A DNA stretch of 64,000 nt, taken from the IMG/VR virus record IMGVR_UViG_3300017971_000190, positions 1 to 64,000 of that record; one strand, written 5' to 3'. The translations under genes were made by a program, and so were the position numbers. Under the pieces are notes generated by a model. That model did no database searches. It was not told the origin of the DNA and saw nothing but the letters and a program-made list of their open reading frames with translations. Below, in pieces: positions 1 to 64,000 of this stretch; positions within the stretch are counted from its first letter, which is position 1; every line of letters starts with the position of its first letter.

Positions 1-212
1 ACAACTGAAATGTAATTGATGTTTGCCTTTGATATGGCTGAGGCCTACGTTGAGTAGGAGAGTTCTACCGGTGGGGTCGGGTACCGGGTAGACAACTGAA
101 ATGTAATTGATGTTTGCCTTTGATATGGCTGAGGCCTACGTTGAGTAGGAGAGTTCTACCGGTGGGGTCGGGTACCGGGTAGACAACTGAAATGTAATCG
201 ATGTTTGCCTTT
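1..212 (+). repeat. 91-bp tandem repeat, 2 full copies plus a 30-bp partial copy
   Basis: 1-91 equals 92-182; 183-212 repeats the first 30 nt with one mismatch; the unit contains hairpins cctac/gtagg and tctacc..ggtaga. Confidence 0.9.
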
Positions 213-213
213 C

Positions 214-333
214 GTGGGTTTACACAGACTGTGGCTCGCAGAATCTGGGGAAGTAATTGGCGGTGAAGGAAGAAAATGAGCTTGGGGCATCTGGTGAAAC
301 ATCCAGACCGACTTTAACTGCCCGCCAACCCAC
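214..333 (+). ncRNA. Unidentified ~120-nt structured RNA, copy 1 (family A)
   Basis: Closed by gtggg/cccac; shares cagactgtggctcgcagaatctg and other blocks with 1307-1426; compensatory helix ttggcgg/ccgccaa. Confidence 0.75.
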
Positions 334-341
334 ATAATTTT

Positions 342-432
342 TGAGGGGCTGATGACGGTCAGAGATTGCGACTTTAAACCACAAGTCGCTAGAATTAATA
401 ACTGTGGGTTCGAGTCCCACCCCCTCGTTCCA
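342..432 (+). tRNA. Aberrant tRNA-like RNA (10-nt anticodon-position loop containing CTTTAAA)
   Basis: Acceptor tgagggg/cccctcg, T-arm gtggg-TTCGAGT-cccac, encoded CCA; helix gcgact/agtcgc has a 10-nt loop. Confidence 0.5.
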
Positions 433-716
433 GCAAGTTCCTAGAACATCTAAGAAGCTGTGATTGTATTGGGTCAGTGGCCTGTGCAGTACACAGTGGA
501 GACGGTTCGTTTAAGGAACGAGCTGCCTTTAGTCGAGATCCCGCGTTGGCGACTAGAGGGTTGGCAGTACCAATGCAGGGGTGCGAGGTGGGTAAGTCGG
601 TCTGGTAGATTTTACCTGTTTGTAATCCAGCGACACCACTTCAATAAATGGGACTAACAGGTCTCAACCATCTTTCGTTGTCACAAGTCGGTTGAGTATT
701 CACAAGATGACAACTA

Positions 717-781
717 GGAGTGAGGACACTAGCTTGAGTGCTTCAACGGTTTCGGCTCAAGTCCATAGCCCTTCTCCGAAA
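717..781 (+). ncRNA. Stem-loop/pseudoknot element (cttgag..ctcaag family)
   Basis: Stem 733-738/756-761; loop tttcgg complementary to downstream ccgaaa 776-781. Confidence 0.4.
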
Positions 782-966
782 AATTGATTGAAAACCGTTT
801 ACGCCTACACGGAGTTGGGGGTTCTACAGTTGTAGGAAGAGCTTAAAAACCCAAAGTAACAGGTGGGGCTACCGGGATGTATCTTTCCCTTTCAGTGTAA
901 GCCTGTTGCGGTAGGGAGAGTGGTGGACACGCTTGCCCCAACCCTCTACCCGAATTTTTCGTTTTT

Positions 967-1233
967 GGTAAATGGAAGGTTGGCCTAAAAGCAGCCATCC
1001 TTTAAAGAGTGAGGCGAAGACCTGTTGCTCGGATTTTTGCTGTGAGAGGCTTGGGTACGGTTAATCTCACAGGTTCCACGCGAGTCAAAAACGTAAAGTC
1101 GCTTTTTACGTAAATAGATTTGGGAGTGGCTCTCCCTAGCGTGCTGAAACAGGAGTACTTTCGGTTAAGTGAGGAGGCACCCCGGAGACGGTAAGGCCGA
1201 ATCCCTCTTTGGCGTAGCAGCACACCATTTACC
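967..1233 (+). ncRNA. 23S rRNA GTPase-associated centre (H43-H44, L11-binding domain) mimic with a 201-nt insertion
   Basis: 975-1010 + 1212-1225 align without gaps to E. coli 23S 1055-1104 (GAAGGTTGGCCTAAAAGCAGCCATCCTTTAAAGAGT|GCGTAGCAGCACAC); closed by a 9-bp stem ggtaaatgg/ccatttacc. Confidence 0.85.
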
Positions 1234-1306
1234 TTTTTCAGCCCCGTACCAAGTGTCCTATGGAGTTCGGGTTTAAATACTCCTCTTGGTACGCATTTTC
1301 AACCTT

Positions 1307-1426
1307 GTGGGTGTACTCAGACTGTGGCTCGCAGAATCTGAGGCAGTAATTGGTAAGAGATGAAGCTAATGAGCTTGACACCTGTAAAATAAGTTGCAGG
1401 GTGACTAAAACTGCTTACCAGCCCAC
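1307..1426 (+). ncRNA. Unidentified ~120-nt structured RNA, copy 2 (family A)
   Basis: Paralog of 214-333; helix changed to tggtaag/cttacca; closed by gtggg/cccac and followed by a T-run. Confidence 0.75.
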
Positions 1427-1514
1427 ATTTTTTGAGTTGCCCCCTAAGCACTGGTCTAACGATCCTGCTTAGGTGATCGGGGAGTGGATGGTACCTGAAG
1501 CTCCCCACTTTTTT

Positions 1515-1601
1515 GGAAGATGAACGGGAAGGCCGGGCATTAGTGCACAGTGTCGTACCGGTTCGACTCCGGTTTGGAAATCCAAGTTCTTGGCATCTTC
1601 C
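1515..1601 (+). ncRNA. tRNA-like RNA with T-arm but rearranged architecture
   Basis: 8-bp closing stem ggaagatg/catcttcc; T-arm accgg-TTCGACT-ccggt followed by an extra hairpin ttgga/tccaa before the 3' strand. Confidence 0.5.
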
Positions 1602-1708
1602 TTGAAAAACCGCCAGAGGAATTACACGTTATAATCTGGCCTCTACAGAGAGTAAAAAATGTGAGGTTGTGAGTGCTTTTCCAAAAACTCTCACCCGACA
1701 TAAGTTGG

Positions 1709-1804
1709 ATTTAGTGTCTTGTGCAGTCATAGATGGGAGGCGTTGAACTCTGGTCACCAGGTTGGAGGGAGCCAACAGTGAAATACCATCCATTGGCATT
1801 AAAT
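1709..1804 (+). ncRNA. 23S rRNA L1 stalk (H76-H78) mimic
   Basis: TGTGCAGTCATAGATGGGAGGCGTTGAA...GGAGCCAACAGTGAAATACCATCC matches 23S ~2109-2179 (UGUGUAGGAUAGGUGGGAGGCUUUGAA...GGAGCCGACCUUGAAAUACCACCC); 10-bp H76-like stem atttagtgtc/ggcattaaat. Confidence 0.85.
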
Positions 1805-1982
1805 TGTATAAATACAACAATTTGTGTTGGGTAATTTTCAGTTGCAACCCCTGGGTTCTGAGGTATTTGCCGGTAGCCTGCAGAACAGGGAAGTCCCGTA
1901 GCCGGATGGGTTTGGTAGTAGAACCTCTGACCCTTTTAATTGAGTCAGTAGCTGTACACTAAGAAAAAACTACCACTTTTTC

Positions 1983-2050
1983 GGAGCCTGTAATTTAAAT
2001 GGAAAAAGAAGCGTTAGCCTATTTCTAGGCTCGAATCCTAGCAGGTTCCT
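1983..2050 (+). tRNA. Degenerate tRNA-like RNA (8-bp acceptor, CTCGAAT T-loop)
   Basis: ggagcctg/caggttcc plus ctagg-CTCGAAT-cctag; D and anticodon arms weak. Confidence 0.4.
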
Positions 2051-2192
2051 TAAAGGGTGTAGTCTCCCTCCTGGGGAAACATTTCCTGGGTTATTTGGCC
2101 ATAAAAGACTACAACGCAAATCGAAAGTGCTTGTTGAATTGATTTGTGTAATCCGAACAAGCAGTTGTGAGTGCTTCTATAAACTCTCATTT

Positions 2193-2296
2193 GTGAGGTT
2201 CCTGGTTGTCCAAGGATGTAAACAGGTGAGTGCTTGGGTGTGTATTCTCGCTCAAGACTGGGCAGGCGAATTGACGCTAGCGAAGCTTGGCCTCAC
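2193..2296 (+). ncRNA. Closed structured RNA
   Basis: gtgagg/cctcac closing stem, internal cttggg/ctcaag stem, followed by a T-run. Confidence 0.4.
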
Positions 2297-2304
2297 ATTT
2301 TTAA

Positions 2305-2414
2305 TCCCTATGATAGAGGATCTACTGATCATTCTAGAACGGTCGGTTGGCAGAAAAAGCTTGTTGGACCCAACTTGTTTTTCTGTTGTCCTGGTTCGAT
2401 CCCAGGATGGGGAA
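2305..2414 (+). tRNA. Aberrant tRNA-like RNA with a very long variable arm and TTCTAGAA loop
   Basis: Acceptor tccctat/atgggga; D-arm taga-gga-tcta; 6-bp stem ctgatc/ggtcgg with a 10-nt loop; variable arm cagaaaaa/tttttctg; T-arm cctgg-TTCGATC-ccagg. Confidence 0.55.
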
Positions 2415-2451
2415 CTAAAGCACTTGGTTGTGAGTGATTCCTAAAACTCTC

Positions 2452-2575
2452 GGTTGTTGGTATACCAGGGTACTAACAATCTTAACACCTGGAAAAGCGT
2501 TTTGGTAGTTATCGTCAATAAATTGCTCTACTTGAGTGACGCCGGGCTCTCCTCAAGTGGTAAAACCCGGCAACC
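2452..2575 (+). ncRNA. Structured RNA with H-type pseudoknot
   Basis: ggttg/caacc ends; stem cttgag 2531/ctcaag 2552; loop gccggg 2541 pairs with cccggc 2566. Confidence 0.55.
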
Positions 2576-2587
2576 TTTTTATTTTTC

Positions 2588-2616
2588 TTGACTTCCTTCT
2601 TTTAGCACAGCATAAT
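2588..2616 (+). promoter_or_regulatory. Sigma70-like promoter
   Basis: TTGACT-17-CATAAT upstream of the ORF at 2649. Confidence 0.55.
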
Positions 2617-2648
2617 AATTGGTGTTAAACAGCTAAAAGGAGTCACAA

Positions 2649-3140
2649 ATGGTGCAGCAACACAAAATCCGAGAAGGCGTCCCCTACACCGATGGTAAAT
2701 CCATCAGAGTTATTGTTGATACTGAAGCTGGGAGTTTTGAGAACGGCACACCCGTGTATTATAGAACCACCCGAGACCTTTTCAAGGAAGTACACGAATG
2801 CTCTTTGGGAGCGTTTGCTCGGTGGGCAACACTGCAACACGAAGAGCTGTCAGATCAAATCGTACTGGCTATTCGCCCAAATAACGGAGCAGATGTTCTC
2901 CCAGACAATCTAGAAACCAGGGTGACAAGGATTTTGAAGACCGAGATTCTGAAAATTGAAGCCGGTTTGGGAACCGTTTCTTTTAATAAAAACGTAATTC
3001 CAGCCAAACTGCTGAGACAGTTGATTCAGGATTACGAAACACTCTACGGCTCAGAAACGCTTAATATCGAAGTAGTTTTCAGTCTTTTCCTTGACGGTGC
3101 GGTGGACCGCACGGAATTCCGGTTTAAGTCTGAACAATAA
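2649..3140 (+). CDS. Hypothetical protein (163 aa)
   Basis: ORF with SD aaaaggag. Confidence 0.75.
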   Translation: MVQQHKIREGVPYTDGKSIRVIVDTEAGSFENGTPVYYRTTRDLFKEVHECSLGAFARWATLQHEELSDQIVLAIRPNNGADVLPDNLETRVTRILKTEILKIEAGLGTVSFNKNVIPAKLLRQLIQDYETLYGSETLNIEVVFSLFLDGAVDRTEFRFKSEQ

Positions 3141-3230
3141 AGGGAGTTCGAGCTAGCGCTTCTTCCTGAGGGGCTTTGGTCCTGAAAATTCTAGCACACA
3201 CACGCTTTTATCAAGAAAGGAGATAGGATT

Positions 3231-3266
3231 ATGAAGCGCATTCCTGTTAACCTAATCAACCTCTAA
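3231..3266 (+). CDS. Putative 11-aa mini-peptide MKRIPVNLINL
   Basis: Strong SD aaaggag upstream of ATG. Confidence 0.3.
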   Translation: MKRIPVNLINL

Positions 3267-3297
3267 CCCTCCCACTTAAAGCTGAGTTAGCACTCAG

Positions 3298-3368
3298 GTC
3301 CGGTTGGTGGACGTACCAGAGGAAGTATTCTGTGTTCGTTGGTACCGACACAGGGTATTAAACCGGAC
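3298..3368 (+). ncRNA. Closed structured RNA
   Basis: gtccggtt/aaccggac stem; internal tattctgtgt/acacagggta helix. Confidence 0.45.
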
Positions 3369-3372
3369 ATCT

Positions 3373-3444
3373 GGCCCCATCGTTCAATGGTTAGGACACA
3401 GGATTTTCATTCCTGAGATCGGGTTTCGACTACCCGTGGGGTCA
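3373..3444 (+). tRNA. tRNA-Glu(TTC)
   Basis: Cloverleaf; anticodon arm cagga-ttTTCat-tcctg; T-stem has T53-A61. Confidence 0.9.
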
Positions 3445-3474
3445 ATAAACTATTAAAAGAAAGGTCATACTACA

Positions 3475-3663
3475 ATGGTGGAAAAGGAAAACAGTTTCTA
3501 CAAAGAACAATTTTCTATTTTGCAAAGGCGTCTTCGTGGTTCCATAGAAGAAGCAAAGAAGGAAGGAGACACGAAGAGAGAGATTGCTCTTCTGAGGGTA
3601 GGTTGTGACGTTGCGAACATTTTGAAGGGTGTGAACATAAATTACAACCCTCCTGGTTACTAA
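3475..3663 (+). CDS. Hypothetical protein (62 aa)
   Basis: ORF with SD aaagg between tRNAs. Confidence 0.6.
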   Translation: MVEKENSFYKEQFSILQRRLRGSIEEAKKEGDTKREIALLRVGCDVANILKGVNINYNPPGY

Positions 3664-3670
3664 AAGTTTA

Positions 3671-3743
3671 GGGCTCGTCGTCTAATTGGTAAGGCTCCAA
3701 GCTCATAACTTGGTCATTCGGGTTTCGATCACCCGCGAGCCCA
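3671..3743 (+). tRNA. tRNA with CAT anticodon (Met or Ile2)
   Basis: Cloverleaf; ccaag-ctCATaa-cttgg; G1-C72 paired, so not an initiator; T53-A61. Confidence 0.88.
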
Positions 3744-3826
3744 CTATGTTACTGACTACCTGAGACCGCAGCTCAAAGGTTAGTAGCAGAACACCTCAAT
3801 TAAGTGACGGTAGAACACTGAGGTGT

Positions 3827-3988
3827 GTGCAAGCAGGTACTACCGGGAAACTATTTTCTACCCTGTAACCACGTAGTTCCGAGGAGCACAAAAGAATGAT
3901 CCACCTTTTGTCCCTACCTGGAACTTAGCGTAGTTTCCCGCGTCTTTGGCGAAAGCCGTACTGCGTTGAGGATCAAACCTGCTTGCAC
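3827..3988 (+). ncRNA. ~160-nt multi-helix structured RNA
   Basis: 12-bp closing stem gtgcaagcaggt/acctgcttgcac; nested cgggaaacta/tagtttcccg, agttcc/ggaact, acaaaag/cttttgt, ggc-GAAA-gcc. Confidence 0.65.
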
Positions 3989-4000
3989 TTTTTCTTTTTT

Positions 4001-4082
4001 GCCCACATGGTGGAACAGGTAGACACGCGAATTTTAGGTGTTCGTGGCTAACGCCGTGGGAGTTCGAGTCTCTCTGTGGGCA
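4001..4082 (+). tRNA. tRNA-Leu(TAG)
   Basis: Class II cloverleaf; cgaat-ttTAGgt-gttcg; variable arm; A73. Confidence 0.92.
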
Positions 4083-4217
4083 CTAGGTCATTCTAATTTT
4101 AAGTCCTGGTAATGGTGCTAGGCAAACGTGACAAGCTTTCCATCCTTCACGTTCGAGAAAAGTTAGAATGACCTTAAATTTGTTGGGAGTTTGAGCTAAA
4201 CAAAAGAGGTACTTAAA

Positions 4218-4550
4218 ATGATTTTCACCTATGAGATAAAACGTCACAGTGTGGATTTCCTTTTCGAGGACGGCAGCTTTCATTCAATAGTGGTGGGACA
4301 AGGGCCTGGTTACTGGTACCGAATCATTTCAAAATTGAGAGAGTTGGGAAAAGAGATAAATCCGGAAGACTTTGACCAGGGTATAGAACGTCTATACTAC
4401 GATTACGCCACCGAGGAACTGAGAGGAAAAACAGAAAAGCAGAAAGAATTGGGATACTTTACCTGTCCCCAGTGCAACGTGATTTATCCTTGTCGTTCTT
4501 TCAAATATCAAAATCCTTGCGACAACTGTCGTTATGTAAAAATTACCTAG
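4218..4550 (+). CDS. Hypothetical protein, C-terminal CxxC..CxxC Zn ribbon
   Basis: ORF with SD gaggt. Confidence 0.7.
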   Translation: MIFTYEIKRHSVDFLFEDGSFHSIVVGQGPGYWYRIISKLRELGKEINPEDFDQGIERLYYDYATEELRGKTEKQKELGYFTCPQCNVIYPCRSFKYQNPCDNCRYVKIT

Positions 4551-4639
4551 TCACTTCGTGGTTAGGAGTGGGGCAATGGAATTGAGAAACCCCCTAGAGG
4601 TTATTGGGCAAAAAAGAAAGCAGGAAAGATAGATTAATA

Positions 4640-4700
4640 GTTCACATGGTAGTTTAGGTACCAGCGGGAAACCGTGTAGGTTCGAGTCCTACTGTGGGCA
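4640..4700 (+). tRNA. D-armless 61-nt derivative of tRNA-Leu(TAG)
   Basis: Acceptor gttcaca/tgtgggc, TTTAGGT retained, variable hairpin gcgg/ccgt, T-arm gtagg-TTCGAGT-cctac; the 3' end matches that of 4001-4082. Confidence 0.65.
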
Positions 4701-4703
4701 CTA

Positions 4704-4874
4704 GTTGGTAGTTCTGGGAGACCTTGGTGAAACACTCCATGGGAACCCACGGTAAAAACGAGACGTGGTAGGTTGTGTAGGTAACTACAGAGCCCTTCTA
4801 TCTAGTTACTCCTTGAGGGTAACGGGGGTAGTCGGATCTTGTTTTTAGAAACAAGGCCCACCTGAACTACCAAC
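4704..4874 (+). ncRNA. ~170-nt structured RNA
   Basis: 11-bp closing stem gttggtagttc/gaactaccaac with several internal hairpins. Confidence 0.6.
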
Positions 4875-5059
4875 AACTTCTTCCTAAGCACTTCGTGTTT
4901 GGGAGTGGGGCACTGGCATTTTAAAGTCCAACTCCATGTGGTTAGGGCAAACCAGTTCAAGACTTGGGCCTTTTGGCTAGCCCAGATGTATTTCTGATTG
5001 CCGACAAGTTACAGGCTGGTTGATACCAATTACCACGAAAGAAAGAGCTAGCCACTATG

Positions 5060-5144
5060 GGAAGGATGACCGAGCGGCTGAAGGTACACGCCTGCTAAGC
5101 GTGCGTAGGGAAACCTACCGAGGGTTCGAATCCCTCTCCTTCCG
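5060..5144 (+). tRNA. tRNA-Ser(GCT)
   Basis: Class II cloverleaf; cacgc-ctGCTaa-gcgtg; G73. Confidence 0.95.
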
Positions 5145-5248
5145 ACGCAGTTGGCCCCGCTGCACATCCTATCGAGAATAATTACCACAGATGTGTGTAC
5201 ACAAAGATGCTAGGATCTTTATTTGTGGTGGTTATTCTAGGGGCAATT

Positions 5249-5378
5249 GGCAGAGTGGCGAAACGAAAAGAGGCCCATACTAGTTAACCTCTTTCTTTGG
5301 TAAACGCGCGGTAACTCCGTGATTGGTCAATCAGTTAACTGGTTCACTATCTTCCAGGTTCAAATCCTGGCTCTGTCA
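5249..5378 (+). tRNA. tRNA-like RNA with a hairpin inserted in the D-loop and a degenerate anticodon arm
   Basis: ggcagag/ctctgtc; Leu/Ser-type D-arm tggcgaaac..tggtaaacgc split by aaagagg/cctcttt; T-arm ccagg-TTCAAAT-cctgg. Confidence 0.55.
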
Positions 5379-5461
5379 AGATGCTATCGCATACACTGCC
5401 TTCAAAAAGTGTATTGACAAATTAAAAAATGTTGTCACAAGACTACTAGGAGGTATTAATC

Positions 5462-5632
5462 ATGGAAAGACTTATTTATCGCTTTATTCCTAACGTTGAG
5501 ACCTTAATTGAGCAATACGAGTTGGAAGGTTTCGAGGTGCGGGGATACAGTGAGTACAGTTCTGACGGGATTCCTAGGGTGGCTGAGATGGTCAAGTGGG
5601 TTTCTGATAAACCGTCTCAAGAAAAGGAATGA
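5462..5632 (+). CDS. Hypothetical protein (56 aa; below the ORF-track cutoff)
   Basis: SD aggaggt, ATG..TGA open frame. Confidence 0.65.
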   Translation: MERLIYRFIPNVETLIEQYELEGFEVRGYSEYSSDGIPRVAEMVKWVSDKPSQEKE

Positions 5633-5657
5633 TTTTTGATTTTCTTCTCTTTCTTTT

Positions 5658-5732
5658 CGGGGAATAACTCAGTCTGGTAGAGTGCCTGCTTTGGGAGCAG
5701 GAAGTTCGCAGGTTCGAATCCTGTTTCCCCGA
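5658..5732 (+). tRNA. tRNA-Pro(TGG)
   Basis: Cloverleaf; C1-G72; cctgc-ttTGGga-gcagg. Confidence 0.95.
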
Positions 5733-5798
5733 TTAAGTTTATTTTTCAAAGTACACGAAAAATAAACTACCTCACTGGTACAGAGGTTAAAGTACTGT

Positions 5799-5959
5799 GG
5801 ACAAGTGTTGTGCAGAGGGTAGCACAGAGAGTAAGCTAACGAAAAGCGAAACCTGCCGTGCGAGAAGAGCAGGTCCACGGTGTAATCGGAATGCCTCTAG
5901 TGTGGTGCACCACAGCTAGTTTTAATGCCAATGAGAGGTTCGATTCCTCTCCTTGTCCA
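5799..5959 (+). ncRNA. tRNA-like termini enclosing a ~125-nt pseudoknotted insert
   Basis: ggacaag/cttgtcc plus T-arm gagagg-TTCGATT-cctctc; acctgc/gcaggt stem whose loop ccgtg pairs with cacgg. Confidence 0.55.
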
Positions 5960-5981
5960 AATGTTGGGTTGGTACTTTACC

Positions 5982-6180
5982 AACGACAACAGCTTTCTTC
6001 GGGAGCCCGGAAGAAAGGCTTAACCAGCGCCAGTGAGCTTCAATGGGTCGTGCACACACCGCGTTGAAGATGACTCTGGGGTAGTAGGAAGGTGCACAGA
6101 ACGGCAAACTAGGCTTTTCCTAGGTTGGCTTCTAGGCACCGATCCCTCCTTCAGTGGTGTGTGGGGCTTGGTTGTTCGTT
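5982..6180 (+). ncRNA. ~200-nt structured RNA with GTGCAC loop
   Basis: acgacaac/gttgttcgt ends; agctttcttc/gaagaaaggct hairpin; cttcaa/ttgaag stem; gtgcac at 6050 and 6092. Confidence 0.5.
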
Positions 6181-6219
6181 CACACAGGGCTCAATTTTAA
6201 AAATTATTAAAGGTGAAAA

Positions 6220-6417
6220 ATGAAGCTAACTAAAAAACAAGAAAAATTGGTAAAAGAGGTTATTGGAGACGGCACCGATTTTCCAAAATTTACAAACGAC
6301 CCTTATGTTAATCACAGAGTAGACATGCTTGTTTGTGACTGTCCACCTTGGGAGGAGTTGAGTAAGGAAGAGCAAGATTTGTATTTTGAGGAAGTAGAAG
6401 CTTCTAAAATGGAATAA
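6220..6417 (+). CDS. Hypothetical protein (65 aa)
   Basis: ORF with SD aaggtg. Confidence 0.65.
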   Translation: MKLTKKQEKLVKEVIGDGTDFPKFTNDPYVNHRVDMLVCDCPPWEELSKEEQDLYFEEVEASKME

Positions 6418-6438
6418 TTATTAATAGTATTGTTTCTT

Positions 6439-6510
6439 TGAGGCGTAGGCAAACGGTAAGCCACGAATTTTTGGTGTTCGGCATTGGAGGTTCGAATCCT
6501 CCCGCCTCAA
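6439..6510 (+). tRNA. tRNA-Gln(TTG)
   Basis: Cloverleaf; T1-A72; cgaat-ttTTGgt-gttcg. Confidence 0.88.
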
Positions 6511-6512
6511 AA

Positions 6513-6662
6513 ATGAAAAAAGAAAAACCTTTGAAGGATTTACTGCCGAATCCATGTTGTTGCAGTTTTCCCATGGAACCATTGAAAGTAACAAAACCAC
6601 TTAGAGAAAAATTGTGGAAGTGTCTCAAGTGTGGTAAGTTGATCTATAAATACAAAAACTAG
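6513..6662 (+). CDS. Small Cys-rich hypothetical protein (49 aa)
   Basis: ATG after tRNA-Gln; CC..CxxC. Confidence 0.45.
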   Translation: MKKEKPLKDLLPNPCCCSFPMEPLKVTKPLREKLWKCLKCGKLIYKYKN

Positions 6663-6665
6663 TGC

Positions 6666-6755
6666 GGAGTGTATAGTGTTTAAATGGCAACACGGCTAGT
6701 GGCTAACGGGTCATACCTGCCAGGCAAAAGTGGGTTCAAATCCTGCAACACTCCA
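6666..6755 (+). tRNA. Degenerate tRNA-like RNA
   Basis: ggagtgt/acactcc, D-arm gtgtt/aacac, TTCAAAT loop; anticodon arm poorly paired. Confidence 0.4.
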
Positions 6756-6824
6756 TATAATGTTTAGCGAGAGACAAGCAGTTGGGCTCTCGTGGCGACT
6801 TTGTAGAGGGTGTACAATTTTTCT

Positions 6825-6897
6825 GGGCGATTAACTCAGTTGGCAGAGTGCAATCTTTACGCGGTTGAAGTCACAGGTTCAAACCCTGTATCGCCCA
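6825..6897 (+). tRNA. tRNA-Val(TAC)
   Basis: Cloverleaf; caatc-ttTACgc-ggttg. Confidence 0.9.
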
Positions 6898-6905
6898 AAA
6901 AGAAG

Positions 6906-6934
6906 TTGACTTTACCACTACTCTGTGTTAGCCT
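6906..6934 (+). promoter_or_regulatory. Sigma70-like promoter
   Basis: TTGACT-17-TAGCCT with TG upstream of the -10. Confidence 0.45.
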
Positions 6935-7072
6935 TTTCTTAATCCGTGAGAGATCAGGCTCAACTGCTCTCACGGGGTTGTCAACGGGGTGGGCCAATCC
7001 CCTGACGGCGGGAGCTGCGTTTCCTTTTGGAAGCAGTCTCCCGTTTTAATTTTAGAAAGGAAACAAAGCACC

Positions 7073-7273
7073 ATGGTAGAAGAAAAAGAAACCTACGAAG
7101 CTATCAATTTTGGTTGGGACGGTGATGATTTTGTAACCGAAGATGTTACAGGCAAAATTCGTCGCTATCACGGTGCCAAAATTACCGACGTTAAGCGAGA
7201 GTGTTCTGTGGAAGTTCAAGACGGTAAAGTGATTGGACACTTTTCGTTTCAATTACCGAAAAAGAAAGGCTAA
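7073..7273 (+). CDS. Hypothetical protein
   Basis: SD aaagg; start re-assigned to ATG 7073. Confidence 0.65.
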   Translation: MVEEKETYEAINFGWDGDDFVTEDVTGKIRRYHGAKITDVKRECSVEVQDGKVIGHFSFQLPKKKG

Positions 7274-7277
7274 GAGA

Positions 7278-7565
7278 ATGACTATGGTAAAAGAACACGA
7301 ACTTAAGTATGGGGTAGATGGTTGCCTCTTAACCTGGCAAAACCCTTTTCCTGAAGAAGTAACCTGTGCTTGTTGTGGAAAAGAAGGTGCACGTTTAGCT
7401 TTTGTTCTACAAGAATCAGGCAAAAAGGAGCACGCTTGTAATTTATATCAAAACGATCCGGATGGAGAGGGATTTTGGGTGCACGATTCAGCTGCTTTTG
7501 CAGTTTATTTGTGCAGAGATATTAATTGCCCTGAAAAAGCTACCGCTAAGTGGAATCAAGCTTAA
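7278..7565 (+). CDS. Hypothetical Cys-containing protein
   Basis: ORF directly after the previous gene. Confidence 0.65.
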   Translation: MTMVKEHELKYGVDGCLLTWQNPFPEEVTCACCGKEGARLAFVLQESGKKEHACNLYQNDPDGEGFWVHDSAAFAVYLCRDINCPEKATAKWNQA

Positions 7566-7574
7566 AATATTTTT

Positions 7575-7647
7575 GGGTCCTTAGCTCAGCTGGTAGAGCA
7601 CCGGACTTTTAATCCGTAGGTCTTCGGTTCAAACCCGAAAGGACTCA
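7575..7647 (+). tRNA. tRNA-Lys(TTT)
   Basis: Cloverleaf; ccgga-ctTTTaa-tccgt. Confidence 0.92.
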
Positions 7648-7699
7648 TTAGTTCACCCATCAGAATAGTAAGTTTTAAGGAGAAAGATCATGAAGAAGA

Positions 7700-8377
7700 T
7701 TGTGCCTTCAAATTGTTGTAAACAGAATCAAGTATTTAAACTTAAACGAAAGAAGAACTGTTTTGAAAACATACCCAAGTATGGTTTATCCTCCCTTTGG
7801 AGGATTGAAGGAGTACCTTCACACCTTTGCTAAGTTGGACGGCAGCAATCTCAGATTTGAATGGAGCAAGAAAAAAGGTTGGTACAAAGTTGGAACCCGG
7901 CATCGTCTTGTAGACGAAAGTGATTCTATTTTTGGAAAAGCTCCCCTTATTTTTCAAGAAACTTTGGCTGACCAGTGCGAGAAAATTTGTAGAGATAATC
8001 GTTGGCAGAGAGCTGTGATTTTCTGCGAGTACTATGGACCACAAAGCTTTGCTGGCCTGCATGAAATTGGAGGTACGATGACGCTAACGGTTATAGACGT
8101 AGCTCCTTACAAAAAAGGCATTTTACCACCTACTGATTTTCTAAAACTGTTTGGAGAATTAGGGCCGCATTACCTGGGATACTTGAAGTGGAATTTTAAT
8201 TTCATAAATCGAGTTCATCAGGGTTTAGAGCCTGAAGCTAGTTTTGAAGGAGTAGTTGGTAAAGCTAAAGGGAAAGGAAATACACTACTTCTCTACAAAA
8301 CCAAAACTCAAGCCTGGAAAGATGAAGTTAAAAAACGATACAGTAAGAAGGAAGCAGAAAAAATAATTCATAGCTAA
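7700..8377 (+). CDS. ATP-dependent RNA ligase (Rnl2-like nucleotidyltransferase)
   Basis: Motifs KLDGSN (I), FCEYYG (III), FEGVV (IV), YKTK (V). Confidence 0.75.
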   Translation: MCLQIVVNRIKYLNLNERRTVLKTYPSMVYPPFGGLKEYLHTFAKLDGSNLRFEWSKKKGWYKVGTRHRLVDESDSIFGKAPLIFQETLADQCEKICRDNRWQRAVIFCEYYGPQSFAGLHEIGGTMTLTVIDVAPYKKGILPPTDFLKLFGELGPHYLGYLKWNFNFINRVHQGLEPEASFEGVVGKAKGKGNTLLLYKTKTQAWKDEVKKRYSKKEAEKIIHS

Positions 8378-8414
8378 GGTAAACATCGATTAACTTTTCA
8401 GAAAGGAAAGCCCT

Positions 8415-8651
8415 ATGTCTATTGTGCGCAAAGCCACTGTTAAGGGTGAAGTGGAAACACCCGCGTGTGAAAAGTGTGGAGAACCCCTAAAGCTGGGTAC
8501 ACGAAAACCCGTTTTTAACCCTTTTCACGAGGGAGCCAAAAAACTAGGCAACGGGTTAATTTGTGAGACCCCCGTTGCTCATGATTATTGGTTTTCCCCT
8601 TGTTCGCATTGCACACCTCCTCATGTAGTAATTAGAAAATTGGTATGCTGA
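8415..8651 (+). CDS. Hypothetical Zn-binding protein
   Basis: CxxC..CxxC; SD. Confidence 0.6.
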   Translation: MSIVRKATVKGEVETPACEKCGEPLKLGTRKPVFNPFHEGAKKLGNGLICETPVAHDYWFSPCSHCTPPHVVIRKLVC

Positions 8652-8652
8652 T

Positions 8653-8946
8653 TTGTCTTCCCGCCGCACCACCAAAAAAGAAAAACATCAGGCCATTTTT
8701 CTTGGTCTCTACACCAATGAAACTGGTTCTGATGTTGTCTACGTTTGGGAAGTTTGTAACGATCTCAAACCTGTTAAAGATTTTGCTGTTTGCTACACCC
8801 CTATTGTTAAAAATGGTAAGATGCTTCGTGGTACTTTTGAACGCATAGCTGATTGGAAAGGGTTTCCTTATTACGGCGGTCAGGAAGAATTTCTAAAACA
8901 TTTTCCTCATAGAGTGGAAAAAATTAAAATAGAGTTTGAGGAGTAG
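8653..8946 (+). CDS. Hypothetical protein, GLYT..G..VYV domain family
   Basis: Similar to both halves of 10125-10562. Confidence 0.65.
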   Translation: MSSRRTTKKEKHQAIFLGLYTNETGSDVVYVWEVCNDLKPVKDFAVCYTPIVKNGKMLRGTFERIADWKGFPYYGGQEEFLKHFPHRVEKIKIEFEE

Positions 8947-8951
8947 TTGTT

Positions 8952-9395
8952 TTGGCTCATCAATTAAATTGGCCTAGTATCAAGTATTTTCTTAAAGATT
9001 ACCTACTAGCTTTGGTCTACGAAGACTACAAACGGTGGCCTTATTGTTGTCAGGGTTTTCTTAAAAAAGAAAGCTACAGTGACTTTTTTTCTGGATTCAA
9101 GACTATTCTAACTAAAGGCTACGTGCCTTATGAAATTAGTGATCTTTGTGATCATCTTGCTCCTTTAATTCTTCCACGTCTCCAACGATTCAGAAAAGTT
9201 GTCTACAGTCATCCGGCTGATATGACTTTCGAAGAGTGGGAAGAAAAATTGGACAAAATGCTCTTTTCTTTTCAATTTGTTGTAGATAGAAGAGGCGATG
9301 ATGTTGGAGCTGACGACGAGAGTACGGCTACGCACAGTCAAGTAGAAGAAGGTTTTCAACTTTTTGGTGCTTATTTTCGCCACCTTTGGCTTTGA
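8952..9395 (+). CDS. Hypothetical protein
   Basis: 147-aa ORF in gene string. Confidence 0.65.
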   Translation: MAHQLNWPSIKYFLKDYLLALVYEDYKRWPYCCQGFLKKESYSDFFSGFKTILTKGYVPYEISDLCDHLAPLILPRLQRFRKVVYSHPADMTFEEWEEKLDKMLFSFQFVVDRRGDDVGADDESTATHSQVEEGFQLFGAYFRHLWL

Positions 9396-9403
9396 AAAAG
9401 TTG

Positions 9404-9431
9404 TTGACAACTTGTTAGCACTGTGTAATAC
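9404..9431 (+). promoter_or_regulatory. Sigma70-like promoter
   Basis: TTGACA-16-TAATAC with TGTG. Confidence 0.45.
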
Positions 9432-9442
9432 TACTTTTTGTC

Positions 9443-9652
9443 ATGCCATTTTTGTACAAAGTCTCCTACCGTGGTGAGAGAAAGCTGGTAGAAGCCAATT
9501 TTCCTCACCAAGCTTTGAAAAAAGCCTTTCCTGGTTTTAAATTTGAAGCAGGTCTTAGGACCAATGCAGCTCCTCTTACCTTCGTTTATAGTGGACGCAC
9601 TGAAGAAGAGGGCCATGCTGTAGTAGAAGAGCAAGAGGAGTGGTTAACGTGA
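9443..9652 (+). CDS. Hypothetical protein
   Basis: ORF after promoter. Confidence 0.55.
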   Translation: MPFLYKVSYRGERKLVEANFPHQALKKAFPGFKFEAGLRTNAAPLTFVYSGRTEEEGHAVVEEQEEWLT

Positions 9653-9903
9653 GTAGGGTAGAAGTCAAAGGAAATGGTCGGTACAGTATGGCCTTTGGTG
9701 TTGACCTCTTTCCCTCCATTGGGGCCTTTGTTCAGGTGTGGGACCATACAAAGTACGACATGCCTGACGGCGACAACCTTGTTGAAGAACACGACCGGAG
9801 CACTACGGGTGGATTTAATCTCACTGAAGAGTTTGTAATTCAACTGGCTCGCCGGTACGATATTGATCTAGACCCCAGAGAAGTGTGGGAAGTTTTTGAC
9901 TAA
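9640..9903 (+). CDS. Hypothetical protein
   Basis: Overlapping gene string; true start probably GTG 9649. Confidence 0.6.
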   Translation: MVNVSRVEVKGNGRYSMAFGVDLFPSIGAFVQVWDHTKYDMPDGDNLVEEHDRSTTGGFNLTEEFVIQLARRYDIDLDPREVWEVFD

Positions 9904-10099
9904 ACGAGAAAAAATCATAAGGGGCCTTATTAGAGATAGTACCGATTGGGCTGTCCATCATATTTTGGAGCTGGAAAAAGAAAATGCAGCTCTTCGTGAG
10001 GAAATTGAAGAGTTGGAAGATAGATGTGATTGGACTGATACACACGGTCAAAAGTGTGACTGTATAGAATGCAAAGTACCAGGAGCTGACGAGCTTTAA
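9896..10099 (+). CDS. Hypothetical coiled-coil/Cys protein
   Basis: ORF in gene string. Confidence 0.55.
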   Translation: MTKREKIIRGLIRDSTDWAVHHILELEKENAALREEIEELEDRCDWTDTHGQKCDCIECKVPGADEL

Positions 10100-10124
10100 C
10101 CAAATTTCAAGGAGAACAAACCTT

Positions 10125-10562
10125 ATGAGAAATTCAATTGCCAAAGGGCTTTATACCAACAACAGTGGGAGGCAAACTGTTTATCTTTTCGATTCTTGGC
10201 AAGACAACTGGTTAAACCCTCCTAAATTTACTGTGGATTACGAGGACGTTAAAACTGGAGACCAAGAAGAAATTCCTCTTGATCTATTTAAAATACGTTT
10301 TCCTCATAAAATTGACAAAATAGAAGTACAGTTCAAAGATGTGAATAAAAAATTCGACTGTGAAGCTAAGCCCTCTTTTGGTCTTTACACTGATCACAGG
10401 GGCAGAAGTGTGGTTTACGTTTATGATGTTTGGGGTACCAAGTACAGAAACGGTGTTGAGTACGCCAACGTCAAAAATAATGAGAGAATAGATTTATCGT
10501 GGGAAGAGTTCAACAAGAAGTACCCTCACAAGGTGGAAAAAGTTCTGATTGAGTTCAAGTAA
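10125..10562 (+). CDS. Hypothetical protein with two tandem GLYT..G..VY domains
   Basis: Internal duplication visible in translation; SD aggag. Confidence 0.75.
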   Translation: MRNSIAKGLYTNNSGRQTVYLFDSWQDNWLNPPKFTVDYEDVKTGDQEEIPLDLFKIRFPHKIDKIEVQFKDVNKKFDCEAKPSFGLYTDHRGRSVVYVYDVWGTKYRNGVEYANVKNNERIDLSWEEFNKKYPHKVEKVLIEFK

Positions 10563-10740
10563 CTCAGTCGGAGGGTCGTGCACGGCTGGCCCTTAGCGCA
10601 ATCTGAGTTAAGAAAATGGGCTGCCAGATGACATCGCTCATGAGACTGATCCTCTCGAAACCCCCGTTTTCTTGTAATAATTTTCTACGGCAGTGATCCC
10701 GGTTGTCTCAGACCCTGCAATCCGTGTGTTTTAAGATGCC
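10561..10740 (+). ncRNA. Structured intergenic region
   Basis: Stems aactcag/ctgagtt and aagaaaatggg/cccgttttctt; shares gggtcgtgcac with 6045-6055. Confidence 0.35.
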
Positions 10741-10745
10741 CTCTC

Positions 10746-11033
10746 ATGCTGACTAAATTGCTATCTAAACTTGGAATTTCCTACAGTTTTAATTTTGAAA
10801 CTGAAGAAAGTAGACGAGAAGAACACGCTATTTTGCGAGCTTGGGAAAGATTTAGTATCAGACTAACTCCCTCTGACCTGGAAACAATCACTGCACAGCT
10901 TAAAAAAGAGAACCCTAAACCCATCAAAAATAAAAGCAGAAACAGAAGTGTATACGAGATTACTTATTTTGGTGTGCCGATGAAGGTACTCTGCAACAAC
11001 ACTTCTAAATTGATTTACACTTTTTTAAGGTGA
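10746..11033 (+). CDS. Hypothetical protein
   Basis: 95-aa ORF. Confidence 0.6.
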   Translation: MLTKLLSKLGISYSFNFETEESRREEHAILRAWERFSIRLTPSDLETITAQLKKENPKPIKNKSRNRSVYEITYFGVPMKVLCNNTSKLIYTFLR

Positions 11034-11037
11034 AGAG

Positions 11038-11238
11038 ATGGATGCAGATAAAACCAGCATATGTCATATCGAGTACGATGACGAAACCAACTCTTGGGTT
11101 TGTATTCATTGTAAAGATAAGTTTACAGAAGTTAGAAAGCCTCCCAAAACTACAGCGTTAGATATAGCTGTTCCTCTACTTGGAGCTGCTGCTGCTTTTT
11201 TCTTGATAATTGTAGTCCCAATTATCAGATTTAGATAA
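11038..11238 (+). CDS. Small Zn-ribbon protein with C-terminal TM helix
   Basis: CxxC plus hydrophobic tail. Confidence 0.55.
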   Translation: MDADKTSICHIEYDDETNSWVCIHCKDKFTEVRKPPKTTALDIAVPLLGAAAAFFLIIVVPIIRFR

Positions 11239-11247
11239 TTTTTAAAG

Positions 11248-11276
11248 TTGACAACGCAAAGAAAATCTGCTAAATT
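11248..11276 (+). promoter_or_regulatory. Sigma70-like promoter
   Basis: TTGACA-17-TAAATT. Confidence 0.6.
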
Positions 11277-11303
11277 TTAGAAATCGAAAGGAAAGTGTGA
11301 CCC

Positions 11304-11627
11304 GTGTGTTATTTTCAGGACATTGCTGTAAAAAAAGTTGTAGTAGAAGTCATTTCCGAGCTGGTGGGAAAGCGTAAGCGCTTCACCGGTTGGGAAGTGA
11401 ATCAAAAATTACAAAACCGCAAAGGCTTTGCTCACCTTCCCCCACCCTGGCAGATCAGCTCCTATGTACGGGAACTGTTTAATGGGCATAACAGTGCTTT
11501 TTCAGGTTATGCCTGTTATCCAGTTGATGGAGGCCCCTTGCTCTATTTCCCAATTCCGTACTATGTGAGAAATCATGTCGAAAAAATCCAAAAAGAAATC
11601 CAAACGGAAGGCCAAACCGAAAAGTAA
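11304..11627 (+). CDS. Hypothetical protein
   Basis: SD aaagg, GTG start. Confidence 0.6.
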   Translation: MCYFQDIAVKKVVVEVISELVGKRKRFTGWEVNQKLQNRKGFAHLPPPWQISSYVRELFNGHNSAFSGYACYPVDGGPLLYFPIPYYVRNHVEKIQKEIQTEGQTEK

Positions 11628-12426
11628 CCCTTCTGTTTCGATGCCCAGTGTTCAGGAACTTTTTGGTTCCAGTTGTCGTTATCGCCTTAGCAGTTCTTTT
11701 CGTGGACCTCAATTAGAAGGTTACGAATTCTTATGTGCTTTCGAAAACAAAGTACACTCTTACCACACCCCCACAATGCAGAAGCTTGGCAATATTAAAC
11801 AAGCTTGGCATGGTACCAATAAGGCTGCACTTAAAAGCATTGCTGTGGATGGATTACTCACGCCTTTTCAGCGTCGAAAGCGAGATCGCTGGACTAGCAT
11901 ACACGGTATGTTTGGACCAGGAATTTATTTAGCTCCTAACATTGAAAAAGCGGCTATGTTCGCATGGCAGCATAAGCATTTGAAGTTTGTTCTTCAATGC
12001 TATGTTGCTTTGGGAAAACCTCATTTTGCTACTCAAACAGGAAACTATTACGAAACAGCTGAAATGGAAGACAAGCATAGTGTCATAGGTGGAAGAGGAT
12101 CACTGACTGGAGCTTGGGGTGGTAGACTCTTAAACGAAGAGTGGGTAATTTTCGATAATCAACAAGCTACTGTAGACATGGTACTCGTGTACAGATGCGT
12201 GGAAACTCCTAAGGCTACCCCATTTCGAGGCTCGATTGGACGACGATTTTATAACAGTAGTAGAGAACCACAAGGTGTTGTTCGTTACCACCCTTGCAAA
12301 CGAAATGGCAAGCTTTGTCGCAATGCTTTTGGCTCTGGTGGCTGTGTGGAAAAAGGTATAACTACTGGAGCGAGTGCCTTTTCAGATTACTGCAGAGATT
12401 ATCAAGTATCCTTGATTCACAAATAA
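11575..12426 (+). CDS. PARP-like (H-Y-E class) ADP-ribosyltransferase domain protein
   Basis: WHGT, GMFGPGIYLA, VALGK, NEEWVIF motifs. Confidence 0.8.
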   Translation: MSKKSKKKSKRKAKPKSNPSVSMPSVQELFGSSCRYRLSSSFRGPQLEGYEFLCAFENKVHSYHTPTMQKLGNIKQAWHGTNKAALKSIAVDGLLTPFQRRKRDRWTSIHGMFGPGIYLAPNIEKAAMFAWQHKHLKFVLQCYVALGKPHFATQTGNYYETAEMEDKHSVIGGRGSLTGAWGGRLLNEEWVIFDNQQATVDMVLVYRCVETPKATPFRGSIGRRFYNSSREPQGVVRYHPCKRNGKLCRNAFGSGGCVEKGITTGASAFSDYCRDYQVSLIHK

Positions 12427-12441
12427 AATAAGGGGTTTTAA

Positions 12442-12627
12442 ATGAGATATCGGGACAGGCCAGAAAACCGCCTTTGTACTGGACACAGAGCTTCTCGTCC
12501 AGAAAAATATGTGTGCTCGGTTTGTAAAAAAGAGAGGCATCGAATTGAGATGAGCCGAACAAGGGACATTTGTTTAGAGTGTATTTTTAAAGAAGAGGAA
12601 AATATCAATGAGCACAGCTTTGAGTAA
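12442..12627 (+). CDS. Small Cys/His Zn-binding protein
   Basis: CxxC pairs. Confidence 0.5.
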   Translation: MRYRDRPENRLCTGHRASRPEKYVCSVCKKERHRIEMSRTRDICLECIFKEEENINEHSFE

Positions 12628-13171
12628 AGACGATTTCAAAATTGTTTACTTTCATCTTCCCTCTCAAAATGAAGAGGAAGAACCTCCTAAAGGGGTTGTA
12701 GTAGTTCACTTATCTACAGGTCTTTCTGGAATCGGAGAAGACCCTAAATTAAATACCAGAGACAACATCCTAGTTGCTCTTAAAAAGATGGCACATCTAG
12801 CAAAAATTCCTCCAGGTGAAGTTGAGAGTTTTTTCTCTTGTCCGACCTGTCACCTGGAAAGACTACCTTATTTTGAAAATTGGAAAAGTGACCATAGTTA
12901 TGAATATGGTAGAATCTTTACTGCTAATGATCATCCCGCTAAAGCTAAGGATGTTAAATTTAAGCCTACTCCTATTTGTGCTGCCATAGTTTTCAAAAAT
13001 GAAAAGGATACATATTGGTTTTGGGATGTAGTCCCAACAGGAGAAGAGGATCATGAAGATCCTCTAGGTTTTTCTCACTTTGTTGAAGATGCTATTAAAG
13101 AAGCAGAAAAGGCAGCTCTTGAGATTGTGAATAAGTCTCTTAAAGCTGATGAACTCGGACCTCGGAATTAA
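12608..13171 (+). CDS. Hypothetical protein
   Basis: 187-aa ORF, SD gagg. Confidence 0.7.
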   Translation: MSTALSKDDFKIVYFHLPSQNEEEEPPKGVVVVHLSTGLSGIGEDPKLNTRDNILVALKKMAHLAKIPPGEVESFFSCPTCHLERLPYFENWKSDHSYEYGRIFTANDHPAKAKDVKFKPTPICAAIVFKNEKDTYWFWDVVPTGEEDHEDPLGFSHFVEDAIKEAEKAALEIVNKSLKADELGPRN

Positions 13172-13172
13172 A

Positions 13173-13715
13173 ATGCCAGCAAAACCCACTGTTAAGAGTA
13201 CCATTAAAAAACATGTGCTTGAAAGTTTGTTAGAGGGTGGTAATGTAATCTTGCACATAAACCCCAAAGTTAAAGAAAAAGTTGTACTTCCACCTGATTT
13301 GGATGAAGCTTTTAATGTCGTTCTCTGTATTGGCCTGAATACTCCCTATCCAATTCCAGATTTAACCCTTTCTGATATAGGAGTCGAAGCTACACTGACT
13401 ATTAATCGAGAAGAGTATTTTTGTTCTTTACCTTGGAAATCGATTTATTATATGGGATTAGTAGGAGATATTGGGAGAGGTTGGCCAGAAGATGCTCCTA
13501 TGGCATTGCTTCATCATTGGCATCTACGATTGGCCCAACCCTTTGAAGAGCTTAGAAATGAATTAGAAAATGAGGGTGTCTCTACAGTTTATGAAGAATC
13601 AGAACCAGCTAAAAAGAAATACCCTTTTACAATTATTTCTGGAGACGGAGAGGCATCTTCCTCTCACCCCGTAGATTCACATTTCCTAACTTTACTTACT
13701 CCTTCCTCTGATTAA
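13173..13715 (+). CDS. sspB: SspB-like ClpXP specificity-enhancing adaptor
   Basis: KKHVLESLLEGG.VILHINP..VVLP..L..L..G.NTPYPIPDL.LSD.GV.ATLT.N..EYFC.LPWKSIY fits the delta/myxobacterial SspB fold; acidic flexible tail. Confidence 0.7.
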   Translation: MPAKPTVKSTIKKHVLESLLEGGNVILHINPKVKEKVVLPPDLDEAFNVVLCIGLNTPYPIPDLTLSDIGVEATLTINREEYFCSLPWKSIYYMGLVGDIGRGWPEDAPMALLHHWHLRLAQPFEELRNELENEGVSTVYEESEPAKKKYPFTIISGDGEASSSHPVDSHFLTLLTPSSD

Positions 13716-13729
13716 TTGTCTTTTCTTCC

Positions 13730-13758
13730 TTGACAAAACTAGTTTTTCAGTCATAAAA
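13730..13758 (+). promoter_or_regulatory. Variant promoter TTGACA-16-CATAAA
   Basis: Shares TTCAGTCAYAAAA with 15419-15431. Confidence 0.4.
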
Positions 13759-13801
13759 ATAGGAGGGAAATGTAATTTATCCTTTAGAAGGAGAAAGAAC
13801 C

Positions 13802-15319
13802 ATGTTGATTTTCAGAAGTTTTTTGCTCACCTTTTTCGTTTTCTTTTTGACTGCTTGTGGGGCTGGAAGTGGGGTCAGTAACGATATCCCTGACTCAGCG
13901 GTTGGAAATGATGCTGTTTCCAACAACAATAACAACAACGGAAACGAAAATACCAACAGCAACTCCAATTCAAATCCTGTTTGTGGTAATGGGAATATTG
14001 AGGAGGGGGAAATTTGTGATGATGGAGCTGCCAACAGCGATACGGAACCTAACGCCTGCCGAACTACTTGCACTCTACCTTCTTGCGGTGATGGTGTTGT
14101 TGATGACGACGAAGCCTGTGACGATTCGAACCTGGGTGGTTCTACTTGCGCCAGTGAGGGCTTCACAGCCGGTCTGCTAAGTTGCGCTTCGAGTTGCGAG
14201 TTGGATTTTACAAACTGTACAACTTGCGGTAACGGAGTAGCTGAAGGCTCTGACCCAGCGTGGCCGGGTTACGAGGTTTGTGACGGTACGGACCTTAGGA
14301 GTCTGAGCTGCACCGATTTTGGTCTCCCAGCTGGGGTATTGGCTTGTTCTGCGTGCACTTGGAACACCTCTGGTTGCGTCGGAGCGGCAACTTGTGGAAA
14401 CGGAACAGTGGAAGCGTGGGAAGGTTGTGACGACGGTAACACCACCCCTTGCGATGGTTGCAGCTCGACGTGTCAGGTAGAAGAGTGCGGTAACGGGGTG
14501 GTGGAGTGCTCGGAAACCTGTGACGATGCCAACAGTTCCAACGAAGATGCCTGTCTCAATATCTGCGTTCTCAATACTTGTGGAGATGGGTACATCAACG
14601 TTGGTGTTGAAACCTGTGATGACGGAAATAACAACGTCAACGACGCTTGTCCAGATGGACCAGCGGGTACTTGTCAAATTACCACTTGCGGTGATGGTTT
14701 CACTAATTTAAATACAGAGACTTGCGACGACGGCAACGGCAACAACGAAGATGCCTGTCCTGATGGTGTTGGCGGAACGTGCCTTGCCGCTTCTTGTGGA
14801 GATGGTTTTGTTCAGACGGGGGTTGAGAACTGCGATCCTGGTTTGGACCCTATCTGCAATGGTGATTGTACTGGTTCCTGTGGTGATGGAGTTTGGAACA
14901 GTACTTACGAGATTTGTGATCCGTCAGTATCTGGACATGAAATGTGTAATCCTGACTGTGCGGGTTATTGTGGAGATGGGATTTTGCGATCTCAGTGGGA
15001 AGACTGTGATCCTGGAATTTCTGGTGGTCCGCCATGTTTCTATCCTGAATGCACCTTGTCTGTTTGTGGTGATGGGATTTGTGATTGGAATAATGAGTCT
15101 CATAGTAGTTGTCCAGGAGATTGCCCTTGTAGTAATCCTACCGATACTTATTGTGGTGGACAGTGCTGGCCCCCAGCCAATGGCGAATACCCAACCTGTT
15201 GTTCTGATGGAATTGCAATGTACAACGATTTTCCGGGCGGTTATTATATTGTACATTGTGGTGACTGCTCGATCACCTGTAGTAGCACACAAGATTGTGT
15301 TTCTGGTCAGTGCGTTTAA
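13802..15319 (+). CDS. Lipoprotein with Myxococcus-type Cys-rich (DUF4215-like) repeats
   Basis: Lipobox LTAC; many CGNG/CGDG..E.CDDG repeats; poly-Asn linker. Confidence 0.85.
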
Positions 15320-15401
15320 AAATTATTTCTCTCCTTTCTTTTTAATTTTCAACAATTAAATAAATGAGGGAAGAAAAATAAAAATAAAAGTCAAAAAAGT
15401 C

Positions 15402-15431
15402 TTGACGAAAATACTTTCTTCAGTCACAAAA
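15402..15431 (+). promoter_or_regulatory. Variant promoter TTGACG-17-CACAAA
   Basis: Same TTCAGTCAYAAAA motif as at 13746. Confidence 0.4.
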
Positions 15432-15509
15432 TATATTGTGAGAGACAGAAAAACAAAAAACTCAACTGGAGAAATTAAAACTCCTACAAACCCAGAAAGG
15501 ACTGAAACC

Positions 15510-16031
15510 ATGAAGACCAAGACCAACAAGACGAGCATCATCGAGACCATCACCACCGCGCTGACGGACCTGCGTGCACAGCGAGACGATCTGAACAAGC
15601 AGATCTCCGAGCTGGAGGGAATGCTTTCCCATTACGAGTCGGAGCTGCACCGTGTCATCGCCTCCCTGAAGGGAACCAAGAAGGCCAAGCGCACCGTCAA
15701 GCGTGGTCCCGGTCGTCCCAAGGGCAGCAAGAACAAGGCGAAGACGAGCACTCGTCGCGGCCCCGGTCGCCCGAAGGGTTCGAAGAACAAGGCGAAGACG
15801 GCGAAGACCGAGAAGACGGTCGAGAAGAAGTCAGCCGCTCCGCTGAAGGCGGTCATCGTCTCCATGCTCCGCGAGTACGGCGAGCCCGTGCACGTCAACG
15901 AGCTGCAGCATCGGCTGGAGACCGAGGGTGTGACCGACAACGCCAAGACGGTCGCCGTCACCCTGTCCGCCCTGAAGAAGAAGGGTGAGGTCAAGAAGGG
16001 TGACGAGGTGGGCTTCTGGGCCGTCGCGTAA
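15510..16031 (+). CDS. Basic DNA-binding protein: coiled coil + 2 AT-hook-like RGPGRPKG repeats + C-terminal winged-helix-like domain
   Basis: SD aaagg before ATG 15510; Lys/Arg-rich; codons end almost exclusively in G/C. Confidence 0.8.
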   Translation: MKTKTNKTSIIETITTALTDLRAQRDDLNKQISELEGMLSHYESELHRVIASLKGTKKAKRTVKRGPGRPKGSKNKAKTSTRRGPGRPKGSKNKAKTAKTEKTVEKKSAAPLKAVIVSMLREYGEPVHVNELQHRLETEGVTDNAKTVAVTLSALKKKGEVKKGDEVGFWAVA

Positions 16032-16054
16032 TTCCTGCCACTTTCCTTCCCCCT

Positions 16055-16092
16055 GAAGGCCCTGGGAATTTTCCTGGGGCCTTCACCTTTTT
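16055..16092 (+). terminator. Intrinsic terminator
   Basis: gaaggccctgggaa/ttcctggggccttc hairpin followed by a T-rich tract. Confidence 0.75.
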
Positions 16093-16117
16093 GGCCCTCT
16101 CTTTGTAAAATACCCCC

Positions 16118-16510
16118 ATGAAAATTTTAGTGTGTGGTTCTAGGAATTGGGATAGACGAAAACCAATTTGGGAAGCTCTTGGAGCTGTTAAGAAAAAGAA
16201 AAATGTGACCGTTATACATGGAACTGCTAAAGGAGCTGATACACTGGCTGGGGAAATTGGGTGGGAGTTAGGATTTAATATAGAAAAATACCCAGCTAAT
16301 TGGGAAAAGTATGGTAAAGCTGCTGGTCCTCTTCGTAATCAAAAAATGATTGATAAAAATCCTGATGTGGTGTTGGCTTTTACAGAAGACTTAGATTCTT
16401 CACGTGGGACAGCTGATACAGTACGACGTGCAAAAAAAGCAGGTATTCCCGTTTTTGTTTATCCAAAAACTAAAAATTGGTACAAACGCTGGAAGAAAAT
16501 AAAAAGTTGA
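16118..16510 (+). CDS. SLOG-superfamily YspA/DUF2493-like protein
   Basis: ILVCGSR, VIHG.AKGAD, W..YGKAAGP.RN..M, VLAF, RGT.DTV..A motifs. Confidence 0.85.
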   Translation: MKILVCGSRNWDRRKPIWEALGAVKKKKNVTVIHGTAKGADTLAGEIGWELGFNIEKYPANWEKYGKAAGPLRNQKMIDKNPDVVLAFTEDLDSSRGTADTVRRAKKAGIPVFVYPKTKNWYKRWKKIKS

Positions 16511-16535
16511 CACTCTTGTTACCTTGTGCTAGCGT
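16507..16535 (+). promoter_or_regulatory. Sigma70-like promoter
   Basis: TTGACA-17-TAGCGT with TGTG. Confidence 0.55.
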
Positions 16536-16555
16536 AGTCTAATTGGAGGTGGTAG

Positions 16556-16783
16556 GTGAGTATTCGAGCTAGAAGTGACGGTCGGGCCGATATGTACCTT
16601 TGTGATGCTGAAGGTTGTCACACCCGACGAGCTAGTTCTGTAGGAACTCCTAGAGGTTGGGTTCAAGGTGAGCATGGTTACTACCACCTCTGTACTTTCT
16701 GTAAACATCTTAAACCTCGCTACGACCAAATTGTTAGAGTTCACGGTGTAAAAGCTTTGACCGGCAGAAAAGGACCAGGTTGA
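16556..16783 (+). CDS. Small Cys/His-rich hypothetical protein
   Basis: SD ggaggt. Confidence 0.6.
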   Translation: MSIRARSDGRADMYLCDAEGCHTRRASSVGTPRGWVQGEHGYYHLCTFCKHLKPRYDQIVRVHGVKALTGRKGPG

Positions 16784-16784
16784 A

Positions 16785-17273
16785 ATGGATAGACTTACTG
16801 AAACAGTTCCATATCAAATTCTTCCAACTACTTTTAAACGCTGTCAGCTTTGTGGTTACACAAGTGATGATATTTGCGAATTCAGGTTGTGGTGTGAATG
16901 TGATGAAAATGACAAACCTGAGCCCTATAATATTTTGATTGCTTGTAAAAGTGATGATTGCTTTCAAATAATTAAAGAGCACGAGCGTCTTTATTTTGAA
17001 CTCTCTTGGAGTACTGGTGAACCAGGTCATTTTATCTTGCTTTGTGGAGATTGTCCTCATAGAGATGGAACACACTGTACTCATCCAGATTTAAAGATTA
17101 ATGGTGGGAATGGTTTACTTCTTCATAGAGCTGGAGATCCAATTTTCCGCGCTAATATTTGCTACCATGACGATAATGCAGAATACGGATTAAAGTGCGG
17201 AAAATTGAAAGCTCCTTTTGTAGGGTGTGCTGGTTTGCCATCAGATCACGATAATCACATTAAAGATATGTAA
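16785..17273 (+). CDS. Cys-rich hypothetical protein
   Basis: 162-aa ORF. Confidence 0.7.
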   Translation: MDRLTETVPYQILPTTFKRCQLCGYTSDDICEFRLWCECDENDKPEPYNILIACKSDDCFQIIKEHERLYFELSWSTGEPGHFILLCGDCPHRDGTHCTHPDLKINGGNGLLLHRAGDPIFRANICYHDDNAEYGLKCGKLKAPFVGCAGLPSDHDNHIKDM

Positions 17274-17546
17274 ATGCAGACTAAATCCAAAGACGACGTT
17301 GTTTGGGAAGGTGGAATTAACGATGCTCACCATTGGTTACCTAATGGTTTGCATGTACGAATTACAGCAATCACTCTTCCTAGTGGTCCAAGTATCTTTA
17401 TTTGGGATGTGAGTGACCCCTTAATCCGGGCTCCAGTGGCAGCTAGTATTTACGAGTTTCAATTGGAGAACCACCCTAAAACTTTTGAGGTGGCTGCAAG
17501 TCAAGCTCTACACGCCGCTTCTAAAATCAAACCTTACGGGAGTTGA
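17274..17546 (+). CDS. Hypothetical protein
   Basis: Abutting gene. Confidence 0.6.
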   Translation: MQTKSKDDVVWEGGINDAHHWLPNGLHVRITAITLPSGPSIFIWDVSDPLIRAPVAASIYEFQLENHPKTFEVAASQALHAASKIKPYGS

Positions 17547-17761
17547 TCTTGCCTTATCAAAAACATCAACATAAGTGGACTTTTTTGAATGCCGCAGGAG
17601 CTAAAAAATTCTCCTGGTGCAAAGGATGTGGTTCATTGAGAGTAGAAACTTTGTTTGGAAAAGTTTCTTATCGTCTGAGCAATTCTTATAAAGCTTCACT
17701 GCCCAAAGTAGCTGATGGATTACCAACACAAGAGGAGAAAGAAACTGGTGCAGAAGATTAA
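17543..17761 (+). CDS. Hypothetical protein
   Basis: 4-nt overlap with the previous gene. Confidence 0.5.
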   Translation: MILPYQKHQHKWTFLNAAGAKKFSWCKGCGSLRVETLFGKVSYRLSNSYKASLPKVADGLPTQEEKETGAED

Positions 17762-17904
17762 AAAGAAAAGCGTGTGGTCTAAAAAAGGAGAGACTACTCC
17801 GTCTGTGCGTGTAAGTAGAATAAGAAAAGAAGAGATTTGTTTTTATCCCTACTTTGGTGGTGGGGCTGAACAAAAGCTAAACCGAGATCAATTTCTCCAT
17901 TTTT

Positions 17905-18135
17905 ATGAGCTTTGTGAGGGTTAACGTGGCTACTACTAAATTTACACACGAGGGAGATCTTCTCAACACAGTTTCTAGCCATGATTTGGTAATTGATACT
18001 GTTCGTTTACGAAAAGTTGGAGCCTGTTGGGTGGACGAAAAAGGTAGAAAGTTTGATTTAAAAACAGGCTATGATACTAAGCGTGCTTGGGGGTTGGTGA
18101 AGTTAGATTTGGCTTCGGTCAAAAAAATGAAATAA
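17905..18135 (+). CDS. Hypothetical protein
   Basis: ORF in gene string. Confidence 0.5.
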   Translation: MSFVRVNVATTKFTHEGDLLNTVSSHDLVIDTVRLRKVGACWVDEKGRKFDLKTGYDTKRAWGLVKLDLASVKKMK

Positions 18136-18557
18136 TGAGTAAACTACCCGTTCAACCTACATTGCCTGGTACAAGAATTAACCCTAACGCAGTATTGTGT
18201 CCATACTGTGGCAAAAGAGCTGTACTCACCACCAGTAAAGAGATTTACGGTAAAGATTATGGACCAGTCTACCTGTGTAAATGCAAGAAGGAGTGGGCTT
18301 ACGTTGGATGTCATCCTGGTACCACCAAACCTTTGGGAAGATTAGCTGATGCTCAATTGCGAGCTGCTAAAAAAGGGGCTCACAGGGTTTTTGATAAACT
18401 TTGGAAACGCAAAGGTGGGAATAGAAAAAAAGCTTACGCTTGGTTGGCTAAGCAATTAGATATACCTGGAAAAGAGTGTCATATTGGGGAAATGGATGTA
18501 GATCTGTGTATGAGAGTAATTGAGGTTTGTAAAAAGAAACTTCACGGAGAGTCGTAA
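18135..18557 (+). CDS. DUF3268-like zinc-finger protein
   Basis: CPYCG..YG..YLC..C..AYVGCH.GT..PLG.LAD..LR..AH..FD.LW..AY.WLA..L..CHIG pattern. Confidence 0.85.
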   Translation: MSKLPVQPTLPGTRINPNAVLCPYCGKRAVLTTSKEIYGKDYGPVYLCKCKKEWAYVGCHPGTTKPLGRLADAQLRAAKKGAHRVFDKLWKRKGGNRKKAYAWLAKQLDIPGKECHIGEMDVDLCMRVIEVCKKKLHGES

Positions 18558-18561
18558 ATAA

Positions 18562-19065
18562 ATGATGACACCAATTTGCTTAAATGATTGGTTTGAGGCT
18601 AATAAACCAAAGGTAGGATTGTTCTGGGAAAAAGCTGCGTATAAACAAATTGAATTTTTTAGACATTTAGTTTTGGCGGTTTGTTTAAACGAACATCAGT
18701 CCAGTCTAGAAGAATTAGATTCAGCACGTCCTGTAGTAATTGGAGAACATACCTCTAAATCTATAAAATTGCCGGTAGTTGAATTTCGTAGTAAGAATGG
18801 TATAATTTTTACCATTCGAGATAATTTTTTAAACTATAAAATTTCTGTATCTTCCCCATTTCCTGTGGAAGTTGATTTCTTTGATTTATTCAATCCAAAA
18901 CCAAACGAATGTTTGCATCCTGTTTATTTTGAAGGTTTTCCACCCCATAAAATTTTTGGATCTTTTAGCGAAAATAATAAACAATTCTCAGCACATCTTC
19001 TTTTAAAAGAGGAAGTGTACCTTTTAATTTGGATAATAGTCCGAACTTTGGCAGACAAAGAATAA
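18562..19065 (+). CDS. Hypothetical protein
   Basis: 167-aa ORF. Confidence 0.7.
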   Translation: MMTPICLNDWFEANKPKVGLFWEKAAYKQIEFFRHLVLAVCLNEHQSSLEELDSARPVVIGEHTSKSIKLPVVEFRSKNGIIFTIRDNFLNYKISVSSPFPVEVDFFDLFNPKPNECLHPVYFEGFPPHKIFGSFSENNKQFSAHLLLKEEVYLLIWIIVRTLADKE

Positions 19066-19080
19066 TTAAGGAGTAGTACC

Positions 19081-19431
19081 ATGCCAATTTGGATGTATTT
19101 TATACTGATATTTTGCTTCCTTTTTGGTCTAGGTTTTCGTTATCTATCTATTAAATGTCGTCTTCGTTTTTATGTTTTTCTTTGGCCTGTTTTAGGTTTT
19201 CTCCTTCCACTTCCTGCATCAGCTACAAAATTTATGTGGAGACCTGTTGCTTTTTGCTTAGCCTATGTAGCTGGTGTTATCGTAGGGTCTTTCCTTTTTA
19301 GAAAAGTTAAACCACTACCAGATCCAATTAAAGAATTGATTAAAGATATTAAAGCAAATGGAAAAATAATAGTTGTAGGTGAAGCTACAGGTGAAATTGT
19401 AGAAACTAAAGATTTTAGTAGAGAGGACTAA
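19081..19431 (+). CDS. Membrane protein (about 3 TM)
   Basis: Hydrophobic segments; SD aaggag. Confidence 0.7.
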   Translation: MPIWMYFILIFCFLFGLGFRYLSIKCRLRFYVFLWPVLGFLLPLPASATKFMWRPVAFCLAYVAGVIVGSFLFRKVKPLPDPIKELIKDIKANGKIIVVGEATGEIVETKDFSRED

Positions 19432-19433
19432 AA

Positions 19434-19700
19434 ATGTATATTCCAGTCCGGTGTGCTCTTTGTGGTGAAGAAGCAGATCAAGATGACTATACTCGTTCAA
19501 TTCTAACACGCAGTGTTTGTGACTCTTGCTACAATGTATTTATGGAACTGAAGCGAACAGTTGAAAATAAAGAAGGAAATTCTGAAGAAACTAATTATGC
19601 GGCAAAATTGTACAATCTTGCTTGGAATAAAATTACAGCAGGAAAAGTAAGTGGATTCGATTGGCTCTTTACCTACGCCGAAGAGAAATGGGGAGAATAG
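19434..19700 (+). CDS. Zn-binding hypothetical protein
   Basis: CxxC..CxxC. Confidence 0.6.
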   Translation: MYIPVRCALCGEEADQDDYTRSILTRSVCDSCYNVFMELKRTVENKEGNSEETNYAAKLYNLAWNKITAGKVSGFDWLFTYAEEKWGE

Positions 19701-20035
19701 ATACCATGCTGACAGACGGTGAAAAGATGGTTTGGGCAGCTGCATTTGTAAGTGTTTATATGGAGGGAGGCAGAAGTATTGGACGCTGTATAACAGCAGC
19801 TACAAAAGCAGTTACAAAATTAAAAGAGGGTTCTTCTCATTTTTGCCAAACCTCGGGAAATCCTGAGGCTAATTCTATGCTGCAAGAAATGTTAGGGAAG
19901 ACAGGAGAATCTACAAGCTTTACTTGTTATTCTTGCGAAACGATTGTAATATGTTCGCCTGAAGAAGCACACCTTACAGGTCCTAAACTTTGTGGAGACT
20001 GTCTTCAGAAGGAGTACGATAAACATGACACCTAA
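19661..20035 (+). CDS. Hypothetical protein with C-terminal Zn ribbon
   Basis: ORF in gene string; start uncertain. Confidence 0.6.
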   Translation: MALYLRRREMGRIDTMLTDGEKMVWAAAFVSVYMEGGRSIGRCITAATKAVTKLKEGSSHFCQTSGNPEANSMLQEMLGKTGESTSFTCYSCETIVICSPEEAHLTGPKLCGDCLQKEYDKHDT

Positions 20036-20264
20036 ACCTGTTTTTGAAGTGCAAACTAGAGATGTTAGTGGAGAATTGAGGTGGTGGTCTACTCTCAAAG
20101 AAGCTCTAGCCTACGCTAAAGAAAATGAGACAGTTTGGAAAATCAGTTTTCCTGTGGGACCCCCCGAAAATGGTGAGCGTTGTCGTTTTGTGCGCAGTGA
20201 AGAGGGCTGTTGGTTTTACGAAGATATTGTAGCTGCTGTGCAAGCCGAGCTGGAGAAAAAATGA
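20025..20264 (+). CDS. Hypothetical protein
   Basis: SD aaggag before ATG 20025. Confidence 0.6.
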   Translation: MTPKPVFEVQTRDVSGELRWWSTLKEALAYAKENETVWKISFPVGPPENGERCRFVRSEEGCWFYEDIVAAVQAELEKK

Positions 20265-20491
20265 ATCGTTCAGACCAGCTTTTGACAATTACTTGTCCAA
20301 TTTGTGGTACTGGTATTGCTACAGCTTGTCATCTCGTGTTCGAAGATGATGACCCCATAGAATATACAAGTGCTATAGCTTGCTGTGAAGAAAATTGCGG
20401 TCATAGGGTGAGTACTTCCTCAAACAAAAGTATGGATGATGCAATGTTTAAAGCTTGGGAACATTATGTTTCCGATGGGAGTAAAAAATGA
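20261..20491 (+). CDS. Zn-ribbon protein
   Basis: CPIC..CC..C; SD ggag. Confidence 0.55.
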   Translation: MNRSDQLLTITCPICGTGIATACHLVFEDDDPIEYTSAIACCEENCGHRVSTSSNKSMDDAMFKAWEHYVSDGSKK

Positions 20492-20672
20492 CATATTTAT
20501 CTCCGATTCTGAAACCACTTAGCAAGACGGCCATTAGGTTTCGTTTTAAAGTAAGTGAGAAAGAATTAGAATAATTAATTACTAGTGGACAATTTCCTCC
20601 TCCAGATGGAGTATATGGTGAAAAACTATTCCAAGTTCCTGTATGGAAACAAAGATACACTGAATAATTTTT

Positions 20673-21050
20673 TTGCGATCTACAGAAAGAAAAATTGAAA
20701 TGGGAGCAGTAAACATACCACCCGAAGAAATCAAAATAGTTCCTGTGGATTGTGGGTCTATTAGAAAACCTAGTTGTCCTCATGAAGAGTGTGATTATCG
20801 CTTAGACACAGCAATTGTTGGCTGTAACCTGACTGGTAAAACAAATGTTCGTTTTGGTTTTTGGTGTAATCACTGTAAAACCTTTTTTAGGTATACAGCC
20901 GATGTTTTTGATGCCAGTGGTCACTACTGGCTTCTTTGCCGTGCTATTGAAGACACCCATTTGGTTACATTTACAGGCGATGAAAACTCTTTAAAAGAAG
21001 AGTACTACGACCAAACCTTCAACAAAAAAGAGGAGAAACAAAATGGATAG
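20673..21050 (+). CDS. Zn-binding hypothetical protein
   Basis: CP..C..WCNHC; start probably ATG ~20700. Confidence 0.6.
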   Translation: MRSTERKIEMGAVNIPPEEIKIVPVDCGSIRKPSCPHEECDYRLDTAIVGCNLTGKTNVRFGFWCNHCKTFFRYTADVFDASGHYWLLCRAIEDTHLVTFTGDENSLKEEYYDQTFNKKEEKQNG

Positions 21051-21342
21051 TGTACAGTATGTTGGCGCTGGCAAAGAAGAAACCAAAAAAGCTATTGTAG
21101 CTGCTAAAGCAAAATTGAACTTGGGACAACATTGGACTCTCAAAGCAGATCATGAGGATATGCTTCCTATTTATCCTACCGATATTTTAATTCTAAGCAC
21201 CTCAGATTTTTCTTTTGGAGGAGTTGTGAGTCTTTGTCTAGCCCCATCCAAATTAGAAGGTAGACATTTTCCAGCAAGAGCTGATATCATTCTAGACTAC
21301 TATAAGCTAGTTTATGACCCTTATGAAAAAGAGGCAGTTTAA
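21043..21342 (+). CDS. Hypothetical protein
   Basis: SD aggag. Confidence 0.65.
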   Translation: MDSVQYVGAGKEETKKAIVAAKAKLNLGQHWTLKADHEDMLPIYPTDILILSTSDFSFGGVVSLCLAPSKLEGRHFPARADIILDYYKLVYDPYEKEAV

Positions 21343-21956
21343 TGTCTCACCCGCCAAATTGTCCTGGAGACATTGGTGTTTGTTCTTTTTGTGGCAACAC
21401 AGATGCTGACGGACGACGCCTTATTCAGGGTCCTCTGGTAGTCATTTGTGAAGAGTGTGTAGGCACTTGTCAAATTCAATTGAGACAATGGCCTTTTACT
21501 CACGGCGTAAGAAACGTCTACATAAGCTCCAGCTGGAAAAATAGAGAGAATGTCAGAGAGCTAGCCACTCAATTAACTGAGGCTGGTTACGACGTTTACG
21601 ACTTCACCAACCCAGCTTGCAGAAAAAGCCCAGAGATTCCACCCGAGAAATTTCCTGAACAATTCGATCCCGCGAAACACCGATACAAGGATTACATAAG
21701 CTCTGTTCCAGCTTGGCGCGAAGCTGTAGAAGGTAATCGAGAAGCGCTTGACAATTGCGATGCAGTTGTGTTACTACTACCCTGTGGGTTAGATGCCCAT
21801 GCGGACGCTTTCTATGCTTTAGGAAAAGACAAGTACCTAATCGTTTGCGGACAACCCCGAGCTGGAGATAGAACCCCAACTCACCTTTGGGCAGACAAAA
21901 TTGTCTCTGATTTTGCTTCTGTACTCTCTATTTTGAAGGAACTTAAAAATGGTTGA
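21342..21956 (+). CDS. ClpX-type C4 zinc-binding domain fused to a nucleoside-deoxyribosyltransferase/TIR-like Rossmann domain
   Basis: CSFCG..RRLIQGP.V.ICEECV..C; then VYISSSW..RE..L..AGYDVYDF..ALDNCDAVVLLLPCG.DAH.D..YA.G..K. Confidence 0.75.
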   Translation: MSHPPNCPGDIGVCSFCGNTDADGRRLIQGPLVVICEECVGTCQIQLRQWPFTHGVRNVYISSSWKNRENVRELATQLTEAGYDVYDFTNPACRKSPEIPPEKFPEQFDPAKHRYKDYISSVPAWREAVEGNREALDNCDAVVLLLPCGLDAHADAFYALGKDKYLIVCGQPRAGDRTPTHLWADKIVSDFASVLSILKELKNG

Positions 21957-22254
21957 TGACTTGCTCAGTGCTCAAGAAATTGCTCATATTGTAAATAAGA
22001 CCACAGCTCTTCGTTATAACATGTCAGAAGTTATTGGAGATTCTCTTAAAAAGAGTCCTATCTTTGCCCATTTTGTAGAAGGGGAAGTTAACAAGTACTT
22101 TGAACAATTTTTGGATTGTCCCTCTTGTCAAAGTGTAGACGAGGAACTCTTTCAACGATGTCTTAGTCGTCGTAATGCTGTAGTGAAAAGGTTGATTAAA
22201 AAATTTGCCGAGGTAACAGCTTTTAAAATGAAACATATTGCTGCAAAGGGCTGA
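21949..22254 (+). CDS. Hypothetical protein
   Basis: SD aagga. Confidence 0.65.
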   Translation: MVDDLLSAQEIAHIVNKTTALRYNMSEVIGDSLKKSPIFAHFVEGEVNKYFEQFLDCPSCQSVDEELFQRCLSRRNAVVKRLIKKFAEVTAFKMKHIAAKG

Positions 22255-22257
22255 TAA

Positions 22258-22479
22258 ATGTCAACTACAACAAACTACAATTGTGACTATGGACTCTGTA
22301 CCATTTTCGCAGAAGACAATAAAATCTTTCGCTTTTCAGGGGATTCTAAATACCTTCGATTTGGGCCTGAAAATGGACTTATTAGACTTTGGTGTGCTCA
22401 GTGTGGTGACACCATTTGCCTTCTAAGCTCCTCTACTAAAAAGGCTTCTTTGTCTGTATACTGTTTGGAAGGAATCTAA
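22258..22479 (+). CDS. Zn-ribbon protein (paralog of the N-terminus of 22484-23155)
   Basis: Y.C..G..F.F..LR..EN..WC..C..I. Confidence 0.55.
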   Translation: MSTTTNYNCDYGLCTIFAEDNKIFRFSGDSKYLRFGPENGLIRLWCAQCGDTICLLSSSTKKASLSVYCLEGI

Positions 22480-22483
22480 GAGA

Positions 22484-23155
22484 ATGACTCTTTATACTTG
22501 TGAGTGTGGGGCTGTTGTCATCAAAACTGGTAACACTGATTTTAAATTTGAGGATAGATATGACAAATTACGTTGTACGGTAGAAAATGAACAACTCAAA
22601 TTTTGGTGTATTAATTGTAAGGGTGTGATTAACTTTCCCTTTCCAATTTTGGCTAGAGAAGGGCTCATTAAAGTTGGTACTTTTATGTCCGAGTACGAAG
22701 AAGATCCAGGGAGGTATGCTCCTCAAGCTGTGGTAGATGTTGTTCGTCAAATTATAGAATATTTTACACCACCAAGTAAAGGTGCTAAATCCAAAAAGTT
22801 TAAAGAATTACCTTCTTCAAAATATGAAGTACTGCAAGAGGGATCAAATTTTGAATACGATGTGCTTGCAGAACCTGGGGAAGAAGAATCCATTAATTAT
22901 CATTCTGTTTGGGTGGGGTTTTCTAGTGGAGTAAATAATGTAACACGTTTGATAGTTTCTAAAACAAAACCAGAAACTGATCACTGTGAATTTTTTAAAG
23001 GTCCCTTCAATGTTCAGATTCTAACTAAACCAGACGAAAAACCTGTTAATCCAACTGGTAAAACCTACAAATACAAGAAGAAAGAAAAATCAAATCACTC
23101 TTTGCAAGAGCTTAAAGATACTCACGTGGGAGCTGCTTGGGAGTGTACACGATAG
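22484..23155 (+). CDS. Hypothetical protein, N-terminal Zn ribbon
   Basis: 223-aa ORF. Confidence 0.75.
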   Translation: MTLYTCECGAVVIKTGNTDFKFEDRYDKLRCTVENEQLKFWCINCKGVINFPFPILAREGLIKVGTFMSEYEEDPGRYAPQAVVDVVRQIIEYFTPPSKGAKSKKFKELPSSKYEVLQEGSNFEYDVLAEPGEEESINYHSVWVGFSSGVNNVTRLIVSKTKPETDHCEFFKGPFNVQILTKPDEKPVNPTGKTYKYKKKEKSNHSLQELKDTHVGAAWECTR

Positions 23156-23280
23156 GATAAACGAAGACGGTTCTCCTTCTTGGAATCAGGATGAGTCCCA
23201 ATTCCGCTGGCACTTGTTAAATGCTGTAGGTGCTCTTTACGATTATTTTATTGACAAACAAAAAGAGGAGAGTAAAGGCC

Positions 23281-23496
23281 ATGAAGATTGACGAAATTTG
23301 GGTGGTAACCAGTGTTGCTACCGATTATTCGGTAAGAACTGAAGTGTATGGCGATGAAGAAACATCTCTGGCAGATGCCAAGTATAATAAAGAAAGAGAA
23401 GATTGGAAAGCTGTGTGGGTAGATCATGTAGTTTTATCTGATTGGGTGGATCAAGATGGTGCTATGAGGGAGGATAAATATGCTTATGACGGTTGA
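23281..23496 (+). CDS. Hypothetical acidic protein
   Basis: SD gaggag, ATG 23281. Confidence 0.6.
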   Translation: MKIDEIWVVTSVATDYSVRTEVYGDEETSLADAKYNKEREDWKAVWVDHVVLSDWVDQDGAMREDKYAYDG

Positions 23497-24292
23497 AAAT
23501 AATCTAGCCCAACAAACGCTTAAAAAGATGACTTCAGTTTGGGATGATCCTGGTTTTCACCTCGTTCTAATTTCCAAAGGTGTATCTCTCCCATCTTTTT
23601 TTGGAGTAGATCGTTGGTTTGTTTACTCCTACGATACTTTCAAAAAGTTAGAGAAAGAACACAAGCTGCGAACAATTATCAGAGACCGTCCACCAAATCT
23701 AGGATATGTAATTACTAATGTTCCCTCTTTTAGAAACAAAGCGGAAAAAATAGTCATAAGAGATTTAGATCATCTACTTCCCCAACATGTTATCAGTAGA
23801 GCTACAACTATTAGTGAACTTTTTTACAATGATCTCCTTTACGTAGCAAAAGCTAGATATGAAATCGAGCCTGGTACTATTTTTCCATGTAGAAATAGCG
23901 ATTGGATAATCGTCAATTCTGGGACTAAGCAAACAAACTATTCCTCTACTAGACCTTTTGTTTTTGATAACCTTTACTATTTAATTCACCATGGCGCCTC
24001 TATTTTAAACAATATTCAGGACAGGTGTACAGGACCACAAATTAAAATACTAAAAAACTTGCTTCAATCTTGTCAAATGGGAAATAGTTTTGGAACTTGG
24101 ATCAAGACTTGTAAACGTTATCCAACCAACAGTCTTAAATCTCTTGAAAAGTTAGGACTTGTAGAGGTTAAAGAAAGTTGGAAAACGGTGAATCACAAAG
24201 ATGGTTCTTTTCACACTGAACCAGACAATAAATTTAAACTCACGCCCCTAGGACAAGTTTTTCTAGATTGTGCAGTAGTTGTCGAAAGATAA
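23480..24292 (+). CDS. Hypothetical protein (C-terminal winged-helix-like)
   Basis: 270-aa ORF. Confidence 0.7.
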   Translation: MLMTVENNLAQQTLKKMTSVWDDPGFHLVLISKGVSLPSFFGVDRWFVYSYDTFKKLEKEHKLRTIIRDRPPNLGYVITNVPSFRNKAEKIVIRDLDHLLPQHVISRATTISELFYNDLLYVAKARYEIEPGTIFPCRNSDWIIVNSGTKQTNYSSTRPFVFDNLYYLIHHGASILNNIQDRCTGPQIKILKNLLQSCQMGNSFGTWIKTCKRYPTNSLKSLEKLGLVEVKESWKTVNHKDGSFHTEPDNKFKLTPLGQVFLDCAVVVER

Positions 24293-24346
24293 AGATTTGT
24301 GGGTTAGCATGTTTAAAGGATGTGTTGACGCCTCTACTGGATTATC

Positions 24347-24775
24347 TTGAAGAAAAGCAGGAGAAAAAAGAAAATGACTAAAAAGGAAAAGAAGATTAAG
24401 CAACCTGTGAATTCAGAAGTTAGGAAGGCAATTCAAAAAAGATACTACAATTCTCTAACTGAAGAAGTGGCACCTATTTCAGCTGCTCAATTTAAAGTAT
24501 TAAGAACCCTTAGTGCACAAACTTGGGGCACTCGAAATTGGAGAAGCGTAAAAAGCTTTTGCCAAACTTATGATTACCAAGAGAAGACAATCGAAGCTCT
24601 TGTTTCTAAAAAATTAGCTAAGTTCAAATACCCAAATCTGTACAAAAATTCAGATTTTTCTAGACAGTGGAAAAACAAAGAAGTGATGATTACCAATTTA
24701 GGCCAACAAATTACAGAGTACATGGCTGCTGTAGAAAAGATTAGAATTGGTATTTCTATTCGGAAGCTTAAGTGA
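24347..24775 (+). CDS. Basic hypothetical protein
   Basis: ORF; start probably ATG 24374. Confidence 0.65.
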   Translation: MKKSRRKKKMTKKEKKIKQPVNSEVRKAIQKRYYNSLTEEVAPISAAQFKVLRTLSAQTWGTRNWRSVKSFCQTYDYQEKTIEALVSKKLAKFKYPNLYKNSDFSRQWKNKEVMITNLGQQITEYMAAVEKIRIGISIRKLK

Positions 24776-24913
24776 CTATGCAACAAACTTGGGTCATTAT
24801 TTTTATTTGTGCTCTCGTAAGTTGGAGTTGTATTAGCCCGGTAATTATTTTTGCGGCTTGGGATCGCGGAAAAGCTCACGGACGTGTAGAGGGCAGGAAG
24901 GAAATACTAGATC

Positions 24914-25288
24914 GTGTTAAGTCTGAAAGCAATCAAAAATAAAATAGTTGACACCTACTACTTTTTCAATCTGGTCTACCAGGTTTTTAAAAAGTGGAGA
25001 AAAGAAAGACGTTGCCCAACTTGCGGAGCTAAGACGTGGGCCGGAAAAATACCAGTAGCCACAGTTACTTTAACAAGTGGAAAAGAGGTACCAATTGAAT
25101 TGGTAGTTAGAGGCTGTGAAAACAACTGTCCTTACCACATGGACCAGACCACCATAGATCTAGAAGGAGAGCAGTTAACCATTGACGAATTTTTGTACGT
25201 AGCAGAAAGGCTTGACAAAAAGAAAGCCTTGTGGTACTTTCGAGACTTGTTCAAGCAGACACAGGCTCAACATAAAAGAGCCAACTAA
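24914..25288 (+). CDS. Hypothetical Zn-binding protein
   Basis: CPTC..C..CPYH. Confidence 0.65.
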   Translation: MLSLKAIKNKIVDTYYFFNLVYQVFKKWRKERRCPTCGAKTWAGKIPVATVTLTSGKEVPIELVVRGCENNCPYHMDQTTIDLEGEQLTIDEFLYVAERLDKKKALWYFRDLFKQTQAQHKRAN

Positions 25289-25303
25289 CTAGACGATGAA
25301 AGG

Positions 25304-25579
25304 ATGACGAAAAAGATGACTAGTAAAGCTGAATTTGGTAATGAAACTGTACGTTTTGCTTTTGATGCCAATGACGAAATTGGTCAAATTTCTAACCTAC
25401 TAGATGTTTTCACTCTTTCCGGCTCTCCTGAAATGAGAGAGCTGCTGGAGTGGGATGCTAAAAATGATGATAAACTGAAGAACAAGGTACGCAGTTTCCA
25501 GCTCAACACCATTGAAACTCTCATTGAAATGACGCAGCAAATTAAAAGTAAAAAGCTTGGTATGAGATCCGGCCGCTAG
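25304..25579 (+). CDS. Hypothetical protein
   Basis: ORF. Confidence 0.65.
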   Translation: MTKKMTSKAEFGNETVRFAFDANDEIGQISNLLDVFTLSGSPEMRELLEWDAKNDDKLKNKVRSFQLNTIETLIEMTQQIKSKKLGMRSGR

Positions 25580-25690
25580 AACCCTTCCTCCTCTCCCTCC
25601 GTCCCTTCCTTTTTAAAATTTTGTGCTGTGGGGTTTGTAAACAAGTAGGTGTGGTGAGGTCGATCAACAACATAGAAAAGGAGATTCACC

Positions 25691-25900
25691 ACGAGCAAAA
25701 TTTCTAAATATGAAGAAACCTACAGTGCTCTCAATAGATGCCTTCAACATCTTGTTGAGATGCAAATTATGACCGGTCTTGAAAACGCTGCGTTATTCAC
25801 AAGTGAATTTAGAGAACAGTTAACTGGTCTTCTAAAGGATACAGCTGAGTTAATGAAAATAACCGGATCTAATTTAAAACTAGAACTTGAGGCCCTGTAA
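25691..25900 (+). CDS. 69-aa ORF with apparent ACG start
   Basis: SD aaaggag 7 nt upstream of ACG; in-frame TAG at 25673 excludes an upstream start. Confidence 0.45.
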   Translation, partial: TSKISKYEETYSALNRCLQHLVEMQIMTGLENAALFTSEFREQLTGLLKDTAELMKITGSNLKLELEAL

Positions 25901-26073
25901 GTATGTAAGACTCTTTTTTGCCTTCCTTCTTTCCCTCCCTTTTCCTTCCAAACAAAGTTAGTTTCTACTAGACCGGTAGAAAAGCCGTAATAGATGTGTA
26001 AGAGTGTATTCTCCTACACTAACTACTTTTCTATCGTTCACAACACATTTGTAGTTGCAGGGGCAAACAACTC

Positions 26074-27606
26074 ATGAGTAGTGCAATTCTATACGACCAA
26101 TTTAAAGCTTTTTTAAAACAACTGGTCAATGATCCAGATGTTATGCGAAAACACAGCGCTCTTTCTGATGACAGCTACCGTCAAGATATTCTAGACCGCA
26201 TTGACGCTCAAAATCCAGAAACTAGTATTGTGCAAGACGTTACTAACGCTCTCACACCCACTTACGGAATGATGAGTAAGGACCCTAGCCACAGAACTAT
26301 TGTTTTTGATTCCATTGGTTTCATCACCAAACTAAGTGCTTTTCGAGAAGGTACAGTTAGTAACCCTTCTAAGTTTTTCCGTCGCCCCTCTACAGATGCT
26401 TATGGTGTTCGTTATATTTTAGCTGACCGTGGAACTGGTCTCATACTGCTCAATCCTGAGCTGGAAGTTTTAAGCCGCTTTCCTACATTTGGTCCAATTG
26501 TAGTTGAAGAGTATAATGATCCCTCTGCTGTCTGTGTCTTTAACGTAGGTGGTACAGATTACCTGGCTGTTACGAGTTATAGTCACCATATTTGCCAAAT
26601 CTATCTCTATGACCCTCCCTACACCTATCAAGCTACAATTGGTTCTTTGGATACTCCTGGAGCTACACCGGCTCTTCTCTACAATCCTGTTGGAGTAGCA
26701 GTAGACGAAACAAATAGTCTACTCTACATTTTGAACGAAAACGGAACTCCAGCTGGGGCTACCCTTGACAGAGGTTTTGTAACTGTTTTTGACGTCAGCA
26801 ATCCTGCTGCTCCGGTCAACACCGGAATTCCCATGTATTATGGAAATACTGGTAGTCTTTTAGATAGCGAAGTAGATAGCGCTGCTGATATTTTCTTTGA
26901 CAACAATTCTAATTTACTTTGGTTGACAAATGGACCTGCTAAAAATGAAGCCGCTGCTTTTACCACAAGTAGCGGTATTTTGCTCTCTTCATACATTGAA
27001 TCAAGTGGCGCTGGATATACTCTAAGAACCCCCAAACAGATTTATATTCAAACGCAACTGGGGGGCTATAAACGGATTTTTATTGCCAATGGAGCTACAG
27101 GTACAATTGAGGTATTTGACCAGGTTAGCTTACAACATTTAGGAAGTTACGGTTACCGAGCCAGTGAAGATGAACTGAGTGGCTATGACCGCCTAAGTGA
27201 AGATATTTATGGCGCAATTGGATTTCCTCAAGCTGTAGTTGCAGATACAGTTACTTTGGATGGGAAAGAAGCCGATGTTTTCGTTGTTGGTGATTCTATT
27301 AATCGACGCCTTCACCGATTTAATACTAATGCTTACACCGAAAACAATTGGGTCAATTTTGAGCTTTTGGAATTGGATGTTCCAGTCAGTCTTTACGGGT
27401 GGAGTTTTTCTGGAACCATTCCTCCAGACATGATGACAGTTTACTACCGTTTTGATGAAACGGAAGAGTTTAGAGAACTGCCTCAAGAAACCAATACTCC
27501 ACCTAGTAGCACCTTCCAATTCAGAGTAGCTGTACACCTAGACACCCGTCGTTTTGTGCGCCCGTGGAAACTAGATAAACTTCGCATTCACGCTACGCAG
27601 GTTTAA
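26074..27606 (+). CDS. NHL/beta-propeller-like protein, probably virion-associated
   Basis: Repeats NP.GVAVD, P.QIY, P.AV; first gene of the large-gene module. Confidence 0.7.
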   Translation: MSSAILYDQFKAFLKQLVNDPDVMRKHSALSDDSYRQDILDRIDAQNPETSIVQDVTNALTPTYGMMSKDPSHRTIVFDSIGFITKLSAFREGTVSNPSKFFRRPSTDAYGVRYILADRGTGLILLNPELEVLSRFPTFGPIVVEEYNDPSAVCVFNVGGTDYLAVTSYSHHICQIYLYDPPYTYQATIGSLDTPGATPALLYNPVGVAVDETNSLLYILNENGTPAGATLDRGFVTVFDVSNPAAPVNTGIPMYYGNTGSLLDSEVDSAADIFFDNNSNLLWLTNGPAKNEAAAFTTSSGILLSSYIESSGAGYTLRTPKQIYIQTQLGGYKRIFIANGATGTIEVFDQVSLQHLGSYGYRASEDELSGYDRLSEDIYGAIGFPQAVVADTVTLDGKEADVFVVGDSINRRLHRFNTNAYTENNWVNFELLELDVPVSLYGWSFSGTIPPDMMTVYYRFDETEEFRELPQETNTPPSSTFQFRVAVHLDTRRFVRPWKLDKLRIHATQV

Positions 27607-27610
27607 AACA

Positions 27611-28147
27611 ATGACACTTAGAAGACGACGCAGAAGAATTAGGACCATAGTAGCTGATAAAGAGAAGCAACAACTGACTCTTCTTAACGGATACGCTCGT
27701 CTTTTGGCTCAATGTCAAAAAATAAAAGGTAGTGAAGAAGCTTGTCAGCAACAAGCCAAAAAACTGGATGATCTCATAGCTACCGTTCCAGACAGTATTA
27801 ACGATGAAACTATTAACTCCATTTTAGAAAATAATGGTTTAGATGGTTGGAAATTGAAGGCTGCTAGTTTTAGAAGAAGAACTTCTACTGCATCTCCTAA
27901 AAGTGTTCAGCTCCAACTTAAAAAGTTGGCAGTTAATTTGAAAGTCATTTCCGGATTATCTACTGAATTATTAGATCGTGTTAATGCCGAAAGACAATTA
28001 CGAAAATGGGGTGATCCGTCTTACGAAACATTTTACGGAGCGGAGTGGGACGAGTTTTTAAATCGCACAAAAGAGTTACTAAACGAGGCTCATGGTTATT
28101 TATCCGAAAGTGAAGCCACTTTTGATTATTATGAAATTGGGGAGTAA
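27611..28147 (+). CDS. Hypothetical helical protein
   Basis: 178-aa ORF. Confidence 0.75.
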   Translation: MTLRRRRRRIRTIVADKEKQQLTLLNGYARLLAQCQKIKGSEEACQQQAKKLDDLIATVPDSINDETINSILENNGLDGWKLKAASFRRRTSTASPKSVQLQLKKLAVNLKVISGLSTELLDRVNAERQLRKWGDPSYETFYGAEWDEFLNRTKELLNEAHGYLSESEATFDYYEIGE

Positions 28148-28153
28148 GTAAAC

Positions 28154-28444
28154 GTGACACAATTAAATTACCAAGTACTACCCACTCCTTCTGTTGAGGT
28201 TGCTATTGTAACCGCTAAAACAGATGGTGTCATAACTCAAATTAAGGTGTGGTTGCAAACTCTCACATCACTAAGTGACCCAATCGCTTTTATTACTGTT
28301 AATAATCTGAAACCAAATATTTTAGCTTTAGCTGGTGTTACCGACGATACCGATGATTATTTCAACCTACTAACCGAAGTGGATGACTACACAGAAGGTG
28401 ACTACTACATTTATGAAGTACGCCTAAGTCACACAGAAAACTAG
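28154..28444 (+). CDS. Hypothetical acidic protein
   Basis: 96-aa ORF, GTG start. Confidence 0.65.
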   Translation: MTQLNYQVLPTPSVEVAIVTAKTDGVITQIKVWLQTLTSLSDPIAFITVNNLKPNILALAGVTDDTDDYFNLLTEVDDYTEGDYYIYEVRLSHTEN

Positions 28445-28453
28445 AACGTTCCA

Positions 28454-29572
28454 ATGGCAATATCTATTTTAAGCCAAGTTGAATCTTCAACTAAAGTTTA
28501 CGTCATAACCGTAAATCTTACTAGTTTTGACCCTATTGTAGACCCTGTTAGCTATGTCTCCCAACCAACTGTTTGGATGGATGTTCTAGCAATTGCGGGT
28601 TTACCTGAATTACTTTTCATTGGGGCAGAGCTTATAGACCAAGGTTATATAGGGAGAGAATACTATTACAAGCTAAGCATGACTTTTGACCGCACTCACG
28701 TTGTAGCTACAGGTCACAGTCACGATAGTTCAACTATTTTCCACCCTCTCAATAATGCCTACTTAGACGGCCCTTGGATTGAAGTTGTAGATAATTTAGG
28801 CCCTGTAGATATTAGAAGAGACGCTACCGGTACAACTGATTACTTAAGAGTTAGAGAAGAAAATGGAGATGATTATTTTAAAGTAGATAAAGATGGTTAT
28901 CTTCAATTTGGAAATCATGTTCGATTTTTAAGAGATTGTGAATTCGATATTGGTTCCGTAGATGATGGAGCTACTCTTCGTAGACCACGAGATATTTATG
29001 TTTGCAGAAATGTGGACATGGGTGGAAATTTGACTGTGGGAGGAAATGGAACATTTCAGGATTTTCTCCAGGCTACACACTACGAATTTACTTCACAAGC
29101 TGCCAATCCAGATTCAGACCCAGCTAGCAGGCATATTTACTGGAACAGCGTTGATAATACTCTTAGAGGTTGGGATGGGAGCGTTGAATTTATTTTAGGA
29201 GGGGGTAGCACACCTCTTGGCTTAACAGGAATTTATACGTGCCCCTCCTCTGTTGCAGTTGGAAATGTGGTTTCTATAATTGGCGGAACAACTGTTGATA
29301 AAGCAGATGCTACCATTTTAGGTCTACGCCCAGTAATTGGTGTTGTTGTTTCTAAAATAGATCCAACTACAGCCGTTGTCCAACTTTACGGAGAGGCTGG
29401 AGTTTTTGCTGGTTCTCTTGTACCTGGGGAGCTTTATTTCTTAGGAAAAGTTCCTGGTACACTTACCAATAGTTTAGCTGGTTACGTATCTGGAGATACT
29501 GTCCAATTGGTGGGAGTGGCAAAAGATGCGAACACTCTTACTTTGAGATTTGAGTCACGAGTACATCTCTAA
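28454..29572 (+). CDS. Putative virion fibre/decoration protein, C-terminal DUF2190-like domain
   Basis: C-terminus V.I.G..KADA..IGVV..V..YG..G.L.PG..YFL..PG.LT..V..VG.A. Confidence 0.65.
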   Translation: MAISILSQVESSTKVYVITVNLTSFDPIVDPVSYVSQPTVWMDVLAIAGLPELLFIGAELIDQGYIGREYYYKLSMTFDRTHVVATGHSHDSSTIFHPLNNAYLDGPWIEVVDNLGPVDIRRDATGTTDYLRVREENGDDYFKVDKDGYLQFGNHVRFLRDCEFDIGSVDDGATLRRPRDIYVCRNVDMGGNLTVGGNGTFQDFLQATHYEFTSQAANPDSDPASRHIYWNSVDNTLRGWDGSVEFILGGGSTPLGLTGIYTCPSSVAVGNVVSIIGGTTVDKADATILGLRPVIGVVVSKIDPTTAVVQLYGEAGVFAGSLVPGELYFLGKVPGTLTNSLAGYVSGDTVQLVGVAKDANTLTLRFESRVHL

Positions 29573-30074
29573 AAAAATAGAGAAAAAGGAAAACAGGAGG
29601 TACCTGGAAATCATGGCGAAGTTTAAACTACGACCGGAGTTAATTACTCCACTAACCAACGCAGGCTTTATTGATGATGTTACCGGTCTTATGAAGTACA
29701 GAATCCCTTACAAACAAAATCGTATTACCGGTTTGACTATGTATGAGCTTATGTTTGATCCTGCTAAAGTGATCCATGTGAATAATGACTATGCCGCTTC
29801 TGTTTTACGTCTTCGGAAATCTCCTAAAATTAAAAGTGGAGGAGATTGGTTGGTAGACGACGGAACAGTTCCGTGGTTTATTGAACTTTCTGAAGATGAT
29901 GTTACGGCTACTCATGTAGTACACGAAGAAGGAACAGAAGTTCTTCCTAGAAAAGACAGAAGACTAATTAAAAAGTATAAAAAGGCAAGTGGAGAAATAA
30001 TTCCTGACCAAATTGACGTAGCTACGATGGCTACTCACGTCGCAGCTGCGAAAACATTTTTTGCGAATCAATAG
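29550..30074 (+). CDS. Hypothetical protein
   Basis: ORF; start probably ATG 29613. Confidence 0.7.
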   Translation: MSHEYISKKIEKKENRRYLEIMAKFKLRPELITPLTNAGFIDDVTGLMKYRIPYKQNRITGLTMYELMFDPAKVIHVNNDYAASVLRLRKSPKIKSGGDWLVDDGTVPWFIELSEDDVTATHVVHEEGTEVLPRKDRRLIKKYKKASGEIIPDQIDVATMATHVAAAKTFFANQ

Positions 30075-30108
30075 GTTTCAAACAACATAAAGAAAGGGAC
30101 AAGAAACC

Positions 30109-32604
30109 ATGGCAGACGCACGACCACTTTATCTTAACGGCGGAACTGTAACACGGTATGGTTCAGCAGATGCTATCCAAATCGAAACCATTAAAAGCAT
30201 CGATGGACCTGGAACTAACACTGTGGCCCTTTTCACAGATTTGGGCAGTGGTGATACTATTCAAATTGGGGGTGCTAGTTCTTTAGCTCAAATTCAGGGT
30301 GATCTTCAGGTAGATGGTGATGAAACTGTTGTAGGTGATACAGTTCTTTCGGGTGATACTCAGATTGGTGATGCCGCTTCGGATACACTAGATGTTCAAG
30401 CAGATATTATTAGTGATCTTAATTTCGACGGAACAGACCAAGCGGTTACCAATGACAGTACTGGTACTTTAGGACTTCTTAAATCTGGTACTAGTGGAGA
30501 TGTTACCGTTGGTAACTCTGCTACTGCTGGTAACGTTGTTTTAACCAGTACTAATGGTGTCGTCCAGGTTGCTAGTGGTGCACTGGATATCAATACTAGC
30601 ATTGACGCTGATGTAACCACAGCTGATGTACTTGCTAGTGGGGCCATTAGTTTAGATGCTGGTGCAGCTTCCAACTTCACTACAACTGTTGGCGCTCTTA
30701 CTCTCGATGGTGCTGGCGGTGTCAACATTGCTGGTAATGCAGCTGAAATTGATCTCACTACAACCGGCGCAATCGATATTAATGGTAATGGTGTTACTAT
30801 TGATGGTAGTACTGACGTAAATATCGGTTCTAATGCCATTTGGACAGATGGGTCTCAGGTTGCCATTAACAACAATACCGGTACTGGTGACTGGGTAATG
30901 TCTGTTGATGGTATTGATGGAACCAATGATACTGAAACTATTTTACTATCTGGATTTAATGGTGAAACCGCTGGTATTCATGTTTACAACGGTGATCCGA
31001 CCAATAACGTTACTCCTCAGGGTATTGGTGATATTTGTTTAAATACATCAGGTGGTACGGTATATTTTGCAAATAATACTACTTCTGCTGACTGGGTTGC
31101 TGTTGGTAGTGCTACCGGTAATAGTCTCCAGCAAGCTTACGATGTTGGTACATCTATTCAGCTGAGCGATGCTAAAGGTGACATGACTATCGATACCGAT
31201 GACACCGTTACGGTAGCGAATTTCATCGTGCAAAATGAAGCTCAAACTGCACAGTATCTTGCCACTGATGCTACCAATGCTCAGCTCGAATTAGGTCATG
31301 CTAATATTACTGTTGGCATGATTGGTAAAATTGATACCGACGTTACTTTCGAAACCAGTGGTGGGGCGAAAACAATTACCGGTGATGGTACCAATGGTCT
31401 CACGGTAACAGCAGGTGCTTCTACAGCACTTACTCTTACTTCTCCTGTTGCAGCTACTTGGTCTACAACTGCTGGTATTCTCACTCTTGACGGTGCGGGT
31501 GGGGTTGCTGTTCAGGGTAACGCTGGGGAAATTGATCTCACCACTACCGGTGTTGTAGATATTAACGGTACAGGTGGTGTTACGATTGATTCTGTTTCTA
31601 CCGATATCGCTCTTACGACCACAACTGCTGGCGATCTGGACTTCAACAGTGCTAATGATATTTTAGCTGATGCTACAGCTGGTATTTCTCTCGACGCTGG
31701 TGCAGCGTCTAATTTCACTACCAGTGGTGGCGCTCTTACTCTCGACGGAGCAACTGGAGTAAATATTGCTGGTAACGCGAGTGAAATTGATCTCACTACA
31801 ACTGGTGTCGTAGACATTAACGGTACAGGTGGTGTCACGATTGATTCCACAAGTACTGATATTGCTCTTACAACTACAACTGCTGGTGACTTAGACTTTA
31901 ATAGTGCCAATGATGTTTTGGTAGACGCCGCAGCTGGTATTTCTCTTGACGCTGGCGCAACTTCTAATTTCTCCACCAGTGCTGGTGATATTGACATTAG
32001 TGCTGCTGCTGCTCTTGACTTGGACGCTGTTGCTGGTAATGTTACTGTTGATGCTGCTGCAACGTACGACATTGCGCTTACAGTTGCAGACAATGCTGCT
32101 AGTGATATTACTTTTGATGCTCACGGTGCAGCGGCTCCAATTCCGATTAACTCGGCTACAGATCCAGATTTAGACACTACAGCTCAGAACATTGTTGGCG
32201 CTATTAATGAGCTGTACGCTGCCAGTTCTGATGTAGCCATTTCGGTTACTACTGGTGAAGCGTATAGTGTGGGTGATGCTATTTATCTGAGTACTGCTGA
32301 TGGCAAGGCGTATAAAACGGACGCCGACGCTGCTGCGTCTTCCGTGTTTGTTGGTATTGCCCAAGATGCTTCTACTGGTATAGATGAAACTCACACTGTT
32401 ATTGTTAATGGTGAAGTTACGTCTAGCACGGATTTTGCTGCTATGGCAAATGGTGATGTTCTTTATTTAGACACCACTACTGCTGGTGGGCTTACCACCA
32501 CTCCTCCTAGTGCTGAAGGTGATACCGTTCTTAAGGTTGGTATCGTTTCTGACCAGGCTAACGACAAATTCGTTATTCAGGTTGGCGTACCGTTCCTTCT
32601 GTAG
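30109..32604 (+). CDS. Putative fibre protein with ~78-aa tandem repeats and C-terminal DUF2190-like domain
   Basis: G/A/T/D-rich; ISLDAGAASNFTT..GALTLDGA.GVNIAGNA.EIDLTTTG repeated; TTAQNIVGAINEL fibre motif. Confidence 0.8.
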   Translation: MADARPLYLNGGTVTRYGSADAIQIETIKSIDGPGTNTVALFTDLGSGDTIQIGGASSLAQIQGDLQVDGDETVVGDTVLSGDTQIGDAASDTLDVQADIISDLNFDGTDQAVTNDSTGTLGLLKSGTSGDVTVGNSATAGNVVLTSTNGVVQVASGALDINTSIDADVTTADVLASGAISLDAGAASNFTTTVGALTLDGAGGVNIAGNAAEIDLTTTGAIDINGNGVTIDGSTDVNIGSNAIWTDGSQVAINNNTGTGDWVMSVDGIDGTNDTETILLSGFNGETAGIHVYNGDPTNNVTPQGIGDICLNTSGGTVYFANNTTSADWVAVGSATGNSLQQAYDVGTSIQLSDAKGDMTIDTDDTVTVANFIVQNEAQTAQYLATDATNAQLELGHANITVGMIGKIDTDVTFETSGGAKTITGDGTNGLTVTAGASTALTLTSPVAATWSTTAGILTLDGAGGVAVQGNAGEIDLTTTGVVDINGTGGVTIDSVSTDIALTTTTAGDLDFNSANDILADATAGISLDAGAASNFTTSGGALTLDGATGVNIAGNASEIDLTTTGVVDINGTGGVTIDSTSTDIALTTTTAGDLDFNSANDVLVDAAAGISLDAGATSNFSTSAGDIDISAAAALDLDAVAGNVTVDAAATYDIALTVADNAASDITFDAHGAAAPIPINSATDPDLDTTAQNIVGAINELYAASSDVAISVTTGEAYSVGDAIYLSTADGKAYKTDADAAASSVFVGIAQDASTGIDETHTVIVNGEVTSSTDFAAMANGDVLYLDTTTAGGLTTTPPSAEGDTVLKVGIVSDQANDKFVIQVGVPFLL

Positions 32605-32623
32605 TTTTTTGTAACCTTAATCG

Positions 32624-32658
32624 CGAGGGGGCAAGCTTTTGGGTTTGCCTCCTCGTTT
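32624..32658 (+). terminator. Hairpin/putative intrinsic terminator
   Basis: cgagggggcaag/tttgcctcctcg followed by ttt. Confidence 0.55.
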
Positions 32659-32688
32659 AAGTTTGCAAAAAGGGAAGGTTAAAGTCGC

Positions 32689-35600
32689 ATGAGTGGACAG
32701 CAAAAGCCCCTTCGTTTTAACCCTAGTACAGGTAGTTTTACCAATTTTCAAGGGGATGACGTTCTTTGGCTGAATTATACGGAAAATACCGGCTACATAA
32801 CTCAGCTCCAAAAAAGTACTAACGACGTTTTTTCTATTAATAATAAAGGTGAGGTGGTAATTGATATTCAAGCCTCCTCTACAGAACCAGCTCTTAAAGT
32901 TGCAGGTCGTCCTACTGAAGCCAATATTTTAAATCTTTACGACAATACTGCTGGTGATGACTTACTTAGCCTTACCAAAACTGTAAACGGAAGTTCTTTT
33001 GCTGCGGATTTAATTACTAATAGCACCAACCACGCTGACTCCGAAGGTCTCCGGGTCACACATGATGTAAATAATGATACTCCTCTTGGGAAGGTGTTGG
33101 CTCTTGGTTATAGTAATACTGCTGGTAGCTGGGTAGAACAATTTAATTTTACTCCTGAAGGGGCCTTTACCCTTAACGATAATGGTGGAGCAGATATTCT
33201 CTGGACCAATGACGGTGGTGGGGACATTGGAGCTAGTGGCGCTACTCGTCCTGGAAATGTTTTTGCTGAGATTTCTGTTGTGGCTGGGGTTGCTACGACG
33301 CTTAAAGATAATTATTTTAATATTGGTCCTAATACTAGTGATGGAAATCGACAAATAAATGCCCTTCAAAACGGAACGGGTGATAGTGATAGTCCAGCCA
33401 TTAAATATGATCAATCTACACAAAAATGGCAGGTAAAGCAAACTGGTGGTGGTTCCTTTGTAGATATTAATACCGGAGCTGGTAACGATCTTGATCAAGC
33501 GTATGACGCTTTTGGTGGTGCTGGACAAGTAGATGTTGATGCAGGTACACTGACTTGGCAGTGCACCAGTCCTTATGATTTTTATATTAGGTCAAGCGCT
33601 TCTCGTTGGTTCTGGGCCGATAGTAGTGCAGACACTATCTATATGGAAACTACGTCAAATACTAATGGCTGGGGGAACATTGATATAAGAGCTAAAGGTA
33701 ATTATGGTAATGTTACTTTAGCAGCTGAAGGAGCCCTTAGCGGAGACGTTATATTTGACGCTCAAATTGGTATTCAAGGAACAGCTGGAAGTGGTATAAG
33801 TTTTAGTGCTGGTAGTGCATCTTCATTTTCTACTACAAGTGGAGCTATGACGGTTAGTACTGATACTGGTTTATTAACTGCGGAAGGTGCCAACGTTGAT
33901 ATTACCGCCGATGGCAGTACTGGAACTATTTCATTAGAGTGTAGTACAGTACACGACAGTGCAAATATCCTCTTTGCAGCTCATGGTAGTGGAGATATCC
34001 CGTTTAATTCATCTGTTCCTGGGCAAACTACTTTAGCTACATCTGCGCAAAATATTATCGGTGCTATTAATGAAGTAAACAGTGGTGGAGCAATTACATG
34101 GGATGATATTTATGCTAATTCTAATTCTTTAAATATAGATAGTTCAACATTAGTTTTTTCTCAAACAAGTACATCTGGGATAGGATTTAAGGTGGATCGC
34201 GCTTTAGGAAGCGCTAGCACAGATTCACCTATTATGCAGATATATAATATTCCTAATGTAAGTACCGATGACCAGCCTGGTTTCCAATCTTATTATAGAG
34301 ATGACTTGGGAATGGCTGGGGATACAGTCAAAACTATTGAAGCTGCTTTTGAATCTGCTTCTGGTGTAACTGGAGGTTCTGTAAAACTATTTAATACTAA
34401 ATTAACTCTCAATGCAGGGGATAGTGGCGGTACTTTTTATGGTTATTTTGCTGACGGTTCTACAACTGGTAGTTGGACAGCATATGGATTTTACGCTGAC
34501 TCAGATTGGGATTATGGTCTATATTCAGTATCGGATATTTTAGTCACTAAAACTGTATCAGGGGCACAATCTGAACAAGATTTTATAGGTTCTTCTGTTG
34601 TTAGTAGTGGAAGAAGTGACGCGGAACGAATTTCACTATTTCGTGGTGACGTTACAGATAATGCAGGAGACAGTGGTACAGAAGAATATGCTGGTATATA
34701 TCTTACTACAACTAACAACGGTTCCGGTTCCAAAATAGGTGTTTTGTTAGGTTCAGACTGGGATTATGGAATTTATAGCACTTCTGATGTTCGGGTACAT
34801 AAATCTTTAACTGGCAACCAACCAGAGCAAAACTTTATTCTATCTTCTATTACTAGTACTGGATCCGGAAGATCAGACGCCGAAAATATTAGTTTATTTA
34901 AAGCAGACATTACAGACAATGCAAGTGATAGTGCTTCAGCAGAGTATACTGCTGTTTATTTAGACACAACTGACCTTGGTAGTGCTGCAAAATGGGGATT
35001 GAGGGTTAACAGTGGATTTGACTTAGGCGTAACCTCTGCGTCCCCTGGACGATTTAGTTTAAGTCAGCTTACTGCTTCTGTTGATGCTTTCACAGTAAGT
35101 CTTTCTTCTGGTGGAATGTCTAGCACTCTAGTCAAAGGTGTTAAATCTATTTATTCTGGTGATGCAGGAGATGCTGGTACAGCAGTTATTTACGGTTTCT
35201 CTGCTGAAGCCGATACAGTTGGAAGTGCTTCTAAGTATGCTTTTTATAGCGATGCTAATTGGGCGTACAGTTTTTACGGATTGTCTCCTTCTTTAATTTC
35301 TGTAACCCCTACTGCAGCTGCTGGAGGAGCGTACATTGTTTCTTCCAGTAGTTACAGTGCTGCTTCTGCTGCATTAGGCGCTAGCGATATTGTCAGTGTA
35401 AGTAAATCAACTATTACACCAAATGCCGGTGATAATGGTGCAGCTAAATATTATGGATTCCATGCTGCTGGGTCCGGTACTGGTAATGCTACTAAATACG
35501 GGTTTTATGCTGATGCAAATTGGGATTATGGTCTATATTTTGAATCTCCAACAAACGTAACAACAACTCCTAGTTCTGCTCCAGGGGGGACATATATTAC

Positions 35601-37305
35601 CAGCAATAGTACATATAATGCAAATTCTGCTGCACTTGGATTAGGAGATATTGTTAAAGTAATTAATACATCAATTGCAGCAAATGCTGGTGATAATGCT
35701 TCCTCAATTTACTATGGACTTTACGCAGAAGGTAGTACAACAGGAAGTGCGTATAAAGCAGGAGTATTTGTCGATTCTAATTGGAATGCTGGTATTTATG
35801 CAACCAGTCCAGTAATTGTTAGTACAGAAGCAGCAAGTGGAGTTGGATCCACTGGACATTGGTCAACATATAGTAGAATAGCTCCAGCTACTACCTTAGC
35901 TAGTAATGATGAAGTTTCAGCCTTCACTGCTGATATAAACGATGACTCTGGTGATGCTGGAGCATTCTATTATGGCCTTTATGTTAAATGTAGTGGAGAT
36001 GCTGGAGCAGCTTCAAAAAGAGGAATTTATTTTGATACTAATTGGCCGAGTGATCATCATGCTACTTGGATTAACTCTGGTTTGCATTATTGGGCAGAAG
36101 ATTTTGGAACCGTCACATCAAATACAGATCATTTAGACGTAAATCTCAGCGGTCTTTTAAATTCTTCAATTGATGGTCGTTGTATTAATTTAGATATTAC
36201 TCCTGATTCAGGGCAATCTGATGGTAGTAGTTGGTATGGTGTTAGAGCCAATATGGTAAATGCCAATGCTAACGATGCTGTTGGGTCTTTTGCTTTTCAT
36301 GCTAATGATAATTGGCATTATGGTCTTTATGTAGGAAATGATCTTAGTAAACAACAAGCTCCTAATGAGGGGACGGTCCACGTTGAATCCACGTCTAGTT
36401 CGCTGATAGCTAGTGGGGATTACTATGGGTATAGTTATTACCACACCAGACATGTTTCTGATACAGGAGGAAATCTTAGTTGTTTCTATGCTCAAGCTAA
36501 TACTGCTGTAGCAATTGGGAGCACACTAACACTTACTGGAATAGAAGTTGGGGATAATCTGAACTATGGTATAACTACTGGAGCCGAAACTAATATTTTT
36601 GCAAGAGGAGCGTCTGATTGGACTAGTTCCATATTACCTGTTGTAGCTATCGGTAGTTCTAATTCAAGTAACACTGCTGCTAGTCTTTATGTTGGTAATG
36701 CGTCTACTAGTGCAGCTGGCAAATGTCTCGAAATTGATCATAGTTATGACGGAGGTAATACTCAAGATACTAAACGAGCTGTTATTCTTTCTAATACAAG
36801 TCGTAATAGGAGATCTGTTGATATAGATTTATGGCAGTCACTAATAGCTGACGGAACTAGTTATTCTGACTACTATATGAATAGTAGCAGCACTGGAGGA
36901 ACAGCACATAGATGGAGAACCAATGCTGGAGATCCTTTTAATAAAGTACTCCATATTCCGCTTTTACTTCCACATGCTAGTACACTACAAAATGTAATAT
37001 TTTTGTTCGATGAATATAATGGGAACTCAGCTACTGAGAGTGAACGTCCTTTCCTGCAAATATTTAAGCAAGCAGTAAATAGCCCTAGTGCTACTCAATT
37101 AGGATCTACCACCTATGTAGCGTATAGTACTGGTACTGAAAGCTTGACTATTACTATTAGCAGTCTCAATGAAACAGTGGATAACACTTCTTACACATAT
37201 TTTGCCAGATTTACGAGTGGAGACAATACGCATGGAGCCATATTTGGAAATGGGTGTCAATATGATTATGACATCACAGATTTAGGGGCAGCACCTGGAC
37301 TGTAG
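32689..37305 (+). CDS. Long tail fibre/adhesin-like protein (1538 aa)
   Basis: S/G/T-rich; TSAQNIIGAINEV motif; repeated YG.YAD..WDYG.Y units. Confidence 0.8.
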   Translation: MSGQQKPLRFNPSTGSFTNFQGDDVLWLNYTENTGYITQLQKSTNDVFSINNKGEVVIDIQASSTEPALKVAGRPTEANILNLYDNTAGDDLLSLTKTVNGSSFAADLITNSTNHADSEGLRVTHDVNNDTPLGKVLALGYSNTAGSWVEQFNFTPEGAFTLNDNGGADILWTNDGGGDIGASGATRPGNVFAEISVVAGVATTLKDNYFNIGPNTSDGNRQINALQNGTGDSDSPAIKYDQSTQKWQVKQTGGGSFVDINTGAGNDLDQAYDAFGGAGQVDVDAGTLTWQCTSPYDFYIRSSASRWFWADSSADTIYMETTSNTNGWGNIDIRAKGNYGNVTLAAEGALSGDVIFDAQIGIQGTAGSGISFSAGSASSFSTTSGAMTVSTDTGLLTAEGANVDITADGSTGTISLECSTVHDSANILFAAHGSGDIPFNSSVPGQTTLATSAQNIIGAINEVNSGGAITWDDIYANSNSLNIDSSTLVFSQTSTSGIGFKVDRALGSASTDSPIMQIYNIPNVSTDDQPGFQSYYRDDLGMAGDTVKTIEAAFESASGVTGGSVKLFNTKLTLNAGDSGGTFYGYFADGSTTGSWTAYGFYADSDWDYGLYSVSDILVTKTVSGAQSEQDFIGSSVVSSGRSDAERISLFRGDVTDNAGDSGTEEYAGIYLTTTNNGSGSKIGVLLGSDWDYGIYSTSDVRVHKSLTGNQPEQNFILSSITSTGSGRSDAENISLFKADITDNASDSASAEYTAVYLDTTDLGSAAKWGLRVNSGFDLGVTSASPGRFSLSQLTASVDAFTVSLSSGGMSSTLVKGVKSIYSGDAGDAGTAVIYGFSAEADTVGSASKYAFYSDANWAYSFYGLSPSLISVTPTAAAGGAYIVSSSSYSAASAALGASDIVSVSKSTITPNAGDNGAAKYYGFHAAGSGTGNATKYGFYADANWDYGLYFESPTNVTTTPSSAPGGTYITSNSTYNANSAALGLGDIVKVINTSIAANAGDNASSIYYGLYAEGSTTGSAYKAGVFVDSNWNAGIYATSPVIVSTEAASGVGSTGHWSTYSRIAPATTLASNDEVSAFTADINDDSGDAGAFYYGLYVKCSGDAGAASKRGIYFDTNWPSDHHATWINSGLHYWAEDFGTVTSNTDHLDVNLSGLLNSSIDGRCINLDITPDSGQSDGSSWYGVRANMVNANANDAVGSFAFHANDNWHYGLYVGNDLSKQQAPNEGTVHVESTSSSLIASGDYYGYSYYHTRHVSDTGGNLSCFYAQANTAVAIGSTLTLTGIEVGDNLNYGITTGAETNIFARGASDWTSSILPVVAIGSSNSSNTAASLYVGNASTSAAGKCLEIDHSYDGGNTQDTKRAVILSNTSRNRRSVDIDLWQSLIADGTSYSDYYMNSSSTGGTAHRWRTNAGDPFNKVLHIPLLLPHASTLQNVIFLFDEYNGNSATESERPFLQIFKQAVNSPSATQLGSTTYVAYSTGTESLTITISSLNETVDNTSYTYFARFTSGDNTHGAIFGNGCQYDYDITDLGAAPGL

Positions 37306-37315
37306 GAGTAATTCA

Positions 37316-37810
37316 ATGCTAATAGACAGAACAACAGCAAATACACTTATAAAACAAAGTCTCGTAGTTCTAGATTTAAAAGGTAAAGTATGTAAAGACG
37401 TAAAGACTTTTGACACTAGTAATATGGAAATTGTATTTGGAGATTTAAGTACTGATACCGGAAGCGAGTTCTATTTTGTGGTAGCTAATGATGCTGATAA
37501 AAATGATTTAGAAGGTCAAATAGATACATCTATACATTTTTCTATAATTGTAAATGAAAATGGTCCTCCTAAAAGGTCTTTAGATGAAACTGATACAGCA
37601 GAATTTTTAAGTGTTATATCAAAAATAGAAAGTACCATATGTCAGTGTTCAAACTGTGATACTAATTTTTTGGTGCACGTGGACTCACAACGAAATGTGT
37701 GGGTGATGGATAAACCAAATGCATCTGATACATTTTTTACTATGACAAAAGTTACTGGTTCGTTAAACTGTGATAACTGTGGTTCGGCTATCACAGTTTT
37801 ATTTCCTTAG
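37316..37810 (+). CDS. Hypothetical protein with C-terminal Zn ribbon
   Basis: SD aggag; CxCxxC..CxxC. Confidence 0.7.
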   Translation: MLIDRTTANTLIKQSLVVLDLKGKVCKDVKTFDTSNMEIVFGDLSTDTGSEFYFVVANDADKNDLEGQIDTSIHFSIIVNENGPPKRSLDETDTAEFLSVISKIESTICQCSNCDTNFLVHVDSQRNVWVMDKPNASDTFFTMTKVTGSLNCDNCGSAITVLFP

Positions 37811-37857
37811 TTTGTAAATACCTTATAGTTGAAGACAAACAAAACAGGAGAAAAACC

Positions 37858-38637
37858 ATGAAAAAACTTAGTATATGTCTTCTAGTATCCATCTTTATTT
37901 TAATGTTTGGTGTCGTTGCAGTTAATGCTCAATCAGTTATGACACCACCTAAAACTACGGGTATGAAAGCGGTTCCAGTAATGAAATCAGCTCCTCGTCC
38001 TGTTGTGATGAGAGCAATTTCAAAACCAAAGCCGAAGGTTATGAAGCCTGTTCCAAAACCGGTTGCTCCGGTGGCTGTCGCTGCGATGCCAGTCCCGTCA
38101 ATGGTTGCTGTTCCGGCCACTCAACCAGCAGCCAGGCTATCGGATACAAAACCCGATGCCAAGCCTACCGTAAAAGCTGCGCCTGTTGAAAAACAAGACA
38201 ACTGGTGGCAAACTTTACTTGGTGGATTGATTAATATTGCACTTCTTTTTGTTCTTGGTATTTTGACAGTACTAGGTAAATTCTTTATTCAATGGTTAGC
38301 TACTAAAGTTAAAATATCAGATCATGAAAAAGTTGCTGCTATGCAAGGGCTTTATACTTCAGCAATTGAAATGGGGGTTAATTTTGCTACCCAAAAAGCT
38401 AATCAACTAAATAATAATCCTGATGCAAAAAGCCAGCGTATTAAATGGGCTACAGATAAAGCTACGGAAATGATTAAAGCCTTTAACCTTCCAGAAAAAA
38501 CAGCTGGTTGGATAGAAGATGCTATTGAAGCCAAGCTTGGAGAAAAAAATGGTACAAAAACTGTAGAATCTGAAGATGCTGAAAAACCCGCAAAAGAAAA
38601 GTCTGAAGAAAAAGCAAAAGATAACGACAACAGCTAA
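37858..38637 (+). CDS. Exported/membrane protein with Pro-rich linker (holin-like candidate)
   Basis: Signal peptide, P/A/K-rich linker, internal TM helix. Confidence 0.6.
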   Translation: MKKLSICLLVSIFILMFGVVAVNAQSVMTPPKTTGMKAVPVMKSAPRPVVMRAISKPKPKVMKPVPKPVAPVAVAAMPVPSMVAVPATQPAARLSDTKPDAKPTVKAAPVEKQDNWWQTLLGGLINIALLFVLGILTVLGKFFIQWLATKVKISDHEKVAAMQGLYTSAIEMGVNFATQKANQLNNNPDAKSQRIKWATDKATEMIKAFNLPEKTAGWIEDAIEAKLGEKNGTKTVESEDAEKPAKEKSEEKAKDNDNS

Positions 38638-38670
38638 ACATTTTTGCTAATTATTAATTAGGAGTCAGTC

Positions 38671-39084
38671 ATGCCAGATGTAATCCCACCTCTTCCTGAA
38701 AAACAAAAAGAAGTAAAAAATACCGTATCTTCTGGGGAAGATAAAAAGACGGTAGAAATACCTAAAGAGTTAAAAGAGGATCTGAAGAAAGAAACAGGAT
38801 CTCTTTGGAAAAAAGCACTGTGGTGGGTCTTAGGTATTTTAGGAGTAGTTGGTTCTATTATTGGTATTGTTTGTTTGCTTAAGGAAAAAGGACCACTTAG
38901 TGCTGCTGAAGATGTAATTAAAATTAGTAAAAGAGAAATTGCAAAAAGTGATATTGAAGCTAAAATAAAATTAGCAGAAGCAAAAAAAGCTGAGACAGAA
39001 GTCATAGTGAAGCTTAAAAAAATCAAGGAAGAAAAAGATGAAGTCAAAGCTCTTGAAGAACTCAACAAGTTGTTGGGGCCGTGA
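38671..39084 (+). CDS. Membrane-anchored coiled-coil protein (i-spanin-like)
   Basis: One TM helix followed by a charged coiled coil. Confidence 0.5.
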   Translation: MPDVIPPLPEKQKEVKNTVSSGEDKKTVEIPKELKEDLKKETGSLWKKALWWVLGILGVVGSIIGIVCLLKEKGPLSAAEDVIKISKREIAKSDIEAKIKLAEAKKAETEVIVKLKKIKEEKDEVKALEELNKLLGP

Positions 39085-39637
39085 GTTAAAAAAGCTCAAT
39101 ACTAATCTAACTCCGTTTGTTTTAATTATAATTGGGCTGTTTATAACAGGGATAAGTTTACTTTTTAGTGGGTGCCTTAAAATTCCGTCGATTAAAACAT
39201 ATGAACAAGCTAAAAAAGAAGTAGAAGCTAAAGGTTCCCAAGTTACACCCCCCATTGAAATCAGAGAAAGTTATAAACCAGGGCAGTCTAAAGTAATCCC
39301 TAAAGATTCTACAGCCCCTTATAATGGTATTTTGATTGATAAAGATAGAGCTACTTATTTGGCTGCTATTAAAGCAGAAAGAGATCGGCGTAGATCTGAG
39401 TTGGAAACAACTTTGAAAAAAGCTGCTATTGACAAATTAATTTACGATAGCACCCTCGAAAACATTAAAGCACGTGCGAATTATATGAAATGGTGGCACG
39501 ATAACAAAGGTTGGATTGGTTTCGTTTTAGGAGGAACTTTAATTGGTGGACTCGTGGTAGGTATAGTTTATGCTTTAACAAATGGTAAGGGAGTGAATGC
39601 ATCTACCAACACAATGGTTCTACAATCTATCAAGTAG
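39038..39637 (+). CDS. Putative lipoprotein (spanin-like)
   Basis: Lipobox-like LFSGC; overlaps the previous gene; C-terminal TM helix. Confidence 0.5.
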   Translation: MKSKLLKNSTSCWGRELKKLNTNLTPFVLIIIGLFITGISLLFSGCLKIPSIKTYEQAKKEVEAKGSQVTPPIEIRESYKPGQSKVIPKDSTAPYNGILIDKDRATYLAAIKAERDRRRSELETTLKKAAIDKLIYDSTLENIKARANYMKWWHDNKGWIGFVLGGTLIGGLVVGIVYALTNGKGVNASTNTMVLQSIK

Positions 39638-39720
39638 AAAGAGTTTAATTATAGAACTTTGTGTGTGGTTTATAGCAACTATACTTTTAGGGATAGCTGT
39701 TTACTTTTTGGAGCGGTAAA

Positions 39721-39921
39721 ATGGACTCTGTAGATCTTAATTGGAAAATGTGTTGTAGGGGTAGCGGTAATTGTCCCGAAGTAAGTGTGACCAGTATTAA
39801 AGAAATTATTACTGTTTTTATTAAAGACGATGCTGGGGACTCTGTAAGACTAACTTTAGACCAATTAGACTCAATAAATATCCAAGTTGCATCTATCATT
39901 CCTCACTATTTCTCTAAATAA
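39721..39921 (+). CDS. Hypothetical protein
   Basis: SD ggag. Confidence 0.55.
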   Translation: MDSVDLNWKMCCRGSGNCPEVSVTSIKEIITVFIKDDAGDSVRLTLDQLDSINIQVASIIPHYFSK

Positions 39922-40342
39922 GATGATTAATCCGTTAACCCAATTGCTAACCTTTCTTTGGTTTTCTTTTTTCTGCTTCGGTTTTGCAGTTTTATTGGCT
40001 GATGCCCATATTCTCGGTTGTAATGTTTACGACTATGAAGAAAAAGGCTCTCGTATAGCACGACATATTGGAATTATTCCGGTAAGATGTTACTTATTTC
40101 ACTTTAAGTTTTTTAGAGAGCTTTTTCGTTGTTATTTTTGTACTGGAGTTTGGTGTGGAGTTTTAACTCATGTACTATTTCGTGATTTTTATGGGGAAGT
40201 GTATTGGCTCTGGCACGAATCCACTCCATTAAAATGGTTTGAAGGTATTTTAATTGCCGCAATTAGTGGGGCTTTTATTTGTTATGGAATAGACCTCATT
40301 TTTAAATGTTTAGAACGTTACAGTACCAGTTTGGAAGATTAA
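39887..40342 (+). CDS. Membrane protein with CYFC motif
   Basis: About 3 TM helices; start probably ATG ~39923. Confidence 0.65.
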   Translation: MHLSFLTISLNKMINPLTQLLTFLWFSFFCFGFAVLLADAHILGCNVYDYEEKGSRIARHIGIIPVRCYLFHFKFFRELFRCYFCTGVWCGVLTHVLFRDFYGEVYWLWHESTPLKWFEGILIAAISGAFICYGIDLIFKCLERYSTSLED

Positions 40343-40345
40343 AAA

Positions 40346-42460
40346 TTGCCTAGTTTTCTCCGTACAGTTGAAGATGTCATAACGCGCCAGATGTACACTG
40401 GTGCGCAAATGCACATTGTGCCTCGTGGACTTGTGTATCCACTTGATATTGGGGGTTTAGGAAAAGTTAGATTTGGTAAAAAAGTGGGAAATTTACTCCC
40501 ACTTTTAACACCAGACAACAGTTATGAACTAGTAGAAGATGCAATTTATTTGACTGATAGTTTAGTAGTGGAACGTAATCCTATGTGGATAGATGTTGGG
40601 GGTTATGTTTACGTAGCAGAAAGGGAATTACACAAAGTTGATGACGTTGTAGACGACACAATCTATATTGAAGGAAAATTACTGGCAGATCATGTTACAG
40701 GACAGAGAGTTTATCATTATAGCAATCCAATTAAAATAGAGGGAAGCTATGATGTTGGTCAAGATGTTATTGTTGTAGATAGTTCTTATTTTATGGTCAG
40801 AGGTGATGTTATTTCCATTCCTAAAGCTACTGTAGGAGTGGACGTTACAATTACCACCTTTGTTGATTATAAAGTAATTGATCTTTTAGGGGTAAGTGTA
40901 GTTAACGGAATTTATCAATACCAATTAACTTTAGACAGAAGATTGGTACATGCTTTAGCTGATGAAACAATTGTGCAATTAAAAGCCAATTTAGCATACC
41001 AATCTAAAATACTGAATGTTCCTTCTACAAGCGGCTTTCAACGAAGAGTTAGTGGTCCTTTTGTTGTAGATTGGGTTAGTGCTCCTCTTCGTAATAAATT
41101 AGAGCTGGACGAGACTCAAACACTTTATCTTTACACTACTGCAAGATCTCAGCTTGAAGATCCTCGCGTTGTTGAAAAAAATAGCGTTATTTTGAGAGAA
41201 CCTATTAGAGCAGATCAATTTCTTTTTTGGGATAAAGTTGATGGAGGGATTAACTATGATAATGGTCTAAAAAGATTTGTTATGTTACCAAATAAAAATG
41301 GTGAATGGAGAATTAAACATAAGTGTGTACCATTGTTAGATCCTCCTTCAAAAACTGCTACTGGTGTTATTGCAACAGTAGATCCAGGATTGTTAAATAA
41401 CAATGAAGGTTTTATTTTAGATGATAGCGAAGATACAGTTATTTTTGAATATGAAGTAAATGGTGCATATGTTCCTACACCTAGTTCAGCGGCTTCTGGT
41501 TCTATTAGTGTTGGAGGTATGCCTACAAATAATCAATGGATACAATTGGACGATGGATTTGGGACCATACTGCAATTTGAGTTTAAAGTCAACTCATCTT
41601 TTTCTCATACTATAGGATTTTATACGCTTGACGTTTCTAGTGCTGTTGTGCCTACAGATGTAGCAATTTTAATTCAAGAATTTATTAACAATTTGAGTGG
41701 TTTTCAGATAACAGCTATAGCGGCTGGAATTCTTATTAATTTAAATCATGAACATGTAAGTACACGAGGAAATAAACTTGTTGTTCTTGACGGGACTTTA
41801 GTTGGTTGGCTTGCTACCGGAATGAGTGGTGGTACAGATGATGTTAAAACAATAGACATAACAGCTGCTACTACAGATATGGAAGTTGCTCAACTTACTA
41901 GTGCAGCAATTAATTCTCAACAAATGTATATTAAAGCAGATTGGCCTGTGTTAGTTCCTAGTATGCTTCTAACAACGTCTATTGAAGGTATAGCTGCAAA
42001 TAAACCTATTGTTAAAAATGTAGCTGCACCTGGTTTTTCTGTGTCAGGAATGAGTGGTGGTTATGGTGGAATGCAATGGAATGTCTCTATTAAGCCTATT
42101 ACAGATGCCCTTTTCAGAATCCGGTTTTATCCGAACGATTGGACAAGTTATAATCTAACAGGTGGAGTTGATAATAATATTTCTGTATTTATTGATGCGA
42201 ATGATGACCCTGTTGAAATGATTGATATGTTAATTTCTACAGATCCACACAGTGAAGTTCTAATGAAAGAATGGGCTTTAACTGGGCCTAGAGTAGGCGC
42301 ACTTAAATATGAGTATGTAGCTCGTCATTTTGGTGCCTACGATTTTGTTAGTACAACTCTTTTATTGAAACAAATGTTTCAAAGCATTGATGACGTTGCC
42401 TCTATACATGATGCAGGATTTGCTCTTGATAGCGGTTTCGTTAAAGCAGGTAATCCTTAA
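40346..42460 (+). CDS. Putative virion structural protein (704 aa)
   Basis: Large beta-rich ORF with internal duplicated GF.LDD..T..FEF..N units. Confidence 0.7.
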   Translation: MPSFLRTVEDVITRQMYTGAQMHIVPRGLVYPLDIGGLGKVRFGKKVGNLLPLLTPDNSYELVEDAIYLTDSLVVERNPMWIDVGGYVYVAERELHKVDDVVDDTIYIEGKLLADHVTGQRVYHYSNPIKIEGSYDVGQDVIVVDSSYFMVRGDVISIPKATVGVDVTITTFVDYKVIDLLGVSVVNGIYQYQLTLDRRLVHALADETIVQLKANLAYQSKILNVPSTSGFQRRVSGPFVVDWVSAPLRNKLELDETQTLYLYTTARSQLEDPRVVEKNSVILREPIRADQFLFWDKVDGGINYDNGLKRFVMLPNKNGEWRIKHKCVPLLDPPSKTATGVIATVDPGLLNNNEGFILDDSEDTVIFEYEVNGAYVPTPSSAASGSISVGGMPTNNQWIQLDDGFGTILQFEFKVNSSFSHTIGFYTLDVSSAVVPTDVAILIQEFINNLSGFQITAIAAGILINLNHEHVSTRGNKLVVLDGTLVGWLATGMSGGTDDVKTIDITAATTDMEVAQLTSAAINSQQMYIKADWPVLVPSMLLTTSIEGIAANKPIVKNVAAPGFSVSGMSGGYGGMQWNVSIKPITDALFRIRFYPNDWTSYNLTGGVDNNISVFIDANDDPVEMIDMLISTDPHSEVLMKEWALTGPRVGALKYEYVARHFGAYDFVSTTLLLKQMFQSIDDVASIHDAGFALDSGFVKAGNP

Positions 42461-42470
42461 GGTGATTTAG

Positions 42471-44741
42471 ATGGCAACTGGAATTCCTCATCTCACTTTT
42501 GCTATTCGCCAAGCTTTAGATAGATTGGCATGGCAGCATGGTATTTATGATCAAGAATTTCTTGAAAGGATGAAATTCTGTTTTGGGCATCCTTCTTATT
42601 TTACTAACTCTTATTATGGAATTGTAGCCCAAGAAGATCCAGCTAGCAATATATCTGGGGGACCTGAGCCTTTAGTAGTTTCCACCAACGCTAGTAATCA
42701 AGACACTACTACTATTGATGTAAATCCTGGGGCCATTATTACTAAAAGTGGAAATTGGGCTGTTCTTTCTGTGCATGCTCGGCAAATAAGTCTAGCCAAT
42801 ACAAGTCCTGGAATTCCAAATGTCGTTTATATGGTCTATACACTGCAACCGGCAGATGTAACAAGAAATGACTACGAAAAACAAATAACCCCTCTTTATG
42901 CTCGTTTAGGGGATTTAGCAGCTTCAGAATTAGACAATGTTGTACTGGGGGGTTTAGAAGAATCTCAGATTTATGTAGACGATGTAGATACTTATTTAGG
43001 CTATGCTGAAGAAGCAAGCGTAGAGTATGTTCCACTTGCTATTGTTACTGTACAAGAAACTGTGGACCAGACAACCGGCTTAACTGTTACATCTTTAGTA
43101 ATCGATCACACTAGAGACAATTATACTTGGAATAGACCGTGGTTTTCAGCACAAGATGTTGAGCATAGAAGTAAACTAGGTTCTGGAACACAAACAGATA
43201 ATAATACACACGCACTTGGAATTGGAGATATTGATGACAACGGTTATACTCTCTACAAACTTTTACTTAATCATGGCATGATTAAAGCTGATGACAAAAG
43301 CGTTGCAAAAGTTCCCGGATATCGTTGTGAAGCTGCTGTTTTAACTGATCAACTTTTAACTGATGATACACAAGGAACGGTTACAGGATTTCCCTCTAAA
43401 AAATATGCAGAACTTCCTTATTTTCCTGTTAGACTTGGAAAATGTTGGATACAAAGTTCGGGTGAAGAACGAGCTGCACTTATTGTAACAGGAACAAACA
43501 AAATTGTTTTTGTAGGAGAAGATCCTCCTAGTGGAGAGACACTAAACATATATTTTACTCGGGTAGAAGCCTGTGAACCTCCCTCTGGTTCTGACGAAAT
43601 TGTTTTCTCTACTTCTAATCCAACTGATGGTGAAATGATTATTGCTGGGGGTCAAGGTAAAAATCAGTTAGCAAATACACAAGAAAGTTTTTCAGACTCT
43701 CAAAAGTTCCCTATGAGGTATCTTCTTTATGTAGACGGGGAAGCGGCTATTCGTAGAACACCTCAAGTAATTTATTGCTACAAAACTTTGGCTTCTATCG
43801 GTACACAAGATGCTCCTACTATTGACCAGTATGCTCCTGGTCATATTATGGTAGGGCTTACAAAAGCAGCTACCGTTGCTACGATGGTAATTAAAATTCA
43901 TATTTATGGTACTGATGAAAACGGAGCTTCTATTGATGAGGTAGTAGAATTCATTGGTACAAATTGGTCTGATTTTACTATTCCCTCAACAACCGTTCCT
44001 CTCAGCTCGGTTCAAGTAACTGATGCTATTTTTGCTTCTGTAACGAATATTGTAGTTGATGAAGCTACTGATGAGGGTCCAAACGCAGCTATTATGCTGT
44101 GGGTAATTAATACTCCCTATGATTCTTATGATAAAGTTAGTGATGGTTGTTTAATTTCTGACGTCATGTGGGACGGTTTGAGAATGGCAACCGTTTATGA
44201 CAAAAGAATAATTGAGACAACAGTTCGAGATTTTCAAAGTGGCGATATTGGAAAAGACGGTTTTTACTATTGGATCAATCTTCTAGCAGGAAATAAAACT
44301 ACTCTTTACGTAGAGGATTTCAAACGCCCACTTTATCACTGTTTGCAACAGACTAAAGAGTATTTAACATCAGGATTTAATGTAAACAAAAATAAATATA
44401 TGCCTTATAATAATTTCAACAAATTGCAGGTACATTTAGAAGGAATATATAGAACTAGAGCTTTACCTGTTTTTGATGGGTCATCTTCAATTTGGACAGC
44501 TTCATTTTTACCTCAGCAGAAAACAACAGGTACAAATCCTTTTGCTGCCACTCCTCCTCGTTTCCGATACAGGTTAGCCAATGGTACGTGGGGAAGTACA
44601 TGGCACTATATGAATCCTGTAGCTGGCATACCAAATACTTTTAGTTGGGAAACAATTGAGAGTGGATCTCCTGTAATACCTGTGGAAATTCAACTAGAAT
44701 TAAATCCTTTTCCTTATGTCGCCATGGTTGTATTTGGATAA
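42471..44741 (+). CDS. Putative virion structural protein (756 aa)
   Basis: Large ORF in the structural module. Confidence 0.7.
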   Translation: MATGIPHLTFAIRQALDRLAWQHGIYDQEFLERMKFCFGHPSYFTNSYYGIVAQEDPASNISGGPEPLVVSTNASNQDTTTIDVNPGAIITKSGNWAVLSVHARQISLANTSPGIPNVVYMVYTLQPADVTRNDYEKQITPLYARLGDLAASELDNVVLGGLEESQIYVDDVDTYLGYAEEASVEYVPLAIVTVQETVDQTTGLTVTSLVIDHTRDNYTWNRPWFSAQDVEHRSKLGSGTQTDNNTHALGIGDIDDNGYTLYKLLLNHGMIKADDKSVAKVPGYRCEAAVLTDQLLTDDTQGTVTGFPSKKYAELPYFPVRLGKCWIQSSGEERAALIVTGTNKIVFVGEDPPSGETLNIYFTRVEACEPPSGSDEIVFSTSNPTDGEMIIAGGQGKNQLANTQESFSDSQKFPMRYLLYVDGEAAIRRTPQVIYCYKTLASIGTQDAPTIDQYAPGHIMVGLTKAATVATMVIKIHIYGTDENGASIDEVVEFIGTNWSDFTIPSTTVPLSSVQVTDAIFASVTNIVVDEATDEGPNAAIMLWVINTPYDSYDKVSDGCLISDVMWDGLRMATVYDKRIIETTVRDFQSGDIGKDGFYYWINLLAGNKTTLYVEDFKRPLYHCLQQTKEYLTSGFNVNKNKYMPYNNFNKLQVHLEGIYRTRALPVFDGSSSIWTASFLPQQKTTGTNPFAATPPRFRYRLANGTWGSTWHYMNPVAGIPNTFSWETIESGSPVIPVEIQLELNPFPYVAMVVFG

Positions 44742-44758
44742 ACGGAGAAACTTTTAAG

Positions 44759-45682
44759 ATGCCACAAATTCGTTATTGGGATTATTTATCTCCTGTCCCT
44801 TCTGCATGGGACAATATTGTCAATCGTGTACTTAATAATGCAGGTGTGTATGAAGGTTTAGATTTAGACGTCAACAGCTCGAATCAGTTGATTGCTACCG
44901 TGGGTTTTGGTCTCCAACCTGATGGTGTAATTTGGGAAGAAACCACTGATGTAGAGATTGATTTTTCTCCTACTGTCGCTCAAGATTATACTATTGTCGC
45001 TATTCATGAAAATGAAGAAAGACCTGGAGGGGCTCCTGTTACGTATGAAGCCTTAGCAGGCATTTTTACGACTTACAACGATGCAGTTATTCTTGGTTGG
45101 GTTTACTATCCTGGAGGTGGTGTTCCTGTAACCATAGATTATATTCTTAAGGCTCCTAAAGCTCTTCCAAATGAAAGAATTATCGAAAAACAAGATTTAG
45201 CACCCATTGTTCTCATTCCTGAATTTCCTCGTAGTTACTATGATATTGGTGCTAGTGGTGTTAATACTACGTTTACTCCATTAGAGTGGACAACTGTTGG
45301 TACTTTCCTTATGTATCAAAAATGCGCTAACAGTGCAGCAGCTCCAGGCGCACAACAAATTGTTCAACATTTCCAGTTTTATAGAGACACTGCTCCGCGT
45401 CCGATCAGTTTTGATTTTTGGGTTAATATTCCAGCTGCTCCTTTGACAAATCTGACAGTTCAGATTTATGGATCTGATCAAGTACTTGTGCCCATTATTA
45501 GTGGTAGTCCTATTACTGGTACTGGAAGCTGGGAAAAGAAAACAGTGGTGGTGCATCGTTACAATGGTGTTTTTGATCAAGATGAACCCTATACTATGCG
45601 CCTTATCTTTAATCTCGGCATTGGACAGGAAATAAAATTGGGTAGGATCAAAGCAAATTTCTGGCCTTATCCAATTTTGTAG
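44759..45682 (+). CDS. Putative virion structural protein (307 aa)
   Basis: ORF in the structural module. Confidence 0.65.
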   Translation: MPQIRYWDYLSPVPSAWDNIVNRVLNNAGVYEGLDLDVNSSNQLIATVGFGLQPDGVIWEETTDVEIDFSPTVAQDYTIVAIHENEERPGGAPVTYEALAGIFTTYNDAVILGWVYYPGGGVPVTIDYILKAPKALPNERIIEKQDLAPIVLIPEFPRSYYDIGASGVNTTFTPLEWTTVGTFLMYQKCANSAAAPGAQQIVQHFQFYRDTAPRPISFDFWVNIPAAPLTNLTVQIYGSDQVLVPIISGSPITGTGSWEKKTVVVHRYNGVFDQDEPYTMRLIFNLGIGQEIKLGRIKANFWPYPIL

Positions 45683-45696
45683 CTAATTAGAAAGGT

Positions 45697-46266
45697 TTGT
45701 TGTTCCTCATGATCACTCTCGTTAAATTTATTCGCAACAAGCAAAAAGAAGACAAAAATAAATTTGTTACTCGCACTTTGGGAAAAGTGGGAGTAATCCA
45801 TAGTACTATTTATCATGCTATGGAAGAAAAACCCAAGAATGATGAATTTTGGTATGTAGAAATTTTAGATGAAGTTGGAAAAGGGCTAGCTACAGGCTGT
45901 TTTATTCTTCGTCCTATTAAACGTGTCTCTACTGTTGACAGGTTTGGACGAAAAGTGCCAGATATTGTAAGATTAATTCCTGGAACATATGATACTGAAC
46001 GGAGAGGAAATACTATTTATGTCTATCCTAGACAAGTTTTAAATAAAGAATTAACTGGACCACACTGGATTTTAGATGTAAGCACTAAAACTCACCTCGC
46101 AAGCCTGCATAAAGAAAGAGAAGCTGATTCTACCAAGTATAATATTAATAGCATGGTAGTAGTTTTTGATGAACCTTACCTTCCTATTGTTGCTAAAAAA
46201 GATGAGCCAATTTTAGATATTGAAGACGTAGACGAGGAAGAAAATATTGATTTTGGAGAACCGTGA
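45697..46266 (+). CDS. Hypothetical protein
   Basis: 189-aa ORF, acidic tail. Confidence 0.7.
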   Translation: MLFLMITLVKFIRNKQKEDKNKFVTRTLGKVGVIHSTIYHAMEEKPKNDEFWYVEILDEVGKGLATGCFILRPIKRVSTVDRFGRKVPDIVRLIPGTYDTERRGNTIYVYPRQVLNKELTGPHWILDVSTKTHLASLHKEREADSTKYNINSMVVVFDEPYLPIVAKKDEPILDIEDVDEEENIDFGEP

Positions 46267-46682
46267 CAATCATGCGTCATATTAAAGGAGTTCACCTCAT
46301 TATTGACGGTTATGTTGGCTGTGAAGACGTTTTTTCACAGCCTTTTATTTTTGATTTAATTTATAGACTAGTAGATAATTTAGAAATGAAAATATTGACT
46401 GAGCCACTTTGTAAAGAGGTTCCAGTTGATTGGGACAAATTAAATAGTGAAAATGATGAGGGTGGTACATCCTATTTTTGCATGATTACTACATCTCACA
46501 TTTCTCTCCATATTTGGCCCCTTCGAAAAGCATTTATGATGGATATTTTTTCTTGTGTTCCTTTCGAGGTTGAGTTAGCAAAAAATTTGGTAATTGACTC
46601 TTTAGGAGTAACCGAGTATACTAAAAATGTTCTGTTCAGAACTGATCCTCGCATGGAAGAAAAATTAATCAGCCAAAGGTAA
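46263..46682 (+). CDS. speD: S-adenosylmethionine decarboxylase-family proenzyme
   Basis: G.HLIIDGY..GG.S..MITTSHISLHIWP..MDIFSC. Confidence 0.8.
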   Translation: MTIMRHIKGVHLIIDGYVGCEDVFSQPFIFDLIYRLVDNLEMKILTEPLCKEVPVDWDKLNSENDEGGTSYFCMITTSHISLHIWPLRKAFMMDIFSCVPFEVELAKNLVIDSLGVTEYTKNVLFRTDPRMEEKLISQR

Positions 46683-46689
46683 AAGTAGT

Positions 46690-47073
46690 ATGAGCCGCTG
46701 TTGTTGTGGACGAGGGAGACCTTCCCGTGTGGCAGGTGGCCCCCCAGTTTGTAAAGCTCTAGAAGAGAGTGGAAGTTCCTTTTTGGTGTGGCCTATACGT
46801 ACTGGTTCAGGCTTACACTTGGCTGTGAAATTACCCGTTGGAAAACAAATCAAACAGGTGGATCTTTTTTCATTTTTGACCAGTGTAAATTGCAATGGTC
46901 CTACAGCAACTTGGTTGAAAAGAGAAATTTCTTTTATTCAAAATGCTGTGCAGAAAAAAGAAGAATTGTTTTATGGGTACACGTCATCAGGAATATCCGT
47001 CAATAAATTAGTGCAAATCTCTAGGAGAGCTACACGTGACCAAGAAAAATTACCAACTAACTCCTCTCGGTAA
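46690..47073 (+). CDS. Hypothetical protein
   Basis: 127-aa ORF. Confidence 0.55.
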   Translation: MSRCCCGRGRPSRVAGGPPVCKALEESGSSFLVWPIRTGSGLHLAVKLPVGKQIKQVDLFSFLTSVNCNGPTATWLKREISFIQNAVQKKEELFYGYTSSGISVNKLVQISRRATRDQEKLPTNSSR

Positions 47074-50071
47074 GCGCTGCAAAGGGTGCCCTCTTCAACC
47101 CAAAAACCTCACACAGGTTGCTACTGAAACACATGGGGGTAAAACCCGCATTCTTTTAATTGCGGAAGCTCCTGGTAGAACTGAAGACCAAACGGGTAGG
47201 CCAGTAACAGGTGTAACAGGTCAAATAGAACGACGAGTAATTAAACAATTAAATGGGGGAACAGAAAAAGGAATTGCTTACGCAAATATTGTTCGTTGTC
47301 GTCCTACCAAACGAGAAAAAAATAAAAAAACAGGAAAAAGTTTTCTTAAAGACAGACCGCCTATTGATGAAGAAATACGCTGCTGCAAAAAATATTTATT
47401 AAAAGATATTGAACGTATTAATCCTCAGTATATAGTTCTAGTGGGTTCTATAGCAGCTCATATTTTAGCCTGCAAACCTGAATCTAAAGATGTTGTGGGG
47501 AGTGATTTATCAATATCACAATTGCGTGGTCTAGATTATGTAGTTCATACTCCTTCCGGAAAAACTTATCCGGCAACAGTTACTTTTCATTTTTCAAATG
47601 TTAGCCGCAATCCTCAAAGAGGAGGAGTATTTAAAGAAGATATTCAAAAAGCTTTTATTAGAACAGATCCGAAAGCCAAGGATTACAGTAAGCGTGGTAA
47701 AGAGACAATTATCCTAGATACGGTTCCGAAAGTCAAGAAACTTTTACACAAGCTTCAGCACAAACTGACAAAAAAACATATTGTAGCACTAGACTATGAA
47801 ACTGCAGGCTTAGAACGGATAGATCCTACTCTTCTTACTATTGGATTTGCTTACAGTCCCAATAAATCTTATGTAATCCCTTATGAACACAAGGATACGC
47901 CATTTACCGGAAAAGAAATTAGACAAGTTAGAAAATTACTTCAGAAATTATTCAAAGGTCCGGTTAGTTTTGGAGCCTTGGTTGCTCACAATTTGAAATT
48001 CGAGGCAGCAATTACTAAGGAAGTATTTGGAGTTAGTTTACTCAATGTTCCGACTGAGTGTACACTGCTTAGAAGTCATAGTATTAATGAAAATAGAACT
48101 GTGCTTGGCAAAGAGCCTTTTTCTCTGAAAACTCTTGATAAAGAATGGTTAAGTTTTTATCATTATGAAGATCCAGATATTGCCCCCATTGTAGACCTAC
48201 GTAATTTGGGGCGATTATCAGAAGCTCCTCTTTATGAATTGTGTCAGTACAATGGAATGGATTGTTATGTAGAATGGAGACTTTACCGCTACCAAAATTA
48301 CCGAGCCAGAAAAGAAAATTACGTTAAAACACTTCGTAGACTTCACCGAACTCTTAAAGGACCGGCTTCTGTTTTTGCTGCCCAACTTGAGCGAAATGGT
48401 ATTAGAGTAAATAAACCTCAGATTAGATTTTTAAGAGGAGAGGAATCTCCAATTTTAACACGCATTGCTGAAATCGAAGAGGAACTTTATGGGTTTGAAA
48501 GTTGTATAAAAGCCAATGAGTTACTTCTAGAAGAGGAGAGTAGGGTCCGTGGTATGCGCCCTATTTTCAAAGCTCCATGGGTTTTTAAGCTTAGTAAACC
48601 CAGGGCTAAGGAAATACTTTATCTAGATGTTCTCAAATTAAAACCTGTTTCTCACACAACTAAAGGTAGACCTCAAATAAATAAGCCCTTTTATGAAGAA
48701 TATGTGGGAGTACCTGAAATAGATTTACTTGCAGAATGGTCTGGTTTAGAACAAATTAGAGGAACCTATGTAGAAGGTCTTTATAAACGACTACAAAACG
48801 ATCCAGACATGAGGGATGGAAGAGTACGGGGAAATTTGGTTTTAGGAACTGCTAAAACAGGCAGAACCAGTTTTCAAAATCCAAACATGCAAAATATTCC
48901 TAAAGGGAAGACAGAGCATGCCAAAGGAATTAAACGTCTTTATGTAGCAGCTCCTGGTAGACTGCTAATGTGTATGGACTATAGTCAAGCTGAAGTACGT
49001 TGGATGGCTCAAATTGCTAACGATAGTGGACTCATTAGGGCATTTGGCCAAGTTCAAGAGGTTGTAGACGATTTTCTTAAAAATCCTACAAAAGAAAATG
49101 CAATCAGGCTAGCTACAGAAGGGGATTTTCATAAAAGAACTGCAAGTCAGGCATTTGAAATTCCACTCCTAGAGGTGGGTAAAAATGAACGTAATGCTGC
49201 GAAAAGCATTATGTTTGGTAATATTTATGGACGTGGAGATCAAGCTTTAGCAACTGCACTGGGAAAAACAATTCAGGAAGCCAGAGACTTTAAAAAGAGA
49301 TTCTTTAATCAATTTCCAGAAGCTTCTCAGTGGTTAAAAGATATTGAGTTACAAGGTTATAAAGACGGTTATGTAGAAAGTCCTATTGGACAACGAAGAC
49401 ACCTTATTACTAGTTTTCTGTTAGATGAAAAATTTGAAGACCGTGTAGAAACATACGAAAAAGAAAAAAGAAAAGTAGAAAAATTAAGGTCTAAAGGCCG
49501 TAGAATTTACGCTAAAAGGATACTAAAAGAGGGTGATAGAGACTGGCTGGGTTTTCGAGGATACGAACGTAGAATCAGTAGAAATAGCCCCATTCAAAGT
49601 GTAGCAAGTGATACAAATCTTTTAGCTTGTGTCGAAATTAGTCGCTATATTGAGAAAAATAAAAAAGAATGGTGGCTTTGTAATGTAGTTCATGATAGTA
49701 TTATTGCCGACGTTCCGTTTGAAGATGCTGAAGAATATACAGAAGTAGCTCAAAGTATTATGGAAAGTGGATATTTGTTTAAACCTTTTGGTTTCACTCC
49801 AGATGTAAAATTCGTTTCAGATGTGAGTGTGGGTGTTAATTGGGGTGATCAATACGACGTCAGCCCCGTCAAAACATGGGATTTAGAGTGTCCACGTTGC
49901 AAACGACGAGCGGAGAAAAAAGATAAAAAGTACAAAACTAAAGAAGTTTATATCAAACGGCCTAAAAAATGTCCAGATTGTGGTAGTAAAAAGCACAAGT
50001 GTACCTTCACAGCTGGACCTTTACCTTTTATTCTCAAACGGTTAGATAGAGAACACGGATTTACCAGTTGA
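47036..50071 (+). CDS. polA: Family A DNA polymerase with N-terminal family-4 UDG-like domain, 3'-5' exonuclease and C-terminal Zn finger
   Basis: UDG: CxxC, AEAPG..ED, NIVRCRP; Exo: DYET, HNLKFE, YNGMD; Pol: DYSQAEVR, RNAAKSIMFGNIYG, VHDS. Confidence 0.93.
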   Translation: MTKKNYQLTPLGKRCKGCPLQPKNLTQVATETHGGKTRILLIAEAPGRTEDQTGRPVTGVTGQIERRVIKQLNGGTEKGIAYANIVRCRPTKREKNKKTGKSFLKDRPPIDEEIRCCKKYLLKDIERINPQYIVLVGSIAAHILACKPESKDVVGSDLSISQLRGLDYVVHTPSGKTYPATVTFHFSNVSRNPQRGGVFKEDIQKAFIRTDPKAKDYSKRGKETIILDTVPKVKKLLHKLQHKLTKKHIVALDYETAGLERIDPTLLTIGFAYSPNKSYVIPYEHKDTPFTGKEIRQVRKLLQKLFKGPVSFGALVAHNLKFEAAITKEVFGVSLLNVPTECTLLRSHSINENRTVLGKEPFSLKTLDKEWLSFYHYEDPDIAPIVDLRNLGRLSEAPLYELCQYNGMDCYVEWRLYRYQNYRARKENYVKTLRRLHRTLKGPASVFAAQLERNGIRVNKPQIRFLRGEESPILTRIAEIEEELYGFESCIKANELLLEEESRVRGMRPIFKAPWVFKLSKPRAKEILYLDVLKLKPVSHTTKGRPQINKPFYEEYVGVPEIDLLAEWSGLEQIRGTYVEGLYKRLQNDPDMRDGRVRGNLVLGTAKTGRTSFQNPNMQNIPKGKTEHAKGIKRLYVAAPGRLLMCMDYSQAEVRWMAQIANDSGLIRAFGQVQEVVDDFLKNPTKENAIRLATEGDFHKRTASQAFEIPLLEVGKNERNAAKSIMFGNIYGRGDQALATALGKTIQEARDFKKRFFNQFPEASQWLKDIELQGYKDGYVESPIGQRRHLITSFLLDEKFEDRVETYEKEKRKVEKLRSKGRRIYAKRILKEGDRDWLGFRGYERRISRNSPIQSVASDTNLLACVEISRYIEKNKKEWWLCNVVHDSIIADVPFEDAEEYTEVAQSIMESGYLFKPFGFTPDVKFVSDVSVGVNWGDQYDVSPVKTWDLECPRCKRRAEKKDKKYKTKEVYIKRPKKCPDCGSKKHKCTFTAGPLPFILKRLDREHGFTS

Positions 50072-50096
50072 CAAAAGTAGCACCTTGTGATAAAGT
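50068..50096 (+). promoter_or_regulatory. Sigma70-like promoter
   Basis: TTGACA-17-TAAAGT with TGTG. Confidence 0.6.
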
Positions 50097-50151
50097 GAGG
50101 TGTTCAAATGGATAAATGCGAAGAAAAACAAGTAGTTAAGGAAAAACAAGA

Positions 50152-50370
50152 ATGCCTAAGTTTTGCAAAAGACCTACAATAATTGAGGCAGTTCGTTTAA
50201 CTGAAAGAGTCACCATAAAAACTCTTGAAGGGACTATGATAGGGGAGGTTGGAGATTGGCTTATCACTGGAGTAAGAGGTGAGCAATATCCTTGTAAAGA
50301 TGACATCTTTCGTGAAACTTACGAACCGGTTGATGCTGAAGCAGAAAGGTTATGGTATAAGAAATGTTAA
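50152..50370 (+). CDS. Conserved phage protein (TLEG.M..GDW.I.G..GE.YPCK..IF..TY family)
   Basis: Recognisable motif. Confidence 0.8.
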
Positions 50371-50594
50371 GTAAGGGTAAATGTAATTTATGGCTACAAC
50401 CTTCCAATATCCCTAAAAAGAAAACCATTTATTTTCTCGAAGATTTTTCTAAACATTGGGGCAACCATCTTCCCTTTAAACCACAGAAAAATACTGTAGA
50501 AAGTACATTGGAGTTTAGAAGAAGCTGGATTTGGCCTCCTCACTACAAGCATGTCAGACCAATCCCGATTAGTCTGAGAAAGGTAATTTACTAA
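50364..50594 (+). CDS. Hypothetical protein
   Basis: ORF. Confidence 0.45.
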
Positions 50595-50596
50595 CC

Positions 50597-51394
50597 ATGA
50601 AAACTGTAATGAGCCATCCAATTCCTCATAATCTTGAAGAGTGTTTCGCTCAGCTCGAAACAATGTTCGAGGACGAAGAACAAAAAGAGCGATTTAAAGA
50701 GCCGGACAGAAAAGGTAAATGCTCAGCTTACAAGTATCATCATGGTGTTGGTAGATGGATTAGAAATAACTGGGGATTTTGGAAAAAAGAAGGACCACTT
50801 TACGATTGGATGGTAAGCATTGGTCTTCATCATGCAGATGACATGAGTGGTTTGATTCTAGACGCTTTTTGGTACCATCTTAACGGTTGTGCTTTTTCAG
50901 TAGAGGAAAAGGTTAATCATTATCGTGAGTACTGGAAAAATATGGAGGAGCTTGACGTACCAGGTGGAACTGCTCTAAACTACACACCTGAAGCAACAGT
51001 TAGAACTTCAAAAGTTACATTCTCCACCAAGAAAAATTTTCGTGTTAAAGAAACACATGGTACTAGAGTTATAGCTAAAGAACGTATTAGACAAATTTAC
51101 GATGAAGGTTTTACTACCGAACACGACATTCAAAATCACCCCAACGAAGAGCTACTGAAAGCTGCTATTTGCTATGCTGTTGCTGGTTTGAAAACCCCCT
51201 TTGATTTACCTGATGATCTTTGGCCTTTTGACAAAAGTTGGGATAAGCGAGACAAAAATCCTTCCATCCGAAATTTAGAATTGGCTGGCGCTCTCATTGC
51301 TGCTGAAATTGATAGACGCCACACTACTTATATTGACGAAAGTTGTAGCGAAGAACAGGAGATTAGTTGTGAGGAAGAGTCTAAAATTAAGTAA
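50597..51394 (+). CDS. Two-domain protein: DUF6794-like N-terminus + conserved phage ER.RQI..EG..HD..L..AA.CYA..WP..AGALIAAEIDR domain
   Basis: HHGVGRWIRNNWG..HADDMS..IL motif and the C-terminal motif. Confidence 0.75.
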   Translation: MKTVMSHPIPHNLEECFAQLETMFEDEEQKERFKEPDRKGKCSAYKYHHGVGRWIRNNWGFWKKEGPLYDWMVSIGLHHADDMSGLILDAFWYHLNGCAFSVEEKVNHYREYWKNMEELDVPGGTALNYTPEATVRTSKVTFSTKKNFRVKETHGTRVIAKERIRQIYDEGFTTEHDIQNHPNEELLKAAICYAVAGLKTPFDLPDDLWPFDKSWDKRDKNPSIRNLELAGALIAAEIDRRHTTYIDESCSEEQEISCEEESKIK

Positions 51395-51770
51395 ACAACA
51401 AAAAGAAAACATTACTAACCTTTATGGGCAATTTAAAACACTAGAAGATGAGTACGTAAAAAGCAAGAACGTGCTAGAACGAGAGTTTGATAAACTTGTT
51501 GCTTCCATACTTGAAAATCATTTACCTCTTCGAACTAAATTTAAAAGTACACGATATGATGATGATCCAACTGCTACTTATGTGGTTCTGCGTCATTTTA
51601 TTCCTATTTATCTTAAAAATAAGAACTGGTTTTCTAATTTACCTAAGAGGTATTTAGAAGCAAACGCCGCTTTTAAATACAAAAAGCTGGACAAACGAGG
51701 TCATCCTAATGGCCTCACGAAACAAATGGAGTTGCGAGATTTTAAAAAGCTTTGCAAGATTGTGGAGTAG
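51369..51770 (+). CDS. Hypothetical protein, paralog 1 of 3
   Basis: Shared coiled coil, P.GTKF, LD..G.PNG..F.K.C.IV. Confidence 0.65.
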   Translation: MRKSLKLSKQQKENITNLYGQFKTLEDEYVKSKNVLEREFDKLVASILENHLPLRTKFKSTRYDDDPTATYVVLRHFIPIYLKNKNWFSNLPKRYLEANAAFKYKKLDKRGHPNGLTKQMELRDFKKLCKIVE

Positions 51771-52168
51771 CCACCATGCAAATTAAGAATGTAAAATTTA
51801 GCCATTTACTTGGTTTGCGAGATAAACTCAGACAGTTAAGAATTGATTTTAGAAAAGAAGAACGTAAATTAGATGATGAGTTTCAAAGAACAGCTAAAAA
51901 GATTGTTCAAGAAAAAGTGCCAGTAGGGACTAAATTTAAATTCAAAGAACGTTCTTATAATTCTTTCGAAGTTACAGAAATTCTACGGGTAGAAGGAGAT
52001 CTGTTTCATGATACGCTTACTGTTGAAGAATTTTTAACTAGACATGTTATTCTTACTTATCGTATGCTTGACTCAGAAGGTAATCATGTTCAAGGGACTA
52101 ATCTAATCAATCTACAACAATTTTTTGGCAAATGTGAGATTGTGGGAAGCGGAACAACTTCAAATTAA
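51752..52168 (+). CDS. Hypothetical protein, paralog 2 of 3
   Basis: As above. Confidence 0.65.
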   Translation: MQDCGVATMQIKNVKFSHLLGLRDKLRQLRIDFRKEERKLDDEFQRTAKKIVQEKVPVGTKFKFKERSYNSFEVTEILRVEGDLFHDTLTVEEFLTRHVILTYRMLDSEGNHVQGTNLINLQQFFGKCEIVGSGTTSN

Positions 52169-52196
52169 GACACCCACCAGATTGTGAGGTAAAAAC

Positions 52197-52625
52197 ATGA
52201 AAAAGATTAGATATCGGAAACTGACTAAGAAACAAAAAGAAGAACTCAGATCCAAAATAGAAGTGTTAGAAAACTTTGAGAAGGAATACAGAGCAAAACG
52301 ACATCAACTCGCTAAAAACTGTGGTCACATTTTAAATCAGATAGTTGGTGCAGGTACAGTTCCTGTAGGTACGCATTTTAGAAAGGACTTTAAATTCTCT
52401 AAAAAAGAGTCAAACAAAATACGTATTGTAACTAGTTTAAATATAAGTCTTAGTAGTAGTAGTAATTACATTGCAACAGTAAAGCATATAATTGAAACCG
52501 GTAAGTATAATCCTGAAAATGTTTACGTTATTTTTAAAACCTTGGATAGGTTGGGTCGCCCCAATGGTTCTGAAAAGTCAGTTCGTTGGCATCTTTTTAA
52601 AAGATGGTGTGAAATTGTAAAGTAG
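52197..52625 (+). CDS. Hypothetical protein, paralog 3 of 3
   Basis: As above. Confidence 0.7.
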   Translation: MKKIRYRKLTKKQKEELRSKIEVLENFEKEYRAKRHQLAKNCGHILNQIVGAGTVPVGTHFRKDFKFSKKESNKIRIVTSLNISLSSSSNYIATVKHIIETGKYNPENVYVIFKTLDRLGRPNGSEKSVRWHLFKRWCEIVK

Positions 52626-52663
52626 CTCCCACCACTTCTTGTAGGAAAGGCAAAATTCTCCCC

Positions 52664-54559
52664 ATGGCTCCGAGAAAAAAGAAAAAAGGGTACAGTGCTG
52701 ACGATATCGATGTACTTCTCGATCTTGACGGAATTAAAAAACGCCCTGGAATGTACATTTCGGATACCAATACTACTGGGTATCATCAAATTCTAAAAGA
52801 AGTAATTGATAACGGAATTGACGAATATACAGACGGACACGCAGACAAGATTTCAATTCGCATCAATACTCAAAAACAAATTGCAGAGGTGAGGGACAAT
52901 GGCCGTGGCATCCCTATTTCTAAACACAAGGTTGCAAAAATCCCTACCCTTACAGCCATATTCACCAAGCTCCACAGCGGTGGCAAATTCGGAGGAGCAT
53001 ATACTAGTGCTACAAGTGGTCTTCACGGAATTGGTGTCAAGGCTACTAACGCGCTATCAACACAGCTCGACGTGTGGACCTGTTGGAACGGCACTGTTTA
53101 CCATCAGCGGTTTAAGCACGGGGAAATAGCCAGCGAGCTGAAGAAAGACCCCAAAAAGAAATTAAAATCTGGTACCATTATTAAATTTCAACCAGACCCC
53201 ACTATTTTTGGGAAGACCAAGTTTAATCCCAAAAGAATCAAAGAGCAGCTTAGAGATATTCCCTTCCTTTGCCCTGGCTTAACCATCACCCTCAAAGTAG
53301 ATAAAGAGGAGCCTAAAGTATTTAGTAGCGATCAAGGTCTAGTAGACATGCTTACCACTGCTACTGAAGCTGCTGGTATTGAGCTGCTCCATAAACCACT
53401 CTTTGCTTCTTCCCCTATCTGTGATTTTGTTTTAGCCTGGTCAGGGGATGCTGATGGAGAAGCTTGGAAAAGCTTCGTCAATGTCTCCCCTACCCCTCAA
53501 CACGGAACCCATGTGGCTGGGCTGAAAAAAGCCATTCAAAAAGTACTCCTGGTTACCAAAGAAGCTAAGAAAGAAAAACTGCGTGGAGATGATCTTCGGG
53601 ATGGTCTAATTGCCATTATTCATGCCAAGGTAATTGAACCCCAATTTCAGGGCCAGACTAAAGTCAAGCTCAACAATAAAGAAACAGAAGATGAAGTTTA
53701 CACGCTAGCTATTACGCATCTCAAAAAATTCGCCGCCAACAATCCAGATGTAATTAAGTATATTGTCAACAAAGCTGTTAAACTACGGTCAGCAAGAAAT
53801 CAGTTCAAAGCACAAAAAGCAGCCATAAGATCTGTTAAGGTTACCCGTGGTGCTAAGGGATTGCTTCCTGGAAAATTGTGTGAAGCTCCTGATTGCCCAC
53901 CTGCGTACCGAGAGCTGTTTATTGTTGAGGGGGATAGTGCTAGTGGCCCTGTTAAGCGGTCCAGAGTAAAGTGTGAAGTTGGAAAAAGTAAGAAAAAAGT
54001 TCATTTTCAAGAGGTTTTGCCTCTGCGAGGAAAAACTCTTAATACAGCTCGTGTAGGAGATCTTGAAAAAGTTATTAATAACAAAGAAATAAGTGCTATT
54101 ATTCAAGCTATTGGTACTGGTATAGGAGATGCATTTAATTTGAGTAAATGTCGATACAGGGGTATTTTCCTTTTAGCTGATGCTGATCCTGATGGTCGCC
54201 ATATTAGTAGTATTCTCCTTGCCTTCTTTGCCCGGTACATGCCTGAGCTTATTGAAGCCGGTATGATTTTCATTGTTAAAAATCCTCTCTTCATGGGTGT
54301 AAGTGCCAAAGACCGCGCTTTTGGGATGACTAAAGCTGAAGTAAAAAAGAAACTTGGGAATCCTAAGAACGTCAGACTAACTCGCTATAAAGGATTAGGG
54401 GAGGCTTCAACAGAAGCTATGCGAACTACCTGTATGGCTCCAGAAACCCGTCAGGTAATTAAAGTTCGTTGGGGTGGGGAAAAGGATCGTCAGCTTGTTC
54501 TCAAATATATGGGTAATGACAGCTCGATTAGAAAAAGGTTGTTGGGGGTCGTAGAATAA
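52664..54559 (+). CDS. gyrB: Type IIA topoisomerase subunit B (GyrB/ParE)
   Basis: KRPGMYI, EVIDNGIDE, DNGRGIP, LHSGGKF, GLHGIG, VEGDSA, PLRGK, DADPDG, RYKGLGE. Confidence 0.95.
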   Translation: MAPRKKKKGYSADDIDVLLDLDGIKKRPGMYISDTNTTGYHQILKEVIDNGIDEYTDGHADKISIRINTQKQIAEVRDNGRGIPISKHKVAKIPTLTAIFTKLHSGGKFGGAYTSATSGLHGIGVKATNALSTQLDVWTCWNGTVYHQRFKHGEIASELKKDPKKKLKSGTIIKFQPDPTIFGKTKFNPKRIKEQLRDIPFLCPGLTITLKVDKEEPKVFSSDQGLVDMLTTATEAAGIELLHKPLFASSPICDFVLAWSGDADGEAWKSFVNVSPTPQHGTHVAGLKKAIQKVLLVTKEAKKEKLRGDDLRDGLIAIIHAKVIEPQFQGQTKVKLNNKETEDEVYTLAITHLKKFAANNPDVIKYIVNKAVKLRSARNQFKAQKAAIRSVKVTRGAKGLLPGKLCEAPDCPPAYRELFIVEGDSASGPVKRSRVKCEVGKSKKKVHFQEVLPLRGKTLNTARVGDLEKVINNKEISAIIQAIGTGIGDAFNLSKCRYRGIFLLADADPDGRHISSILLAFFARYMPELIEAGMIFIVKNPLFMGVSAKDRAFGMTKAEVKKKLGNPKNVRLTRYKGLGEASTEAMRTTCMAPETRQVIKVRWGGEKDRQLVLKYMGNDSSIRKRLLGVVE

Positions 54560-54560
54560 C

Positions 54561-55046
54561 GTGGCTACTTACTGTGAAACTTGTAAAACTTGCAACGGCC
54601 AAAAAAATTGGCCAAAGGGTTCTATTACAAATTGTCCTACTTGTAATGGTTTAGGTTTTATTCCAATTTCTTTACCGTGTCCAAAGTGCGGAGTAGTTCA
54701 CCACCATAAAAATGGTACCTATAATTGTGATTGCAGCTCTAAAATTTACCATAGTCTCAATCGATGGTTAAAGCATGTAGCCTCCTTAAATGCTAGAAAA
54801 ATAGAACCTCTTAGTACCACTATTACTGAAGATGATTTTTGGGCTCATGTTTCTGCTAAAGTGAGAGAGCTTCGTAAGTCTAAATCTTTAAGTCAAGCTC
54901 AGCTAGCCGATGATCTTGGATACACTAGTAGAACTAGTTTTGTCAATTTTGAAGCTGGCAGACAACGGGTACCTGCTTACGTTCTTTTTCATATTGCTTA
55001 TTTGTTAGATGTTAAATTGGAAGAGCTTTTACCATCAGTGGAGTAA
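54561..55046 (+). CDS. XRE-family HTH protein with N-terminal CxxCxG Zn-finger region
   Basis: LR..LSQAQLA..LG..R..FE.G. Confidence 0.75.
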   Translation: MATYCETCKTCNGQKNWPKGSITNCPTCNGLGFIPISLPCPKCGVVHHHKNGTYNCDCSSKIYHSLNRWLKHVASLNARKIEPLSTTITEDDFWAHVSAKVRELRKSKSLSQAQLADDLGYTSRTSFVNFEAGRQRVPAYVLFHIAYLLDVKLEELLPSVE

Positions 55047-55051
55047 AACCA

Positions 55052-55345
55052 TTGTCTAAAAAAGAAGAAATTACCACTTATACCTACACTGATGGTAAGG
55101 TGTCTACTATTGATATAAGTGCAGCAAAAGAAGCTGGTTGGGGTAGTGCTACCGTACATTGCAGCGGAAATCCTCCTCCAGCTGTTACTAAAATCGAAAT
55201 GGAAGAAGTAGACCTTAGTACTCTTACCCTTCCGTTTTGCAATTTGTGTGGGGACAGAACAACACTTTTTAAACCGGTGGGATTTTGTTTCGACCCGATA
55301 CAACCAGATAAAATTCATTATTTTTTTACTCAAACCAGTTTGTGA
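55052..55345 (+). CDS. Hypothetical protein
   Basis: 97-aa ORF. Confidence 0.5.
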   Translation: MSKKEEITTYTYTDGKVSTIDISAAKEAGWGSATVHCSGNPPPAVTKIEMEEVDLSTLTLPFCNLCGDRTTLFKPVGFCFDPIQPDKIHYFFTQTSL

Positions 55346-55600
55346 ACCATGCTCGCACATAATGTTTGACTGGGACGACGAAATTTTGTATACTGACGTG
55401 TTTGGTAAAACAGCCTATCGGTTTAAGAAGGAAAAATGACGTGCACACAGCAAAAGTAGAAATAACCCTGTTAGAAACTAGGTTGGAAGAAATACAGAGT
55501 AGTGGTGCGTCTGGTGTAATTATTGCTCCCTACTTACTGGATAAAATAGTGCGCGATTTAAAAGCTTTCTCTCGTCAAGAAGTTAGAAAAGGAAACAAAA

Positions 55601-56023
55601 GTGCAAACGTTCTTGCCATATGAGGATTTCTACAAATCTGCTCAGTGTCTTGACCGATTAAGATTAGGAAAACAGCGGGTAGAAGTGAAGCAGATTTTAA
55701 TTGCTCTCTTTGACTCTGATTATGGTTGGCAGAATCATCCTGCTGTTCTTATGTGGAAAGGCCACGAAAAATTCTTAGTCCAGTATGGTCTCGCAATCTG
55801 TACAACATGGATTGAAAGAGGTTACAAAGACAAGTGTAAACCACAAATAAAAACACTGGGAAAGTTGTTTAGGAAAAGTACGGAACCACCTTGGTTGGGA
55901 TTAAAAAAGTTCCATCTTTCCCATCGTTCCAATTTGGTACGTAAAAATCCAAAGCACTATGGTCCACTGTGGCCAACTATTAAACCAGATTTGCCTTACT
56001 ACTGGCCGACGAAGGAAAATTAA
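55601..56023 (+). CDS. Pyrimidine-dimer DNA glycosylase-like protein (MSMEG_6728 family)
   Basis: MQTFLPY..LD..RLGKQRVE..W.NHPA..MW.G..SHRSNLVRK..Y.WP. Confidence 0.88.
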   Translation: MQTFLPYEDFYKSAQCLDRLRLGKQRVEVKQILIALFDSDYGWQNHPAVLMWKGHEKFLVQYGLAICTTWIERGYKDKCKPQIKTLGKLFRKSTEPPWLGLKKFHLSHRSNLVRKNPKHYGPLWPTIKPDLPYYWPTKEN

Positions 56024-56268
56024 TGTCACAAGTTCATAAAGACTTTCTTTACTGTCCGTTTTGTTTAATGGAAGGAATACTAAAACCAATTGAAAACGGT
56101 ACGTGTTTGGACACTTTATTGGGAGGACATGGTACAAAAGTACAAGGTTTAGAATTAAGCTGGAATGAAGTGCAGTTTATAGCGCTTAATTACGTACTAA
56201 GTTCTGCCTCTAAAAAAGATTTAGAAATTGGAGTTAAATTAGCATTAAGCGGAAGAAACCCGAAGTGA
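56023..56268 (+). CDS. Hypothetical protein
   Basis: CPFC; abutting gene. Confidence 0.55.
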   Translation: MSQVHKDFLYCPFCLMEGILKPIENGTCLDTLLGGHGTKVQGLELSWNEVQFIALNYVLSSASKKDLEIGVKLALSGRNPK

Positions 56269-58521
56269 GTGAGGAGAAACACCTTGGCTAAGAAAGCTAC
56301 CACTACTGAAGTTGTTGACATTCAAGCTGCCTTGGATGAAGTGGACGTTGTCAAACGAGTACGTACTCACAAAATCGTAAAGAGAGACTTACGGTTATTC
56401 GGTCATTACACTATCGAAAATAGGGCTCTTCCTCGTGTATATGATGGACTTAAGCCAGTACAACGGAGAATTCTCTGGACTCTTTGGAATTTGAGACGCC
56501 ACAGTAAGTCTATTCCGGTTAAATGTGCCACAGTTACTGGAAAAGCAATGGGGGAGCTGCATCCTCACGGTGATGCAGCTATTTATGACGCTCTAGTTAA
56601 GATGGGGTGGTTTCGTTACCCCCTTGTTCAGAAGCATGGTAATTTCGGTGATTCCTATGGGTTGGAGGATGACCCTCCTGCTGCTATGCGTTACACTGAG
56701 ACGCAACTGGAGGCTTTTGGGGATCGCTTCTTTGACGACATTGATGTAATGCCTCTAGCGAAGAGCTTTACAGATGAGCACGAAGAACCCCTTCTGCTTC
56801 CAGCTAGAGTACCTATTACACTGATTAACGGTTGCTCCGGTATTGCTGTAGCTATTGCAACGGATATTCCTCCTCACAATCTAAGAGAGGTAATCGACGC
56901 CACTATTTATTTAGTAGAAAATCCGGATTGTGATCCAGTAGATTTGTTACCCTTTATTAAAGGTCCAGATTACGGTGAAGCAGCTTTAACATCTCCTCGT
57001 GAGGACGTGGAAGCACTTTATCTAACAGGAGAGGGAAAACTCTCTTACGAATGTATTTACTACATTGAAGAAGGGAAGAAAAGTAACAAGTTAATTATTA
57101 CTTCCAAAGCTCCTGGCTTGAGACTGGGGAAGCTGATAAAAGAGACGACAGACCTTCACGAGAAAAAGCTTCTGGTCAGCCCAATTAATGATGAAGGTAC
57201 GATGGAGAACCCGACGTGCCTTACTATTGAGTTCACAGATTTTTCAATTATTAGGGATCGTATTTTTCCACTTCTTAAAACCAACCAAAGCTATCGTTTT
57301 TACGCTCTCGATTCTGAAAATCATCCTCACCGTTACAACCTTCACGGAATTCTAGAAGAGTTTATCGAATTTCGTCGTCAGATTGAAGAGGCTGTTCTAA
57401 ACCGAGAAAAAGCTGCTGTTGAGAAAAAGTTAGGCACCGATGAAGCTAAACTAGTAGCTATTAACAACATTGATTTTGTTGTTGAGGTGATGAAGACTAG
57501 TACCACTATTGAGATAGCTCTTCAGAAACTGATGAAGAAGCTACACATTGAGGAGTGGCAAGCTGAAGTAATTGTCAACAGTCAAATCCGTTCTCTAATG
57601 AAATTGAACAGCAAGTCTGTTCAGAATCGTATTGAAGGGTTTAAAGAACGTCTGGACGAAATTACTGAAGATTTAGGACAGATTGATGTTGTAGTAATTC
57701 GTCGTCTCAAAGAAATGTTAATCTACGCAGATAAAAGAGGTACGCAAATTGGATCCTCTTCTCTAAATCTCAGTGAGACCGCTACAGAGACAAAAGGCTA
57801 CAATTATTTGGCTGTAGATGAAAAAGGAAAGCTTGACCGATTTGAAGAGCTTCCGCTTGACAGTAAAGCAGCTTGGAAGTACGTGGATTTTATAAAATCA
57901 GCTGATCCTCTTGTTATGATGACTGGGGATAATAGAGGCCAGACTGTTTCTATTTCCTACCTGGATAAATTCTCCAGCGGTCAATCTAAAGTAATTGGAA
58001 TGGTTCCAGCTGACGAATCTAAAGCAATTGTGGTGGTAGCTAAAGACGGCTCCTATGTAGCATTTGATCCTCAAAGTATTAAAAAAGACAGATTCAATCT
58101 ATTTAGAAAATTGGAAAGTTCTTTAGTGCGAGCTGTTCCACTCATGCACCCTAAAGATGAACTTATAGTATTGTATAACGATGACAGTGCTACTACACAT
58201 ACTATCACTGATTTGAAAATTACCAGACCTAATGTTGGTGCAAAAAGACTGCGACATAAAGCTAAAGGAAGAGAAGTTATAGACGTATTTGTAAAACGAC
58301 CTAGTGAGTTTCTACTAACAACTGCTGGAGATGAAGTTGGTAGTGGCGAGCTGGATGAGGTTGGAAGCTCCCTCTTTGTGGTGGGGAAGAAGAATCTGGT
58401 AGTTGTTAAAGGTGGTAAGAGGTACCAGTGTACAGAAGATGACGTTCTAGATTTGTTTGAAAGTGGTAAGAATATCACAACCATTATTCCAATTAAAAGA
58501 AAGATTAGAAAGCAAAAATAA
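56269..58521 (+). CDS. gyrA: Type IIA topoisomerase subunit A (GyrA/ParC)
   Basis: RALP..DGLKPVQRRIL, HPHGD..IY, GNFG, AAMRYTE (catalytic Tyr); no clear GyrA-box; start possibly TTG 56284. Confidence 0.93.
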   Translation: MRRNTLAKKATTTEVVDIQAALDEVDVVKRVRTHKIVKRDLRLFGHYTIENRALPRVYDGLKPVQRRILWTLWNLRRHSKSIPVKCATVTGKAMGELHPHGDAAIYDALVKMGWFRYPLVQKHGNFGDSYGLEDDPPAAMRYTETQLEAFGDRFFDDIDVMPLAKSFTDEHEEPLLLPARVPITLINGCSGIAVAIATDIPPHNLREVIDATIYLVENPDCDPVDLLPFIKGPDYGEAALTSPREDVEALYLTGEGKLSYECIYYIEEGKKSNKLIITSKAPGLRLGKLIKETTDLHEKKLLVSPINDEGTMENPTCLTIEFTDFSIIRDRIFPLLKTNQSYRFYALDSENHPHRYNLHGILEEFIEFRRQIEEAVLNREKAAVEKKLGTDEAKLVAINNIDFVVEVMKTSTTIEIALQKLMKKLHIEEWQAEVIVNSQIRSLMKLNSKSVQNRIEGFKERLDEITEDLGQIDVVVIRRLKEMLIYADKRGTQIGSSSLNLSETATETKGYNYLAVDEKGKLDRFEELPLDSKAAWKYVDFIKSADPLVMMTGDNRGQTVSISYLDKFSSGQSKVIGMVPADESKAIVVVAKDGSYVAFDPQSIKKDRFNLFRKLESSLVRAVPLMHPKDELIVLYNDDSATTHTITDLKITRPNVGAKRLRHKAKGREVIDVFVKRPSEFLLTTAGDEVGSGELDEVGSSLFVVGKKNLVVVKGGKRYQCTEDDVLDLFESGKNITTIIPIKRKIRKQK

Positions 58522-59145
58522 ATGACAGGAAAATTAATTGCATTTGAGGGGGCTGATGAAAGTGGGACCACCACACAAGTGAAAGCTGTGGCTGACTACT
58601 TCTCTGGAAAGTTAGAAAAACCAGTACATACTACTTTTGAGCCTTCCTCTTTTCCAATAGGAAAAGTTATTAAAAGTTGGTTGCGAAAAGAGCTACCTCG
58701 TCCTAGTGAGAGAGTGCTAGCCACTTCGTTTATGGTGGACAGATTGCACCATTGGGAAAGTCAAATTAAGCCAATACTGATGGATGGTAGACACGTATTT
58801 ACAGATCGTTTTAGTCTTTCTACTTTTGTGTACCAAAGTGTTAAGCAACCTTTAAAGTGGTTGCAAAAGCTGGATTATTTTCTAGGAGTTCCATTTCCAG
58901 ATTTGACTTTGATTTTAGATCTTCCTGTAGATGTAGCTTTTGAGCGCATATCTAAGCGTGGTGAAGAAAAAGAAATATATGAGGAAAAAGAGTTTCAAAA
59001 AATAGTTGCAAATGGTTATCGTACTCTTCCCTCGGAATTAGATATGCCTTATAAAATTGTTGATGTTTCTCAGTCCGAAAGGGAAGTGACAGAGGACATC
59101 ATAAGTATTCTCCAACCAATTTTGTCTTATGCCGGGATCGCATAG
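58522..59145 (+). CDS. tmk: Thymidylate (dNMP) kinase
   Basis: IAFEGADESGTTTQ P-loop variant, T.EP, DRF, PDLTLILD. Confidence 0.9.
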   Translation: MTGKLIAFEGADESGTTTQVKAVADYFSGKLEKPVHTTFEPSSFPIGKVIKSWLRKELPRPSERVLATSFMVDRLHHWESQIKPILMDGRHVFTDRFSLSTFVYQSVKQPLKWLQKLDYFLGVPFPDLTLILDLPVDVAFERISKRGEEKEIYEEKEFQKIVANGYRTLPSELDMPYKIVDVSQSEREVTEDIISILQPILSYAGIA

Positions 59146-59211
59146 CGGTCGAGTGCACCACTCTTGTAAGGTGGAATTTAAACGTCGTAGGTTCGAATCC
59201 TACTCCCGGCT
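59131..59211 (+). tRNA. tRNA-Thr(TGT) with enlarged variable region
   Basis: gccggga/tcccggc; ccact-ctTGTaa-ggtgg; T-arm gtagg-TTCGAAT-cctac. Confidence 0.8.
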
Positions 59212-59236
59212 AAAACAACCCTTAAAAGGAACAATC

Positions 59237-59629
59237 ATGAATAAAGAAAGACGCCTTCCTATTTTGTATCATATTCAGCACGTAGAAGAAGGAGTTCCTG
59301 TTTCCGAGCTTCCAGAGGGGCATGGTATTGCTGACAGTATTTTCATCGGTTCTGTTATTAACGACGAGGAAGATGAAAGTAAACGTAACTTTTCTTTTAT
59401 GGGAATTGATGGTCAAGCTGGTGATCAAATGTCGCCAGAGGAAGTTTTTGAAATTTGGACTATGATGGCTTTTATGATGAAGGAAAATAACTTCTTTGAA
59501 GAGGAAGACCCTCGTCACAGTATTATTCACAAAACCCTTGAAGAGAATGAGAAGTTCACTTCTTCCTATGTAGAAACAGAAGAGGAAAAAGAAGTAATGG
59601 AAAAAGAACCCAGTCGAATTATTCACTGA
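59237..59629 (+). CDS. Acidic hypothetical protein
   Basis: SD aaagga, ATG ~59237. Confidence 0.7.
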   Translation: MNKERRLPILYHIQHVEEGVPVSELPEGHGIADSIFIGSVINDEEDESKRNFSFMGIDGQAGDQMSPEEVFEIWTMMAFMMKENNFFEEEDPRHSIIHKTLEENEKFTSSYVETEEEKEVMEKEPSRIIH

Positions 59630-59643
59630 GGAGATAAAACACA

Positions 59644-61131
59644 ATGTCCAAAGTAGAAAGAATCAGACTCAACAAATATGTTGAAGTACCACTAGAAACA
59701 AATAGTATTAGTAGTCGTGTTACCGTCAGACTTCAACCGGGAGCTGAGGGATTTCTTATTTATTCTACGATAGAGAGTGATCTTCCTACTGCAAAGTTTG
59801 ATGTGGATTTAGAAAAGTCTAGAATTAGTGTAAGTACAACTTCTCTTCCATCTTCTGCTTACACAGTTTTAGAAGAAGTAGCTCCAGCTGTTGAAGAACC
59901 AACAGCCACAGTGGAAGAACCAAAAATTGAAGGTCCACAACCAAAGGAAGATAAACATATGGAACCTTACAGGCTTAGTTTCTTCGCAATCAAAAAAGGA
60001 ATGCACAGACCCGCTACCAACATGTTCCAACTGGTAGCGTCTAAGCTAGCAGAAACAACAGGCGAGCCTTGGCAATTAAATACTGATGGAATATTTGGAC
60101 CAGGAACAGATGACGTAGCTGAAGCAATTCAAAAATATTATAAACTAACTCCAGTTGATCGCTGGATTGGCAAAGGTAGCTGGAGAGCAATGACTGCTAA
60201 TCTTCCAGAAGATTGGCGAGCACCTTTAAGACTAAGAATTGCAGAATGTCAATGCACTTTCGAAAGTGGTAAAAAAGGCTACGGTTACTATGGGGCTATT
60301 TTTAGAGAAGGTTGGTTTAATTTTGGGATTTGGAATTGCAATCGTGGTAGTGCTAAGAGGATGCTTAAATTAGGTGGAGCACCAAATCATTTAATTAAAG
60401 TTATTGATCAAGCTGATGCTGCTTATCGTGCTTATAAAGAAGCAGATAAAAGTGGTCAGGCTGAAGAAAAAGTGAAGCAGTTAAAAACTACAGCTTACAA
60501 TATTGCTTCTGAAGTAGGAGAATGGTACGGCTCTAAGGCAGGAAGAGAAGCTCAAGTTGGAGTTTATTTCCTTCGTGAAACTCTAAAGCCTAGTATTAAG
60601 AATTTGGTTAATGTGGGATTCGATATTAAGAACTTCGGTATCGACAATCTAGATGACCTAGACAGTGTAGACAAGATCCCGAATCAGTTAGATCCATTTT
60701 ACGAACGTCTGTTGACTCTTTCTTGTGACATCACGATCAACAGTGGTCCTGGAGGGTTTCAGCCAAAGAAGACCCCAAGAGCTTGGGGTGGTCATGGGGA
60801 TGAGGCTTGGCCAGAGGATCGTCTTCCTGACAAAGAATCTGTTAAACATATTTACAGTGAAGTATGGGGAAAAGAAATCCCTGATGATTACACGTTCTTC
60901 TATAGCAGCACCAGAGACACTTATAGACAGGCTTTAAAGCGTTGTTTATGGGAACTTTGTGAAACAGACGAACAACGTATTGAACTGATTGCTGAGCTTC
61001 AATCTCGCTGTATTGTGAGTACATGGAGAAGCATGGTAATTAAACGTCGTCGTTGTGTGGCTCGCAAAGAGGGAGGAAGCTTTCAATTAAGTTATTATTG
61101 CTTATCAGAGCACTTTGGTTTAGGTGTTTGA
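59644..61131 (+). CDS. Peptidoglycan-binding-domain protein, endolysin candidate
   Basis: DGIFGPGTDD.A.AIQ.YY.LT.VD..IG..SW PG_binding_1-like motif followed by a large domain. Confidence 0.6.
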   Translation: MSKVERIRLNKYVEVPLETNSISSRVTVRLQPGAEGFLIYSTIESDLPTAKFDVDLEKSRISVSTTSLPSSAYTVLEEVAPAVEEPTATVEEPKIEGPQPKEDKHMEPYRLSFFAIKKGMHRPATNMFQLVASKLAETTGEPWQLNTDGIFGPGTDDVAEAIQKYYKLTPVDRWIGKGSWRAMTANLPEDWRAPLRLRIAECQCTFESGKKGYGYYGAIFREGWFNFGIWNCNRGSAKRMLKLGGAPNHLIKVIDQADAAYRAYKEADKSGQAEEKVKQLKTTAYNIASEVGEWYGSKAGREAQVGVYFLRETLKPSIKNLVNVGFDIKNFGIDNLDDLDSVDKIPNQLDPFYERLLTLSCDITINSGPGGFQPKKTPRAWGGHGDEAWPEDRLPDKESVKHIYSEVWGKEIPDDYTFFYSSTRDTYRQALKRCLWELCETDEQRIELIAELQSRCIVSTWRSMVIKRRRCVARKEGGSFQLSYYCLSEHFGLGV

Positions 61132-61510
61132 AATGACAAAGCCAATATCTATTTTGGTCGTTGATGATGACCAGAGTATGGCAGAATTGGCTTGTGAGAT
61201 CTTAAATGCCTCCAATTTTAAAACCACTTACGCAAAAAATGGAGTTATTGCTCTCGCTCTTTTATCGATATCAACGTCGTTTGATCTTGTGCTTACTGAT
61301 TTAGATATGCCGTATATTAACGGTATTGAATTGATAAAACAAATCAAAACAAGTTTTCCTCGTGTGAAAACCATTCTCATGACAGGTGGAAGTCACAAAG
61401 GTGTGCAAATTCCTGAGGACATTGATTATTTGGAAAAACCTTTCGACTTAGAAGGTCTTTTAAGTCGAGTCAATTTGGAATTAGAAAAAACAACAGGAGA
61501 AAAACCATGA
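61124..61510 (+). CDS. Single-domain response regulator receiver (CheY-like)
   Basis: ILVVDDD, DLVLTDLDMP..NG, LMTG, EKPF. Confidence 0.92.
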   Translation: MFEMTKPISILVVDDDQSMAELACEILNASNFKTTYAKNGVIALALLSISTSFDLVLTDLDMPYINGIELIKQIKTSFPRVKTILMTGGSHKGVQIPEDIDYLEKPFDLEGLLSRVNLELEKTTGEKP

Positions 61511-62166
61511 AGCGGATTGCATCTTTAATTTTGGTAAGTTTATTTGTTTTATCTTTAGTGGGTTGTCCTACTCCAGATCCAGCAAATCCAAAGGCTAAGT
61601 ACCAGGCAGCTTTTACTACTATTGCTGTTGCTAAAGCTACCGTTACAGCTGCCTACGGCGTATGGAAGGGAGTAGAAGCAAACAAATACCAAGAGTGTAC
61701 AAAAAGGGTTTGTGTTAAACTTCACCCTGTTAAAACCAGCACTGAATTTAAAAGTTGTATGGCTACTGACCAGAGTGGTGTAGACGAGTTCAAAACTTGC
61801 TATGGGGACATGGGTAAGGCAAAAGCTATTATTGATAAAGCTGTTCCGCTTACGCTTTCTTTATTAGATGATACAAAAGACGCCATTGAATTTGCAGTAG
61901 AGTATGAGGTTGCTAAAGAGGCTAAGGAAGCGCAAAAAGATCCTGCTAAGCTTAAAGAATTTTGTGACAAGGCTTTTCCGGCTAAAACTGGAGATCAGTA
62001 TCAGCTTTGCTTGGATGGGAAAGATGTTAAAAAAGCAGACTGGAAAGGTTTTCTAGTAGCCCGCTGTTGTACTGTAGACAAAGCATTTGCCTTCATGCCT
62101 GATGCGTGGGCTAAGTATGTGGAGCCAATTCGAGTTTGGTTTAGAGCTTACGGTAATTGCAAGTAA
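61507..62166 (+). CDS. Lipoprotein of unknown function
   Basis: Lipobox LVGC; SD aggag. Confidence 0.75.
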   Translation: MKRIASLILVSLFVLSLVGCPTPDPANPKAKYQAAFTTIAVAKATVTAAYGVWKGVEANKYQECTKRVCVKLHPVKTSTEFKSCMATDQSGVDEFKTCYGDMGKAKAIIDKAVPLTLSLLDDTKDAIEFAVEYEVAKEAKEAQKDPAKLKEFCDKAFPAKTGDQYQLCLDGKDVKKADWKGFLVARCCTVDKAFAFMPDAWAKYVEPIRVWFRAYGNCK

Positions 62167-62254
62167 CAAACACAGTTTAATTACCCTTTCTTTTTTCTTT
62201 AGCTCCCTTTTGTAAAACTAATTTGTTGGTCAATTAAAGTAGGAGAAGACCCAT

Positions 62255-62599
62255 ATGGAACAGCCTACATGTGTTTATTTGGTTTACTGTGATAATTTGT
62301 TTACAGGATTGACTGACTTACCGACACTAGAAAGAATATTTCTCAGTCAAGAAAAGGCGGAAGCTTACTTGGCTAAAAACCCTCGTCCTGGACAAATTGA
62401 AAAGTGGTTTCTAGAAGATTTTTTCGAGAAAAACTCTGAAAATAAGAGGGTAAGTACAATAAATACAAAAGATACTTACGATCACGAAGTCCTTGCAAAA
62501 GAAAATGAAGAAATTAAAGAGAGAACTAAACGCTTACGGGAAGCAGATCAAAAAAGGAAGAATCAGCGGATAAAACACCGTACCCCTAACTGGACGTGA
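62255..62599 (+). CDS. Hypothetical protein
   Basis: SD aggag. Confidence 0.65.
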   Translation: MEQPTCVYLVYCDNLFTGLTDLPTLERIFLSQEKAEAYLAKNPRPGQIEKWFLEDFFEKNSENKRVSTINTKDTYDHEVLAKENEEIKERTKRLREADQKRKNQRIKHRTPNWT

Positions 62600-63414
62600 A
62601 CAAAATGTTTAAAGAAACAGCTTACCACCGCTACCTTTGGTACGTACTGCGACATAAATGGTACGTGGCGTTAGAATGTTGGAAGGAAGGTTTGTACTGG
62701 GCAGCTCTAGTGCACGACTGGAGCAAGTTTTTACCTGACGAATTTATCCCTTATGCTCGTCATTTTCATGGGCCACAAGCTAAAGAAAACTTGTCTGCTG
62801 AAAAAGGTAAAAGCGGTTACAAGAAACCAGTGAAGACGAATGATTCTTCTTTCGATCAAGCGTGGCTTCGGCACACTAGACGTAACCCTCACCATCCCGA
62901 ATACTGGGTTATGGGGAGAGTAGGAGAAGAAGCTACACCATTCCCTATGCCAGAAAAGTATGTACGTGAAATGGTCTGTGACTGGCGTGGGGCTGGGCGA
63001 GCACAAAATAATCCAGTACCTACTCACGAATGGTATCTATCTAATTTAGACCGACTACTTCTACATCCTCAAACTCAAGCTTTGATAGAAGATACTCTAG
63101 ATGTATTTAGAACGGTTATTGGGACCGCTGAAAATACTGCTAAAGGTGGAGAAACAGTTAGAGTTCTTACTGCTGCTAGTGGTTTTAACAGGGTAGAGGT
63201 TGATTTTCAAGTTGCTCCCAGTTTTACTGTAGAAAGTGGGGATTTAGTTTGTTTGCATAATAGTAATAAAGAGGTAAGACCTTTTATCCGTTATAAATAT
63301 GATAAACCGAAAATGATTACTAGATTAATGTCAAGCGCAATTCGAAAAGTTGGAATTTTTAATATCGATTACGCAGCACTGCTTATAGACCAAACCGAAA
63401 ATAAGGAAATTTAA
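62596..63414 (+). CDS. DUF5662-like HD-type domain protein with C-terminal extension
   Basis: HK..V..HDWSKF..H..NPHHPEYW..MP..EMVCDW.GA. Confidence 0.8.
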   Translation: MNKMFKETAYHRYLWYVLRHKWYVALECWKEGLYWAALVHDWSKFLPDEFIPYARHFHGPQAKENLSAEKGKSGYKKPVKTNDSSFDQAWLRHTRRNPHHPEYWVMGRVGEEATPFPMPEKYVREMVCDWRGAGRAQNNPVPTHEWYLSNLDRLLLHPQTQALIEDTLDVFRTVIGTAENTAKGGETVRVLTAASGFNRVEVDFQVAPSFTVESGDLVCLHNSNKEVRPFIRYKYDKPKMITRLMSSAIRKVGIFNIDYAALLIDQTENKEI

Positions 63415-64000
63415 ATGTCGTCACAGCGTTTCAGTCTTCTCAGCAAACCAGCAATTTTACACTACTTAGAAGCTGATGACATAATTATTGATCCTTTTGA
63501 TCCTGAAAATGTTGGAACAAACAGTTACGACGTTCGATTAGGTCGTCATATTTGGAGAGAACATCGGTTAGATGTTTCTCTTCCTTCTATTCACCAAAAA
63601 TATCTTTATAACCCTTATGATCAAGGACATGTAGAAACACTTTGGCACAAAGAGGAAGCTAGACCAGCCAAAGAAGTTTTAGAAATAAGCTTCATGCGTG
63701 GACATATTAAGGGTATTGATCCAGAGGATTTAATAGTTCTCATCAAACCAGGTGAGAGCATTTTAGCTCACACTCAAGAATTTATTGGTAGTCTTAGTCC
63801 CTTTATAACCACTAAAATGTTTGCTCGTAGCTCAACAGGTAGAAATTTCCTTCATGTATGTGCTGATGCTGGTGTTGGAGATGTAGGATTTGCAAATTTT
63901 TGGACCATGGAAATTTTTAATCGTAGTCGTTATCATACTATTCCTTTAGTGGTAGGTAGACGGTATGCTCAAATGACTTTCTTTGAAATTGAACCAATAG
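63415..64000 (+). CDS. dcd: dCTP deaminase (runs off the window end)
   Basis: Manual translation: L..II.PF....NSYDVRLG..PG..LAHTQEFIG..ARSSTGR..AG.GD.GF..MEI.N..Q..F; frame open to 64000. Confidence 0.88.
   Translation, partial: MSSQRFSLLSKPAILHYLEADDIIIDPFDPENVGTNSYDVRLGRHIWREHRLDVSLPSIHQKYLYNPYDQGHVETLWHKEEARPAKEVLEISFMRGHIKGIDPEDLIVLIKPGESILAHTQEFIGSLSPFITTKMFARSSTGRNFLHVCADAGVGDVGFANFWTMEIFNRSRYHTIPLVVGRRYAQMTFFEIEPI

Follow-up and report, generated by a model that had tools for sequence, protein, structure and literature searches.

A free-standing phage RNA resembling the GTPase-associated centre of 23S rRNA, a candidate decoy for ribosomal protein uL11

Positions 967-1233 of the 64,000-nucleotide stretch of DNA analysed here (the window) appear to form a stand-alone small-RNA gene on the plus strand, with a core that reproduces the uL11-binding GTPase-associated centre (GAC) of 23S rRNA (H43, H44 and the top of H42). 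We put at roughly one in two the probability that this reading holds jointly with a role in which the RNA binds host uL11, most probably its C-terminal domain, as a decoy or sponge. Comparison with other genomes indicates that such GAC mimics make up a widespread phage RNA family, which the earlier note on this DNA, made from the letters of the window, had not recorded. The window is part of a jumbo-phage contig of 221,679 bp (IMGVR_UViG_3300017971_000190; our locus L016, with the identical element at identical coordinates). All its open reading frames (ORFs) of at least 200 codons lie on the plus strand and include a DNA polymerase and the subunits of topoisomerase II; in its first 2600 positions the ORFs, which occur on both strands, are short and do not exceed 105 codons. 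Within these 64 kb the GAC mimic is present as a single copy, as judged by a scan with the covariance model R1 described below.

For the comparison with Escherichia coli we used the actual rrlH gene (L284:2260-5163) as reference. Positions 975-1010 and 1212-1225 together align with 23S residues 1055-1104 without gaps and with 40 of 50 bases identical, so the mapping proposed in the earlier note holds against the real gene; on the 5' side the window position equals the E. coli number minus 80. All the bases singled out there are in place (U1060 at t980, A1067 at a987, A1070 at a990, U1082 and A1086 at t1002 and a1006, A1088 at a1008, A1095 at a1216), and two pairs are kept through double changes, namely G1058-C1080 (g978-c1000; U-A in E. 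coli) and U1090-A1101 (t1010-a1222; A-U in E. coli). The nine-base-pair stem described as a replacement for H42 is likewise real: its strands, 967-975 and 1225-1233, pair perfectly, and it is unrelated to H42 apart from two inner G-C pairs that are the positional equivalents of 1054-1055/1104-1105, with g974 and g975 corresponding to 1054 and 1055.

Read from the 5' end on the plus strand, the first strand of this closing stem (P1), which stands in for the top of H42, is followed at 976-1001 by the equivalents of A1056 and of H43 (1057-1081), gapless to 23S, with the bulged U1060 at t980 and the nine-base 1067 loop at 985-993. Positions 1002-1010 carry the junction 1082-1086 (t1002-a1006) and the 5' strand of H44 (G1087, A1088, G1089 and U1090). 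A domain of 197 nucleotides (1011-1207) is then inserted between the equivalents of 1090 and 1091 of H44; it is closed by a basal stem (1011-1014/1204-1207), contains a hairpin module at 1171-1203 and is connected by a UUUG linker (1208-1211) to the tip of H44. The tip and the 3' strand, at 1212-1224, comprise G1091, C1092, the hexaloop G1093-A1098 with A1095 at a1216, and G1099-A1103, again gapless to 23S 1091-1103, and the 3' strand of the closing stem (1225-1233) completes the element.

The covariance model R1 was built from 55 short members of the family in other phages, with the window excluded, and it recognised positions 966-1234 of the window with 114.3 bits (E = 1.9e-32). Applied to the E. 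coli rRNA operon, the same model found one significant site only, 23S 1046-1113, with 46.1 bits (E = 2.5e-12). Judged from these alignments and scores, chance is excluded as the source of the 23S match. The folding energy of the 267-nucleotide element alone is not exceptional (z-score of -1.40), and the support for the RNA therefore comes from homology and covariation and not from thermodynamic stability.

A blastn search of phage genomes returned the same two-piece match in the Pseudomonas phages Astolliot, UNO-G1W1, pf16 and Milchi. Among isolated phages, a 40-base query also recovered Aeromonas phage 4_4572 and a set of jumbo phages, namely GAP32, CBB, Serratia BF, several Erwinia phages, the Xanthomonas phages XbC2, XaC1 and XacN1 and Yersinia phage fHe-Yen9-04. 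Exact-pattern scans of IMG/VR, one for the 3' junction and one for the 5' half, gave at least 119 matches each. The family comprises more than 250 loci, with 162 distinct sequences among the matches listed. Bacterial contigs (one genome per species, 596 Gb) yielded 88 pattern matches, of which about 69 would be expected by chance according to our own estimate; some 29-40 are genuine. Metagenome bins from many phyla hold most of these and isolates such as Flintibacter muris a few, and these bacterial members are probably prophages.

The element at 967-1233 has no Rfam 15 match at the gathering threshold, or at E <= 10 in a permissive scan of positions 1-3400 of the window, and in 16 other members the element has no Rfam 15 match at E <= 0.1. 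No member of the family is annotated as an RNA in phage records. In open-access full text, a scope within which absence stays unproven, we found no published description of a phage GAC mimic, that is, no prior description of a free-standing, near-exact copy of a universally conserved ribosome centre under selection in hundreds of phages across many host phyla.

Several members depart from the usual arrangement. Some phages carry two GAC mimics, either in tandem (L099, 3845-4087 and 4098-4337) or further apart (L163, 3994-4346 and 5202-5388). In the bacterial contig L217 the mimic is split at 3171-3215/4940-5083 by about 1.7 kb that includes a DDE transposase on the opposite strand, which is an IS insertion into the insert domain. 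Two short variants (L270, 6153-6223; L226, 12388-12452) keep the 5' half and are devoid of the standard insert and 3' half, and may be degenerate or belong to another subtype.

Pair counts were obtained from 111 distinct members, whose core is gapless, mutual information from 162 members, and the comparison with shuffles from a model-made alignment of 105 members. At 1058-1080, U-A (51 members), G-C (30), A-U (19) and C-G (8) replace one another, with three wobble pairs and no unpaired case among the 111; for the neighbouring pair 1057-1081 the counts are 91 A-U and 18 C-G, and the tertiary pair 1082-1086 is U-A in 48, C-G in 48 and A-U in 9. G1059-C1079 is invariant in the same set, the tertiary pair U1060-A1088 is found in 111 of 111 members, and so are A1084, A1085, G1087, A1088 and G1089. 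The two loop adenines vary more, A1067 being kept in 96 of the 111 members (G in 12) and A1070 in 92; a G at 1067 corresponds to the thiostrepton-insensitive state. In the hexaloop, G1093, U1094 and A1098 are present in all 162 members and A1095 in 156, figures that are partly biased by the search pattern.

In the 105-member alignment, 94.1% of the cells in paired columns were paired, compared with 71.3% in shuffles, and double changes occurred in 18 of 23 pairs; the pairs of H43 were 98.5% paired, with double changes in five of seven. The covariation score reached 0.535 against 0.118 in shuffles (0 of 500 shuffles attained 0.535) and fell to 0.06-0.15 when the partners were slid. When the 162 members were ranked by mutual information, the top ranks were occupied by exactly the secondary and tertiary pairs of the GAC. 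Across the family the closing stem measures about 8 bp and uses all four Watson-Crick pair types, with pairing that fades further out.

Core sequence, secondary structure and tertiary pairs are therefore under purifying selection. The earlier note had taken selection on the fold to be more plausible than a decaying rRNA fragment and had suggested an alignment of homologues as a check; the alignment, with its score of 0.535 against 0.118, bears this out, with more than 100 independent homologues in which all helices and 1082-1086 covary and U1060-A1088 is invariant. Its further claim that the kink-turn of H42 is absent also extends to the family, in which the closing stem is plain and covarying, about 8 bp long, and contains no conserved internal loop, which implies that there is neither a kink-turn nor a uL10 site.

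These data bear on two other explanations. One is that the element is a non-functional fragment of host 23S rRNA, derived from captured DNA, an assembly chimera or contamination. Such contamination does exist: in Paenibacillus phage Pd_22F (MZ092003.1; L288, 2368-2435) we observed an uninterrupted 23S-like stretch with rRNA-like flanks and no annotated genes, which probably entered the assembly from the host, and a number of short "phage" records of our collection consist of plain rRNA. The GAC mimic differs from these cases in that its flanks are not rRNA, its split architecture recurs in more than 250 phage loci with compensatory changes, its family-specific bases are unlike those of the hosts' rRNA, and its insertion point and linker are conserved. 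Covariation above the shuffles together with the compensatory changes excludes a decaying or contaminating rRNA fragment, and with the conserved insertion it refutes this explanation, to which we give practically no credence. If the reading of the family holds, a word of caution follows for annotation, in that rRNA-like matches in phage genomes are not always contamination. The other is that the conservation reflects a small protein gene, for instance the 73-codon ORF at 1002-1223 on the minus strand. ORFs do overlap the region, and "hypothetical proteins" have been called automatically over the element in UNO-G1W1 and Milchi, but conservation tracks base pairing and not codons, insert lengths vary freely, and the conserved strand is that of the tRNAs while the annotated ORFs lie on the opposite one, so that a coding origin is exceedingly improbable.

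The host-independent bases also speak to the origin of the family. G1089 is found in 111 of 111 members, U1090 in 110 and A1101 in 108, including the enterobacterial phage GAP32, where E. coli rRNA has A, A and U, respectively. Retention of these bases against the E. coli state points to one old phage lineage and not to repeated captures from hosts, and on these sequence grounds we regard the GAC mimics as having a single origin.

The 201 bases that separate the two halves of the core in the window (1011-1211) are, from their recurrence in homologues, a conserved, family-defining feature and not an incidental interruption. Of the 61 loci that a search with the 5' half alone brought up, 59 show the split architecture, about 50 of these 59 have the UUU(G/A) linker, and a plain uninterrupted copy with a standard 3' half was found in none of the 61. 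The inserted helix starts right after U1090, and its partner strand ends right before the UUU(G/A) linker, which is followed by G1091. The first three pairs of the basal stem are formed in 111, 110 and 105 of the 111 members, with all pair types represented, and they rank among the highest in mutual information; the three linker U positions hold a U in 157-160 of 162 members. Beyond this base the insert is variable, ranging from 27 to 425 nt across the family, with the shortest inserts being simple hairpins and with no sequence common to all members.

In H44 itself the loop and the 3' strand are kept, and the 5' strand is interrupted between 1090 and 1091 by the helix and linker. RNAalifold pairs the linker (U, G) with A1103 and C1102, thereby displacing the native pair G1087-C1102, so that the base of H44 may differ from that of rRNA; native H44 could also persist in the form of a three-way junction. 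The hairpin module of the window consists of a GGC/GCC stem (1176-1178/1196-1198), an ACC/UAAG internal loop, a CCG/CGG stem (1182-1184/1189-1191) and a GAGA tetraloop (1185-1188). A module of this kind occurs in about a quarter of the members, including the Pseudomonas phages, with a GNRA or UAAC loop and the conserved ACC/UAAG internal loop, and shows compensatory changes, the pair under the loop being G-C, G-U or U-A and GGC/GCC exchanging with GCC/GGC. By eye the module resembles the sarcin-ricin loop or RNase P RNA, and mimicry of either was rejected given that the supposed loop positions vary freely. The insert was likewise rejected as a second rRNA mimic, its best local match to the E. 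coli operon being weak (score 18, 23S 2042-2064).

Most members of the family are neighbours of tRNA genes. A tRNA lies within 3 kb in 117 of 162 members, and all 694 of those tRNAs are on the strand of the element. About 30 members directly adjoin a tRNA, at most 10 nt away on either side; in about 30 a tRNA ends at most 10 nt upstream of the closing stem, and in 36 a tRNA starts at most 20 nt downstream. In Astolliot, UNO-G1W1, pf16 and Milchi the element is located among or adjoining the tRNA genes, on their strand, with a dense array in UNO-G1W1 and pf16, and the records of these four Pseudomonas phages give it no annotation or place a small "hypothetical protein" over it on the opposite strand (UNO-G1W1, Milchi). 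The family would in this way explain why phage tRNA arrays, those of pf16 and GAP32 among them, repeatedly show a gap that carries no annotation. With its tight spacing and common strand the element occupies a tRNA slot, and it would be released by tRNA-processing enzymes. In the window, eight tRNA genes follow downstream of the ORF-free island that holds the element (3372-7648, plus strand) and a ninth is found at 59131 (plus strand); the GAC mimic is 2.1 kb upstream of the array, measured to the nearest called tRNA, which makes the processing route less clear for this copy than for other members. As an observation aside, one tRNA array with a GAC mimic also encodes a phage tmRNA (L070, 1829-2161).

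Clustering of the ORFs within 6 kb of 189 loci revealed no consistently linked protein family. The commonest neighbour family was present at 16 of the 189 loci and was represented in a Pfam scan by its longest member, an HNH endonuclease; other neighbouring genes encode TerD, a CCA-adding enzyme and a fusion of Pnkp with RNA ligase. A tblastn search found no phage-encoded uL11, uL10 or uL1 in the window or in about 290 loci, and the RNA would accordingly have a host protein as its partner.

The GAC folds autonomously, and its tertiary fold is all that uL11 needs for binding (PMC6239185); uL11's C-terminal domain hydrogen-bonds to U1060-A1088, with bacterial L11 binding GAC RNA across kingdoms, even that of eukaryotes (PMC2175356). 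In the phage family the fold-defining and uL11-facing bases are invariant, A1067 and A1070 on the factor and drug side are looser, and there is no uL10 site, a pattern that favours a uL11 decoy and agrees with the uL11 partner predicted in the earlier note; the same reading is favoured by the presence of a single core in phages of many host phyla, which fits a universally conserved partner. If this reading holds, the family would offer a natural experiment on the GAC, in which the bases for the fold and uL11 can be told from those for factor function and H44 displays a permissive insertion site, and it would give concrete, testable access to the ways in which large phages act on translation other than through tRNAs.

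We consider that the RNA is probably a decoy for a ribosome-binding host factor. The GAC mimic would be co-transcribed with tRNAs and freed by tRNA-processing nucleases, would take up the autonomous GAC tertiary fold and would capture a host factor that recognises this fold, most probably the C-terminal domain of uL11. During infection, such a decoy or sponge could withdraw uL11 from ribosomes or occupy another GAC-binding molecule. Depletion of uL11 could entail loss of RelA activation, and a possible pay-off would be a blunted uL11-dependent activation of RelA. uL11 is not essential, and a benefit to the phage from its removal is speculative. One argument stands against a sponge, namely that a copy number near that of ribosomes is needed.

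The conserved H44 loop also raises the possibility that the RNA is a decoy substrate or trap for agents that attack the GAC, such as H44-directed ADP-ribosyltransferases, rRNA nucleases from defence or competition systems, or thiopeptides, and that it protects translation during infection, comparable to the part that phage tRNAs may play against tRNA-targeting defences. The toxin Tre23 ADP-ribosylates the H44 loop of the GAC at bases 1095-1098 and provides a precedent for attack at this site (PMC8661411). G1093, U1094 and A1098, present without exception in the 162 members, and A1095, present in 156 of them, would fit such a target, with the reservation that the search pattern itself partly raised the apparent conservation of the 3' half. 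The neighbourhood is one of RNA counter-defence (tRNA arrays, the CCA-adding enzyme, Pnkp/RNA-ligase repair genes), and, whichever the attacker, conservation would be expected of a decoy whose target does not change. However, a stoichiometric decoy is poorly suited against a catalytic enzyme, and the variability of A1067 and A1070 speaks against a thiopeptide sponge, as does the Gram-negative nature of many hosts, on which thiopeptides act poorly. A search of the open-access literature returned no anti-phage system that targets the GAC, and we know of none. Taking both sides together we regard protection from such attackers as unlikely, and capture of uL11 as the preferred function.

The window holds a second copy of a ribosomal stalk RNA. 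With blastn on positions 1-3400, the segment 1729-1794 (with flanks reaching to about 1715-1805) matched E. coli 23S 2117-2182, the L1 stalk (H76-H78), with 77% identity over 66 nt (E = 5e-9), and the alignment, as we read it, preserves the pairing of H78 and H76. This L1-stalk mimic is located 500 bases downstream of the GAC mimic in the same ORF-free island, and it accounts for a weak Rfam match to "c-di-GMP-II" at 1727-1796, which we rejected as a riboswitch assignment. The L1-stalk mimic, the conservation of the insert and the family in tRNA arrays are three points that the earlier note had missed. Two pattern scans detected stand-alone L1-stalk copies elsewhere only in the viral contigs L289 (6926-6978) and L290, and no L1-stalk mimic was found near the other GAC loci (about 290 loci). 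A second large family was rejected, the remaining pattern matches being chance or true rRNA and the isolated phages giving rRNA contamination only.

The copying of both mobile 50S stalk RNAs in one phage strengthens the view that the island encodes mimics of ribosome parts. We tentatively extend this to a broader proposal, which we would not yet favour, that large phages encode copies of the mobile stalk RNAs that act in trans, hundreds of phages having the GAC and the present one the L1 stalk too, and that these copies strip away or intercept exchangeable stalk proteins (uL11, uL1) or stalk-directed effectors, thus reprogramming ribosomes or blinding ribosome-linked alarm and defence pathways. 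If true, stalk-RNA copies would represent a new class of RNA-based host takeover.

The same observations can be turned towards a different reading, in which the GAC fold is a mere stable handle, with or without uL11, and the effector is the variable insert, or the target is tRNAs or translation factors (EF-G, RelA, the tRNA elbow). The insert is near-universal, with 59 of the 61 loci found via the 5' half alone, and contains conserved covarying modules; having no role in a decoy, it counts against the uL11 model. The family also lives in tRNA arrays, and the L1 stalk of rRNA, whose mimic is present in the window, grips the tRNA elbow (PMC4810234). Yet the insert has no common sequence, its length varies from 27 to 425 nt and its shortest forms are plain hairpins, the invariant part is the GAC core, and conservation is lower in the loop bases that face the factors. 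The L1-stalk and GAC mimics, moreover, occur together only here among about 290 loci. We find this reading distinctly unlikely and retain uL11 as the presumed partner.

Set beside the GAC of 23S rRNA (E. coli 1051-1108, the 58-mer that binds uL11 and thiostrepton), the phage mimic has the same layout and length of H43, junction and H44 loop, keeps U1060-A1088 and 1082-1086, the latter with the same U-A/C-G covariation, and is related closely enough for R1 to recognise the rRNA site. In contrast to the rRNA domain it is a stand-alone gene flanked by tRNAs or phage DNA, has an 8-9 bp stem in place of the H42 kink-turn that forms the uL10 site, and carries between 1090 and 1091 a helix of 27-425 nt together with a UUU(G/A) linker; conservation at A1067 and A1070 is lower than in rRNA, and G1089, U1090 and A1101 are near-fixed whatever the host.

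Autoregulatory leaders of ribosomal proteins also mimic rRNA sites, as in the case of the L1 site in the leader of the L11 operon or the L10 leader, and they share with the GAC mimic the reproduction, outside the ribosome, of an rRNA binding site for a ribosomal protein. The phage RNA differs from them in being much nearer to the rRNA original, in being phage-encoded among tRNA genes, which are its neighbours, and in not being placed in the 5' UTR of a ribosomal protein operon, with no ribosomal protein gene nearby; to our knowledge, uL11 is not an autoregulator in E. coli. rRNA mimicry is thus already known from such leaders, and what is new is a near-exact GAC copy that phages encode in trans, that contains a conserved insertion and that is located in tRNA arrays. 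The rnaC and rnaD genes of phage T4 ("species 1 and 2" RNAs) are similar in being non-tRNA RNA genes in a phage tRNA slot and on the tRNA strand; they were rejected as relatives, R1 with filters off giving no match at either and 5.9 bits at best in the T4 region. RNA decoys are known from phages, pseudo-ToxI of phage PhiTE being one (PMC3475682), and tRNAs encoded by phages evade tRNA-targeting defences (PMC10264068). The GAC mimic would resemble both in being a phage-borne imitation of an RNA of the host or of a defence system that serves to occupy the partner of that RNA, and it differs from both in that the imitated RNA is a ribosomal RNA domain and no cognate defence system is known.

The island around the two mimics contains further repeated and structured elements. 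Positions 1-212 consist of a 91-nt unit in two exact tandem copies, followed by a third copy reduced to the first 30 nt of the unit. Two paralogous structured elements of about 120 nt each, at 214-333 and 1307-1426, are 82% identical across their first 71 nt and share a closing stem, GUGGGU/ACCCAC, as well as an inner helix with three compensating changes; neither has an Rfam match, and no homologue was found among the fetched loci. A hairpin motif, GTTGTGAGTG...CTCTC, is spread over the ORF-free island in three copies (1666-1696, 2164-2194 and 2427-2457), which may be processing or termination signals. T-arm-like GGTTCGA motifs accompanied by acceptor-like stems are found at 343-426 and at about 1555-1575, 2025-2045 and 2385-2410. 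None of these four sites is called as a tRNA by ARAGORN or Rfam; the first has a weak tRNA-Sec match of 23 bits in a permissive Rfam scan, and all may be aberrant or tRNA-like RNAs.

Follow-up and report, generated by a model that had tools for sequence, protein, structure and literature searches.

What does a 201-nt insert do inside a phage-encoded copy of a functional center of the ribosome? The window analyzed here is a stretch of 64,000 nt, positions 1 to 64,000 of the IMG/VR virus record IMGVR_UViG_3300017971_000190; among sequencing runs, its sequence turned up in DNA metagenomes only. On its plus strand, on which all features described below are located, 968–1010 together with 1212–1232 form a near-perfect look-alike of helices H43 and H44 of 23S rRNA (E. 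coli positions 1048–1111), the GTPase-associated center (GAC) or L11-binding domain, and this look-alike is interrupted after U1090 by the 201 nt of 1011–1211. An earlier inspection of the sequence had left three possibilities for the insert: an intron, a switch or an appended domain. In what follows, rRNA bases such as U1090, and the pairs between them, are given in E. coli numbering, while coordinates of features are window positions.

The GAC look-alike and its family

The numbering is set by a blastn alignment of 979–1008 with 1059–1088 of E. coli rrlB (90% identity, E 1e-5), according to which window position 1007 corresponds to G1087, position 1010, a T in the DNA, to U1090, and position 1212 to G1091. 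The claim of the original prediction that the insert splits H44 between U1090 and G1091 is borne out by this alignment, with the proviso that the boundary can slide by one base (1011–1211 or 1012–1212) because there is a G on both flanks; the stretch 1011–1211 itself begins and ends with G. It lies between GAGU and GCGUAGCAGCAC, and its removal does join 1010 to 1212 as had been stated, giving GAGT followed directly by GCGTAGCAGCAC.

Rfam LSU models match the 5′ half of the element with 16 bits and an E-value of 0.0065 in a search of 321 nt, and for the same half of two relatives the scores are higher (21 and 33 bits). The look-alike is not embedded in rRNA: the whole 221,679-bp virus record has no LSU rRNA gene, the similarity to rrlB is confined to about 30–55 nt, and the flanks consist of tRNAs and ORFs. 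The secondary structure is of the GAC type, comprising a closing stem, H43 and H44, with every pair retained. The closing, H42-like stem is formed by 968–975 (E. coli 1048–1055) and 1225–1232 (E. coli 1104–1111), which are complementary in the window. The H43 look-alike (1057–1081), supported by the blastn alignment to 23S rRNA and by the Rfam LSU match, occupies 977–1001, with the 1067 loop at 985–993. It is followed at 1002–1006 by the junction U1082–A1086 (UUAAA), whose 1082–1086 pair is part of the GAC fold, and at 1007–1010 by G1087, A1088, G1089 and U1090, i.e., the 5′ strand of lower H44, which includes the window pairs G1007–C1223 and U1010–A1222. Past the insert, the sequence of 1212–1224 provides the upper H44 hairpin, G1091–C1100 with the 1095 loop, and then A1101, C1102 and A1103.

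The same split arrangement was found by blastn against GenBank phages in the Pseudomonas phages Astolliot, UNO-G1W1, pf16 and Milchi, in which the ends of the insert are conserved and its middle is replaced. With the GAP32 copy as the query, BLAST extends the family to Cronobacter phage GAP32, Pectobacterium phage CBB, Serratia phage BF, seven Erwinia phages and Xanthomonas phage XbC2. In IMG/VR, a 21-nt pattern taken from the 5′ half retrieved 27 loci, and a pattern taken from the linker and the 3′ half retrieved at least 119. Loci that could be parsed with relaxed junction motifs make up a set of 90 distinct members (78 IMG/VR contigs, four named phages, the window and seven MAG contigs). 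It should be noted that the 3′ half and the linker were in part prescribed by the search patterns, and some of the invariance within the set thus arises by construction. On contigs of cellular genomes, the matches to the 3′ pattern are mostly due to chance; seven of about 120 loci are real, all of them on MAG contigs. GAP32, pf16 and Astolliot each have a single copy. PA5oct has none, and the ncRNAs defined in this phage by RNA-seq are not members of the family.

In 90 of the 90 members, the insert follows directly after A1088-G1089-U1090. That the same position is occupied in 90 distinct relatives indicates that the insert is more than a chance event. Its length spans 36–369 nt (median 132 nt). 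Seven members have a second insert, which lengthens the 3′ strand of H43 by 20–57 nt, and three phage contigs (L030, L262 and L264) have a free-standing version outside rRNA that contains no insert. Because such insert-less versions and second inserts exist, the core is best regarded as the constant element, to which additions have been made at tolerated points. No Rfam family, group I or other, matches the insert, nor does the element belong to any Rfam family, and our searches of the open-access full-text literature did not turn up any report of a GAC-like RNA in phages. The records of the carriers leave the region unannotated or call it a hypothetical protein. These RNAs, which are encoded among the tRNA genes of phages, thus form a family that apparently has not been described before.

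Conservation within the family is that expected of a GAC. The pairs 1048–1055/1104–1111 covary, as do pair 1058–1080, which occurs as GC, UA, AU and CG, and the tertiary pair 1082–1086, annotated as a pair in the Rfam LSU consensus, which across the 90 members is U-A in 52, C-G in 27 and A-U in 9. The triplet AGU (1088–1090) is fixed in 46 of 46 members retrieved with patterns that leave this triplet free, and pair 1090–1101 is UA in 43 and UG in 3 of these 46. Pairs G1091–C1100 and C1092–G1099 are kept in 46 and 45 of 46 members, respectively, counts that were partly forced by the search patterns. In the 46-member set, U1060, G1071, C1072, A1085 and A1088 are invariant, and their structural roles are presumably those of the same bases in the published GAC–L11 structures. 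The mismatches G1056·A1103 and G1093·A1098 are retained, and A1067 is relaxed (A in 39, G in 6 and U in 1 of 46). Since the GAC pairs covary, including 1082–1086, an rRNA-like GAC fold appears to be under selection with the arm present; we take these patterns as evidence that the fold itself is selected while the arm is in place.

The closing helix, the linker and the interior of the insert

The insert opens with G and closes with C, after which comes UUUG (76 of 90 members) or UUUA (14 of 90). In the window, the opening G starts the strand GAGG at 1011–1014, which pairs with CCUC at 1204–1207, and the four nucleotides UUUG at 1208–1211 lead back to G1091; the linker UUUR is kept across the family. 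The evidence for this closing helix, here termed P-ins, is covariation. Among the 90 sequences, its first pair is GC in 87; its second is GC in 42, AU in 36, UA in 8 and CG in 2; and its third is GC in 34, CG in 30, AU in 10 and UA in 5. The fourth pair is kept in 56 of 90 members, and a fifth is present in 11 of the 46-member set. When the comparison is limited to non-redundant sequences, pairs 2 and 3 are paired in 30 of 30 and 29 of 30, respectively, and 0 of 10,000 permutations reach either value. MFE folding recovers the helix in one of 46 members, and its support is for this reason wholly comparative.

On the strand of H44 opposite to the insert, C1100 is followed by A1101 without any intervening unpaired base. 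H44 can therefore remain stacked from its lower to its upper part, which would allow the GAC to fold while the arm is attached; the four-nucleotide return strand would perhaps roughly span the end of the helix at the resulting three-way junction. The alternative AAAG/CUUU helix described next does not account for the conservation of UUUR.

It is in this linker that the evidence for a conformational switch has to be sought. The original prediction pointed out that ctcttt at 1205–1210 is complementary to aaagag at 1004–1009, as is the case, and that refolding might switch the mimic on. In such a switch, the 3′ end of the arm (C-UUU-R, here CUCUUUG) would pair with U1083–G1089 and thereby disrupt the GAC junction, and the closing helix and the GAC fold would form only in response to a signal or a partner. 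The corresponding 7-bp helix, UAAAGAG/CUCUUUG, is indeed found in both the MFE and the centroid structure of the window, where it is preferred over the closing helix; moreover, C-UUU-R is complementary to UAAAG in most members, R being able to pair with U1083, and nothing else explains the conservation of the linker. However, the helix appears in the MFE structure of only 5 of 46 relatives, in which junction pairings are otherwise inconsistent, and it shows no covariation. Positions j2 and j3 of the 3′ strand follow i2 and i3 of the closing helix, not A1088 or G1089; since the bases next to C thus answer to the closing helix, the alternative pairing is reduced across the family to AAAG/CUUU. 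Furthermore, the linker stays UUU whatever base is found at 1086 in the 90 sequences, including the 27 members with G and the 11 with U, in which a U-U apposition would break the helix; the base at 1086 instead changes in concert with that at 1082, which is what the GAC fold demands. A linker of four nucleotides would also be about what a three-way junction needs. The 3′ pattern required CTTTR and could miss compensating linkers; the 5′ pattern excludes the linker, and all 25 distinct members found with it (25 of 25) have UUUR. On these sequence comparisons, a switch is possible but not favored, and we consider it unlikely.

The interior of the insert is best described for the subfamily of the window, which has 19 members and whose arm has a three-way junction of its own. 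A junction strand, CGAAGA at 1015–1020, leads from P-ins to the first helix; in the subfamily alignment it is conserved as C-R-A-(A)-G. The first helical element, Pa (1021–1153), consists of a helix formed by 1021–1026 and 1148–1153 around the lineage-specific hairpins 1040–1072, 1091–1111 and 1122–1136. A helix of 6–10 bp, differing in sequence, is found at the same place in 17 of the 19 members, and the inner hairpins are seen only in the window. The strand from Pa to the second element, 1154–1170, ends in a conserved AAGU, of which AGU is invariant or nearly so in the alignment.

The second element, Pb (1171–1203), is a conserved 3′ module for which RNAalifold gives a consensus with compensatory changes. 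It starts with two pairs, 1171–1172/1202–1203, both of which covary according to column tallies, and continues with a 3×3 purine loop (1173–1175/1199–1201) and a 3-bp helix (1176–1178/1196–1198) in which there is one compensatory GC-to-CG change. Then come a bulged A at window position 1179, the pair 1180/1195, a UAA bulge at 1192–1194 and a terminal hairpin, 1182–1184/1189–1191, with a GAGA cap at 1185–1188; in relatives the cap is GAGA, GAAA or UAAC. The Pb module is conserved in Pseudomonas phages. Arms of the other subfamilies are unrelated to that of the window, and beyond the closing helix there is no core common to all inserts. The motif GGUAA(GG) occurs in 15 of 30 inserts against 5.8 expected, an enrichment of about 2.5-fold that falls short of universality. 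The insert was also considered as a second piece of rRNA and rejected as such, as a blastn-short comparison of 46 inserts with E. coli 23S rRNA returned only chance matches of 8–14 nt.

The description of the insert as highly structured holds in part. All of the helices listed in the original prediction are present in the sequence: the hairpins ctgtgaga/tctcacag (1040–1047/1065–1072), acgtaaa/tttacgt (1091–1097/1105–1111) and gggag/ctccc (1122–1126/1132–1136), the long-range pairing cctgtt/aacagg (1021–1026/1148–1153) and the hairpin ccg-GAGA-cgg (1182–1191). Folding energies, however, are unremarkable, the MFE z-score being +0.12 for the insert and −0.84 for the whole element, neither of which is more stable than shuffled sequence. 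For this reason, the description must rest on comparative evidence, which is available for cctgtt/aacagg, for ccg-GAGA-cgg and for the closing helix 1011–1014/1204–1207, but for none of the other helices listed. Given these z-scores and the inconsistency of MFE junction pairings across the family, covariation was preferred over thermodynamic folding throughout.

Splicing, excision or retention of the insert

The boundaries of the insert had suggested a self-splicing group I intron, with a 5′ splice site at U1090, a terminal G at window position 1211 and a guide, GCUC, at 1027–1030. The features on which this suggestion was based are real: in the window, U is the last base of the upstream flank and G that of the insert, and a GCUC (GCTC in the DNA) that could pair with GAGU is present. 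The insert-less versions of the mimic in other phages also speak for an intron. Nevertheless, the Intron_gpI model, which should detect the conserved catalytic core (P3–P9 with the guanosine site in P7) and with which the original prediction had proposed to search, has no match at E ≤ 10 in the window (1–3000 and 940–1260), nor in the two longest inserts that were tested, of 313 and 304 nt, from two relatives (L011 and L012). The smallest known natural group I introns are about 200 nt in length; of the 90 homologous inserts, 65 are below 200 nt, some of them measuring no more than 36, 64 or 85 nt. The last base, which would be the omega position, is A in 14 of 90 members, and RCUC is found within the first 40 nt of 7 of 30 non-redundant inserts versus 5.6 expected, i.e., it is not enriched. 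To this is added the absence of a shared core beyond the closing helix. The U preceding the insert is simply the invariant U1090 of the mimic. As judged from these comparisons, a group I intron is close to refuted, and we assign it hardly any probability. An intron of the bulge-helix-bulge type (archaeal or tRNA-type) was rejected as well, since it calls for two 3-nt bulges on opposite strands with a 4-bp helix between them, whereas AGU and UUUR are both located at one and the same end of the closing helix.

The insert might instead be cut out by host or phage nucleases, leaving a two-piece GAC that would be held together by its pairs or rejoined by a phage RNA ligase. In favor of this, the arm forms a domain of its own that is closed by a helix and located at a defined point, and a putative RNA ligase of this phage was named in the original prediction. 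There is also a precedent, in that RNase III removes intervening sequences from 23S rRNA without religation. However, RNase III uses a long duplex, whereas the closing helix has only 3–5 Watson-Crick pairs before loops or mismatches intervene; a bulge-helix-bulge arrangement is lacking; and a cut would leave lower H44 on two pairs only. Finally, the internal architecture of the arm is conserved in 19 members, which suggests that the arm is used rather than discarded. In our opinion, excision is unlikely, and we infer that the arm stays in the RNA, unspliced and not removed.

The reading that we consider probable is that 1011–1211 is a constitutive accessory arm of a GAC mimic, which leaves H44 through a three-way junction. 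It is observed that the insert occupies one position throughout the family, that its closing helix covaries, that its linker is fixed and that the GAC fold is under selection; together with the variable interior and the preservation of the GAC pairs, these features support the appended domain among the possibilities originally raised. According to this reading, 968–1232 would encode one stable non-coding RNA, whose core is a stand-alone copy of the GAC (H43, H44 and the 1082–1086 junction) closed by a short H42-like stem. Right after U1090, the chain exits H44 into the helix 1011–1014/1204–1207, which opens with a G-C pair. The arm then forms its own three-way junction, with Pa carrying a lineage-specific tip and Pb serving as the conserved hairpin, and the chain returns to G1091 through the four nucleotides UUUG.

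Genomic setting, likely function and known counterparts

The element is found in the company of tRNA genes. There are tRNAs within 1 kb at 34 of 47 loci, and these 130 tRNAs are all (130 of 130) on the strand of the element, often 3–20 nt away from it; the copy in the window lies within a non-coding island of 2.6 kb that also contains tRNA-like pieces. Given this same-strand setting, the simplest view is that the element is a stable RNA released from tRNA-type transcripts and, since tRNAs adjoin it at 3–20 nt, that the same processing enzymes probably act on it. Thus, the RNA is probably made together with the phage tRNAs and cut out by tRNA-processing enzymes. No protein family recurs beside the element, the largest ORF clusters covering 3–4 closely related loci. 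The phage record encodes no uL11, bL12 or RelA/SpoT, and a look-alike of the sarcin-ricin loop (SRL) was found neither in the window nor in 481 kb of family loci. With no uL11 or bL12 gene and no SRL look-alike, the genome gives no hint of a partner. The record also contains one borderline MazG-like ORF.

The RNA is probably a decoy for some binder of the folded GAC. The most likely target is uL11, binding of which is predicted. Classically, uL11 binds the GAC domain with high affinity even when the domain is isolated, and uL11 is itself required for the activation of RelA; an abundant copy of the GAC would titrate uL11. A decoy for translation factors is argued against by the relaxation of A1067 and by the lack of an SRL partner. 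An alternative target is a GAC-directed toxin; for example, the ADP-ribosyltransferase Tre23 modifies H44 at 1095–1098 (PMC8661411). The arm probably adds stability or provides a second, fast-evolving binding surface.

A more far-reaching reading, which we put forward tentatively and regard as doubtful, is that phages of many lineages use a trans-acting, near-exact GAC copy to capture uL11 or to soak up a host toxin, with the fast-evolving arm on H44 as the effector end. The capture of uL11 would then blunt RelA-dependent alarmone signaling; alternatively, the RNA would absorb an H44-modifying toxin of the Tre23 type (PMC8661411). In either case, a second partner, specific to the lineage, would be recruited, inhibited or evaded by the arm.

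Leaving aside a possible effector role of the arm, the proposed constitutive arm on a GAC mimic can be compared with several known systems. The closest is the GAC of 23S rRNA itself (H43–H44, the L11-binding or "thiostrepton" domain, 1051–1108), with which the phage RNA shares helices, junction and loop sequences. Unlike its counterpart, the phage RNA is free-standing, is closed after about 8 bp, is located in tRNA arrays, always has A1088-G1089-U1090 and A1101, and carries an arm of 36–369 nt at 1090/1091 and sometimes a second one in H43. The expansion segments and intervening sequences of rRNA are likewise variable, helix-closed, inserted at fixed points and different between close relatives. 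In contrast, the phage arm is set within a helix strand by means of a three-way junction and a fixed four-nucleotide linker rather than at the tip of a hairpin, and its closing helix is too short for RNase III. We know of no expansion or intervening sequence at 1090/1091 of cellular 23S rRNA. The resemblance to group I introns consists in an insert within an rRNA-like phage sequence that in the window is preceded by U and ends in G, whereas the phage inserts lack the catalytic core, the lower limit of size, the fixed terminal G and the conserved guide.

Leaders of ribosomal protein operons, such as the L10 leader, are likewise RNAs outside the ribosome that copy a protein-binding site of rRNA, and they provide a precedent for a decoy. 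However, L10-type leaders are cis-regulatory, cellular and partial mimics, while the phage RNA is stand-alone and near-complete and has no adjacent regulated gene; in Rfam, the element does not match any ribosomal protein leader. With phage tRNA arrays and tRNA-like decoys, the phage RNA shares setting and strand, but it does not have a tRNA fold, being instead a copy of a piece of large-subunit rRNA. In short, the element has the look of an rRNA mimic onto which an expansion segment has been grafted, and it probably works as such a mimic.

The weight of the finding lies in the breadth and the precision of the family and not in the idea of splicing from which the question arose. If the proposed reading is correct, a large RNA family has been left unannotated or misannotated as small "hypothetical proteins", and the L11-binding domain tolerates large additions at 1090/1091 and in the 3′ strand of H43, which would be useful for rRNA engineering and for understanding of the fold. 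The family would also offer a testable case of a virus that copies a functional center of the ribosome as a separate RNA, and if the arm turned out to function as an effector, the family might represent a new class of RNA factors for takeover or counter-defense. Carriers include cultured jumbo and large phages of Pseudomonas, Cronobacter, Pectobacterium, Serratia, Erwinia and Xanthomonas, several of which are laboratory phages, making expression, partners and phenotype accessible to ordinary methods, along with many uncultured phages. The record from which the window was taken comes from marine sediment or seawater metagenomes.

Structural variants of the GAC look-alike

The phage RNA resembling H43-H44 of 23S rRNA, which occupies positions 968-1232 of the window, has relatives that depart from its architecture in two ways. 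Free-standing GAC look-alikes that lack the H44 insert (window 1011-1211 here) are present in three phage contigs (L030:4350-4420, L262:3150-3215 and L264:1590-1650). Their junction reads AGU or AAC, and the position corresponding to E. coli 1101 is U or G; in L264, a tRNA-like sequence lies directly 3' of the element. Conversely, seven members (L037, L077, L092, L110, L113, L131 and L135) carry a second insert in addition to the H44 arm. It falls on the 3' side of H43, at approximately 1077-1081 (E. coli numbering), and adds 20-57 nt to the usual length.

Carriers, annotation and gene content

The look-alike also occurs in seven contigs of metagenome-assembled genomes (MAGs), those assigned to Acidimicrobiales (L153), Ruminococcus (L158), Saprospiraceae (L159), Chloroflexota (L196) and an uncultured bacterium (L176), together with L252 and L258. 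Two of these, L158 and L176, contain 15-20 tRNAs within 8 kb, which suggests that they are phage or prophage DNA binned into MAGs. The copy in the IMG/VR contig L016 is followed, after about 19 nt, by a tmRNA gene predicted by ARAGORN.

Some GenBank records have no annotation for the element, as in GAP32, where it is intergenic (L260:2505-2797); in the others, short CDSs labelled "hypothetical protein" overlap it on the opposite strand. The corresponding regions coincide with CDS0126 of UNO-G1W1 (L002:1572-1679) and CDS0161 of Milchi (L004:1422-1553). Such opposite-strand CDSs are probably annotation artefacts.

No homologues of RelA/SpoT, uL11 or bL12 were found in the virus record, which is an estimated 63% complete. 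Beyond the window, a borderline MazG-like ORF (G000:C1:77372-77515 of the record) lies in a 129-aa frame; its score of 22.1 bits barely exceeds the cut-off of 22.

Repeats and hairpins around the element

The look-alike is bracketed by two copies of a 71-nt element, 82% identical, one on each side (window 214-284 and 1307-1377). Each copy is enclosed by a long GTGGGT...CCCACAT hairpin, after which a T-run follows; this hairpin element is probably another small-RNA family. A different hairpin, GTTGTGAGTGnTTn..AAACTCTCA, is spread in three copies across the 2.6-kb non-coding island (window 1666-1696, 2164-2194 and 2427-2457), possibly as processing or termination signals.

Four tRNA-like pieces with T-arms of the GGTTCGAnTCC type are found in the island (window 343-426, ~1530-1580, ~2000-2050 and ~2340-2410). 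Neither ARAGORN nor Rfam gives a tRNA call for any of them; one weakly resembles tRNA-Sec, at 23 bits. The c-di-GMP-II riboswitch-like match at 1727-1796 is likewise weak (21.8 bits, where the gathering score is 53.5) and is probably due to chance.

The record opens with 2.3 tandem units of 91 nt (window 1-212): two copies that are 100% identical, followed by the first 30 nt of a third. Possible explanations are a terminal repeat, an effect of assembly and a small RNA present in repeated copies.

Follow-up and report, generated by a model that had tools for sequence, protein, structure and literature searches.

The L1 stalk and the GTPase-associated center (GAC) of 23S rRNA form the bases of the two lateral stalks of the 50S subunit, where the rRNA contacts the tRNA elbow at exit and at entry, the H43 loop of the GAC touching the elbow of the incoming tRNA; both sites bind proteins through which the adjacent rplKA and rplJL operons are autoregulated. 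Phage tRNA clusters, for their part, contain or adjoin noncoding RNAs such as T4 species 1 and 2, GOLLD and ROOL, whose function is mostly unknown, and we know of no report of any of them as a copy of an rRNA domain. Away from the ribosome, the uL1 site of 23S rRNA is mimicked by the operators of rplK-rplA and of archaeal L1 mRNAs, which are short (a 36-nt fragment is enough), lie in the 5′ untranslated regions of ribosomal protein genes and bind uL1 more weakly than rRNA does; domain I of uL1 recognizes a structural motif that is invariant in the rRNA and mRNA sites, and isolated 55-nt fragments of the L1 stalk have a high affinity for L1, more than 10 times that of the mRNA operator (PMC2175363). 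The double T-loop module has a core of six residues, AGNNA...UGNNA, with an extra U in T-loop 1 (Lehmann et al. 2013, PMC3664808), and a platform, 2112:2169, that is almost always purine:purine and on which the G19-C56 elbow pair of tRNA stacks (PMC3664808); G2112-A2169 is the pair seen to stack on it (PMC5309774). Finally, the jumbo cyanophage PhiMa05 encodes both uL11 and uL1 (PMC13157829).

The DNA that we analyzed (the window) is the first 64 kb of the 221,679-bp IMG/VR viral contig IMGVR_UViG_3300017971_000190. Among its genes are a DNA polymerase and a topoisomerase II for replication, both of T4 type, and near its start lies an L1-stalk-like element, in which a known RNA domain occurs as an autonomous unit in a viral genome, a setting new for it. 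The secondary structure of the element is that of the bacterial L1 stalk (H76-H78; approximately 2093-2196 in E. coli), the two have in common the invariant nucleotides AG..AUA, GGGAG.C, GAA, GAG.C and UG..AUACC as well as the double T-loop module with its purine platform, and most phage copies match the 82-nt core of the stalk exactly in length. The phage element differs from the stalk in lying outside rRNA, encoded by phages in tRNA islands, in its shortened H76, closed by unrelated sequence, and in missing the three-way junction with H75 and H79; in the window copy, moreover, T-loop 1 is one base longer and H77 is of a rare type. Like the uL1 operators it is an off-ribosome mimic of the 23S uL1 site, but it keeps the whole head, has no ribosomal protein gene downstream and would be expected to bind with rRNA-like affinity (PMC2175363). 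The AGNNA...UGNNA core and the purine:purine platform are common to the phage element and the described double T-loop modules; those of T-box and RNase P RNAs are analogous, built on other scaffolds without H78, whereas the phage element is a direct homologue of the ribosomal copy (PMC3664808). With T4 species 1 and 2, GOLLD and ROOL it has in common that it is a noncoding RNA among tRNA genes, a comparison made through Rfam 15 only. PhiMa05 and the window phage bear on the same two ribosomal stalks, the former with protein partners and the latter with RNA partners. The features of the locus are collected in Table 1.

Table 1. Features of the L1-stalk-like element, of its companion and of the surrounding small-RNA island (window coordinates unless a contig is named)
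Feature	Position	Strand	Remarks
Tandem repeat, 91 bp, 2.3 copies	1-212		At the very start of the contig
Two paralogous structured RNAs, ~125-130 nt	214-340, 1307-1432	+	82% identity over 71 nt
Small-RNA island around the L1-like element	343-7648	+	tRNA genes and T-arm elements on one strand
T-arm-bearing elements not called as tRNAs, at least 8	343-426, ~1557, ~2022, ~2390, 4640-4701, ~5355, ~5935, ~6731	+	
tRNA genes, 8	3372-7648	+	Same strand as the L1-like element
Hairpin motif GTTGTGAGTG..AAACTCTC, 3 copies	1666-1696, 2164-2194, 2427-2457	+	
Free-standing mimic of the 23S GAC (end of H42, H43, H44) with inserted domain, 267 nt	967-1233	+	
GAC mimic, closing helix	967-975 with 1225-1233	+	H42-like, covarying
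GAC mimic, H43 hairpin	~976-1002	+	Loop almost identical to rRNA
GAC mimic, H44 hairpin	~1210-1222	+	GUA(A/G)(U/C)A-type loop
Free-standing L1-stalk-like RNA domain, ~98 nt	1708-1805	+	blastn, covariance model R1, MFE closing stem
H76-like closing stem, 5′ strand	1708-1718	+	Pairs with 1795-1805; 11 bp including 3 G.U
5′ junction with T-loop 1	1719-1731	+	g1723 = G2112 (platform purine)
T-loop 1 residues	A1725 G1726 ... A1731	+	= A2114 G2115 ... A2119
H77, 5′ strand GAUGG	1732-1736	+	Pairs with CCAUC 1786-1790
H78	1739-1773	+	Consensus structure and pair counts
H78 base pairs	GGC 1739-1741 with GCC 1771-1773	+	
H78 kink-turn strands	GUUGAA 1742-1747, GGA 1768-1770	+	
H78 distal 8-bp hairpin	1748-1755 with 1760-1767	+	Loop ACCA 1756-1759
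3′ junction with T-loop 2	1774-1785	+	a1781 = A2169 (platform purine)
T-loop 2 residues	u1779 g1780 a1781 a1782 a1783	+	= U2167 G2168 A2169 A2170 A2171
H77, 3′ strand CCAUC	1786-1790	+	
H76-like closing stem, 3′ strand	1795-1805	+	Pairs with 1708-1718
L1-like element followed by tRNA-Arg(acg)	L071 5997-6100; L317 4597-4802; L331 261-467		Three related large phages

An earlier note, made from the sequence of the window, had proposed a copy of H76-H78 with intact T-loop segments, and that proposal is upheld by 23S homology, by covariation and by a covariance model. With blastn-short, positions 1720-1794 align to 2111-2184 of an E. coli 23S gene at 74.7% identity over 75 nt (E = 4e-9), as against a best E value of 0.046 in 20 shuffles of the 9-kb region; the gene copy used for this numbering differs slightly from the reference, and its 2111-2184 correspond approximately to 2109-2182 of the standard numbering, as derived from the H77 positions. 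The query is too diverged for blastn with a word size of 11, which missed it against E. coli genomes. Covariance model R1 matches 1712-1794 with 81.8 bits (E ~1e-18). Only 75 nt of the element align to 23S, blastn against 23S gave no rRNA similarity in the flanks of 1708-1805, and the element does not belong to a full-length 23S gene. Searches of Rfam 15, at the gathering thresholds and with E values up to 10, returned no family for the element and no LSU match over it; a c-di-GMP-II match at this place (21.8 bits, E = 0.72, gathering score 53.5) is due to chance. An rRNA gene, an ORF and a visible assembly error are excluded as explanations of 1708-1805, and we are highly confident that this stretch is a selected mimic of the L1 stalk.

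The segments on which the earlier note had built its case are where it placed them, AUAGAUGGGAG at 1729-1739 and GUGAAAUACCAUCC at 1778-1791, as are the H78 kink-turn flanks GGAGGCGUUGAA (1736-1747) and GGAGCC (1768-1773). Its 10-bp H76-like stem, spanning 1709-1804, agrees with the closing stem in Table 1, for which the duplex dG is -12.1 (z -2.4) and whose 5′ strand shows no relation in sequence to rRNA H76. The G-C to A-U covariation that it reported is likewise real and lies at the second pair of H77, where E. coli has GGUGG/CCACC and the window GAUGG/CCAUC. Few real 23S rRNAs have the window variant: a scan of one genome for each of 185,579 species met it only in Brachyspira and a few Patescibacteria, so the window copy has diverged by compensatory change and is no plain or recent duplicate of the rRNA of a typical host. 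T-loop 1 holds a one-base insertion, u1727, that sets the copy apart from rRNA and from all other phage copies. Folding the single sequence thermodynamically does no better than folding shuffles (z -0.9), and it is homology and covariation that support its structure.

Pattern scans of IMG/VR, followed by searches with covariance model R1, recovered stand-alone copies in 22 further viral contigs, which with the window makes 23, a lower bound on the size of the family since the searches were seeded with patterns. The contigs are mostly large, 13 of them spanning 104-412 kb. To count as stand-alone, each locus had its flanks (800 nt on either side) compared with 23S; family loci align to 23S over a core of 65-90 nt or nowhere, while L004, L312, L330 and probably L336 are real rRNA genes by this test and were set aside. 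One member of the family, L003, runs into the end of its contig and has 93% identity to enterobacterial rRNA, and a chimeric join is conceivable there. In every copy the core is directly abutted by a closing stem of its own, of non-rRNA sequence. A metagenome scan with a CAGUGA-variant pattern added no stand-alone copy, 118 of the 120 loci being real 23S by the flank test and the remaining two rRNA-like as well.

The family comprises 19 distinct phage sequences, and when these are aligned with no rRNA among them the H77/H78 structure is paired in 97.0% of cells, with changes on both sides in 13 of the 16 pairs. None of 500 column shuffles reached the observed pairing values, and sliding the partners by one to three columns lowered pairing to 36-53%. 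H77, a 5-bp helix with flanking AUAG and AUACC strands, is 100% paired, with both-side changes at four of its five pairs; the middle pair at the base of H78 is A-U in 10 copies, G-C in eight and C-G in one, and along the H78 strands GAA is invariant and GGAG nearly so. This alignment was fitted to model R1, but a nine-sequence alignment based on MAFFT, which included two rRNAs, led to the same conclusion. By its pattern of substitution, this is a family that selection, both purifying and compensatory, has maintained in many large phages.

The same 19 copies bear on what the element might bind. The earlier note had expected the loop residues to be conserved in homologues, and the six residues of the double T-loop core (A2114, G2115, A2119, U2167, G2168 and A2171), together with the extra U2118, are invariant in all 19; the window meets the AGNNA...UGNNA core with one extra base inside T-loop 1. 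The platform 2112:2169 is G:A in 11 copies, A:G in four, G:G in one, A:A in one and U:A in two, that is, purine:purine in 17 of 19, including g1723:a1781 in the window, and the copies with A:G in place of G:A suggest that a tertiary pair has covaried. About as conserved as the T-loops are the residues of H77 and the base of H78 (GGGAG.C / GAG.C, GAA), which, from L1-RNA crystal structures, we take to be the part common to the rRNA and mRNA uL1 sites. The T-loop module and its platform, both strictly kept, are too large for a 36-nt uL1 operator, which argues that elbow docking may also be under selection; a pure uL1 site of the kind found in mRNA operators would not need these features, and docking thus gains indirect support.

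The surroundings of the family members are varied. Within the retrieved loci, same-strand tRNAs lie near the element in 10 of the 23 contigs, and in about half no tRNA was found in the retrieved stretch. In L071, a contig of 412 kb, the element ends 4 nt before tRNA-Arg(acg), and in L317 and L331 the same tRNA follows some 50 nt downstream. No protein neighbor is conserved across the family beyond closely related phages, and no defense or anti-defense gene is conserved beside the element. In the window, the ORF that starts at 2649 has no relatives in IMG/VR outside its own contig. Near and distant BLAST searches of 50,697 phage records gave no match to the window element; for other members the only matches were contaminating records of real 23S and a piece of MZ092003.1 (Paenibacillus phage Pd_22F, 82900-84008) that is probably host rDNA rather than a mimic, its GAC-like and L1-like matches standing about 1.05 kb apart, as in real 23S, near the end of the record. 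Among the phage records searched we found no cultured phage with an L1 mimic.

The window contains a second rRNA-derived element, unseen in the earlier note, that alters the overall picture. The blast search that found the L1-like piece also matched 976-1008 to the H43 hairpin of 23S, and these two, GAC-like and L1-like, are the only rRNA-like pieces in 9 kb; copies of the sarcin-ricin loop, of 16S and of 5S were looked for in the window and none was present. Besides the parts listed in Table 1 the GAC mimic has a J43/44 strand, and its inserted domain measures 100-300 nt. Rfam, searched with 930-1260 alone, gave the GAC piece only a 16-bit local match to the archaeal LSU model. Across the family there are 35 consensus pairs, 17 of them with compensatory change, and an exact-pattern scan found the GAC core in at least 55 IMG/VR viral contigs, all 55 stand-alone, with about 30-33 nt alone aligning to 23S. 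Genes for tRNA, mostly in clusters, occur in 48 of 54 GAC-like loci; in two of these (L143, 4045-4349, and L186, 5018-5322) a tmRNA lies within the tRNA cluster of the GAC-like element.

The GAC mimic is also found in cultured phages: pf16, Astolliot, Milchi, UNO-G1W1, Aeromonas phage 4_4572, XacN1 and GAP32. It sits unannotated between tRNA genes in pf16, Astolliot, UNO-G1W1 and 4_4572, and in XacN1 it adjoins a gene for a 2′-5′ RNA ligase. Model R1 found no match to the L1 element at these GAC-mimic loci, and the family-specific insertion of the GAC mimic is common to phages without an L1 mimic. The two do occur together in L331, a 105-kb contig unrelated to that of the window, where an L1-like element (386-467) and a GAC-like element (~4245) lie on the minus strand, which is the tRNA strand. 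Short contigs matching 977-1011 at 86-99x depth in both sequencing runs, with one mismatch and the upstream continuation GACAGCCAGG, are real 23S of abundant community bacteria that have k-mers in common with the GAC mimic.

Both elements belong to a region rich in small RNAs. Positions 1-2126 contain no ORF of 80 aa or more, those in 900-1900 are all 73 aa or less and random-looking, and the G+C content of the first 2.6 kb is 0.47-0.49, against 0.40 in the coding part. T-arm-bearing, tRNA-like elements in the same cluster had been noticed earlier, and they are indeed there; that at 343-426 folds into a cloverleaf with an 8-nt anticodon loop (z -3.2), and some of the others have just a T-arm and an acceptor-like stem. 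The two paralogous RNAs each have a GUGGGU/ACCCAC closing stem followed by a U-run, and neither matches Rfam. The first copy of the hairpin motif lies about 12 nt upstream of the L1-like element; the motif may be a promoter, a processing signal or a small RNA. A scan for promoters and terminators gave matches no commoner than in shuffles. In each of two public DNA runs a single contig covers 169-6000 without differences, though the near-identical depths of the two runs mean that they are perhaps not independent; no assembly error is visible at the L1-like element, and alternative joins in the assemblies affect the tandem repeat at 1-212. A few kilobases downstream of the island, an ORF on the plus strand (11575-12426) has a PARP-type ADP-ribosyltransferase catalytic domain (Pfam PF00644, E = 6e-13).

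We propose that the L1-like RNA is a trans-acting decoy that imitates the L1 stalk away from the ribosome and engages host uL1, tRNA elbows or both, a reading that we would put at even chances. Its position and strand, and the neighboring tRNA 5′ ends, where RNase P would cleave, suggest that it would be transcribed and trimmed with the tRNAs into a stable small RNA. The tight binding of L1 by 55-nt stalk fragments makes high-affinity binding of host uL1 by H77/H78, as on rRNA, the simplest prediction; from the conservation of the H77/H78 core and from the fragment data (PMC2175363) the phage RNA probably does bind uL1, a view we hold with some confidence. The purine platform of the T-loops could dock the elbows of tRNAs or of the neighboring tRNA-like RNAs, an activity that we hold about as likely as not. 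Titration of free uL1 would relieve its repression of rplK-rplA mRNA, and capture of deacylated tRNA off the ribosome may occur together with this or in its place. The mimic would probably work alongside the one at 967-1233, which copies the base of the uL11/uL10 stalk. More tentatively, and with the odds somewhat against it, the two stalk-base mimics might amount to a ribosome in pieces, in which RNAs made from tRNA islands would form soluble pseudo-stalks, assembled with host uL1 and uL11/uL10-L12 or left as bare RNA, and would sequester tRNAs, translation factors or stalk proteins, thereby reprogramming host translation or the autoregulation of ribosomal proteins.

The strongest of the alternatives is that the element docks tRNA elbows without uL1, as a pure RNA module like the apex of T-box Stem I or J11/12-J12/13 of RNase P, and serves as a chaperone of folding or processing, as a cap against tRNA-targeting defense nucleases or as the core of an RNA-only assembly. 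The invariant double T-loop core and the G:A to A:G swap in the platform are what such a module would show (PMC3664808), and the reading also draws on the position in a tRNA island with at least eight T-arm elements in the window, on the place of the element directly 5′ of tRNA-Arg(acg) in L071, L317 and L331, and on the contact that the H43 loop copied in its companion makes with the elbow of the incoming tRNA on the ribosome. However, conservation is as strong in H78 and in the GGGAG/GAGCC core that contacts uL1 as in the T-loops, stacking on an elbow is weak by itself unless there is a second contact, and in half of the family loci no tRNA was seen nearby. Elbow docking needs no H78, which T-box and RNase P RNAs do without (PMC3664808). 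We consider this reading unlikely as it stands; binding of uL1 is at least as likely as an RNA-only complex with the neighboring tRNA-like RNAs.

A second alternative, which we judge improbable, has the two mimics soak up factors of the host or of competitors that attack exposed sites in rRNA (ADP-ribosyltransferases and other rRNA-modifying toxins, nucleases, thiopeptide-like inhibitors) and so protect the ribosomes while infection proceeds, by analogy with phage tRNAs that replace or evade cleaved host tRNAs. It would account for the copying of exactly two solvent-exposed stalk bases and nothing else, for H43 and H44 loops that are almost identical to rRNA across more than 55 phages, and for the location in tRNA islands, which in other phages counter tRNA-targeting defenses. 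We know of no toxin aimed at the L1 stalk, however, stoichiometric decoys are inefficient against enzymes, and the lack of a conserved defense or anti-defense neighbor beside the L1-like element also counts against it.

The element might instead be a cis-acting leader, through which uL1 would regulate a downstream phage gene as it does at rplK-rplA. The L1 operators mimic the same rRNA site (PMC2175363), and a same-strand ORF, the first 3′ of the element, does start downstream, at 2649. That start is removed from the element by about 850 nt and several structured elements. The family has no conserved downstream gene, several members being followed by a tRNA, and no ribosomal protein gene was present among the 41 ORFs tested in the window, so that the element does not lie in the 5′ untranslated region of a ribosomal protein operon. 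The T-loop module, too large for the 36-nt fragment that suffices as an mRNA operator (PMC2175363), is kept as well. Context thus largely refutes this reading, which we hold very improbable.

That the element is non-functional debris, a fragment of host 23S rDNA captured or mis-assembled, is the least probable explanation of all: real 23S pieces do exist in phage and viral collections (L004, L312, L330, Pd_22F), and the GAC-like and L1-like pieces stand in 23S order, but the 470 nt between them show no rRNA similarity, every member has precise domain boundaries and a new closing stem, the contigs are continuous in both runs, the insertion in the GAC mimic is family-specific and is also found in phages without an L1 mimic, and the compensatory changes in 13 of 16 pairs and the recurrence in 23 contigs from unrelated phages contradict it.

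Full-text searches of the literature, including a survey of 10,000 candidate phage RNAs, and Rfam 15 gave no description of phage mimics of the L1 stalk or the GAC, although absence there is no proof. It is a realistic possibility that these two mimics constitute a new class of RNA for viral takeover. Because the GAC mimic occurs in cultured phages of Pseudomonas, Aeromonas and Xanthomonas, that half of the proposal can be examined directly in deletion mutants. With the L1 mimic, structural and single-molecule studies gain a compact L1-stalk RNA already minimized by nature, and the double T-loop module that docks tRNA elbows gains its fourth biological context. Should the two prove to be functional decoys, they would explain part of the unannotated space in phage tRNA clusters and offer a natural test of the autonomy of the L1-stalk and GAC domains. 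They would also add a new layer to host takeover, with phages manipulating the ribosome through copies of rRNA domains besides proteins and tRNAs.

Follow-up and report, generated by a model that had tools for sequence, protein, structure and literature searches.

The locus considered here raises the question of whether an RNA that folds as a tRNA, and combines a minimal D loop with a CUA-containing apical loop and an oversized extra arm, is a decoding tRNA, in particular an amber suppressor, or a tRNA-like molecule kept for a different purpose. The element lies at positions 2305-2414 of the window, by which we mean the whole stretch of 64,000 nucleotides analyzed, namely the first 64 kb of a 221,679-nt phage contig of IMG/VR (39% G+C; CheckV completeness estimate 63%). 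The phage is without a close cultured relative, its family-A DNA polymerase being at most 25% identical to that of any GenBank phage, and it recurs, identical across the element region, in four further assemblies from different samples (L010, L011, L012 and L014). The sequencing runs in which this sequence was found are all of DNA.

Every pair of the element was checked by script. On the plus strand, the 5' strand of the acceptor stem (TCCCTAT, 2305-2311) pairs at all seven positions, one of them G.U, with 2407-2413, and is followed by the 2-nt linker GA (G8 A9, 2312-2313), by a D-like hairpin of 4 bp with the 3-nt loop GGA (2314-2324) and by an anticodon-like hairpin (2325-2346) in which 6 bp, two of them G.U, close a 10-nt loop (2331-2340). 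This loop contains TTCTAGA at 2332-2338 and shrinks to 8 nt (UUCUAGAA) if a flanking A/C mismatch is counted as closing; the word TTCTAGA is neither enriched nor depleted (count of 20 vs. 14 expected). Between the anticodon-like hairpin and the T stem there are 44 nt containing a 39-nt hairpin, the long extra arm (2349-2387, plus strand), which occupies the position of the class II variable arm and has ~15 bp: a stretch of 10 bp, then a bulge, a single pair, a 2x2 internal loop and a further 4 bp below the apical loop GACC. The T arm (2390-2406, plus strand; 5 bp, 7-nt loop TTCGATC) abuts the acceptor, the 3' strand of which (ATGGGGA) ends with the discriminator A at 2414 and without encoded CCA (2407-2414, plus strand). 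The linkers of 2 nt and then 0-1 nt, the zero gap between T stem and acceptor and the placement of the extra arm have the lengths of a real (class II) tRNA, and the G.U pairs used in the stems assign the fold to the RNA level and to the plus strand. The structure at 2305-2414 is real and exceeds what chance pairing would produce. The earlier note on this DNA had described four well-paired arms, a minimal D loop, an 8-10-nt loop centered on CTAG and a ~45-nt variable arm far longer than in tRNA-Leu or tRNA-Ser; this description holds throughout, with the acceptor, D-like, anticodon-like and T stems verified pair by pair and the variable region of 44 nt exceeding class II arms, which range from just over 10 to about 20 nt.

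Standard tools do not recognize the element as a tRNA. ARAGORN at default settings makes no call at 2305-2414, the Rfam tRNA model finds no match there even at E<=10, and deletion of the long arm in silico does not elicit an ARAGORN call for the window's copy either. The features of a canonical tRNA are present in the 7-bp acceptor, the 5-bp T stem abutting it and the 7-nt T loop of the form TTCRANY. Instead of the canonical 5-bp stem and 7-nt loop (Y32 U33 NNN R37 N38), however, the anticodon-like hairpin of the window's copy has 6 bp and 10 nt; the canonical D arm (U8, A14, G18 G19, loop of 7-11 nt) is replaced by one with G8 and the loop GGA; and CUA at positions 34-36 of a 7-nt loop is absent from the window's copy, occurring only in the relative considered below. 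The extra arm is placed and paired as in class II tRNAs, but it is about double the longest known. The element lacks the canonical tertiary core, because G37 follows A36, position 8 is G and the D loop has 3 nt. The cloverleaf of the window's copy is predicted at -35.0 kcal/mol, 3 kcal/mol above the optimum, in which 2314-2322 would pair with 2327-2336 and the D side would take up half of the TTCTAGA loop; the ensemble probability of the anticodon-like stem is ~0.05, as compared with ~0.9 in the relative.

This relative, a 2.4-kb ENA contig (L015, with the near-twin L016) of ~82% nucleotide identity, is the only diverged one that was compared. Its copy of the element (L015:234-342) keeps all five helices at ~78% identity with the window, and a covariance model built from this copy alone retrieves the window's copy at 75.7 bits (E ~6e-16). 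In the two-sequence alignment 93.8% of the cells are paired, vs. 45-54% when the partners are slid. Two-sided changes affect five pairs, of which three belong to the anticodon-like stem and two to the long arm (C-G to U-A and U-A to C-G), and two further pairs have switched between G.U and Watson-Crick, a covariation that comes from two independent sequences with an alignment fitted to the structure and is therefore suggestive, not statistically strong. The 5' acceptor strand of the relative reads TCCCCAT, so that the G.U of the window becomes G-C; in its D-like hairpin one U-A pair becomes U.G, and its long arm has 17 bp vs. the ~15 bp of the window. The anticodon-like stem has been almost wholly replaced and is still paired, TTCTAGA being the only part of the hairpin left unchanged, and the T arm and the 3' acceptor strand are identical. 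The apical loop differs in size, 10 nt in the window and 7 nt in the relative, where a G-C pair closes UUCUAGA in the register U32 U33 C34 U35 A36 G37 A38. With its long arm intact, the copy of the relative likewise receives no tRNA call; with the arm deleted in silico, ARAGORN at default settings reports it as tRNA(cta). Elsewhere, neither 66 other loci nor 37 whole jumbo-phage records yielded a copy of the element to the covariance model, whose next-best matches were ordinary tRNA-Asn genes at ~25 bits, and pattern scans of IMG/VR and the JGI metagenomes returned nothing beyond the window's own record. Searches with neighboring proteins gave further relatives, the nearest of which carry P0005, P0124 and P0126.

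The origin of the element can be traced through its 3' part. The 24 nt formed by the T arm and the 3' acceptor strand recur without a difference in the canonical tRNA-Asn(GTT) genes of eight phage contigs of IMG/VR, and this 24-mer is absent from ~185,000 prokaryote genomes (GTDB). The identity extends, after a 2-nt gap, into the 3' strand of the tRNA-Asn anticodon stem, which corresponds to the 3' base of the long arm of the element; the base of this arm (GCAGA / TCTGT) resembles the tRNA-Asn anticodon stem and also matches the 3' half of the tRNA-Asn D arm. Besides the 24-nt identity there is a phage contig (L082) in which the spacer motif located after the element comes after a canonical tRNA-Asn, and the 221-kb contig itself yielded no canonical tRNA-Asn; the element is therefore apparently a phage tRNA-Asn gene that has been rebuilt into a five-helix cloverleaf. 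We also considered an attP site, in which the 3' part of a tRNA is kept for integration, and rejected it: the 5' acceptor strand and the internal helices covary, the stems require G.U pairs of the plus strand, and the 24-mer has no prokaryote match.

The interpretation that we tentatively favor, giving it slightly less than an even chance, is that the element is a selected tRNA-like RNA, derived from tRNA-Asn and processed as tRNAs are, of which the window's copy would not be an ordinary decoder. Selection would have preserved its shape after the rebuilding of the tRNA-Asn gene. We infer that the RNA would be transcribed from the plus strand together with the neighboring tRNAs and structured RNAs of the island described below, and that its ends would be produced by tRNA-processing enzymes, with RNase P cutting at 2305, a 3' nuclease trimming near 2414 and the host adding CCA; a T-rich leader and the lack of encoded CCA are common to the element and all 11 canonical tRNAs of the phage, and no gene for a CCA-adding enzyme was found in the 221-kb contig. 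The window's copy would be a non-decoding tRNA mimic because G8, the 3-nt D loop, the weak stem with its 8-10-nt loop and the ~15-bp extra arm misfit a decoder. It might serve as a handle for tRNA-processing or tRNA-binding factors, also punctuating the long transcript of the island, or as a decoy or ligand of which the conserved UUCUAGA loop would be the part that is read. Against a pure processing handle, the TTCTAGA loop would not be needed, yet it is the best-conserved part of its hairpin; against a mimic in general, the loop geometry of the relative, exact with CUA, points to decoding, and the linkers are those of a tRNA. Probably, the lineage has passed through a tRNA of the amber-suppressor type, or the copy of the relative still is one.

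There are precedents for RNAs of this kind. In the tRNA cluster of T4, the stable RNAs called "species 1/2" are non-decoding tRNA mimics that are processed by tRNA enzymes. As in other such mimics, namely the YrlA Y RNAs of bacteria and phages (PMC4201824) and the tRNA-like domain of tmRNA, the acceptor/T module of the element is kept and the anticodon part remodeled; these mimics are substrates of RNase P and of the CCA-adding enzyme and are encoded beside tRNAs or RNA-repair genes. YrlA is circularly permuted with respect to tRNA and bound by Ro60, whereas the element ends at its acceptor stem. For this reason, and since the contig has no Ro60 (TROVE) gene and Rfam families of the Y RNA and tmRNA type have no match at 2305-2414, identification with a Y RNA was discarded. 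The element also resembles allo-tRNAs and the irregular tRNA-like polycistrons of soil metagenomes in being non-canonical and missed by standard tools (PMC5389517; PMC7609411). Some of those irregular genes form five-stem junctions or have extra loops; they are clustered, their anticodons may be those of stop codons, and their use in translation is doubtful (PMC5389517; PMC7609411). Allo-tRNAs differ in having 8/4 or 9/3 acceptor/T stems, unlike the 7/5 of the element, which is phage-borne and apparently derived from tRNA-Asn.

Comparison with bacterial class II tRNAs (Leu, Ser, Tyr) and tRNA-Sec brings out a similar mixture of likeness and divergence. The likeness lies in the five-helix cloverleaf with an extra arm between anticodon and T stems, in the 7/5 acceptor/T stems and in the canonical T loop. 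Class II tRNAs have a base-paired variable arm between positions 44 and 48 that exceeds 10 nt and spans about 10-24 nt (PMC7609411), in contrast with the 44 nt and 15-17 bp of the arm region of the element, which departs from them also in its 3-nt D loop, G8 and, in the window, 10-nt anticodon-like loop. The marks of tRNA-Sec are an 8/5 domain, a 6-bp D stem with a 4-nt loop and UCA; the acceptor/T stems of the element are 7/5, its D stem has 4 bp below a 3-nt loop, UCA is absent, and the Rfam tRNA-Sec model does not match at 2305-2414.

Among the alternatives, the one that fares best, though we regard it as unlikely, is that the element functions as an amber (UAG) suppressor bearing an oversized variable arm: a host synthetase would charge it, and it would allow partial or timed read-through of UAG. 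The earlier note had proposed CUA as the anticodon, and in this respect the relative is the stronger witness: its 7-nt loop presents U33, CUA and a purine at 37, and its copy without the arm is called tRNA(cta). Conservation of TTCTAGA while its stem drifted, the class II geometry of the linkers and the presence of CUA tRNAs in other jumbo phages that have the same ligase-like gene (see below) also speak for a suppressor. The synthetase would have to ignore or tolerate the anticodon, our guesses being SerRS, which would recognize the long arm, or LeuRS, which would recognize A73. For the window's own copy the proposal does not stand as well, since its loop has 8-10 nt, its stem is weak (~0.05) and ARAGORN does not call it; a G37 that follows A36 is unusual in any case, and G8 and the 3-nt D loop are further obstacles. 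Amber suppression is more plausible for the copy of the relative than for that of the window. We know of no natural decoder with a 15-17-bp extra arm. None is described in PMC7609411.

The genome, moreover, would have little use for a suppressor. Standard-code ORFs of at least 120 aa cover 78% of the contig, and their stops (n = 184) are TAA in 104 cases, TAG in 44 and TGA in 36; TAG also terminates 52 of the 224 ORFs of at least 100 aa, so that, as an ordinary stop, it closes 23-24% of the long ORFs and is dispersed along the contig. Reading a stop as sense lengthens ORFs least in the case of TAG, below TGA and TAA, and the ten same-frame ORF pairs that are interrupted by TAG either have starts of their own or are spurious. 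A weak trend in favor of suppression is that the next in-frame stop lies slightly nearer after TAG (median of 6 codons, vs. 8-9 after other stops; p = 0.06). No gene with in-frame TAG and no read-through candidate was found in the 221-kb contig, which also lacks genes for release factors (RF-1 domain) and for synthetases of the PylRS/PheRS (PF01409-type), GlnRS/GluRS and class IIb types. (One candidate for TAG read-through, at 140401 on the minus strand, was rejected because it consists of two neighboring ORFs that are separated by 12 nt and of which the second starts with TTG.) From its sequence, the phage uses the standard code, and its genome has neither a demand for TAG suppression nor a sign of recoding.

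Known suppressors depart from the element along the same lines. Phage amber-suppressor tRNAs share with it CUA in the apical loop, a location in a phage tRNA array and the lack of encoded CCA (10.1101/2021.08.26.457843; PMC10879173), and the copy of the relative has their 7-nt loop geometry. Those of TAG-recoded phages, however, reside in genomes with in-frame TAG (10.1101/2021.08.26.457843; PMC10879173), and phage suppressors are canonical class I tRNAs with A37, whereas the element has a non-canonical body, G37 and a standard-code genome. In phage tRNAs associated with a theta (HDV-like) ribozyme, the ribozyme folds as a nested double pseudoknot and has its cut site adjoining the tRNA 3' end; a scan at the 3' end of the element (2400-2600) found no such fold with the features of L3, P1.1 and J4/2, a weak negative obtained with a home-made descriptor. 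The likeness to tRNA-Pyl that had been suggested is real with regard to CUA, the 6-bp anticodon stem and the tiny D loop, and can be extended to G8, which occurs in the Desulfitobacterium form (PMC7609411). It breaks down elsewhere: in the element 2 nt, not 1, separate the acceptor stem from the D stem, the T loop is canonical (TTCGA) and the D loop contains GG, where tRNA-Pyl has neither T-Psi-C nor G18G19, the variable region has 44 nt rather than 3 nt, and the contig is without a PylRS-type gene. The broader proposition of a five-armed tRNA active in translation, derived from tRNA-Asn, bearing the 15-17-bp extra arm and minimal D arm, charged by the host and causing partial UAG read-through, with triplet decoding in the relative and possibly four-base decoding here, appears to us a shade more doubtful than the amber suppressor itself.

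Another possibility, which we judge improbable, is that the tRNA-like fold is an internal module of a single structured RNA of ~400 nt (roughly 2190-2590) from which it would not be excised. GOLLD and ROOL are large phage-associated RNAs that neighbor or embed tRNAs. Here, conservation with the relative spans the whole of 2190-2586 and includes hairpins outside the element that covary. The 5' flank (2190-2304, plus strand) is structured: RNAalifold identifies local hairpins with two-sided changes at two pairs. Pairing of this flank with the 3' trailer is possible (approximately 2229-2239 with 2415-2425), as is pairing with more distal segments, where one-sided changes preserve the pairs. The trailer (2415-2481, plus strand), the first 42 nt of which (2415-2456) are identical in the relative, comprises a spacer motif (2427-2457; repeat families D6/D7) and then a hairpin with the loop TACCAGGG (2452-2481), again with two pairs changed on both sides. 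The block is closed by a terminator-like hairpin, GCCGGG...CCCGGC followed by a T run (2541-2587, plus strand), which is read from the sequence and conserved in the relative; a promoter-like site for the next ORF follows at 2588-2616 (score 10/12), and in our reading the element would stand at the end of a transcription unit. The long-range stems, on the other hand, show no two-sided changes, the stem between flank and trailer being invariant, and neither GOLLD, ROOL nor any other large RNA of Rfam is matched. The leader and trailer, furthermore, resemble those of excised tRNAs, and the spacer motif also occurs between ordinary tRNAs in L082. This motif, made of GTTGTGAGTG, TT and AAACTCTC, has three copies in the island (1666-1696, 2164-2194 and 2427-2457) and could be either a site of processing or a small hairpin. 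(It is also found at L082:98-125, after the canonical tRNA-Asn of that otherwise dissimilar 70-kb phage contig.)

Decay of a tRNA-Asn gene into a neutral pseudogene, possibly still transcribed and decorated with chance hairpins, seems to us more improbable still. It would account for the silence of the tRNA finders, for the several truncated or odd tRNA-like remnants in the array, for the better folding of the window's copy into a non-cloverleaf structure and for the restriction of the element to one narrow lineage, with none in 37 other jumbo-phage records. Yet all helices are kept at ~78% identity by the five two-sided changes and two wobble switches, and the copy of the relative has a fold z-score of -4.4. 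Plain decay is further argued against because the anticodon-like stem has turned over and is nonetheless paired, while the loop, the T arm, the acceptor and the 42 nt of trailer are unchanged. The earlier contention that this is not simple decay is thereby strengthened.

Finally, a quadruplet (+1 frameshift) decoder reading CUAG or UAGA with an expanded loop seems to us extremely improbable. The loop would have 8 nt, the size in classical frameshift-suppressor tRNAs, if the A/C mismatch closed the stem, but on thermodynamic grounds it either has 10 nt or disappears into a different fold. Since the loop of the relative has 7 nt, the expansion lacks conservation, and no gene requiring a +1 shift was found; the four-base CUAG anticodon also put forward in the earlier note is not supported. 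The nearest candidate for a frameshift target, the 163-aa ORF just downstream of the element (2649-3140), is a fusion of two genes that are separate in the relative (L015:590-1254), with no Pfam or PHROG match for either. It was rejected, since what splits the two genes of the relative is 65 nt of inserted intergenic sequence, which brings a stop, a ribosome-binding site and a start of its own, and not a frameshift.

If the element is only a mimic, it adds a further case of a phage rebuilding a tRNA gene into a new fold, in which the part read by processing enzymes has been kept and the rest remodeled. Were it to decode, it would stretch the known limits of the tRNA architecture accepted by the bacterial ribosome, introduce amber suppression in a phage without recoded genes and offer a ready natural scaffold for the engineering of orthogonal tRNAs. 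The setting is unusual as well, an island of translation-related RNAs that includes a tmRNA, a look-alike of the 23S L1 stalk and many tRNA-like elements.

This island, almost free of ORFs and rich in structured RNA, covers the first ~8 kb of the window (1-8000) and 2.7 kb upstream in an assembly of the same phage that reaches further (L010:4618-15000, ~10 kb). It contains eight canonical tRNAs. In its upstream part lie the tmRNA (L010:5028-5403, 123 bits; tag ANDNDVPMAVANAA) and a tRNA-Leu(CAA) (L010:6952-7030), after which there is a weak match of the group I intron type (L010:7070-7295, 29 bits). The fragment resembling the L1 stalk of 23S rRNA (1697-1831, equivalent to L010:9049-9183) matches model positions 2109-2265 at 49.5 bits (E 7e-13) with its core GGGAGGC...GGAGCC...UGAAAUACC intact, and may be an L1-binding rRNA mimic or a captured piece of rRNA. 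A much weaker match, to the L11/GTPase center, is seen at about 975-1070 (21 bits).

Good T arms and acceptors are combined with odd bodies in at least seven further non-canonical tRNA-like elements of the island (342-428, 1510-1584, 1983-2050, 4640-4700, 5249-5379, 5864-5958 and 6667-6755). That at 342-428 has a 7-bp stem with an 8-nt loop; that at 4640-4700 is a 62-nt paralogue of tRNA-Leu with intact acceptor and T arms, in which the anticodon arm has been replaced by a GAAA-tetraloop hairpin (GCGG-GAAA-CCGU); and in that at 5249-5379 the D loop is interrupted by a hairpin, the "anticodon" loop measures 5 nt and the extra arm 27 nt. A weak match to the Rfam tRNA-Sec model falls at 343-426, away from the element. 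As far as the comparison of sequences indicates, the tRNA genes of this lineage evolve in modules. The class II tRNA-Leu(TAG) at 4001-4083 has a counterpart in the relative (L015:2339-2412) with the same acceptor stem and UAG and a variable loop of 4 nt, and the tRNA-Glu is identical to that of the relative in its 5' half, its anticodon stem and T arm being replaced with compensation. A candidate HDV-like (theta-type) ribozyme at 4079-4169 would consist of a 7-bp P1 with G.U as first pair, a 9-bp P2, a 3-bp P3 and a 6-bp P4, with UCC in L3, GG after P1 and CGA in J4/2, and would cut 4 nt inside the 3' terminus of the tRNA-Leu(TAG); its first 30 nt are identical in the relative, and it could be due to chance. 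At the very start of the contig (1-212) there is a 91-nt tandem repeat in two exact copies and a partial third; the L010 assembly has one copy fewer, and therefore the assembly probably broke in the repeat.

Downstream lies the ligase-like gene (7781-8377), which encodes a protein of 198 aa with a KxDG motif (invariant KLDGSN) and has more than 380 homologues in huge phages, some of which carry the Pfam RNA_ligase domain; the protein of the window itself has no Pfam match. In other phages this gene is often found beside those for RtcB, Ro60 (TROVE), PARG and Thg1. In the window, a PARP-domain protein is encoded 3 kb downstream of it (11575-12426). Two jumbo phages with the same ligase-like gene have two canonical CUA tRNAs each (L033:15669-15836 and L054:19121-19888), and the canonical CUA tRNAs of other jumbo phages have a CUCUAAA loop with A37, in contrast with the G37 of the element.
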